Of a stretch of 64,000 nt of DNA, positions 1 to 64,000 are shown one piece after another. Source of the DNA: Ophelia neglecta (lineage: Eukaryota); contig OZ260663.1 in NCBI GenBank assembly GCA_965285935.1, positions 85,064,001 through 85,128,000 on the forward strand. Reading direction: 5' to 3'. Below the pieces are notes generated by a model. The model did not search any database. It was not told the DNA's origin and saw only the letters and a program-made list of their open reading frames with translations. Position 1 is the stretch's first letter; the number at the start of each line of letters is the position of its first letter. The position numbers and the translations under genes are program-made.

Positions 1-23780: not shown

Positions 23781-26700
23781 AACGCTATTTGCAGTGATAT
23801 GGAAAGGACCTTTCTCGGTCTTGGATTTAACACCTTGTACCATTCATAATAATTCCTGAGGGCCCAAGGAATTGTTTCTTCGATTTTTTGTCACATCTAA
23901 AAGTTGATTCGTTAAAACAAATTGATAGCGATAAATTGTATATTAAAGTATCAAGTTATGTTACCATGTAAACATAAGGTCTGAATGTCTGGTTGTGGCC
24001 ACGTGGTAAGGCCTCTATATGAACCACCACGCGGTAACCCGGGGCGCAGACGGGGTATGCCGTGAAATCTGAATTAATTATTTATTTTTAAATGCCGGGT
24101 TACCCGTGAAATGGCAATTATTTATGTAATTTTTAGGCATGATATGTGATAAAAAATAGCCTTTTCCTACCGGTGACTATAAACACGCCGTTGGTATTGT
24201 AGATTGCCTTGGTAGTTTAATGGTAAGCCTGTTTCACGGCAATATTGGTTTCTTCTAGGCATAAAATACCCGCGATGTGTATTTTTATTAGTAGGTTTGG
24301 CTTAGGCCGACTCAGTTTGACCGCAGTTGCTTAAAATCGGTATCGCAAATCTCGGTACGAACCGGGTTTTGGGTAAAATCTGAAAATCAGAAGTTGCCAT
24401 GGCAAAATATAAAAAAAAATGACAAATGTACAAGGGCATTCTAATTTTTTGTGGATTTCATTCGGATTAAACGTATGTATACGAATATACTGTCCATTCC
24501 CTCAAATAGGTATTTCCCATGCATTATGAAACACAGCATTTTGAGACACCATTGTCTCTTCCCCACCATGACAAAGGGGGCACACGGGACACGGGTCCTT
24601 CCGTTTGTTACAATATCCATCGACAAAAATGTACACCCTAATTAACGTAATTACTTTTCAAATCATGATGTTCGTTAAACTACTTTTGATAGTTATCTCG
24701 GCGGTATTGATGAGTCTGGAACTGTTTTAGAAGAAAGTGTTTAGTCAAGGAGAATTCGAAACCTGCTTTCATTTTTAAAAAACAAATAAAGACAAAGATA
24801 GAACCATATTTGGCAAATTCGTACATATTTTTTTTTATCTTATGTTTTATTTTTCCTTACATCACGTTTAATTTGATCGCGAATGTCTGAGACCATTGTT
24901 TGCATGTTGGCCTCAGATTAAGGTCTACATGTGTGTATCTATACTTAGCCAGAAGAAGGGCAAAAATGGGTCTGTCTGGCTTCCAAACTCTGAAAACATA
25001 TCTCGGCAAAGTGGGGCTAAGTTACACTACTCCCCATGTTGAAACTTGCCTCATTTATGAGTTTGTACGATTTAGGCCTTAGCTATTATATAAACGAGTG
25101 TCTAGATATCTTTAAAATTTATCAATGTGGTGCATTCTCTTGTACGCAATAACTTCCAATGACTGGAAAAAACCCGATGCTCGCTCATGGTACGCTCTCG
25201 AGACACTTCTCGTGTCACCTGTCACATGTTTTCCCATCGGTGATGCCTTTCTCTGTCTGAATAGGTCATATGGACAATTCATTCACATTAAATGCGGCCC
25301 GATATAGGCCTATTTGTTAATCACCCTATTATAAATAGGCCTACAGCCTGTTCAATCATCTAAAAAGTTATGCCATGGAGCCTAGCTAACAACAGTCAAA
25401 AGAGCTCACCAATTTGTCAGGACACACAGGGCTTTACACGCCTTATCTGTGCAGATACTTCCGGTAGCGTAGACCAATAATCCAAACAGCTAATAACCTC
25501 ACCGACTCATCGGTTCGTGACAAAATGTAACCGACCTTAACTTACCCTAATTGCGATCAACCAAATAAGACACCATTTTGATCAGTCAGAAAAAATCATG
25601 ATACCTCATCGACCCTATTTTTTTAGCAAAATGATATTATTGAAAAGGAAAAATGGGTCCAATTTAAAATATTTGGCAAAATAGTTGCGATTTTTTTTTA
25701 ATATGGCAAAAACAAATGAAAAAAACATCAACCATTTTGAGTGACTCCTCACCGGAGCCCTCCCCGTCCTCAACCAGGTGTATAAATTCTACCGCAATAT
25801 CGGCTGCAAAAATTCCGGGCTGAAAGTTCATGCCTAATAACCGCTTTCCTTGGTGACAGGCTAAACGTGTTTTCAATTACCCCCGCGAGGTGGGGAGGGG
25901 GGGGCGTCAGACACTGCGCAAAGAATGCAATCGGCTCACCCTTGCCCCCCCCCCCCCCCAACGCTGGTGGGGGGGATTCATATTTTCCCACTCCCCGGAA
26001 GGGGATGGTAGGTAAGTTTCCAACCTCGCTCCTCATTTGAGGGGAGAGATGTACAAGCTTTGTTCCTCCGGAACATTGTTAGCGAGAGGCTTCTAACATT
26101 TGAGCATGCAAACCTCATCTGGACAACTTAATGCTTAAATGGTTATCTTCCAAACAGCCATGGTATCGGCTAACATAGGAGCTTTGTGCGCATGCGTCAA
26201 GTGTTCAGTAATGATATGGCAGGCTGATATATATGTGACTGGTGTGTATAACGTAAAAAAAAACACACAGAAAGACAGCAAACTCCTTAAATATTGTACT
26301 TTCCCCTTCCAATTTTACAGGTGGGCAAGAAGGGATTGTGCCACTATGGGGCACTGTCTCGCGGCAGCCCGGAAAGAGTCTACAGAGGGTTAGGGAACCA
26401 CAGCAAGGGAGACTGATTCCAGATACGAATGAAGCTTGCTAGTGCGTGAGTCGGGCGTACACCTAACCCTGAACGCTTCGCCGCCACCGCTGTGTGGCAG
26501 TGACGCGCATTTGCAGTCGGAATGACGTAATATCTCTCAACAATACTTTATGACGTCATCGTAGAAACCAAGATTAAGCGACATTTTCGCCAACAAGTTT
26601 CGCCAACAAGGAAGCGAAATTCTATCTCAAGCACGCTCGACACTTACTATAGTCATCAACGTGATATATATATAAAGATAACATAAAGTTCATTATGAAG

Positions 26701-28748
26701 AGAACTGCAAAGTATACGGCAAAAGGTATGCTTGTATTTTTATCCTTACACGTGTACCCAGGACGTGCGCATAAAATAGATTTATTCTTAATCACTAGAA
26801 ACAGTTTATACCTGAAATGCACGCATACTACCAAGATATTTTGAGCTCTATCTATGATCGTTTGGCTTTTAATATCGTAACTGCTGCGGCTCTTCCTGTT
26901 CTAATATTGAATGTTGAATAGAGCTCTCAACATTTACTCGGGTGGAGGGTTACAGCATGTGCATTTCATACGGCATGTCTCATTCGCATCGATGGGTTTT
27001 TTAGCGCATAGTGTGGGGTCAAATTTGAGCTCTTCTTACATACATTTATGGATATATTTACAAAGAATGTAAATGCAGGACAGATAATTTTCACACCAAA
27101 CTATTTCAACTATTATGTTCATGTACAACGTCCCCAAAATTTCCCACCTATTTAATCAATATCGCTGCCACGAAACAATGTTAGCGTCACAGACGCTATA
27201 GCTCGGATTAATGACGGATGGCACCGAAAACAATTGGACCAGGTCACATGAAAGATCCATTGATGACTGTTATACTACTATCAAACTCAAACGTATGGGA
27301 TTCAGAACTTTTCTGGATTTTATTTTTAATATTTTGGTTAAGAATGGCCCAAAGAGGGAAGTATTTTAGGCGAATGCTTCCCGCATTGATCTAGCACGCT
27401 TTCCGAATCTTTTCCGAGTGCAGGTCGAACTGCCCGTGTGTAAATATCATACCTGGCTCTTTAAAAGTACTATTGGGACCCCGTTGTTTAGGTGATTTAT
27501 CTGAGACATTGTCAGTGTCTAGTGACATTTAAATCTTTATTAAAGACTCATCTATGTAAATAGCATATAATAATATATAATAAAAAGTTTTGCACGAAGC
27601 AAAATAAGGCCTTGTCTATTATAGTAAACTATTTATCCTTATTTAATTATGTTTATTCGGGCTGGTTCCTGGCTGAATGTTAATTTTTTTTTCATCCAAA
27701 TAGCATGTTTTAACTGACATTTTTGTGCCTATGCGTGTTGCAAATGTAATTTCACAAGTTCTTATCATGTGATCTTGGTGCTACCTTTTTAACTAAACGA
27801 CTGTATCTTCTTAATGTACATGTTGATTTTGCTATTGAAATTGTATTTTAGAGTTCCGCTATATATATTATTGTTAATATTTATATGTGTTCTTATGTCT
27901 TGTATATGGAATTTTACTATTTGCATTTTATGTATGTAAAGCGCTTGTGATTGGTGTATCCCAGAATGGGCGCTATAAAAATGATGTACATAATAATAAT
28001 AATATGTCTTAAAGTATGATCAAGAAGTTTTAAATACATTATTAACGATATAAGCATTTTATACATAGTAATATTAGTTGACAAAATAAAAAATATGAAT
28101 TATTGGGTGGATGGCATACATGTGTGTTTACCCACGTCAAGGGTTTCATTATAAAGTAATACCCACTGCGACCAACGTCGAGTGGCACTCAAATATAAAA
28201 TCCGTTTGTAAGGCGTATATATATCGATATATTATATACCCGTTTAATTTTTCTTTCTACAACCTGGAAATGGGCGGAGAAGCGTCGTGACAAGGCAGCG
28301 TGTCCTACAAAAGAGGCGTGATTAATTGAAATTGTTTAAATAAAAATTGAATAATACGACTTCATGATGAATATGATTTTCCTATTTTGATATATTTTAA
28401 TTTTAATTGTTACGTGATCATTTTAATACAATGTATGGACATTTGTACTTGCAACAGTTTATTATGCGCGATCAAATTATAAAAGATGCAATAAACCAGA
28501 GTGATCAAATATGAATGTTGTGAGACTATTCAAAATAAGCCATGTCCCCGCTTTTTTCCACTGACTTTTCCCTTTAATTATACCTTTCCTTTTAATTTCT
28601 TGAATATGTTTAACCACTTAATTATGCAAGCATGCCTCTCTTCGTTTGATCTGGAGATTTATAGCTTTACTATGAAAAATACATGCTTTACATACATTAA
28701 AAATCGGGTTAGCATTTAATTTTATTATAAATATAATCTATTTACCAG

Positions 28749-31509
28749 GATTAGGCACCAAACAAAATGGGCCGAGCAGGCCTGATCCACCAAAGAACAA
28801 GGGATCATCGCAGGAACGACTTTTTCCCAATATAGTAAGGGAATCGAAAGGAACTCCCGCTGTCAAAAGAATAGCAGGACAATCGAATGGCGCCCCAAAG
28901 CCTGACGCCAAGCTAAAACCAATTCGCCCGTCGCCAAAGATCATCGTGGAACGTCCATCAAAAGTAAGGGGATGAATAAGGAATATTCCTAAACTATGGG
29001 TATTGTATATATGGGTTATTCAATCAAAGTTTACAAGGTTTTATCCATTACAAAATGCCATTCAAATGATATTTGATATAGAAAGTAGTACACATATTTA
29101 AGTGATCTATCCAAATGTATACAAATTCCATTATCTGTTATTTACTTCAAGACAATTGGACATGTTTATATTTATATGATACATTACCATATCGTGTGAT
29201 CACTTATTTTTCTAAGTCGCAGATTGATAACGGTGTTGGTTCAGTTTTGTCTGGCCGACTGAGCCGAGTCCCCTCGCCTCCCTCTAGCCTCACGGCTAAA
29301 AGCCGAGTCCCCTCGCCTACCTCTAGCCTCGCGGCTAGGAGCCGAGTCCCCTCGCCTCCCTCTAGCCTGTCAGCTAGGAGCCGAGTGGCGTACTCCTTGT
29401 CCACTCTCTCCTTCACCAGCCGAATGTCGTCAATCCCCTCGGCGTGCTCTGGCCGTACATCCAGGGCAACCGGCAGCTCGTTCACGAATTATACAACGGA
29501 CTTTGAGGATTATTCGGTAATCACTTTATTTCAATCAGGGGAGCCTTATTATGTTTTTGATGGTATCCCGTGAGACGGACTTGATAAATTATGCTCCGCG
29601 AAGGGCAATGGTGAGCTTTGTTGGTGTATTAGCCCTATTTCAGGCGAGGTGGACCACGGAATAATAAATCATGCCTTACATTGAAAGGTGTTTGGTAATC
29701 GCTCAAACTTTAGCAACCCTTCCTGGAAATGTGCCCAAAGCGGCTGACTGATTTTAATTATGATAACTTTTTGTAGATCATTTTATATATTAAGTCGTGT
29801 GGATTGCTTATAACCATAAACAAAAGTGCATGCAAGTTCAGCATAGGTATGAGTTGATGGTTTTTGAGAAAAAAAATTCTGCTTTAGAATCAAGTCTCTT
29901 TTCTTAAAGGACGACGAGATTGAAGAGCAGATAGAGTACTCATCGCCTGTTCTTACTCCGTCCCCCGGAGCCCCAGGCGGAGACAATGACATGCTCTACC
30001 CCGTCATGTCCCATGGCTGGATCAATAGTCGGTTTTCTCCAACGAAATATATGGACACTCAACCTAAATCAAGGTAAATATTGCTTCATTTTACGGCGAT
30101 GCGTTCTACTGTCCAGTCATAAATATATATATGTGTGTTAGTTCACGGGTGATGCCTTGAATACCTCGAAGGATTCACGGAACGGAGAACACCCCACATT
30201 GACCATATTCACAAGCGCTTGAGTCAGATTTTTAATACCTTCCCGTATGTATATTGACTATACTGATATACATGGTCGTAGGTATTAAAAAATAAAGAAA
30301 CTAACTGGAACGCATGTGCTGGTTATGTTTATGTGCGTGATATATTTCAATATTCTATGTTTTAACTTAATGGTTTAAGTTTATTTGATTTTACTGATAC
30401 ACAGCCAGGGAATTAATAAGCCTTATACACCACTATTGTTAAGCTTCTCACTTCTGGCTGATTACTGTAATTTTATATCTAATTTAAATATAATTGAGGT
30501 GAATTAAATTGAAATCCCGAGTGCCGGCTACAGTTTCATATATGTATTGCAGAAAAAAATATTGATCTATACCTCATGAATATAACCAGCTAAAATCATT
30601 TTAAAAATATATGTAATATAGACTCAATATATAGTGAAATGTTATAATAATAATAATATTTGATAATTTTATCGAGTTCTTAATTATCAATTTGTGCAAA
30701 TAGTATGCTCCCTGATAAAGTTGATCTAAATGATACTTTCTAAACTAACTGGTAACTTTATGTTTTAGAACGTTCCTATTTACAAATGAAATTTGGTTCC
30801 AAATGCCCGAAAGCCATTACTTGTGAAAGCCTAAGCAGTCGTCATAGGAGTGTAATATGTAGAGGGTCAGCGTCAGTTTATGAGTTCAAAAGCCACTCAA
30901 TTATAAATATCAAGGCCTTTTCAAACATATTGAATTTATATAAAATATGCATATTTTTCAACAGTTATCTCATGTTTTATCTCATATTTGGATATGACTA
31001 CTTTAATTTAATAGGTATTGTGTCTCCTCCCCCCCCCCCCCCCCTCCTCCCAAATAGAATATTCCATCCCATTCCCCTACCCCACCAATCAAAATTACCA
31101 CTCCCTAAGTTAGAATTCGACATTTCCTTTATCAGATCTCCAGTTTCTAATTGTGCGAGTACTAAGCTCCCTCCAATTACTAGAACTACTACACCTCGAT
31201 TAGATGAGCTCCCTCCAGTTGCTACTTGTAGCCTGACTACAAATGTCGACAATGCGTGAGTTAACATGCGATAATACACTACTGCGTTATCAGTCACCTA
31301 ATTTTCAAACTCTACCTATCTCTGGCGAAAATAGATTATTTTCTATAACAGTTCCTGCTTATTAATGATGCTTTTATCTGCTCTACAGTAAGATGGCTGA
31401 TTTACCCCCTCACGTCGCACCCAAACGGAAGGCTGGCCCTCTACAGCCAACTCCACCCAAAAGCAGGAAGCAAACCACTAAATATGGACGCCGTTACAAG
31501 CCGAAATAA
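28749..31509 (+). CDS. Uncharacterised Ser/Pro-rich, probably disordered protein (start exon unresolved)
   Basis: Five GT-AG exons with mutually consistent phases: 28749-28963, 29223-29516, 29910-30073, 31058-31255, 31389-31509 (ends ..KYGRRYKPK*). Confidence 0.7.
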
Positions 31510-31619
31510 AAAAATCGGCCATTATTAGCAACACATATAGAATGGCGATGATTGAAAAAAATGGCGACGAACAGCGATAAATGGCAACGAGATAAACGAC
31601 GATGAGATGAATGGTAATG

Positions 31620-32320
31620 AACGGTGATGACAGGTGATGTATTGTGATGTATTGTGATGAACAGAGACTTATGGCGAGGAACGGCGATGACAGGTGATGT
31701 ATTGTGTTGATCAGAGACTTATGGCGAGGAACGGTAATGACAGGTGATGTATTGTGTTGATCAGAGACTTATGGCGAGGAACGGTGATGACAGGTGATGT
31801 ATTGTGTTGATCAGAGACATATGGCGAGGAGCGGCGATGACAGGTGATGTATTGTGTTGATCAGAGACTTATGGCGAGGAGCGGCGATGACAGGTGCATG
31901 ATGTATTGTGTTGATCAGAGACTTATGGCGAGGAACGGTGATGACGGGTGATGTATTGTGTTGATCAGAGACTTATGGCGAGGAACGGTGATGACGGGTG
32001 ATGTATTGTGATGATAAGAGGCTTATGGCGACGAACGGCGATGACAGGTGATGTATTGTGAAGATCAGAGACTTATGGCGAGGAACGGCTGTGAAATGAG
32101 ATGTATTGTGATGAACAGAGATTATGCCGATGAACGGTGATGACGGGTGATGTTTTGTGTTGATCAGAGACTTATGGCGAGGAACGGTGATGACGGGTGA
32201 TGTATTGTGACCAAATGCGGTGAATGATGATGAACGGCGACGAACGACGATGAGAAGATTGGTAAGGAACGGTGATAACAGGCGATGTATTGTGATGAAC
32301 AGAGATGATTAGCGACGAAA
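31620..32320. repeat. 50-bp minisatellite (~12-13 copies, degenerate edges)
   Basis: Unit GACAGGTGATGTATTGTGTTGATCAGAGACTTATGGCGAGGAACGGTGAT; CAGGTGATGT recurs at 31691, 31741, 31791 and 31841. Confidence 0.92.
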
Positions 32321-34834
32321 GGCGATGAATAGATATAGGAACGGGGACGAACCAGAATGAACCATTAGGAATCTCAATGGATTGTGGTGAACGATGACGA
32401 ACCACGAGGAATTATCATGAACTATGCTGTATTACAATGTGATAGGTAGGGAGAACTTTTATGAACGTTATTGCATCAGACAGATGTAGACTGTACAGCA
32501 ATATAACATGATATAACTTAATGTTTGCCATCCACTTAATAAAAGTAATACAGTTTATATCCATCTTACAGTTTTAATAGTACAAATAAGAAGAGGAGAG
32601 TAGAAGATTATAAAAATACTGTGCGAGGGTTATACAAGGTTAATGTTTGCAAAAAATAGTTATAAAACAAAAAGTAAATTTCATTAAAATCAATCTAACG
32701 GTAAAAACTGTTGCTACTGGCAACAAACAGTGAAAAATGTGGTTAAAAAATGTAACCAGTTGTTGATAGGGGGAAAAACAATCGGAAGGAGTAAGCAAGG
32801 CTTAAGAGAGTATTAATTCGAATTAATTAATTGCATCATACGATGCCATATATTGCTACTTCCGTTCCTTCAGGCTGCCCTGTTGGCATAATCCTGAGCC
32901 GGGGGAGGAAGGGGGGGGGGGCGGTAACGTCACATACCCTGGCCTCTCGCAGCTATAGTTAACTAGCATTGGCTGCAACAGGAGGCCGGGGCGGTTAAAA
33001 GCGGGAATTTAGTTAAGGAGCGACGATATTGGTTGGGAAGGCATGTTTTTGGATAATGTTTGGGTTGTTACGAACAATTGGTTATGAAATTACTGTTTAG
33101 ATAACTGCAATTGTATCACAAATTTATAGAAATATGGCGTGATTACTCGAGAGAAATACAGAGAAATTACGGAAACTTGTCTTTGAAAACCGGTGGTTGA
33201 ACATTAGCTCGACTGACAGCTACGTGCCAAAACTTAGGGGTTTTCCAAACGGCTTGGGCCGTGCAAGGTAAAACACTAACGGATAGTAAAAGAGAAGACC
33301 GTACCACCCATTCCACATTATAGAAAAATGTCACCTATGTGCAAGTGTCATAAGTCCGCGGCCATTTTGAATGCTAGGAACGGAAATGAATCCTTCTTTT
33401 AATAATAATTTAAAAAAAGTTCGTTTATATGTTAATATATTAATAAAACTTGCCTGCCGTGAGAAATTTCCAGTATTTTGCACGGCTTGTAAGTAGTAGC
33501 AAGGTAGTAGATCAAGTATCTGTTTGCTAAGCTTGATCATTAAAGTAAATAACAATAATAAGCAAGTCGGGTTTCTACGTCAAACACCACTTTCCCTTTA
33601 AATATCATTACTTAGTAACATTCATAAGTTCATTTTATGCGTATAGTTTCTAGTGGCAGCGGTTAGTTAAGACGGAAAAGCCGGGTCATTGTCAAAACTA
33701 ATTGAATGTGTTTTGGAGACACGTGCACGTACGTTAGATGCCGGTCATCTTTTTTTAGCCCACCGGGACGACAAATTATATGGAAATAAGGCCTAGAGAG
33801 TAAAAACATGAGGGCTACATCCCGTTAAATTTACAGTGGCCGGGCCTAGACTTAGTGTACGGGTATGTACGGGCCTACACACACGCTTACACATACGGAC
33901 ACGGAGGTTTTGTACCGCACAAGTGAGTGTTCATTAAATTGTTAGTGAACCGTGTCTGTTATAAAAAAAAACACGATAAGCCGGGCATGATATAATCCAC
34001 TGCAAGGCTAAATAGGCCCCCCAGTGACTAACACCGTTAAGTGGGCATCTGGTGAAGCGACCCCTGTCCATGCCCAAAAACGGCCCGTGCTGTAAAACCT
34101 TTAAAATCCGCCCGCCTCCAACATCGGTGCGCTTTATCAACTAACTGTAGACTAATGCTCCAACCCCCCAAAAATATTGTTCATTTATTTTTATACAAAC
34201 TTAAGCTGCCAATGATTAACTTTCATCGTTTGAAAAGAGAATTGTAAAATAAAATGAATGTTCTGTCAATATTAAGGAAGGGTTAATTATCTTTCACCAG
34301 GGGGAATATATTGCCCCCCCCCCCCCCCTCAGTCTTCTATCGACCACATAAGGTCTGTTCCACCCCACCCCCACCCCTTCCCTTAGGGGTATGGTGGAAT
34401 TTTTTGTCCTTGCTCCCCCACCCCACCCCTTAAAGATTTGCCAAAGAGTCCTGTCCACCTCTGATTTGCCCCCCCCCCCTCCGGCATTAATAATGAACAC
34501 TCTTAATTTCTATTATAAATATTTATAGAATTTTATCATGGTATTTTAGTTTATACTGTACCGTTATTAAATGACAGAAAGTAGCTAGATCAGCAGTCCT
34601 TATACACTGGTCAAAAAGGTATGCATTCAAATAATTTTGGATAGCCATACGTGGCTTAGACTTTTTAAATCTAGCATGCGTATAACACATATCGGCCTGG
34701 GCAGACTGGTTCCATGCAGCATATTTAGCAGATTAAATACTGAACACGCCTCGCTTAGACTGGAGTGTTTAGTTTAAACGGTATCGAGCTTTATGGAACA
34801 GAATAATCGCGACTGTCGTTAGCGAGTTAACTCG

Positions 34835-35120
34835 AAGTTACCCCCCAGTCAAACTGAAGTTACCGGCCCATGTCCAATTGTTACCCCCAAGCCAGACTGA
34901 AGTTACCCCCAATTCAAACTGAAGTTACCCCCAAGTCAAATTGTTACCCCAAGCAAGACTGCAGTTACATCCAAGTCAAACTGAATTTACCCCCAAGTCA
35001 AACTGACGTTACCCCCAAGTCAAACTGTTACCCCCAAGTTAAACTGAAGTTACACTCAAGTTACACTGAACTTTACCCCCCAAGTCAAACTGAAGTTGCC
35101 CCAAGACAAGCTGAACTAGA
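34835..35120. repeat. ~19-22-bp minisatellite
   Basis: Unit approximately TTACCCCCAAGTCAAACTGAAG, about 13 copies. Confidence 0.88.
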
Positions 35121-36280
35121 AATTTCAGTTTACATTTACCTTCATGTTGTATGAAAGGCAACTAATCAAACTGAGAAAAATGTTCAAAACTTTATATCGT
35201 TTAAACTTTTCTCGGTTTAACTTTGTTTTTCCAAACTTGGAAAATGCGCGGAGAAGCTTTACAACAAGGCAGAGGGGTACATAGAAGACGTTATCAGATT
35301 GATTTATTTTTGAAATTGTTAAAGTAAGTTTGAATAATACGATTGCATGAGGAATATGATTGGTCTGGTCTTTCTATTTTGAAAAGCAATAATTGAATCA
35401 AGTGTAAAGAATTGTTCTAATTAATAAAAAGATAAATACAGAACACAAAGGTTGTGAACATGAAAATAAACTTCTTGTCAGGACTGTTTCTTTCCACACT
35501 GTGGAGGTCGTGGAACCTGAACCTGTTGACTAACGGGACTTGAATGATGATATATTAATTATGTCGATGCAATTTATTTAGTACAGTATATATGTGCATT
35601 TGTACTGGCAGCAGTTTATCATGTGGCATTAAAACAAGTACATGTAATGTAAATAGATAAATGAAACAGAGTCAACGAATAGCGCAAGGATGTTGTGTGA
35701 TTAATTAGAATTATTTAAGGAATATGCCTACACGAAGGGAAGTGTGTATATAATCAGGTCAAGATAAAAATAAAATGACATCAAATAACTTTTATATGAT
35801 TTTCCATTAGTGAACAATAAATTCAATGCCCCTAACTTGTACTGTTTAGGATCTAGACTCACAATAAAAATAACTACAGTCCCGATTGACCTGAAAATAA
35901 GACTCGAGGTCAAATTCAAAGTCGTCACTGGATTCCTTGATATGACTTACCTAGTGTTCAATACATTTGACCTGCATATTTTGAACCGTTAAGGCATCAG
36001 GGCATTACAGATTAACCAGTTAACTGTTATGTTTGGAAATGTGTTAACCTCGTCATTACATCTAATTAGGTCAAATTAATTCAACTTATGTAGTCCATAA
36101 TTAGGCTCGGAGTATTTAGGGCACTTAATTTACCTCAAAATTATGACCTTGGAGCGGAATTTCCTCATAATGGAAGTGTCCTAGAGCAGTATATTAAATA
36201 AGAGCATTGTTAATATTCTTTCAAACTTCTAACCGAGTTGCCATACATTAAGTACTACTTAAATGTACAATAAATACAAC

Positions 36281-36320
36281 TTGCCACCTAGCGGACAAAG
36301 CGCGGTCCTGCGGAAGTAGA
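36281..36320. promoter_or_regulatory. RPF1 proximal promoter motifs (CTCF-like and ETS-like)
   Basis: The reverse complement of 36281-36296 is GTCCGCTAGGTGGCAA (CTCF-like); CGGAAGT lies at about 36312; both are within 100 bp of the ATG. Motif match only. Confidence 0.35.
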
Positions 36321-36377
36321 AAAGAAGGAGTTTTGGGAAACACATTTCGCGGCAGTTGAAGCAGAAAAATATCGACA

Positions 36378-39300
36378 ATGGCAGACAAGGATTGTGAGAA
36401 AGAGATGGAATTGGCCGAAGTCAAGATTCCGCCTCCGAATATATCCGGCATTAAGAATAAACAGCGTCGCTTGGAAGCGTACAAGAAGTTAAAAAAAGAG
36501 AAGGACAAGGTTTTGTTTACTTCCACATATTATCGCTCGCTGAAGCATGTGTTTACTTTTTATGATAAATTATTTTACAAATTGTCACTAAGATGATAAA
36601 TTCAGTTAATATCGAATTATATACGTCTAGAACAATTAGTGAAAATATCCACTTCCAGGAATTTATACTTGATGGTTCATGGTTGTGGGGGGAGGGTGAT
36701 CTGGTGATTGTGATCAGAGAGTAAACGACACAGCTGCCTTATCATGTGTTATATATGATATTACTTGCACTGCCAACATCCTTAGTAATACATGTACTGA
36801 TAATGTACAAAAAATCAACTAGAGTGCTGATCACAAGTGCAATTTCAAATTCAAACCTGTGGTCTTTTTTCTTTTGCCAACATGTAAGCAAGTTTTTCTC
36901 CTTGCAGCTCTAATGAAAATTAAAACACGAGTCTCTCTTACAATCCAAAACCTAAGCTAGACCCCTTGATTTATTCCTACCTGCCGCAATCGACGCCCAT
37001 TATAAAATGTTATAAGGTCCCTAAAATCAGTAGCTATCGTCAAGTTTTCGGCAGTCCTGATTAATAGAAACAATTGCCCACGGACCAGTTAACTTCCATT
37101 TGTAAGTGTGTGTGTTCATGATCATTGATCAGAGCAAAGGCAATGCTAGGCTCTGATTGGCTGTTCCGTGAACATTTTGAGGACTTATGTCAAGGTCAGT
37201 CTAGTATTATTGGAGGCTGATGAAAATATTCTTGGTATATCAGCAAGTGATGGAGCAAAAATATGCGAAAGTCAACTGGCTACAGACGAAATAATTACTA
37301 GGACCATGAGTTGTCCATAATTCCATTCCTGTTCACCAGTTAGATAGAGTAAGTCTGTTAAAACTTAATGATAACTACTGTTTTTAGGGACATTATGGCA
37401 TTTTTCAATGTGGTAGGTTCCATTGTAATCCCATTATATTAACCCCATTCCCATTCTCAATCCAGATATTGCCATGCTTAGTGCAAGCTTTTAAAGGAAG
37501 AACACATTAATAACAATTGGCCAATGATGAATGAGGTTCTAATCAAAATACCCTTAAAAAGTTCTAGGATCTGGAAAGGTCTAGAGGATTTTTTCAAAAG
37601 TATTTCGATCAAACTATCTACTGACCATTTACAATAAACAGGCCAAGAAGAAAGCTAAAAAACAGAAGAAGATGGAGCGAGAGGCCCTTGGGGATCAGGC
37701 CCCTCCTAAACAGGTGCCTAAGACAATCGAAAACCAGAGAGTGTATGATGAAACAATGGTTGATCCTGAGGATGAGGAGGTGAGTTGGACAAAGTATTAT
37801 CATAACAGTCACATTTTTTAATATTGTAATAATGCAATAAGTTCCTGATTTCCACTAGTCCCAAACAATATTTTGGGTGCAGCCGTGCAGGTCAGCCCGA
37901 GTTACAAATGTTCATGTCTGTGAGAAAGAACTTTTCCTACTTCATGATTTTGTTTATCTTTGTGTCGGTGATAACTAGCCCCAACTAGCCATGTCTTCAG
38001 ACTTCAAGGAAAACTAAAAAATAGATGAAAGAGTTTGTTACGCGAGCTATGATTGGTTTCATTTTGGCTGGGATGTAGGTCACTTGGCCAAATCACTATA
38101 GGTAATAATTGCACCTCATATGAGATAACTATTTAAAACTTGTCAACCTGATCATATATCAGTTCCAGCATTTGATCAGCAAATTAACGCACATATATTA
38201 GGCAAACAATTATTTTAATTGTTTTTGTTTCTCGTTTCTTTCACCTGGCTGGTTGCCCAGCACACAAGATAAAAATGCTCCAGCAGGCATCACCAATTAA
38301 ATCTTTTTTGCCACATAGCAGTCATTTGTCAGTTTGTGCAGAACTTCTAGAGAAAAATGTTCATTTTCTATTTTTAAAAGGCCTTTGTTGCTGGTTCATT
38401 TTTTTCATTTCAACCTGAACCATTATTTTTTTCCTTATCCCTAACCATACCAGGAATGATAACACCAATTTATGTAATAAGATGCATGCTGAAGAAACTA
38501 GCCAGTTTTGATTTGTTGTGAGCTTGATGCCAGCCCAAAACATAGGATTTAAACATGCAAAACATCACAATAAACAAATGAACTTTTATTTTGTTGAAAT
38601 ATATATTTCTTGAACAGCAAATGGTAAATAACAAAATTATCATAATTAACAAAAATAATACTTATTGCCTAGGATGCCAGTATTAGCTAAGTGCTAGTTT
38701 TTCATAAGTAGTTTGATGGGTAGTGGATTTCAATAAATCTATCACCTTCCAGACATAAGGCATAAATTTATGTTTTTCCTTGACCAATTGCTTTTGTGTG
38801 ATTGAAGGTACATGCATGTTTAGTTTCACTGTTTCCTTGTTTCCCGGGAAATATCAGAAACAAAATTATTGTCACCTTATTTTTACAGTTTTTATGTAGA
38901 AAAAATTCAGGAACATTAGGCTAGGAAAAATGAAGTATTCTGAGAGGAAAATGAGAGCAAATATTTCATTGTCAAGTACCTATCTGGTGTTTTTTTTTAG
39001 GTGATGAACGATGAAGCCACAGATGAGACTTCTACATATTTCAACCGACAGACCACCCCTAAAATACTGATAACAACTACAGATAGACCATCCAGTGTGA
39101 GTAGTCTCTCAACTCGTTTAAGATACTACTAAGTACTGTGTTATTATAGAGATTGGAAAGAAACACTAACTTTGAGTACCAAAATGACTTTACCTCTTTT
39201 GATTTGCTTTCCAGAGAATGACATTGATAGTATCACAAGATTTGTAGCCTCAACAGAATTGATCTTGATTTGCTCATTATATGTATCTTCTTTAATCCTT

Positions 39301-41777
39301 GAATATTTATTTTTCCAGCGCACAAACAAATTCTGCAAAGAGCTGAAGAAAATCATACCTAACTCGGAGATTCGATACCGACGAGGTCTGGATCTGAAGA
39401 AAATCATACCTCAAGCTATGTCTCGAGATTTCACAGACATATTGGTTATAAATGAGGATCAGAAAATACCAAGTATCCTTTTGTATCATGTCTCATTATC
39501 CAGGATTTACTCAAAAACTGCTATTCAGTTTCCAACCTTGACCGGTTATGATTATTAATTTTTGTCTCGGACGAATAATGTGTTGAGAGGAAGACAGTTT
39601 TGGTTAGGAAGGCAAATATTTGGTGTTAAACCATTCGGCCCTTTTGATATTGGAGCTGATATATATTCACGTACAAGCAGTGTTAGCTGAACTTCTGAAG
39701 GGCAATTTTAATAACCATAGTTTATCTTAATTGTATCAATTAATTTTCTGCCAGTGAGCCCCAGCCCAAACAAGGTCACTTTTAAGACCATTCACTTTAT
39801 TTCTTAGCTATCCATAAACATAAAACATGAAGTCATTTGGAGTATTGTATTAGTTTTATGTGCCTGTTTACCTTAATCCACTGCTAAGATGGATTAGTGG
39901 TGTCACATTTACCAGATGGGCCCACAGCACACTACAAGCTATCAAATGTCAAATTCTCTAAGGAGCTGAAGGTAAGTACATGTGAGGTTGATTTTCATTT
40001 GGAAAAAATTATCATTGATGCTTATGCTAGATTCCTTTGTTGCCCTGAATATATCTGATTACTGTTGGTCAATTTATGTCATGCCAGATATTGTTAGCTG
40101 GTAATAAAGGTGAGCATTTTTAATTACAGCATGCTGGCGAGACAACAAAACATCTGCCAGAAGTTATTCTAAACAATTTCAATACTCGCCTGGGTCATTC
40201 TGTGGGTCGTATGCTGGCGTCCCTGTTCCCGCATGACCCAGAGTTCCATGGCAGAAGAGTGGTAACGTTCCACAACCAGAGGGATTATATTTTTGTTCGG
40301 CACCACAGGTGCGTTGCTTACCGCTGTATTGTATCCATACATGAAAAACACTTTCTCAAGTTTTAAACAAATTAAATTTTCTCCTGGCCAGCATCTTATC
40401 AAAAATTCTCTACACGTATATTATTTCTTGCTATTAACTTGTTTATATTAAGATGTTTGCATGTTATTTTCATGCTTGCAGCTTATTGTAACTTTGTCTT
40501 GGCTTGCAATGCACTTTGAGATAAACTTTTAAGTTAATTTCCCGATAGGAAATCATTGTTATGTTTTTTTGCACATTAATTTTAAACAAGCATAATTTTG
40601 GATATTCACAGTCATGTTACGTCATGAAAATATTACCCTTCGAAGCAGAGGCTAATGCTTATCGCATAGCTTCTCCGCATCACCCTTTGCCGAAAACCGA
40701 GGGAAATTTCCGAGAACCCGGAATCAGAAAACGAGGCCATTTGACGTCATACATGGGGAAAGCCCTTTTCTATTAAATAAAATGACGCGCTGTGGCGTAG
40801 TTGTGCGGAAGCCTACATCTGATTCGTCGATCCGAAGGTCAGCGCACGTGCGGGACAGCGGCAGAATATATATGCCGGGTCAGTACGAGGTCACTTGAGG
40901 TCGCCTCGTATGCAAATTAGATACGGGAATTCCCTATTGACGGATTTCGGCAGAGTGCTTCAGGCGAAGAGAACGGAGCTGTGTACTCTGCTACGAAGGA
41001 AATGAAAATATAGGCAGATAGTAGTTTAGATATAATCCGATACAGCACATTGTAGTTTATTTTGGTGTTAATAATCAAGCAGTTTACTTTTTCACGTGAT
41101 ATACTGATCTGCAGTATCTTTTTCCAGACACAAAACAAAATGTGTAAAACATTGAACCCTAAGAGCCAGTGACTACTCAGTTCTTTGGGAAATTTGCTTG
41201 TGGAATGTGTTGTGCACAGCATAAAAACTGCCTGAACGTTAAGATGTACTGGTTATATTTACTTACAGGTACCAGTTTAGAAATGAGAAAAGAGTTGGTT
41301 TACAGGAACTAGGACCAAGATTCACAATAAAACTTCGCTCCTTACAAAAAGGAACATTTGACTCAAAGTTTGGAGAGTATGAATGGGTACACAAGGTAAT
41401 ACATGTACTGTGCTTAAATAAATAAGGAAATGAAATTCTGTTCAAAGTCAATTCTGAAGGAGGAGTAGTATGAAGACTCATTCTCTACTTTGTTATTACT
41501 CAATGTAATCACATCTGTTTTAGTACTTCTCGGAACACATTGAATTTTGAGTTTTTGCTACCCAAATCTTTGATTGTAAACTATGCTTATGTTCTTGAGT
41601 GCATTCTAGATATATTTATCTCACGATGATATGATATATCAGGTTTATATTGTAAGCCATTGTGTGCTCAATGTAATATTAATGTGTTTAGTTAACTGGG
41701 TTTTTATTATTAATTTTATTTCATTTCATTTTCAGCGACATGAAATGGAAACCAGCAGACGAAAGTTCTTCCTCTAA
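36378..41777 (+). CDS. RPF1: Ribosome production factor 1 (Brix domain), 316 aa
   Basis: Exons 36378-36509, 37642-37779, 39001-39096, 39319-39472, 39889-39971, 40130-40308, 41269-41395, 41736-41777 join in frame (951 nt). Motifs [60 protein letters not shown]-terminal RRKFFL; AATAAA at 41845-41850. Confidence 0.96.
39473..39888 (+). other. U12-type (minor spliceosome) GT-AG intron in RPF1
   Basis: 5' splice site GTATCCTTT; branch sequence TTTACCTTAAT about 12 nt from the AG; no polypyrimidine tract; splicing restores KIPNGL. Confidence 0.9.
40634..41001. mobile_element. MITE in RPF1 intron 6 with a 10-bp TSD
   Basis: TIR CCTTCGAAGCAGAG / CTCTGCTACGAAGG (one mismatch); ATGAAAATAT flanks both sides (40624-40633 and 41002-41011). 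Confidence 0.75.
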
Positions 41778-42563
41778 CACACCAAGGTGTGATTATGTAT
41801 TATTTAAGCCCATATTAAAGTTGAAACCATCTACTGTAAATATGAATAAACTACCGACATATCTCCTACAAGTCTCATATTAGTTGTCTTATTATTAATC
41901 TTTATTTGATAGCTTTTTGATCCTCCTAAATACAAATAGTATTTGTGTCAATTTTGGCTGCATGTAGCACTGGAGTAAGCAGTACAGTAGAGTACCATAA
42001 ATGTAGTAGATGGACATTTATCACTTGTGTAAAAGTGCCTTGACTATAATGGTACTAATGTTTGCATTGCATTAAATTTTTGTGAATTTGGCAAAAAAAC
42101 CAATCCTGCCAGTCTGAATGACCTCCCCAAGCCTAGTTCATCTCCTAATCTAGAGGGGGACAGCAATGCTAAGACTAGTCCACACCATTAGTAGGGCTAA
42201 TCTTGTCATTTTGCAGGCATCAGACCAAAATGAAAGTAAAATTTTTGGAAAGCCCTATATTACATTAATCATCCCTGCATTTCTTGTTTTGGTCACTTGA
42301 CAGGTGGGGACAGAAGACCAGTTAAACGAATTCCCCATGTTACATCGCTATACACCGCCGACATTAGCCCTAATAACCACTTGCTCACCACTGTTTATTT
42401 AATTGCAATCAGGGGCAATATGGCTGTAGGTTAGCAGAAGAAAATAACTCCAGCAGGCCTTATTGGTCGAAAAAAAAACCTTTGAATATCCTATTTGAAT
42501 ATACACATATACAGCCTATATGTATCTAGTGGATAAATAAGACATTTTTTGAAAAACCTCTAA

Positions 42564-43650
42564 TTTTTGCCCCACCCTTTTTTTAAAATAAAAGTGGGGG
42601 TATGTATTGGGCTCTGTCTTAGAGTGCCACGCCTTTTGTTTTTTGAGCGGTAGCTCGGCAACCGGAGTAACTATATCAAACATATGGGTCTGCAGAGATT
42701 TTGTTACCTCTGCGTTCTGCGTTATTGGCGCATAAAATTATGAAATAACGCATGAAACTTCTTGCAGTGCGTCCCATACGGCGCACTCTAAAACCCAGCT
42801 TTGCGTCCGTCGTGTACGGGTGATTGAATACGATCCTGTCCGTAATGCGTAAGCAGGTAAAGTTATGACGGAGTTTTCCATCCATACCGGCCGAGACCCA
42901 CGGAAAGTAACGAACGGTGATCGCTACACTTCGTAACCAATGAGCGGCCAGCAGCAGTGGGCGAAAATAGAGGAGCGTTTCAGTTGCTAGCCGTCACCAG
43001 CCACTGCAGCAAAGATGCCTCCGAAGAAAAAATTGATTGCGTGTGTTAAAAATACGAATAAGTACTCTGATGGGACTCATTAATGTGACCTGGGACTCAT
43101 TAAATTTTCCCAGGACTCATTGCAATAAATTCAGTGAGTCCTAGGACTCATTGATCTCAATTTGTAACAAAATCTCTGGGTCTGGGAAATTGTTTGAGTA
43201 AGTGGCTACACTACTTCCTGAACAGCACTATGGTGCCGCAATCCAGTGTTTTGAGCACACCCAATTATGTGGGGGGGGGAGGGGGGGGGAGGGGGGGGAG
43301 GGGGTCTGGAATCCACTCTATCTTTGACTTGGCCAGGAGTGGTCTTGTGACTTTCTAATTTACTATCTCTTATAACTGGTGGGGGCCTTATGTTCTAAAC
43401 ATCTGGTGGGGGGGGGGGGGGAGGGGGTCCTGGGACCAATTCTTGACTTAACTTGGCCAGGAGTGGTCTTGTGACATTATATTTACTATCTCTTATAACT
43501 GGGGGGGGGGGGGGCCTTATGTTTCATAGCATCTGGTAGGGGGGGGGGGGGGGGTCCTGGGCCCATTCTTGATTTAACTTGGCTAGGGGTGGTCTTGTGA
43601 CATTATATTTACCATCTCTTTTAAATGGTGGGGCCCTTGAAAACATCTTG
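42564..43650 (+). mobile_element. Possible Helentron-associated (HINE/DINE-like) element with ~120-bp G-tract tandem repeats
   Basis: T-run then GCCCCACC, a nearby inverted GTGGGG, and a matching GGTGGGGC at 43627-43634; three ~120-bp units (ACTTGGCCAGGAGTGGTCTTGTGAC..poly-G) at about 43270-43640. Confidence 0.45.
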
Positions 43651-46319
43651 ATACCATTATCCTGCAGTTATGTTTACCCGGTAACAATAAAAACAACATA
43701 TTTCAATGCAAATATAGCGCACAAATTTATTATTCCACAGTGCTTGACACAATAAGCAAACCATAATATAGTTATGATACCATGCTTAACATGTACAGAC
43801 TACACAATCTCAAGAATAATGATTGACTATACTATATACATTGGCAACTAAGTCTTGTCATTAAAACAGCCCTCTGATGCTCCGCCATTTACCAGCAGAT
43901 TACCTCCACTTTCCAAGCCACTCCTAGCCACTGGGCTGCCAACTCCCAGCAGGTCGTCCGTCTGCTTCCAACTGCTTGCCCCTCTCATCCCAGTTGTTTG
44001 CCCAGATATTTTCCCTCTGTTTGCCATTCGTTTCCATCCAGATGGACTTTGACAAGACTTTTAGTTGCCACTGTAGCCCTCCAAAAGGTCCTAAAAAGAT
44101 TTCAGGGATGGTAGAAAGGTCAAAACTTTGAGATAATCAGCCATGTTAATAGTTTACTATAGCTTTAAGCATACTGTGCTTTGTGAACAAACTGCCATTT
44201 CTTTAAAACAGCTTCTTTTCCACCCCAAAGTTTGTAATTACAATCAAAACGGCAGTATGCAGTCTAAAATATGTGACTGGTGTAACGAAACATTAATACA
44301 ATAACATGTGACCATGGCATGGCAACTTTTAAAATCATCTGAAAATACACAGAACAACAAAATTCACTTTCTTTAAACCTGAGCATCAAAATGGCACAAA
44401 CTATACCAAATAATATTGGACACAGCTGAGCAATTACAATATTAACATACTGAATATATTCATCCTTAAGGTATGTCCATTTTTATCCTCCATGAATCAC
44501 ATTTTCAAAAAAACGTAAAAATATAAACATTAAGGTACATGTAGGATGCTAGCCTTAATATACCATTTAAAATGTGATTCTTTGACAGAAAACTTCAATG
44601 AAGTAAACAACTTGTTTTTTTTAATAAAATTTTCAATTAAACAAACAAAAGATGTGTAGAGGCATCTTATCAGAACTCAACATGACGGTCTAGTATAAAC
44701 AAAATGTACCAAATCAGATGATACAGACTATAGTTATCTCTGAAATTAAATAATTTAATACTGTGATTTAACAATGTAATAAGAATGTTTAATACTGAAT
44801 GAACGATGTGTCTTATTAATCTTTGGATTATTAAAACTCTTAGAAGTATAAACAGAATTTATCTGTGATAAAGACATAAGATATTGATGCCATACATCCC
44901 AATATCAGCCAAGCACATGGAAATATTATGACAAAAAAATTAGGATATATATTTAATTATCCGACAAATGATTATATTTAATCTTGAGACCACTGTGCAA
45001 TTTTCTTATTACGGAAAGTATTCATGCCATACAAACATAATTTCTCTGTGACCAAAGCATTAATTAAGGACCACATACATGTACATCCCAATATCTGCCA
45101 AAAAACATTGAAACGTGACAAAAACAAAGTATATTATATATTGAATTATACAACCAACAATTATCTTAATCTTTGCCAGTCCACTATGCAGTTTCTTAAT
45201 TATTTATAGTATCATGCATTAGGTATTTATTAATAAGCTAATATTTTCTAATTTCCAAAAATAGCATTTGCAATAGCATAGTTAATAGGCCCAATACATT
45301 ATTTGACAGCATTATTGGTTTTTAAGTCATCATAACATCAGTTTATATTGTTATACACTATTACCAATCTGAACAAAGCTGTTTATGAAGAAAGATCTAT
45401 GAAGCTCTTCTTTCAATAAAAATGGAGTTAAAATAATTTGAAGTGGCCCACCAGAAGAGATCAGGGCAACAGGTCAAAGTCTCAGACCCCTCCGCCAGGT
45501 TATTAACTTAACACAAGTTGAGTGTGGGGCAATACAACACTGCCCAATCTTTACCTACATTGGCTATAATTGTGCCTTGAATTTAAATACCTGCTTATTA
45601 AAAGTTCTTTTCCAACCATTACACTTTCTACCATAAAAACTAAACCACAATGATGTTGCTTTATAACAAAATTGCTTTCAAACCGGTCCACCACTTAATA
45701 AAATAATTGCTACAAAAAAACTGATGTTGAGGCCACACGCAGTGACCTAATAGATGGTACTTTCATTTCTTTTCCCTTCTTTTCTCAGCACCATTCGTGC
45801 ATACTTCATACTCTCTATTTATAGGCAATCTATTTTATAATAGACGCCTCTGATCCAAATAGACTTAATTATTTTATTTCTTGTGATTACTGGCCTGGCA
45901 ATAAAAAAAAACAAAAAAAAAACATAATTAATCTACTATTCTAAAAGACCATGATGATATCTAGTTTCTGTAATTTTCTCCTTAGAAATACTAATAAGCT
46001 AATTATGAGACCATAACAGTGGGAAATCATTTAAACCTGCATGCTCAAACTTTTAAGTCAACAGACCACTCATCAATAAAATGTTAGACCAGGGGTAGAT
46101 ACTACATGTATATATAATAATCTAAACTTGATTATTAATCCATTTGGTGTATTTTCTAATGTTTTCAATAATGTTCTAAAACAGAGAGTACATCAAAATG
46201 GATAAAATAAACTGTTTGCCATAACAAAAATAGTTCAAAACAACACATAATATATATTTTCATAATTAATCTGACAATGAAATTTAATGGAATGTTGAAT
46301 AACAGTACAAAGATTCATT

Positions 46320-49300
46320 TCAAACAGGATTGGAGTTGGTATCTGCCGCTTTTTGCCCCCCTGGGCCTGTTCCAAAAACTCTCAGTAGTTTTGGTAGATA
46401 TCTGTGAATAAAAAAGGGGTAATAATTAAAACTGTTCCTTTACTCCTTAAGACACTTACCTTGAAAATACTGCAAAAGTTTTAAACCATTAATGGAACTT
46501 TGGAAATCATGTTTTCCCCAAATATTTTAAAACTCTTCAATTTTGCTGACCTTAATGTTCCCGGTTTTGGCATACAAATATGTCGCTGACCTGTAATTTT
46601 GCATATTAGAGGCTTCCACTGTCCTCACTGGTCTCTAATTTTCATGAGGCTTTTAATTTTGTAGTTTTGACCCTAAGGGGCTCAGGAAAATATAAGGGTG
46701 TTACAGTATACTGGAAATCATTTGAACTGGGAAGAAAAGCAAAATTGAAACAACTGTCATTACTGGTATTTTTTTCTAATTTGACCTTGATATAATAGGT
46801 CTAATTCAAATTTAATCCCTTCATACTGCTTCACTGTTAAGACCCCCTGTTATGAAGCTTGGTCGCTCTTTGAGACCCTCCTTTTCAAGCACACCACTAT
46901 TTTTGACCATTTTTCAAGCAAACATATTTAGTTGCCATGGCAATAGATTATTTTTCAGCATAGGCCGAAATTTTGGTACGGCGGTCCCCTGAGGGGCTTT
47001 ACAACAATATAGATACAGATGGCATATAAACAATGTCTTGTCCTAGGTTTTATTTCAATCCCACCTTATGATGTATAAAATTTGTTTGTATTCATGCAAA
47101 GTGCCAAATTTCATAATTAACACCCTCACAGTGTCTGGCAAAACAATCTAAAAGTGTATAGTATAAAGGGCTGCAATGCAGCATGATACCTGTGATATAG
47201 CTTTCATAAATCTGCTGCTTCAGTTTTTACGCACCTTATTTCAATGACTGGTCCTGTTAAAGGGAAGGGATCTCCGTCTATGTTGACTACATCACTACTA
47301 CTTCCTACACGAGCGATCCTGTACGCCTTCACTTGATATTCTGTTATGTGGTCAAAGTCAAACTGGGAAGAAAGCAATGTAATCTTGTAACAAGAACACA
47401 CAATATCAGTCAGGGGATCACACCTGTGTGGAGGATTAGGGATGCACCATTAGATAACCGGGGAGGAGAGGAAGGGGGGGGGAGGAAGAAAAAATTACTA
47501 TGGAACAAAATTTTTCTTAATATTAAAAATTTTTTCTCTCCAAAAAAAAAATTTTTAAAACTAATTTTAGCAGTTTTTTATCCGCAGCATAGGGAAGCAA
47601 CCTTTTTTTCCTTCAAAATATGGCCAACACACATTGTTTATCAAACATTTTCCACTGCAACCCCCTCCCCCCCCCCTCCCAAGTTCAAGTTCATAGCCTT
47701 AAACTTATATATTGCAGTAGGATCACTTGCTATTTAATGTCTAATTATGACTAAACACTGGTCAAAACAGGGTCAAATCAGACCCAGATAAAAATCATGA
47801 AGATAATGATTTGGTGTACAACAATAAAGGAAGTGTTTATAGTTTTTTTCATTGTCTAGAATGTTGGCCAGAACACTTTAAAATCTGGAGTTCCTCCCCT
47901 AAAATTTACCAAGCAAAGGACAGAGCGATAATTGACCACCTTTCTGGAGGTTTAGCGCCAAAACAGTTCATACTACTTCGTAAGCAGTCTTGATCATATA
48001 TTTCACTTGAAGTATTTCAGTTATTCTGACGTACATATAAAAATCTAAACCGGAGGTACCCATTGCAATCCTAACATGTTGTGTAACTGCTTACTCGTAA
48101 CATGCGAATCAGCTTTCAAAATCATAAAAATATTTCTCTGAACACTTCTTAATATGCATGTGATTTATGATATCATTATAAAATGTTATTTAGTAGAAAA
48201 TACAGATAAAGCAGTTGTAATTAACACATCAATGTACTACTACGTTAAAATAACGGCATCTACATTCAATCATTCATTATATGTTGTTTGGAGCAGCTAC
48301 ATGCAAGCCTTTATAATGTGCTTCCTGAGAACTAAAATAATATTCTCCAATGATAAAATTGTTCGTACAGGTGTAAATTCGTTGTAAAGAATACTTGGCT
48401 GCAAAATTAAAACTTATCAATATCATATTAGCATGTATAACTAGCGGCGGCGGCGGCGGCGGCACTTCTGAAAACATAATATCCGCATTTCGCGGATATA
48501 AATAGGGCCTACTGTGAAAATCTTTGTAACAACCGGTGGTCTCAGCGGGGTTTGAACTCGCTACCCTTGGTTCTCCAGCCAACAACTCTACCAAGTTTGC
48601 CAAAGGGGTAACCCCTCTAGCCAAGCTAGTAGGAGTGTTGTGATCATGCACCAGTGGCCATGACCTGCTCATTCATCTCTGTTACATTCTCCCCCCTACT
48701 GAGAACCACGTCCCCGTGGTGGTATGGCCACAGGACGGCTGTTGGGTTCGAGACTCTCGGTGAGACAGTCCCCTACTAGGCTCCATTGTAACAACCGGTG
48801 GTCTCAGCGGGGTTTGAACTCGCTACCCTTGGTTCTCCAGCCAACAACTCTACCAAGTTTGCCAAAGGGGTAACCCCTCTAGCCAAGCTAGTAGGAGTGT
48901 TGTGATCATGCACCAGTGGCCATGACCTGCTCATTCATCTCTGTTACATCTTTCTAGAAATTAGCCATGAAATTCGTCATGAAATTTGCCAGGAAATTAA
49001 AATCACGCAGTGTCATTTTTTGTACAAACCAATTTAATCCAGCACGAACAGTTTTTAACGTTACAGTTCAGGAAAACAGAGGATAAAAGTAAAAACAAAA
49101 TGGCAGATAATACAGTGTGTGAAGTTTTCAGTTCTATGAATTCAAGTACTTACGTCTGTCTCCTAAAATATTTTGCAAGAAGCCACCGAGTTTGTTTTGA
49201 AAGAAGTATTTTTGTTCATTTTAAGAATTTAAAGTTGTGATTGTGAAATGCTGCATGTTCAACCCAAATTAATATAAATGCTCTCTTTGATTAGATAAAA

Positions 49301-64000: not shown

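What the first reader, a model, noticed from the sequence alone, without database searches (positions are those of the whole stretch)
48525..48948. Young 424-bp TRIM whose LTRs carry a tRNA-derived Pol III promoter
Seen: identical LTRs, a 4-bp TSD, PBS, PPT and no coding sequence. Each LTR holds a tRNA-like cassette on the sense (minus) strand: A box at 48602-48591, B box at 48559-48549, and a TTGG/CCAA anticodon-like stem between them. The sense strand has no T4 run anywhere in the element; the first one is in the flank just past the TSD (48520-48517), as expected if Pol III must read through it. Established: Cassandra TRIMs carry 5S-derived LTR sequence, and Helenus TRIMs carry tRNA-like LTR sequence with 4-bp TSDs in animals. 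Inference: a recently active, probably uncatalogued Helenus family, mobilised in trans. The 4-bp TSD argues against the 5-bp-TSD BEL element in this window being its partner.
Basis: partly seen in the sequence, partly recalled or inferred. Interest (0 to 1): 0.7.

Follow-up and report, generated by a model that had tools for sequence, protein, structure and literature searches.

The report
Helenus mini-retrotransposon hitchhiking several Gypsy families
This 424-base gene-less jumping element of the known Helenus kind is fused into single insertions with four different larger retrotransposon families at eight places in its genome, so it likely borrows the copying machinery of several helpers, most of which start copying from a different tRNA than it does.

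Summary
Real and young: identical 162-nt LTRs, 100-nt interior, 4-bp TSD, 222 LTR-motif matches genome-wide. It is a new family of Helenus (tRNA-cassette TRIMs, Kojima 2024); no matching motifs in that paper's Data S1. This scan has met Helenus often elsewhere (129 notes, at least 25 genomes), so the kind is ordinary.

New here:
(1) Its PBS matches 19 nt of the host's intron-bearing tRNA-Lys(UUU).
(2) 10 of about 97 examined sites abut Gypsy sequence, none the window's BEL. In 8 of the 10, one 4-bp TSD brackets the whole TRIM-Gypsy fusion; several junctions look like reverse-transcription intermediates. Seven of the 8 involve tRNA-Thr-primed families, one a tRNA-Lys-primed family, so PBS matching would misname most observed helpers.
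(3) Subfamily changes avoid boxes A/B (0 of 21 columns; 12 of 28 between them) and an upstream hairpin-palindrome-TTT module also seen in bivalve, nemertean and fish Helenus.
(4) Linkage breaks between LTR positions 49 and about 116, bracketing the predicted Pol III start.

Pol III transcription is untested.

The parts
48787..48948 (-). 5' LTR, 162 nt, TGTAACA...GTTACA
48525..48686 (-). 3' LTR, identical to the 5' LTR
48521..48524 (+). TSD copy TCTT
48949..48952 (+). TSD copy TCTT
48767..48785 (-). PBS, 19 nt complementary to the 3' end plus CCA of the host's arrayed, intron-bearing tRNA-Lys(UUU) with U73
48687..48697 (-). polypurine tract
48853..48864 (-). box A in the 5' LTR (LTR 85-96); 3' LTR copy at 48602-48591
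   Evidence: key positions intact in 89 of 96 LTRs
48811..48819 (-). box B core in the 5' LTR (LTR 130-138); 3' LTR copy at 48557-48549
   Evidence: intact in 92 of 96 LTRs
48799..48871 (-). tRNA-derived cassette; 44 of 69 ungapped identities to host tRNA-Thr(UGU); no cloverleaf
48864..48898 (-). hairpin + GGGG-TTA-CCCC stem + TTT module just upstream of box A (LTR 51-85); 3' LTR copy at 48636-48602; predicted start/stop or dimerisation element
   Evidence: 0 of 34 variant columns over LTR 51-84; fold z -3.35 for the 66-nt region; similar module read by eye in Data S1 of PMC10886601
12527..19819 (+). BEL element in the window, 670-nt identical LTRs, 5-bp TSD CAAGG; not found joined to the TRIM

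Best explanation
It is a young, multi-copy, non-coding LTR retrotransposon of the Helenus kind that carries a tRNA-Lys primer site and is likely transcribed by RNA polymerase III from its LTR and likely copied and integrated inside the particles of several unrelated Gypsy families. Shown: structure, copy number, 4-bp TSDs, primer match, box conservation, and eight TRIM-Gypsy fusions each inside one TSD. Inferred: Pol III starts near LTR 72-78; the RNA is co-packaged with Gypsy RNA; it is primed by its own tRNA-Lys(UUU) even with tRNA-Thr-primed helpers; the Gypsy integrase accepts its TGT(A)AC...GTTACA ends. Least certain (about 0.3): the upstream hairpin-palindrome-TTT module ends transcription leakily in the 3' LTR, where the hairpin is transcribed, but not in the 5' LTR, where it lies upstream of the start, giving a short terminal repeat.
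For: Copies: 49 matches from 40 of 316 candidates scored; 222 LTR-motif matches against 0 control. Exact 4-bp TSD in 18 of 27 two-LTR or tandem records and 21 of 30 solo LTRs; exact 5-bp in 1 of each set. PBS matches 19 nt of tRNA-Lys; Gypsy-A/B/D PBS match 20/18/18 nt of tRNA-Thr(UGU), sharing only 7 nt with it. One TSD around the whole fusion at 8 of 10 Gypsy-abutting sites: CACA, TGTA, TATG, ATAG (A); TTAG, TACC (B); CAAA (C); TTAG (D). Junctions fall at copied primer sequence or short microhomology; one carries a 43-nt complement of tRNA-Thr, CCA included, running into the TRIM LTR. No TRIM LTR end is followed by a Thr-type or Gypsy-C-type PBS (0 matches). Variant columns: boxes 0 of 21, inter-box 12 of 28 (Fisher p 0.0004); hairpin module 0 of 34, rest of U3 10 of 43 (p 0.002), in 96 LTRs not chosen by an LTR motif. 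Linkage r2 0.82 within U3, 0.80 within the tRNA part, 0.11 between them, 125 LTRs.
Against: No transcript evidence was available. Box A reads TGGCA, not the Helenus TRGCY, and young copies have AGTTC, not GGTTC. Fusions prove shared particles or shared integration complexes, not that ordinary copies are made by those helpers. Fusion counts are biased, because Gypsy-A shares a 12-nt or longer LTR-end/PBS stretch with the TRIM that favours switching, so Gypsy-C (tRNA-Lys) may still be the main helper. Variant columns and haplotypes are not independent events, so the p-values overstate. The sites examined are a motif-selected subset, not a census. Three Ts are below the canonical T4 Pol III stop.
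Confidence: 0.8

Rival explanations
1. One cognate helper (Gypsy-C, tRNA-Lys-primed, similar U5 end) makes nearly all ordinary copies; fusions with the tRNA-Thr families are rare accidents of passive co-packaging.
For: Gypsy-C has a 19-nt PBS match to a tRNA-Lys(UUU) isodecoder, 4-bp TSDs, and an LTR end resembling the TRIM's. PBS-matched pairing is the published expectation (PMC10886601 section 3.6).
Against: Only 1 of 8 TSD-bounded fusions involves Gypsy-C. Its primer isodecoder (G73) differs from the TRIM's (U73). BLAST finds no more than 12-14-nt matches between the TRIM and A, B or C.
Confidence: 0.3
2. The fusions arose after reverse transcription, by end-joining of linear cDNAs, nested insertion or ectopic recombination, and say nothing about co-packaging.
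For: The head-to-head (ATAG) and tail-to-tail (TTAG) fusions join at terminal 2-7-nt overlaps, as end-joining could.
Against: Nested insertion would leave the TRIM its own TSD, and recombination between loci would leave unmatched flanks. Here one TSD brackets each fusion. Junctions at copied primer tRNA, above all the 43-nt tRNA-Thr copy, are reverse-transcription intermediates.
Confidence: 0.12
3. Pol III reads through the 3' LTR to the first T4 in the flank, and the upstream module has another role such as dimerisation or packaging.
For: Read-through is compatible with strand transfer. Tandem arrays exist. Cassandra makes multi-unit transcripts (PMC7215508 passage). T4 appears in only 5 of 129 LTR records.
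Against: T4 absence is expected by chance. Many Helenus consensus LTRs have T4 or more just after box B (read by eye). The flanking T4 distance varies from 4 to 835 nt.
Confidence: 0.5
4. The boxes are relics; the element is transcribed by Pol II or passively from flanks.
For: The boxes deviate from the Helenus motifs, and there is no functional test.
Against: Subfamily variation avoids both boxes. No TATA or AATAAA/ATTAAA signal in the element. The linkage break brackets the predicted Pol III start.
Confidence: 0.12

Closest known systems
Helenus (TRIMp3), Kojima 2024, PMC10886601 (whole main text read; supplement parts 1, 5, 6, 7, 10, 11 of 11 plus two motif searches)
   Same: Size in range (311-1263 bp), two LTRs, PBS, PPT, tRNA-like cassette with boxes A/B, 4-bp TSD as in animal families, tRNA-Lys primer as in many bivalve families. 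By eye the LTR core resembles Helenus-1_CGi, -2_CVi, -3/-6_SaGl, -4_MiYe and nemertean -1_LiLo.
   Different: Family motifs are absent from Data S1; PBS starts TGGAGCC, fitted to a U73 tRNA-Lys. The paper infers helpers from PBS similarity; here helpers are seen as TSD-bounded fusions, 7 of 8 with a different primer tRNA. The words 'hairpin' and 'chimer' do not occur in its main text.
Cassandra and Ajax TRIMs (PMC7215508 and bioRxiv 10.1101/2023.07.14.548913: passages; original Cassandra paper not held, known through PMC10886601)
   Same: Pol III-type promoter inside the LTR, tandem arrays; Cassandra's autonomous partner is described as unknown.
   Different: 5S-derived rather than tRNA-derived; plants or nemerteans; 5-bp TSD for Ajax and pear Cassandra.
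Chimeric non-autonomous LTR elements of sugar beet (PMC13570524: passages)
   Same: Template switching and chimeras among non-autonomous families.
   Different: The chimeras in the passages seen are TRIM-TRIM; partners there are assigned by coding remnants or sequence similarity.
biv-TRIM (PMC6934838: passages)
   Same: Animal TRIM, no partner found by similarity.
   Different: No canonical PBS; no tRNA cassette in the LTR in the passages seen.

Membership tests
Helenus | Short non-coding element with two LTRs | tested here: met
   424 bp, 162-nt identical LTRs, 100-nt interior; no ORF of 150 aa or more over it
Helenus | PBS and PPT in the interior | tested here: met
   19-nt match to host tRNA-Lys(UUU) plus CCA; PPT
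Helenus | tRNA-derived sequence in the LTR with conserved boxes A and B | tested here: met
   44 of 69 ungapped identities to tRNA-Thr; boxes 0 of 21 variant columns
Helenus | Typical motifs TRGCY...YGG and GGTTC (stated for 'most' families) | tested here: inconclusive
   Box A is TGGCA...TGG; GGTTC in the older subfamily, AGTTC in young copies
Helenus | 4-bp TSD in animals | tested here: met
   18 of 27 and 21 of 30 exact 4-bp TSDs
Helenus | Mobilised by Gypsy (animal families; inferred in the paper) | tested here: met
   8 TSD-bounded fusions with four PNMA-gag, RT-RH-IN Gypsy families; genomic evidence, not an assay
Helenus / TRIMp3 | Transcription by Pol III | not testable with these tools
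   No RNA data; the paper itself calls this unvalidated for Helenus
Catalogued Helenus family | Identity to a published consensus | tested here: not met
   0 hits for 5 motifs and for 3 of 6 shorter ones in Data S1; none of the consensus sequences read matches. Repbase and Dfam could not be searched.
Cassandra / Ajax | 5S rRNA-derived LTR sequence | tested here: not met
   No 5S match in Rfam at E up to 10
Functional tRNA gene | Cloverleaf with 7-nt anticodon loop | tested here: not met
BEL-dependent TRIM | 5-bp TSD, shared PBS or fusions with the BEL | tested here: not met
   only the window's BEL family was tested

The most novel reading that the evidence does not exclude
Animal Helenus elements are generalist hitchhikers. 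They bring their own tRNA primer into the particles of any compatible Gypsy family, so neither LTR nor PBS similarity defines the helper. A hairpin-palindrome-UUU module kept from molluscs and nemerteans to fish sets the ends of a Pol III transcript or pairs it for packaging, which would also point to one origin for this animal subgroup rather than repeated SINE captures.
Probability: 0.35. Interest if true: 0.72.

Novelty: new member of a known kind. Interest (0 to 1): 0.5.

Why it matters
The Helenus paper says it is not known how a TRIM's dependence on its helper is maintained, and it assigns helpers by matching primer sites; Cassandra's helper is described as unknown. This genome gives direct fossils of the partnership: single insertions that are part TRIM, part Gypsy, from four families whose RT-RNase H cores are only 54-72% identical. 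Most use another primer tRNA. That makes helper specificity testable with named families and offers a general way to find TRIM helpers from assemblies. The conserved upstream module gives a concrete, mutable candidate for how a Pol III transcript acquires the terminal repeat that LTR replication needs.

Tried and rejected
RNA evidence: no RNA holder listed. Empty-site check: contigs from 3 runs of one sample laid on the left flank and one LTR did not show an empty allele; inconclusive. Read support for one fusion junction (Gypsy-B to TRIM): no listed contig bridged it, and the list was cut; inconclusive. Fold-back products as a map of the RNA 5' end: two U5-U5 fold-backs centre on the GGGG-TTA-CCCC stem (L037, L002) and no U3-U3 one was found; two cases are too few, and a third inversion (L046) centres elsewhere. 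Self-priming of the Tf1 type was considered because LTR 52-61 can pair with the PBS, and dropped once the 19-nt tRNA match was found. A helper carrying the TRIM's exact PBS was not found: most of the 55 exact 16-mer matches were fetched or fall on known TRIM copies, and all inspected were TRIM-derived; of the additional matches, 20 were fetched, giving 4 Gypsy-type sites with a G73-type Lys PBS, 8 TRIM-derived and 8 unrelated. Helpers with a shorter match would be missed. Two Gypsy-abutting sites (L076, L105) showed no bracketing TSD in the DNA fetched. The 'no T4' and 'anticodon stem' arguments were rejected. Literature searches for prior reports of TRIM-helper fusions or the hairpin module found none, but cover only the held library. 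A search for intron-bearing metazoan tRNA-Lys gave nothing relevant. The host organism was not identified, so host-range novelty is open.

Full report
1. Observation. The element occupies 48525-48948 on the minus strand: two identical 162-nt LTRs around 100 nt, flanked by TCTT on both sides. The cassette aligns without gaps to the host's tRNA-Thr(UGU) at 44 of 69 positions but is not a tRNA. The proposed anticodon stem has an 8-nt loop and is missing from the older subfamily.

2. Family. A DNA search gave 49 matches with 40 of 316 candidates scored. An LTR motif gave 222 matches against 0 for the control, and the PBS 16-mer gave 55. There are full copies, solo LTRs, tandem arrays and inversions. 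Exact 4-bp TSDs flank 18 of 27 two-LTR or tandem records and 21 of 30 solo LTRs; a few records look like duplicated loci. In 14 TSD-bearing copies the two LTRs differ at 0-6 positions, at none in 5, so activity is recent.

3. Primer. The PBS is complementary over 19 nt to the 3' end plus CCA of a tRNA that Rfam scores at 61 bits and whose arms and anticodon read as Lys(UUU) with an intron and U73. This is the host's main Lys(UUU) gene: 58 of 61 exact matches lie in one array. That explains why the PBS starts TGGAGCC rather than the TGGCGCC of published Lys-primed Helenus.

4. Promoter constraint. Among 96 distinct LTRs found by whole-element or PBS searches, columns with a shared variant number 0 of 21 in the boxes, 12 of 28 between them, 0 of 34 in the module upstream of box A and 10 of 43 in the rest of U3. 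The columns are not independent, so the Fisher values (0.0004, 0.002) are indicative only. U3 and tRNA-part haplotypes are each tightly linked (r2 about 0.8) but nearly unlinked to each other (0.11); all four block combinations occur (65, 26, 19, 6) and 9 of 125 LTRs are mixed. Strand transfer at the RNA 5' end would put crossovers there. The interval, LTR 49 to about 116, contains the expected Pol III start 7-13 nt before box A. This is indirect, and amplified lineages inflate the counts.

5. Upstream module. Just before box A lie a hairpin, a GGGG-TTA-CCCC stem and TTT. Reading the published consensus LTRs by eye, TTT directly before box A, usually preceded by a stem-loop and a short self-complementary stretch of varying sequence, appears in 54 of 76 non-wasp animal LTRs, across bivalves, nemerteans, coelacanth and ray-finned fish. 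It is absent from the brachiopod and ctenophore ones. This count was not made by a tool. The paper's main text has no 'hairpin' and favours multiple origins. My inference is that the module acts as a position-dependent leaky terminator or as a dimerisation site. Degenerate T-rich Pol III terminators exist (PMC3141230, abstract and one section), but nothing I read shows that a hairpin plus T3 suffices.

6. Helpers. Of 141 locus records with TRIM sequence (98 clusters by flank, about 97 sites), 10 sites abut Gypsy sequence and none abuts the window's BEL. At 8 of the 10, a single 4-bp TSD brackets the whole fusion. With Gypsy-A: C1 2.289-2.300 Mb (CACA), C1 13.503 Mb (TGTA), C2 107.82 Mb (TATG), C2 108.19 Mb (ATAG; duplicated at 108.59). 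With Gypsy-B: C5 59.69 Mb (TTAG), C50 (TACC). With Gypsy-C: C5 110.87 Mb (CAAA). With Gypsy-D: C1 126.02 Mb (TTAG). The other two sites join TRIM LTR plus PBS to antisense A-like sequence (86-87%), with no TSD found. All four families have PNMA-type gag and RT, RNase H and integrase in Gypsy order, with RT-RNase H cores 54-72% identical. They share no more than 12-14 nt with the TRIM where tested (A, B, C).

7. What the junctions say. Several fall where plus-strand strong-stop DNA ends: after 2, 6, about 12 or about 20 nt of copied primer site, at short microhomologies, or inside the LTR-end/PBS stretch shared with Gypsy-A. At C2 107.82 Mb the Gypsy-A 3' LTR is followed by a 43-nt complement of tRNA-Thr, CCA included, which runs into the TRIM LTR; the normal PBS match is 20 nt. 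These are signatures of reverse transcriptase switching templates with both RNAs present (established retroviral mechanism, recalled). Gypsy-A, -B and -D have tRNA-Thr(UGU) primer sites (20, 18 and 18 nt). Gypsy-C has a 19-nt site for a G73 tRNA-Lys isodecoder. No TRIM LTR end was followed by a Thr-type or C-type site, which fits the TRIM keeping its own primer.

8. Limits. Fusions show contact, not the share of ordinary copies each helper makes; shared LTR-end/PBS sequence biases the count towards A. The junctions were not confirmed in reads. Pol III use is untested. The host was not identified. Repbase and Dfam were not searchable; supplement parts 2-4, 8 and 9 were covered only by motif search.

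9. Comparison and verdict. The element meets the testable defining features of Helenus and is not among the published consensus families, so it is a new member of a known kind. This scan holds 129 notes with the words Helenus and TRIM in at least 25 genomes, including unchecked notes of a Helenus-Copia fusion and of a yeast TRIM using several helpers; these are leads, not support. The added value here is eight TSD-bounded fusions that name four helper families, seven of them primer-mismatched, plus the conserved upstream module. Interest 0.5.

Noticed in passing
G000 C8:12.58-12.74 Mb (L086-L100, L109); L154-L157: The host's tRNA-Lys(UUU) genes inspected carry an intron of about 21 nt and mostly U73. 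58 of 61 exact matches lie in a tandem unit of about 1931 bp shared with tRNA-Phe(GAA); of 5 genes inspected elsewhere, all had the intron, 4 had U73 and 1 had G73. From recall, introns in animal tRNA-Lys and U73 are unusual. The retro-element PBS implies this tRNA is matured with CCA after U73.
   Followed up: partly
window 48820-48833 (LTR 116-129): The young subfamily's inter-box stretch is 11-12 of 14 identical to tRNA-Thr(UGU), against 6 of 14 for the older type. It may be a re-capture from the helper's primer tRNA, but a similar stretch occurs in Helenus-4_MiYe; untested.
   Followed up: partly
G000 C2:21.3 Mb and C2:103.0 Mb: Tandem clusters of tRNA-Thr(UGU)-type matches; two loci of the 21.3 Mb cluster confirmed by ARAGORN.
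   Followed up: partly
G000 C2:108.19-108.23 and 108.59-108.62 Mb: Tandem Gypsy-A arrays with a 7218-bp period, capped head-to-head by a TRIM LTR; the locus is duplicated with identical flanks.
   Followed up: partly
window 48440-48505: The flank beside the element holds a short very-high-copy repeat (summed contig depth above 100,000); the two haplotypes of the flank also differ.
   Followed up: no
L043 (G000 C1:147.365 Mb): A 17-nt tandem repeat built from the LTR's hairpin module follows a truncated copy.
   Followed up: no
window 12527-19819: BEL element with identical 670-nt LTRs and a single stop between two long frames.
   Followed up: partly
window 60420-61900, 31545-32330, 34880-35100: Tandem repeats of 29, about 50 and about 22 nt.
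   Followed up: no
L083 (G000 C2:20.528 Mb), L064/L065 (C12:41.1-41.3 Mb): TRIM interiors preceded by other, unidentified sequence ending like an LTR; possibly further helpers.
   Followed up: partly
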